From a virus, in the IMG/VR virus record IMGVR_UViG_3300010219_000025, positions 1-6,296 of that record: a stretch of DNA of 6,296 nucleotides, one strand, 5' to 3'. The translations under genes were made by a program, and so were the position numbers. Below the pieces are notes generated by a model. It was not told where the DNA came from and made no database searches. It was given only the letters and a program-made list of their open reading frames with translations. Positions within the stretch are counted from its first letter, which is position 1; each line of letters starts with the position of its first letter. Shown here in pieces: positions 1 through 6,296 of this stretch.

Positions 1-55
1 CTGCAGCTGCGTGGGCCACGTGGCACGCACTCCGCTGACAGCCTTGGACGAACTC
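1..55. repeat. Terminal direct repeat, copy 1 (identical to 6242-6296)
   Basis: Base-by-base comparison: ctgcagctgcgtgggccacgtggcacgcactccgctgacagccttggacgaactc occurs at both window ends. Confidence 0.97.
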
Positions 56-80
56 GACAAGCGACCCATAATCCTCCCCG

Positions 81-147
81 TTGGCATTTGGGCATTGGCA
101 CCGTGCCAATTGGCGAAATGTCAACGATAAGGCTGAGCTATGTCAAC
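81..147. promoter_or_regulatory. Operator-like repeat cluster upstream of and overlapping the HTH gene start
   Basis: TTGGCA at 81-86 and 95-100, TGCCAA at 104-109, TTGGCG at 110-115. Together they include a perfect 15-bp palindrome TTGGCAC-C-GTGCCAA (95-109). ATGTCAAC is a direct repeat at 118-125 and 140-147, 22 bp apart. Each copy reads as a perfect TTGACA -35 hexamer on the minus strand. I found no convincing -10 hexamer. Confidence 0.4.
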
Positions 148-562
148 CCCCAATGAGCACCTTGTTGCACTGATCGAACGAGCCGCGGCCAATGTCGGCA
201 GCGAGGCAAAGCTCGCCCGGGCAATGGACATGGACCCCCCGACGCTCTCGAACATCAAGGCCGGCAAGCGGCCGTGTCCGCCAGAGGTTCGAGCACTCCT
301 GGCCGGCTACGCCAGAGAAGACGCAGTGCAGGAACTGGTCCGGGCCCACCTCGAGCGCACCGAGGGCACCAGGCGTGGCGAGCAGCTCCGGATCCTCTTG
401 GGAAACGTATCGCGAGCGACTGGCGCGGCAAGCGTTTTCGGCGCGCTGGTCCTTGGCAGCCTGATCTGCTGGCCGACTCCGAGCCAGGCCCGAACGGTAG
501 CTAACGTAATCGATACGATGATTGGAAAGGTCAAATGGCGGCGCCTGTTCCAGCCTGCCTAG
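140..562 (+). CDS. HTH (Cro/CI-like) transcriptional regulator with a C-terminal hydrophobic segment; candidate phage repressor or immunity protein
   Basis: 140-aa ORF with ATG at 140 and TAAGG (128-132) 7 nt upstream. HTH-like stretch GSEAKLARAMDMDPPTLSNIKAGKR (about aa 20-44). Hydrophobic stretch GAASVFGALVLGSLICW (about aa 95-111). It is followed directly by an intrinsic terminator. It is the only clear plus-strand gene, as is common for repressors of temperate inoviruses. Confidence 0.75.
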   Translation: MSTPNEHLVALIERAAANVGSEAKLARAMDMDPPTLSNIKAGKRPCPPEVRALLAGYAREDAVQELVRAHLERTEGTRRGEQLRILLGNVSRATGAASVFGALVLGSLICWPTPSQARTVANVIDTMIGKVKWRRLFQPA

Positions 563-578
563 GCTAAGGCAACCCCGC

Positions 579-606
579 AAAGCCCGCCTAGTGCGGGCTT
601 TTTCTT
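579..606. terminator. Intrinsic terminator shared by the convergent HTH gene and rep
   Basis: Stem AAGCCCGC (580-587) pairs with GCGGGCTT (593-600) around a 5-nt loop. It is followed by TTTTTCTT on the plus strand and preceded by an A-run. The rep stop codon (588-590, complement) lies in the loop. Confidence 0.75.
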
Positions 607-1445
607 GGGTCGCGCTCTGTGCACAACCACCACGCGTCACGCCAACGGTTCAGACTGTGCGACACGACAACCTCCCCGTCCTGCAACGTGAACGCCGCCG
701 CGATCACATCCGCCAGCTCCCCACCTAGCCTCACCGTCTGGATGCGCCCGACGTCGATAGCGTTGGAACGGCTGTAGCGGTTCTTCTCGTCCGGGCTGTT
801 CTCCGCGTCCTTCAGGATGTACTTGGACACGTAGGCGGCCATCTTCGCTGGAGACCGCAACGCCTTGCGAGACTTGACCTTGGATGGCTTGCCGCCGACG
901 AACACCAGGCCGTTGTCCTCGCCAACGATGGAGCGCCAGATCTCCGTGCCGAGCCTCCAGCCAGCGACCTTAACGCCCTTGTGCGTCGCATGCTGCGGCA
1001 GCTTGTGGCACGCCACGTGCCAGTGATACGAGCCGCGCTCCTGCAGCTCCGGCGCCGCGCAGTAGCGAAACTCGCCGCCGAGCGCACGTTTCATGCGCCG
1101 CACCCATTCCTTGAAATGCCGCTTCGTCGCCTCGCGGTCCTGCATGTTCTCGCGATAGGTGATCGTCAGGAGCTCGTTGAACCCCTCGGCCTTGATCACC
1201 CTTCGGCACATGGTTTGTGCGCGCCTGGCGGCCTTCCGACGGGCCTGCTGGCGCTTTTCCTCAAGCCACTCCGCATCCCGCACCGGATCGATGGGATCAA
1301 GGTCTGGGACCGGCCCTAGTTCCGACCACTCGATAACCGGGCGGGCTGACACCTCGCGATGGCCGTTCTGTTCCCAGATCCGCACGTCCCAGGCGTCATA
1401 GCGGGTCTTTCCTTCATACAGGGTTCCGTCGACAATCCTCTGCAT
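588..1445 (-). CDS. Rolling-circle replication initiator, HUH endonuclease superfamily (phiX174 gpA-like, two-tyrosine type)
   Basis: 285 aa with ATG at 1445 and GAGGAG (complement of 1452-1457) 6 nt upstream. Motifs: LLTITY (motif 1), YHWHVACH (HUH motif) and AAYVSKYILK (Y-x3-Y, resembling phiX174 gpA YVAKYVNK as I recall it). Confidence 0.92.
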   Translation of the reverse strand: MQRIVDGTLYEGKTRYDAWDVRIWEQNGHREVSARPVIEWSELGPVPDLDPIDPVRDAEWLEEKRQQARRKAARRAQTMCRRVIKAEGFNELLTITYRENMQDREATKRHFKEWVRRMKRALGGEFRYCAAPELQERGSYHWHVACHKLPQHATHKGVKVAGWRLGTEIWRSIVGEDNGLVFVGGKPSKVKSRKALRSPAKMAAYVSKYILKDAENSPDEKNRYSRSNAIDVGRIQTVRLGGELADVIAAAFTLQDGEVVVSHSLNRWRDAWWLCTERDPRKSPH

Positions 1446-1475
1446 TCGCAGCTCCTCGCTCTTTGCTGTGAATCC

Positions 1476-1517
1476 GAACCCGGAACGGTTGCAGCCGTTG
1501 CCGGGTTCACCTTTTTC
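1476..1517 (+). terminator. Strong hairpin plus T5 run, terminator-like on the plus strand; may instead be an ssDNA structural element of the origin or packaging region
   Basis: GAACCCGG-AACGG (1476-1488), loop TTGCAG, CCGTT-(G bulge)-CCGGGTTC (1495-1508), then ACC and TTTTT (1512-1516). It sits 31 nt upstream of the rep start on the opposite strand. Confidence 0.45.
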
Positions 1518-1533
1518 AGACCTGCGCTTGTCT

Positions 1534-1583
1534 CTGTTCCAAAGTGTTCTAGAAACAAGTTAGGCGGCGCCTGCGGCGCCGCC
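1534..1583 (-). promoter_or_regulatory. Candidate viral-strand replication origin: AT-richer patch with a phiX174-ori-like sequence next to a perfect GC hairpin
   Basis: The minus strand 1562->1534 reads TAACTTGTTTCTAGAACACTTTGGAACAG. Adjacent is a 9-bp all-GC stem GGCGGCGCC-tgc-GGCGCCGCC (1563-1583). It is the only AT-richer island between zot and rep and lies just upstream of the gpA-like rep gene. Confidence 0.35.
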
Positions 1584-2366
1584 GTGAAGGCCGCAAGCGA
1601 CCTTCTCGGCGCCGCCGCGCTCCGCCCGGCCAGCTCCAAGACCGCCCCCGGCCAGAGCACCAGCGCCGGCCGTTGCAGGACACGCAGCCTGGTGCGAATC
1701 GCCGGCAACCAGAGATGCGGCCATCGGCACTACGTGCCGACCGGGCTCTACGTGCTGCGCATCGAGCCTGCTGCGCAGTCTCGACCCTTCGGGCTTGATC
1801 CCTTGTCCCTCCGCTTCGCTGCGCGCTTCGCTTGCCGGGGGGGCAACCTCTCTCCAGGCGAGGGTGTCACTCCGACCTACGGCAGTAAAGGCCGCTTCGC
1901 GCCGCTGCGCGGTTGCCTTCGGCAAGCCTTGACAGCCTACGGCCGGAGCGACCCAGCGCGCGCATGAGGATGACCCCCCCACCATGGGACCAGGGTCCCC
2001 TGCTGCAACAGGAGCCGCCGCAACATGATCGCCGCCAACTTCCGCCGCTACCCCGAAGCACTGGCCCACCAGCTGTGCCTGCCATTCGGCGCGCTCGTCT
2101 GGGCCACGCGGCGCCCCGGTGCGCGCCTGCTGCGAGCGATTCGCGCAGCCCGGGCGGCAGTAGTCAAGCGTCAGCCACACGTGCCGGCCTGGATGCCGCC
2201 GCTGTGCATCGAGCCAAGCCGGCCCCTCCCAGCTTGGGCGAAGGCACAGGCCAGGGAGAGCCGTGGGCTTGCAACCAAGGTGCGCCTTGCATGCCTCGCG
2301 CTCTTTCACGAGCGCGTAACCCTCGTGACGCTCGCCGGCGACGTCCTGGTGCTTGCCTGACGCCAT
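1560..2366 (-). CDS. Hypothetical protein (268 aa) in the slot downstream of zot; no family recognised; the 3' half may be non-coding structured DNA
   Basis: The ATG at 2366-2364 shares its A with the zot TGA (TGATG overlap). A G-rich SD-like run GGGGGTGGGG (complement of 2371-2380) lies 4 nt upstream. The frame stays open to TAA at 1562-1560. GC shows clear codon periodicity over 2025-2360 by hand count. The codon-aligned antisense ORF 2025-2360 (+), with AGGAG at 2010-2014, is an unresolved alternative. Confidence 0.4.
   Translation of the reverse strand: MASGKHQDVAGERHEGYALVKEREACKAHLGCKPTALPGLCLRPSWEGPAWLDAQRRHPGRHVWLTLDYCRPGCANRSQQARTGAPRGPDERAEWQAQLVGQCFGVAAEVGGDHVAAAPVAAGDPGPMVGGSSSCARWVAPAVGCQGLPKATAQRREAAFTAVGRSDTLAWREVAPPASEARSEAEGQGIKPEGSRLRSRLDAQHVEPGRHVVPMAASLVAGDSHQAACPATAGAGALAGGGLGAGRAERGGAEKVACGLHGGAAGAA
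1811..1943. repeat. Degenerate tandem duplication of a structured module
   Basis: Unit 1: CCGCTTCGC 1811-1819, TGCGCG 1820-1825, hairpin TTGCC-ggggg-GGCAA 1832-1846, CCTACGGC 1876-1883. Unit 2: CCGCTTCGC 1892-1900, TGCGCG 1906-1911, hairpin TTGCC-ttc-GGCAA 1913-1925, CCTACGGC 1936-1943. Confidence 0.55.
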
Positions 2367-3400
2367 CACGCCCCACCCCCAGCTGCAGCCGGCGAAGGTG
2401 ACGCCACTGGAGCGCCACGCTCGGCCACAGTCGGCGGGTCGCGGTACGGATCGAATGGCCGATGCTCGGTCCACTCGCGGCACTCGCGCACGCTGAGCCT
2501 CGCATCGCTGCCCTGCTGTGTGAAGCACCTGCAGATCTCGCCCTGGCAGAAGCCCGCCACCACCCGCGGGAAGTCCTTTACCTTGACCAGGTCGTCGTAG
2601 GCCGGCGCGGACTCGGGCCTGCCCGCCCAGCGTGGCGCGAATGCAGTCGGGTCAGCGACGTAGATCGGCGCCGGCCTGCCGCTCGATGTCACCGCCTTGG
2701 AAGTGAAACCGGTTTGACTTCCAACAACAGCCTGGCTGCCTGGTGCAGCTGCACCAGGTACAGCCTGGCCAGGCCCAGCCGGATTGAATTTGCGATTCAA
2801 CATCCGGTAGCCCATGAATAGCAGCACCAGGAAGGCGACCACGGCAACGATCGCGACAATTGCCATTGTCGGAATTCGCCTCTCTGGCTTGATATGCAAA
2901 GACGCGGATTTGTAGAGCGTGAAAATGTGCCGGGGCAGCTTGTGCTTGTGCTTATTGGTGCACGTGCGCCAGGCCACGTTCTCGCTGCACTCCGGCCACT
3001 CGTACCACCAGCGGCCGAGGAAACCCGTGTCCCGCAGATGGATGTGCCGCCCCACCAGGCGCCGTACGTTGCCATGCACCAGGCCGGGCGCCTGCGTCGT
3101 CATCCAGATATCGATCCCTCGATGCCGGTGCGTCTCCAGCGCCTGGATCTCAGGCGGCACCTTGGCACCTGGTCCTGCCGGCCGCCAGAGCCGCTGAACT
3201 TCGTCGATCAACAGCAACGCACCGTCCGGCAATTCCTCATGCCATTTGGATGCATCGATGGCCTGGTGCGGAATTGTCAGACCGTTGACGCCATCAACAA
3301 AGATCGGCCTGGTCGTCTCGCGCTTCAATAGCTCGTGCAATTCGGCCACCATTTGCGCGGTTTTGCCCGCACCAGGTGCGCCGGTGAATAGCGTCAGCAT
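2366..3400 (-). CDS. zot: Zot / pI-family morphogenesis (assembly) ATPase
   Basis: 344 aa. Walker A GAPGAGKT lies at the N-terminus and Walker B LLLIDE follows. A central TM helix MAIVAIVAVVAFLVLLFMGY precedes a C-terminal periplasmic domain. The ATG at 3400 directly follows the upstream TAA, with GAGG 8 nt upstream. Confidence 0.95.
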   Translation of the reverse strand: MLTLFTGAPGAGKTAQMVAELHELLKRETTRPIFVDGVNGLTIPHQAIDASKWHEELPDGALLLIDEVQRLWRPAGPGAKVPPEIQALETHRHRGIDIWMTTQAPGLVHGNVRRLVGRHIHLRDTGFLGRWWYEWPECSENVAWRTCTNKHKHKLPRHIFTLYKSASLHIKPERRIPTMAIVAIVAVVAFLVLLFMGYRMLNRKFNPAGPGQAVPGAAAPGSQAVVGSQTGFTSKAVTSSGRPAPIYVADPTAFAPRWAGRPESAPAYDDLVKVKDFPRVVAGFCQGEICRCFTQQGSDARLSVRECREWTEHRPFDPYRDPPTVAERGAPVASPSPAAAGGGA

Positions 3401-3676
3401 TTAGCGAACCTCGAAGCGCTTTAGCAGCATCACGGACACCGACGCCACCAGGCCGCCGGCCAGGATGCTCAAGGCCGTGGACGCGCCCGCGATCTGCACC
3501 ATGGCCAGCACATCGCCGGTGAGGCCACCCCAGGCCGCTTTGGCCGACGAGAGCGCAGCCTGCAGGGCCGTGCTCAACGCGGCAAACGACACCACGCCCA
3601 TGCCGATGCCCACCATGGCGCGCTTCGTGACGGTGGCCGCAATCCCGGCCAGGAAGGAACCGAGCCCTGCGCTCAT
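3401..3676 (-). CDS. pVI-like minor coat / membrane protein
   Basis: 91 aa, Gly/Ala-rich with about three hydrophobic segments. It sits between the pIII-like and Zot genes. Its ATG overlaps the pIII stop (ATGA at 3676-3673), with GAGG 5 nt upstream. Confidence 0.8.
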   Translation of the reverse strand: MSAGLGSFLAGIAATVTKRAMVGIGMGVVSFAALSTALQAALSSAKAAWGGLTGDVLAMVQIAGASTALSILAGGLVASVSVMLLKRFEVR

Positions 3677-4977
3677 TCACGCCTCACAGCCGCAACGACC
3701 ATCGCGGCTGCAGCCAGCCAGGCAAAGGCCAAGATGATCGGCCGCACGCCGGCCGCAAACTGGCACACCAGGTCAAACGGAATTGACAGCTGCACACCGG
3801 ACACGGTGAGCGAACGAGGCGAGGGGCATGCCGCGCTATCGGCCCCCCAGCCGCTGTCCGGCGTAATCGAGATCGGCACCTGGCGAGTGGGCAGATCGAC
3901 GTCGTCTGGCTGGTCGAGCCGCTGACAGGCGAGCGCGTCCGGGTTCTGCGCGCACATGTCCGGCGTGTCTTTGCTCGTCGTCGTCTGCCCGCTCGGCGCC
4001 GAGGCAGGCGGCGTGGCCGGCTGCGCCTGGCCATTCGGATCCGTGCTCTCAACGTCTTTCGGCTGGAGATCAACTGTCCACGGCGACGGCATCGGCACAA
4101 CGTCAATGACCGGCTGCCTATACCGCTGCGGGTCCGTGTTGGGCACTGGCTGCGGCGCACCATTGGGCACGCGCCATGGCCGCGGCGCACCGTCGGGACC
4201 AGGGTTCAGCGTCGGATCCTCCACCGGCAACGGACCAGGCCAGGCGGCCGGCGGCGTCTTGCCATCCATACCGTTCTCCATGTCGGTCTGCGTCGCCGGG
4301 ATCCACACCGGCTGCTGCACCGCAGTGTCACGCCGACCGAACCATGCCTCGCCATTCGTCCAGGTGGACGTCGTCGAACTGTGGAACCGATACGAGAGCA
4401 CACCGTCACCGGCGCCCCCAGTAGCCGTCAGGCCCGTCTGCTCGTACGTATAGCCGACGTTAACCTGACGGTACCTCGCCAGGTACAGGTCAGCCAAAGC
4501 CTGCCGATCCCGCCCCCACCAGGTCGTGCCATAGGCAGTCAGCGAGAGCTCGTAACACGGCCCCACCGTGCACACCGTTGGATCGGTCTTAAGCCACTGT
4601 CCGGACGGCGAGTCCCACTTGAAGCCGTTCCCCTGGTACCAATCCCAGATCAACGGAGCCGCTATGGACGCCGCGATGATCCAGGGGTTACTGAACCCCC
4701 AGCCACCCGCAAAACGGCCCGCGTTGGCCGCCATACGCATCGCAGCGGGCATCGTCACAGCACGACCGCCCATGTTGATCGTGGCTTCCGTTGCAATGCT
4801 GCCTGCGGACCATGCCTCATTCGCGGCCGCCCGGTACGTCGCGCGCTCAGTCGCCGACGCGGCTGCAGCCCACCCGGAGGGCGGCGTTGCGGTGGCAACG
4901 CCCGCGTGCACCCTGGGCGTGCAGGCCAGAACCGCCGCGGCGGCCAGGAACATCAAAGCGCCCTGCAGACGATCCAT
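3673..4977 (-). CDS. pIII-like adsorption / minor coat protein
   Basis: 434 aa from the ATG at 4977; the track start at 5004 is a TTG with no SD. Signal peptide MDRLQGALMFLAAAAVLACTPRVHA. Three Cys pairs, a long Pro-rich linker (about 3970-4260) and a C-terminal TM anchor RPIILAFAWLAAAAMVVAAV. Size and position match gIII. Confidence 0.85.
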   Translation of the reverse strand: MDRLQGALMFLAAAAVLACTPRVHAGVATATPPSGWAAAASATERATYRAAANEAWSAGSIATEATINMGGRAVTMPAAMRMAANAGRFAGGWGFSNPWIIAASIAAPLIWDWYQGNGFKWDSPSGQWLKTDPTVCTVGPCYELSLTAYGTTWWGRDRQALADLYLARYRQVNVGYTYEQTGLTATGGAGDGVLSYRFHSSTTSTWTNGEAWFGRRDTAVQQPVWIPATQTDMENGMDGKTPPAAWPGPLPVEDPTLNPGPDGAPRPWRVPNGAPQPVPNTDPQRYRQPVIDVVPMPSPWTVDLQPKDVESTDPNGQAQPATPPASAPSGQTTTSKDTPDMCAQNPDALACQRLDQPDDVDLPTRQVPISITPDSGWGADSAACPSPRSLTVSGVQLSIPFDLVCQFAAGVRPIILAFAWLAAAAMVVAAVRRE

Positions 4978-5020
4978 GCGAGCCCCACTGGTCCGATGAA
5001 GCAAACGATGAACATGGGCG

Positions 5021-5341
5021 TCATTCCTCGGCCCCTTTCCTCAGCGCCATCACGGCAGCGCCAGCGAGCCACACCAGGGCGATGCCCCAGCCGAGCGCGA
5101 GGCCGTCCTGCCAATCGAGCAGCCCGCAGGGCTGCAGGCTCACCGCCTGGACGAGCGTCACCGCTTCGCCACCGGCGATGGGCCGGAATTGATAGGTGAT
5201 CGAGGTCTCGGACACCGCCGAGACGTCCACCACCATGGCCGACCCACCGTGTTGCACGATCGAGCCGACCTGCGCCGACGCGATCGCTGACACGGCTGCC
5301 ACGGCATCGCCGTAGCACGTGGGGCCGACCTGGTAGGCCAT
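5021..5341 (-). CDS. Small protein with a C-terminal TM anchor (possible minor virion or assembly protein)
   Basis: 106 aa. The ATG at 5341-5339 shares one base with the coat gene TGA (TGATG). C-terminal hydrophobic helix GLALGWGIALVWLAGAAVMAL followed by RKGAEE. It lies between the gVIII-like and gIII-like genes. Confidence 0.7.
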   Translation of the reverse strand: MAYQVGPTCYGDAVAAVSAIASAQVGSIVQHGGSAMVVDVSAVSETSITYQFRPIAGGEAVTLVQAVSLQPCGLLDWQDGLALGWGIALVWLAGAAVMALRKGAEE

Positions 5342-5541
5342 CAAAGGCCCTTGCGGATGAACTTGATCGCGAAGATCGCGATGATCGCGGCCAGCACGGT
5401 GCCGGCCACGGTCAGGCCATCGGCCTTGAGGTCCGCGATGGCCGTCGTGACGTCGGCCGGGACAGCGGCCATCGCCGAACCGGCGGTGGCAGCAACGAAG
5501 GCGGGCACGGCCGCCAGGCGGGAAACGAGCTTTTTGCTCAT
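5341..5541 (-). CDS. Major coat protein (pVIII-like)
   Basis: 66-aa precursor from the ATG at 5541, with GGAGA 8 nt upstream. Signal peptide MSKKLVSRLAAVPAFVAATAGSAMA. The 41-aa mature peptide AVPADVTTAIADLKADGLTVAGTVLAAIIAIFAIKFIRKGL has an acidic N-terminus, hydrophobic core and basic C-terminus. The 83-aa track ORF start is rejected. Confidence 0.9.
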   Translation of the reverse strand: MSKKLVSRLAAVPAFVAATAGSAMAAVPADVTTAIADLKADGLTVAGTVLAAIIAIFAIKFIRKGL

Positions 5542-5615
5542 GGGACAGATCTCCGAGTGCACCGGCAAAAGCGCCGGCAGAGAAGGGCGCACGCGCCCCT
5601 CCCGGCCGACAGGCC

Positions 5616-5921
5616 TTACGCCGAGCGAGCAGGGCGCAGCTGTTCCGGCTTGATGGGCGTCAGGCTCGCGAGCTCCGCGACGATCTTCCCCTGGTTGTCG
5701 CCATAGGTCGGCGCAGTGAGCGTGAACCCCGCCGTGAACAGGCCGACCTTGGCGACCTCGTCGAGCTTTTTCGGCACCTGCAGCACGCCGACCGCCGCCG
5801 CGCTGCCGTCTGTGTTGCGCAACACGCAGTGCGCCTCCGAGATCTTGTACGGAGCATGCGGCGGCTTTTTGCTCACGCCCTCTTTCACGTTGATGGCCAG
5901 GATTTCAATGATCGATTGCAT
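5616..5921 (-). CDS. ssDNA-binding protein (gV-like)
   Basis: 101 aa from the ATG at 5921: MQSIIEILAINVKEGVSKKPPHAPYKISE... This resembles the Ff gVp N-terminal pattern (MIKVEIK...SRQGKPY) as I recall it. Size and position upstream of the coat gene fit gV. The alternative upstream ATG at 5999 would add 26 aa. Confidence 0.78.
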   Translation of the reverse strand: MQSIIEILAINVKEGVSKKPPHAPYKISEAHCVLRNTDGSAAAVGVLQVPKKLDEVAKVGLFTAGFTLTAPTYGDNQGKIVAELASLTPIKPEQLRPARSA

Positions 5922-5995
5922 AGTTCGCCCGTCAATGAGGCACCGCAAGAGCGCGGCGTTATGGCCCCTGCCAACCAAGAGCCAGAACGCCGCGC

Positions 5996-6296
5996 TCATG
6001 CGCCGATCACGAGACAGCCAGCGGCACGAACAACAACCGGGTGCACCAGGTGCCCAGCCAGGTGACGAGCAAGCACAGCGCGCGCCGTACGATAGGTGGA
6101 TGACCCACCGCTACCGCCTACCGGATCACGTGAAGGAGCGCCAGGCTCGCGAGCTTCGCGAGCGTTTTGCCCGCTCGCACGGTGCAGGGACGCAGCAAAG
6201 AAGGGCCAGGCGGGCCTGGTGGCTGGTTGCGGCGGCGGCAGCTGCAGCTGCGTGGGCCACGTGGCACGCACTCCGCTGACAGCCTTGGACGAACTC
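5996..6296 (-). CDS. Junction-spanning hypothetical ORF (104 aa on the closed circle; the start codon is at 69-67, not in this copy)
   Basis: On the circle the frame runs from the ATG at 69-67, preceded by GGGGAGG (complement of 73-79), through position 1/6241 to TGA at 5998-5996. The track shows only a GTG-started fragment (5996-6271). GC is flat across codon positions and the product is Pro/Ser/Arg/Ala-rich, which argues against real coding. Confidence 0.25.
   Translation of the reverse strand, partial: SSSKAVSGVRATWPTQLQLPPPQPATRPAWPFFAASLHRASGQNAREAREPGAPSRDPVGGSGGSSTYRTARAVLARHLAGHLVHPVVVRAAGCLVIGA
6145..6170. other. Hairpin with GCGAAGC on the coding strand, followed by T4 on the plus strand
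   Basis: An 8-bp stem formed by GCTCGCGA (6145-6152) and TCGCGAGC (6156-6163), with loop GCT (6153-6155), then G and TTTT (6165-6168). Confidence 0.4.
6242..6296. repeat. Terminal direct repeat, copy 2 (circular-assembly overlap)
   Basis: Identical to 1-55. Position 6242 is equivalent to position 1. Confidence 0.97.

Follow-up and report, generated by a model that had tools for sequence, protein, structure and literature searches.

The open frame after zot

What occupies the slot directly after zot in this filamentous phage? This position, behind zot or gene I, is held by ctxAB in CTXphi and by gene IV in Ff. The window, by which we mean the whole 6,296-nt stretch that was analysed (IMG/VR record IMGVR_UViG_3300010219_000025), represents a complete inovirus genome, circular and 6241 nt long, and the phage probably has a member of the Comamonadaceae as its host. 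Two codon-aligned frames on opposite strands lie in the slot. A preliminary description made from the sequence put forward the longer one, a minus-strand ORF of 268 codons, as an undescribed phage-borne function, and named the shorter plus-strand ORF of 111 codons as its antisense alternative. The two frames and their surroundings are as follows:

140-562 (+): helix-turn-helix regulator
588-1445 (-): HUH rolling-circle Rep, downstream of the intergenic region (Pfam REP_ORF2-G2P, E=6e-14; phrog_3419, E=5e-45)
1446-2024 (-, the packaged, gene-sense strand): major intergenic region, structured ssDNA (from folding and the gaps of relatives)
1560-2366 (-): 268-codon shadow ORF, non-coding, made up of p111 antisense and read-through into the intergenic region
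2010-2014 (+): p111 ribosome-binding site AGGAG, 10 nt before the ATG (AGGAG or GGAG stands in the same place in most homologues)
2025-2360 (+): p111, 111 aa, pI 11.6, start MIAANFRRYPEALAHQ (from homologues, codon-position variation and dN/dS)
2366-3400 (-): zot / gene I assembly ATPase (Pfam Zot, E=1e-21; phrog_197, E=2e-67)

Neither the whole window (megablast) nor 1400-2420 (blastn) matched GenBank phages. A search for a dif-like 28-bp attP of the XerCD type found no GCGCATAAT-N6-TTATGTTAAAT and no inner palindrome with up to 3 mismatches, a pattern that may differ from the host's own dif. An Rfam Trp_leader match at 530-606 was sub-threshold.

Coding evidence falls on the plus strand

The features that drew attention to the minus frame are present in the sequence. 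The zot stop TGA (2368-2366, -) and an ATG (2366-2364) overlap by one base (cgTGATGgc), a GGGGGTGGGG run stands before this overlap, and the frame then stays open for 268 codons until a TAA at 1562-1560, all as had been described. The GC contents that had been counted by hand at minus-frame codon positions 1/2/3 also agree with the computed values, which are 78.6/56.2/75.9 % over 2025-2360 (79/56/76 by hand) and 77.5/66.9/68.3 % over 1560-1985 (78/67/68 by hand). For the first 113 aa of the 268-aa product the counts of six Cys and four Trp are correct, but there are five His rather than the six that had been given. The antisense ORF at 2025-2360 is codon-aligned and very basic, and has an AGGAG upstream, as had also been noted.

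Comparison with relatives nevertheless places the coding strand on the plus side, opposite to the weak preference for the minus frame that had been drawn from third-position G versus C. Specifically, p111 has 25 homologues at E<=1e-3 among 5.8 billion (5.8e9) proteins, the best non-self match being at E=2.6e-28, and a profile search collected 152 cluster representatives. An identical protein is called in the JGI record (P0001). Plus-frame entropies at codon positions 1/2/3 were 0.51/0.33/1.05 and 0.78/0.61/1.53, so that position 3 is two- to threefold more variable than positions 1 and 2. Synonymous and nonsynonymous change were also scored on each strand, a check that the preliminary description had proposed. 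The median dN/dS of the plus frame was 0.195 over 46 pairs, drawn from homologues other than the window's own p111 (whose closest relative is 62 % identical in protein sequence), as compared to a median of 1.33 for the antisense frame. Among 35 copies of p111, 33 have an ATG or GTG start; the reading frame is kept, and the ends vary in length but stay in frame. The p111 and zot genes stand tail-to-tail with stop codons 5 nt apart. On this comparative evidence 2025-2360 on the plus strand is a real, conserved gene, and the 1560-2366 minus frame is not a gene. An undescribed phage function had been expected behind zot, and p111 bears this out.

Could the 268-aa ORF nevertheless be a genuine orphan accessory protein, translationally coupled to zot via TGATG? 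Beyond its start, the G-rich run before it and its openness, this reading can draw on the L052 locus, where a 273-aa antisense ORF is similarly placed and has a GTG start that overlaps the zot stop there. However, the layout of L052 is identical to that of the window (rep / intergenic / p111 / zot), and although the plus-strand proteins of the two loci match (E=1e-19), their minus-strand ORFs are unrelated (E=1.1). The 268-aa product moreover has zero homologues at E<=1e-3 in the same 5.8e9 proteins, no tblastn match on related loci and no Pfam, PHROG, NCBIfam or PADLOC match, and it was not called by the JGI gene caller. Stops break its frame in 12 of 35 homologous loci, with substitutions there unconstrained as given by the antisense dN/dS above. 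Over 1560-2024 its GC3 is lower than its GC1 (65.8 vs 79.4 %), the reverse of every recognisable gene in the window, and relatives that share the Rep and lack p111 show just a non-coding gap of 480-880 nt at this place. Openness itself is the rule for codon-aligned antisense frames in this genome, which contain 0.64 stops per 100 codons (eight recognisable genes and p111); the gIII antisense has a single stop in 443 codons and an open frame of 470 codons. Since antisense frames are stop-poor genome-wide, an opening of 268 codons is not beyond expectation. Random sequence with the base composition of this region stays open over 268 codons ~1 % of the time. Judged by the sequences of relatives, the 268-aa reading is already refuted by the very tests that had been proposed for it, and we leave it next to no chance of being correct. 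Instead, 1560-2366 is two different things that share an open minus frame by chance in sequence of 68-72 % G+C: the usual stop-poor, codon-aligned shadow of a G+C-rich gene, and a chance extension of it through G+C-rich intergenic DNA.

A different objection is that 2025-2360 owes its conservation to an element in the DNA or RNA, for instance a packaging signal or an attachment site, with no protein made from either strand. The segment does adjoin the intergenic region, and further conserved non-coding blocks lie directly upstream of p111 homologues. Against this stand the three-base periodicity, with variation concentrated at plus-frame position 3, the low dN/dS of about 0.2, the conservation of start codon and frame, and the in-frame, length-variable ends. 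The ssDNA fold of the p111 segment is also no better than that of its shuffles (z=-0.5). The codon-position and dN/dS results already contradict this objection, which is exceedingly improbable. The locus is a clear case, in a G+C-rich phage, of a long orphan ORF that only shadows a short gene encoded opposite to it, and comparative data alone were enough to find the true gene.

A structured intergenic region with a putative origin

The half of the minus frame at 1560-2024, which had been counted as part of an accessory gene, belongs instead to the intergenic/origin region between p111 and rep; the description of 1560-1985 as hairpins and repeats rather than coding sequence was right in this respect. 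As ssDNA, 1446-2024 folds at -168.8 kcal/mol (z=-5.8 relative to shuffles), as compared to z=-2.6 and +0.2 for two coding segments used as controls and z=-0.5 for the p111 segment. The zot-rep gap in Rep-sharing relatives without p111 is 479-876 nt, with two at 573-574 nt, and the corresponding length in the window is 579 nt. Within the region we distinguish the following elements:

1476-1516 (-), rep leader: A-run and then hairpin GAACCCGG..CCGGGTTC, just before the ribosome-binding site of rep (GAGGAG, 1452-1457)
1535-1562 (-): conserved block TAACTTGTTTCTAGAACACTTTGGAACA, 28 nt, beside the GCA hairpin; putative plus-strand origin
1563-1583 (-): G+C hairpin GGCGGCGCC-GCA-GGCGCCGCC from a terminator-like scan, with the stop codon of the shadow ORF directly after it
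1786-1922 (-): five GAA-loop mini-hairpins, CCGAAGG at 1786 and 1916 and GCGAAGC at 1813, 1825 and 1894

The GCA hairpin and the 28-nt block co-occur exactly with the loci that share this Rep. In these loci the hairpin is kept with altered stems that are still complementary (GGCCGCGC-GCA-GCGCGGCC and GCGGGCC-GCA-GGCCCGC). The block hardly varies among L009, L021, L039 and L052 and can still be recognised in L019 and L020; the loci that have it are those sharing the window's Rep at 33-56 % identity. This pattern suggests that hairpin and block together are likely the plus-strand origin, with a putative Rep recognition or nick site. The assignment is drawn from Rep-linked conservation; the hairpin may just as well terminate the structural operon, and for the block a role as operon terminator or rep promoter is conceivable. 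In the rep leader, all Rep-sharing loci keep the A-run and the hairpin arms ACCCGG/CCGGGT but differ in the inner stem; read on the plus strand, this element is a hairpin followed by TTTTT. An Rfam ctRNA_pGA1 match at 1442-1521 (+) stayed under the gathering score (26 bits, E=0.055) and was absent in five of six Rep-sharing relatives (L009, L019, L020, L021 and L039), so it is treated as a generic hairpin match. No sigma-70-like promoter for p111 was found in 1300-2500.

In regards to the mini-hairpins, GCGAAGC occurs in the 1.2 kb after zot of 64 distinct zot loci at 0.92 per kb in the zot sense vs 0.19 per kb in antisense, and outside this 1.2 kb at about 0.2 per kb. The properties of mini-hairpins in ssDNA phage origins have been reviewed (PMC13037366). 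We regard the cluster at 1786-1922 as a candidate region for complementary-strand priming or for SSB exclusion, and the GAA mini-hairpins likely serve in priming of the complementary strand or in packaging. Together, the hairpin and block that track this Rep and the GAA mini-hairpins with their strand bias provide candidate origins for a clade without a cultured member.

p111 belongs to a conserved family with a shared N-terminal module

The p111 family, which is unnamed and is defined here, is one of inoviruses and inovirus prophages. It comprises at least 150 clusters at 50 % identity and is without a Pfam, NCBIfam, PHROG or PADLOC model and without a GenBank phage or plasmid record. The few named hosts are all Comamonadaceae, and homologues include LJR118_003919 in Acidovorax sp. 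LjRoot118 and one in Paracidovorax valerianellae DSM 16619. p111 itself has no Pfam (E<=1), NCBIfam, PHROG or PADLOC match; in Pfam and PHROG the same is true of the 268-aa product, in keeping with the earlier remark that no family could be recognised for it. Searches of plasmids with p111 (tblastn) and of GenBank phages with a homologue gave no match. A PDB profile search returned RecA (E=8e-10), a match that we rejected: the chains concerned were built artificially from five or six joined copies of RecA, and any one stretch reaches only ~7 bits (i-E 50-90).

Members share an N-terminal module that starts with MIAxN[YF]xKxPEAxAxQ from residue 1, which the p111 start MIAANFRRYPEALAHQ fits, and that has a later P-x-W-[FW]-K helix. 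Among 106 sequences I2 and Q16 do not vary, and conservation reaches at least 90 % at A3, N5 and A12; P69 and W71 of p111, the P-x-W of the second conserved helix, are nearly invariant. The protein is predicted to be all-helical, with no membrane segment or signal peptide. The better of two AlphaFold models has a pLDDT of 77 and a pTM of 0.37 (the first, built with 25 sequences, had a pLDDT of 66), a helix at 70-93 is predicted with pLDDT ~95, and Foldseek found no PDB or BFVD neighbour for the better model. The family is basic throughout (median pI 10-11.6).

Synteny is strongly conserved where the gene is present. In 34 of 35 distinct loci the homologue adjoins zot and is convergent with it, 13 of these loci having a gap of at most 5 nt, and independent gene calls agree in placing homologues next to zot on the opposite strand. 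No conserved co-oriented small gene upstream of p111 is held in common with the window. The gene is accessory, being present in only 8 of 48 zot-related loci and missing from most relatives with similar Zot and Rep (L001, L009, L019, L021 and L039). When sequence conservation is compared, residues 2-50 of p111 are 72 % identical where Zot N-domains are just 29 % identical (305 pairs). The N-terminal half of p111 is thus much better conserved than Zot, the usual inovirus hallmark, and this conservation does not follow the type of Zot, Rep or recombinase.

A possible nucleoid-associated role

A lead to function comes from distant relatives, at least 17 of which contain the H-NS domain PF00816 (hmmscan E=1e-8 to 2e-11, above the gathering score in nine of ten checked). 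In these fused relatives the H-NS domain sits after a p111-like module and matches the solved C-terminal domains of Ler, StpA and H-NS, and the fused genes occupy the same reversed slot beside Zot. An hhalign comparison of the window-type profile with P0198, one of the H-NS-fused relatives, gave a probability of 96.6 % (E=5e-10) over residues 1-74. Across the family no member combines an arginine-rich insert, present in 82, with the H-NS C-terminal domain, present in 19. The H-NS C-terminal domain, with its T-W-[ST]-G-[RQ]-G-R-x-P core, was not detected in p111 itself: hhalign against those of the fused relatives gave a probability of 3 %, which also leaves unsupported the idea that the P-x-W segment is a degenerate copy of it. 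In fused relatives the helical p111 module stands at the position of the N-terminal coiled-coil domain by which H-NS dimerises and oligomerises, and neither Pfam nor PDB revealed a resemblance between this module and the N-terminal domains of H-NS proteins. Other DNA-binding motifs were also looked for. No Pfam or PHROG helix-turn-helix family matched p111, hhalign against VGJphi ORF136 and ORF154, RSS0 ORF13 and the window's helix-turn-helix protein gave probabilities of at most 0.5 %, and there is no GRP or RGR motif of an AT-hook.

Because the module of the relatives precedes a genuine H-NS C-terminal domain, we infer that p111 may be a small, very basic DNA-binding or nucleoid-associated regulator; this is our best guess from sequence comparisons, tentative and just short of an even chance. 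Since the genome already has a helix-turn-helix regulator (140-562, +), p111 would not be needed as the primary repressor. The locus as a whole is probably best explained by a plus-strand p111 with such a role, an intergenic/origin region and a shadow frame across both. In this arrangement p111 would be made from the double-stranded replicative form and its transcription would meet the morphogenesis operon head-on, from which it follows that p111 expression and virion production should oppose each other. A further, speculative step, which we think rather unlikely to hold in full, is that the module defines a new inovirus-specific nucleoid-associated class that is coupled to an H-NS domain, to an arginine-rich segment (here) or to a zinc ribbon. 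Such phages would control their own silencing by coating the replicative form or prophage or by titrating a host H-NS-like silencer, and the head-on arrangement with zot would be a switch between quiescence and virion production. If this were true, the conservation of residues 2-50 despite ~29 % identity in Zot would reflect a single invariant host target.

An invariant host partner also figures in a different reading, in which p111 is a decoy that does not bind DNA, on the lines of H-NST or Hha (the truncated-H-NS type), or another host-directed factor. Its N-terminal module would bind such a partner, perhaps an H-NS-like silencer of the host or its transcription machinery, and silencing of the phage would thereby be relieved or redirected. 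The uncoupling of N-terminal conservation from phage partners fits such a target, as do the position of the module where H-NS has its oligomerisation domain, the lack of the H-NS DNA-binding domain in p111 and its accessory distribution. The missing similarity between the module and H-NS N-terminal domains speaks against a decoy, and both the high pI (11.6) and the arginine-rich insert, which stands where fused relatives have the H-NS C-terminal domain, point to direct nucleic-acid binding; we consider a decoy possible, with a minor share of the probability. The fixed tail-to-tail linkage could instead mean that p111 is a morphogenesis helper or regulator that acts with Zot, a view favoured by convergent adjacency in 34 of 35 loci over zot identities of 26-60 %. 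However, p111 and Zot show no co-variation, p111 lacks a membrane segment or signal peptide, and the H-NS fusions of relatives point to DNA and away from the assembly machine. The absence of p111 from most relatives with similar Zot and Rep indicates that assembly does not need it, and a role in morphogenesis is accordingly quite improbable.

Relation to known systems

The slot of p111 is that of ctxAB in CTXphi and gene IV in Ff, but p111 lies on the opposite strand, and neither strand's product has a secretin or toxin domain by Pfam, PHROG or NCBIfam. The intergenic region at 1446-2024 resembles that of Ff: it is non-coding, folds strongly and separates the last gene for morphogenesis from the gene for replication. 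Its strand-specific GNA-loop mini-hairpins resemble those described at ssDNA priming sites (G4, St-1 and alpha3; ssiA of RSF1010). There is no sequence similarity to the origins of Ff or other ssDNA phages, and the functions given to the hairpins here are putative.

With respect to gene arrangement, VGJphi ORF136 and ORF154, which are annotated as putative transcription regulators, and ORF13 of Ralstonia RSS0 are like p111 in being reversed relative to the main operon and located between zot/pI and the origin or rep. Unlike p111 they are not tail-to-tail with zot, and they are unrelated to it by hhalign (probability below 0.5 %). H-NST and Hha/YmoA, truncated H-NS antagonists or mimics, are small proteins of mobile elements and are equivalent to the half of an H-NS-type protein that does not bind DNA; no sequence relationship between them and p111 was found. 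Filamentous prophages of Cupriavidus and Ralstonia encode an AT-hook protein downstream of pI, exemplified by RSS0 gp10 with KRGRGRPRK, for which a modulation of phage or host expression has been proposed (PMC10011098). Like p111 this is a small, basic putative DNA-binding regulator directly after pI/zot in a betaproteobacterial inovirus. It differs from p111 in being on the same strand as zot, in its length of ~208 aa and in its canonical AT-hook, and gp10 is not homologous to p111 (hhalign probability 0.4 %).

According to work cited in PMC10011098, the filamentous prophage Pf4 is held in check by host H-NS-like silencers. Given such restraint, a phage-encoded partner or mimic of these silencers would offer a testable handle on the level of inovirus production. 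A further parallel for p111 is the H-NS family (PF00816), which includes H-NS, StpA, Ler and Bv3F as well as phage and plasmid copies. Distant relatives of p111 have the H-NS architecture, with a helical N-terminal module homologous to p111 followed by a C-terminal domain with W-[ST]-G-R-G-x-x-P-x-W. Like H-NS proteins p111 is small, basic and helical, but where its distant relatives have the H-NS DNA-binding domain, the module of p111 carries the arginine-rich insert in its place.

The gap between zot and rep

A 55-nt direct repeat at the two ends of the window (1-55 and 6242-6296) shows that it is a complete circular genome, 6241 nt in length.

Recognisable genes and the hairpin-block element of the genome
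140-562, plus: helix-turn-helix regulator (phrog_638, E=6e-9)
588-1445, minus: HUH Rep
1562-1535: block TAACTTGTTTCTAGAACACTTTGGAACA, directly after the hairpin at 1563-1583
1563-1583, minus: hairpin GGCGGCGCC-GCA-GGCGCCGCC
2366-3400, minus: Zot
3401-3676, minus: gVI/DUF2523 protein
3673-5004, minus: gIII-like protein
5021-5344, minus: 107-aa protein
5341-5592, minus: major coat protein
5616-5999, minus: SSB

The 920 nt from the zot stop to the rep start are the sole large gap without a recognised gene on the whole circle. The helix-turn-helix gene sits in the rep-ssb interval on the strand opposite to both, and is transcribed towards rep and away from the ssb/structural operon; a sub-threshold Trp_leader-like hairpin (530-606) overlaps its 3' end (stop at 562). 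No DNA-level similarity to GenBank phages was found, and the closest Zot among those phages is 41 % identical; Zot relatives of 43-64 % identity occur in IMG/VR contigs and also in genomes of Acidovorax, Variovorax, Paracidovorax, Caldimonas and other Burkholderiales.

The plus strand is the coding strand

The preliminary description had read 1560-2366 as an orphan minus-strand ORF of 268 codons, preferred only weakly over the codon-aligned antisense ORF of 111 aa. What it read from the DNA is reproduced: the ATG (2366-2364) shares one base with the zot stop TGA (2368-2366), the run GGGGGTGGGG lies upstream of this overlap, the frame stays open for 268 codons until TAA at 1562-1560, and GC at the three minus-frame codon positions is 78.6/56.2/75.9 % over 2025-2360 and 77.5/66.9/68.3 % over 1560-1985. 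The first 113 residues hold the 6 Cys and 4 Trp that were counted, with five His rather than six. The plus-strand ORF at 2025-2360, whose 111-aa product we call p111, is indeed codon-aligned with the minus frame and has AGGAG (2010-2014) 10 nt 5' of its ATG. The 268-aa protein itself is not real, as the comparative tests proposed in that description settle the matter for the plus strand.

Specifically, tblastn with p111 gave matches in 8 of the first 48 zot-related loci, all on the opposite strand directly downstream of zot; the 268-aa product gave none in the same 48. Searching 5.8 billion proteins gave 25 homologues for p111 (E=2.6e-28 for the best apart from itself), one of which is the same protein as annotated on a JGI contig of 6296 nt; it gave none for the 268-aa product, whose ORF was left uncalled there. 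With a profile, 152 family members were recovered from 1.84 billion cluster representatives, 78 of them with E<=1e-10; the nearest relative of p111 itself shares 62 % protein identity. Across 35 distinct homologous coding sequences, plus-frame codon-position entropies in two gap-free blocks are 0.51/0.33/1.05 and 0.78/0.61/1.53, so that plus-frame position 3 is the most variable site class; because the same bases are first positions in the codon-aligned antisense frame, the minus frame is excluded. Median dN/dS (Nei-Gojobori, 46 pairs) is 0.195 when read in the plus frame and 1.33 when read antisense; 12 of the 35 homologues have stop codons in the antisense frame. One related locus, L052, keeps the rep / intergenic / p111 / zot order of the window and also has a 273-aa antisense ORF beginning at the zot stop; its plus-strand protein matches that of the window at E=1e-19, the minus-strand ORFs at E=1.1. 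By these sequence comparisons the coding strand is the plus strand.

The length of the minus frame can be explained. Counted over the eight recognisable window genes and p111, stops per 100 codons number only 0.64 in the codon-aligned antisense frame, compared with 1.56 and 2.89 in the other two antisense frames, and gIII alone has 470 open antisense codons. Since codon-aligned antisense is stop-poor, the 111-codon shadow of p111 is open as expected. The frame then runs for 155 further codons through non-coding DNA of 67.5 % G+C, and its first stop comes directly after the hairpin at 1563-1583. In this 3' half GC1 (79.4 %) exceeds GC3 (65.8 %), the opposite of every recognisable window gene. 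The region 1560-2366 holds a short gene on the antisense strand, from a family not described before, together with DNA of the phage's putative origin region.

The p111 family

The motif M-I-A-x-N-[YF]-x-K-x-P-E-A-x-A-x-Q opens every member at residue 1, and a helix starting P-x-W follows further on. The whole family is basic; p111 has a pI of 11.6 (17 Lys+Arg, 5 Asp+Glu), and neither a signal peptide nor a membrane segment was found in it. AlphaFold, given 106 sequences, places four helices at residues 3-8, 10-15, 34-49 and 70-93 at moderate confidence (pLDDT 77, pTM 0.37). Foldseek with this model returned no match in the PDB or BFVD, no model in Pfam, NCBIfam, PHROG or PADLOC matches the family, and GenBank phage and plasmid records hold no homologue.

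The gene is missing from most zot relatives and is therefore accessory. In 34 of the 35 distinct loci that carry it, it lies tail-to-tail with zot, and in 13 loci the two stop codons overlap or lie at most 5 nt apart; this leaves no space for a terminator, so the two transcripts must overlap. Its upstream neighbour varies, being a G2P-type Rep as in the window, a serine recombinase (resolvase) or another gene. Residues 2-50 are 72 % identical where Zot N-domains share only 29 % (305 pairs), and dS between such lineages is saturated, which argues for constraint on the sequence and not recent transfer.

Three classes of conserved non-coding DNA lie 5' of p111 homologues. One, an element of ~100 nt located ~15-125 nt upstream (L050, L053, L056-L058, L063, L041, L043, L067, L025, L070-L074 and L036, with diverged copies in L059, L068 and L051), exceeds its flanking genes in conservation. 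It reads GGCACGGCGAAGAACTCAGGGGAACGG-[hairpin GTGCAAGC..GCTTGCAC]-..-CCGGCTCGGAATCTAGGGGCCCGGTACA, with compensatory changes in the one hairpin and two invariant blocks; it has no Rfam match, is absent from the window, and may serve as origin, attachment site or p111 leader/operator. The other two (L060, L069, L075, L076, L079-L081; and L052, L061, L064, L072, L077) comprise one with CCCTTGACAA and a hairpin GGACATGGCCACC..GGCGTCCATGTCC and one with a poly-C/poly-G hairpin. Neither is more than loosely similar to the window, which has TTGACA at 1929-1934 and a C7 run near 1976-1982.

Relationship of p111 to H-NS-like proteins

The H-NS C-terminal DNA-binding domain (PF00816) was found by a wider-alignment profile search in at least 17 distant family members. 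Hmmscan places it at about residues 89-118, C-terminal to the p111-like module, and above the gathering score (E=1e-8 to 2e-11) in 9 of the 10 fused relatives checked; it matches the solved C-terminal domains of Ler, StpA and H-NS. A profile built from window-type sequences only also finds the fused subfamily in the 1.84-billion library (E=4e-7 to 7e-5) and matches residues 1-74 of the family protein P0198 with 96.6 % probability (E=5e-10), so the link is independent of the composition of the wider alignment. Like p111, the fused relatives occupy the reversed slot beside Zot in inovirus genomes. Among 258 members, 82 have the arginine-rich insert RP-x-x-R-x-LR-x-IR, which p111 carries, 19 have the H-NS domain and none has both; six arginine-rich members add a zinc ribbon. 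In the window-type proteins P0031, P0039 and P0041, C-terminal CxxC...CxxC extensions weakly match Zn-ribbon, Com and Lar-like models, a hint of nucleic-acid binding.

No H-NS domain is detectable in the P-x-W segment of p111 itself; lacking the defining domain, p111 falls outside the H-NS family. Its homology is to the N-terminal half of a lineage of H-NS-like proteins specific to inoviruses.

Proposed function of p111

We tentatively propose, mechanism included, that p111 is a small DNA-binding regulator of the nucleoid-associated type. It would be produced from the replicative form, its shared helical module would mediate self-association or partner binding, and its arginine-rich segment would take the place that the H-NS domain has in related proteins. 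Transcription of the gene runs head-on against the zot operon, which would set p111 expression and virion production against each other. The main alternative, less probable in our view, casts p111 as a truncated-H-NS type of decoy directed against an invariant host protein, which would explain why the N-terminal half is far better conserved than Zot. That p111 acts with Zot in assembly is unlikely, as close relatives dispense with the gene and p111 does not co-vary with Zot.

The intergenic region and candidate origin

Without p111 the zot-rep gap of the window would be 579 nt; in p111-less loci among the six whose Rep is 33-56 % identical to that of the window, it is 574 (L019), 573 (L009), 479 (L021) and 876 nt (L039). 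As packaged gene-sense ssDNA, 1446-2024 folds at -168.8 kcal/mol (z=-5.8 vs shuffles), compared with z=-2.6 and +0.2 for two coding controls and -0.5 for the p111 segment. Five GAA-loop mini-hairpin motifs (GCGAAGC three times, CCGAAGG twice) lie within 1786-1922, all on the minus strand. Over 64 distinct loci the 1.2 kb that follow zot are enriched about five-fold in GCGAAGC on the zot-sense strand (0.92/kb, versus 0.19/kb antisense and ~0.2/kb elsewhere). Such mini-hairpins are unusually stable, bind SSB poorly and are found at ssDNA-phage priming sites and RSF1010 ssiA (PMC13037366).

The block at 1562-1535 is nearly invariant in four of the six Rep-sharing loci and recognisable in L019 and L020; across the Rep-sharing loci the adjoining hairpin keeps its GCA loop and swaps its stem for other complementary sequences. 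We read hairpin and block (1535-1583) as a putative Rep-specific plus-strand origin; the hairpin could alternatively be the terminator of the long operon. Another hairpin, at 1476-1508 and with an A-run in front of it, is conserved in the rep leader. Within 1442-1521 on the plus strand, opposite the rep leader and the rep start codon, lies a hairpin followed by TTTTT; it is conserved in Rep-sharing relatives and might terminate a counter-transcript controlling rep, but the window's sub-threshold Rfam match to ctRNA_pGA1 (26 bits, E=0.055) is absent in five of the six. Searches for a dif-like site and a sigma-70-like promoter found neither.

Some relatives adjoin host genes. The contig of P0003, a p111-family protein (JGI 3300048101), holds an inovirus prophage ordered zot / p111-like gene / 84-aa gene / G2P Rep / resolvase. 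Pieces of a ComEC (Competence) gene, two in all, lie on either side of the prophage, an arrangement that points to insertion into comEC by a serine recombinase. Among Rep-sharing relatives, L009 has the 3' part of a tmRNA gene at its very start (1-33) and L039 is adjoined by three tRNA genes (10783-11219), possible integration sites for relatives of the window phage.

Comparison with known systems

In betaproteobacterial inoviruses a putative DNA-binding regulator is already known from the slot after pI/zot, namely the AT-hook protein of Cupriavidus/Ralstonia prophages (PMC10011098). The ORF directly 3' of zot in Ralstonia phage RSS0 (5055-5681), recorded as hypothetical, has the canonical AT-hook KRGRGRPRK near its N-terminus and its product matches this family (PMC10011098). 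Unlike p111, this protein, gp10, is encoded on the zot strand, and it is unrelated to p111. Between gene I and the replication module, VGJphi has annotated reverse-oriented regulators and RSS0 a reverse-oriented ORF, likewise unrelated to p111.
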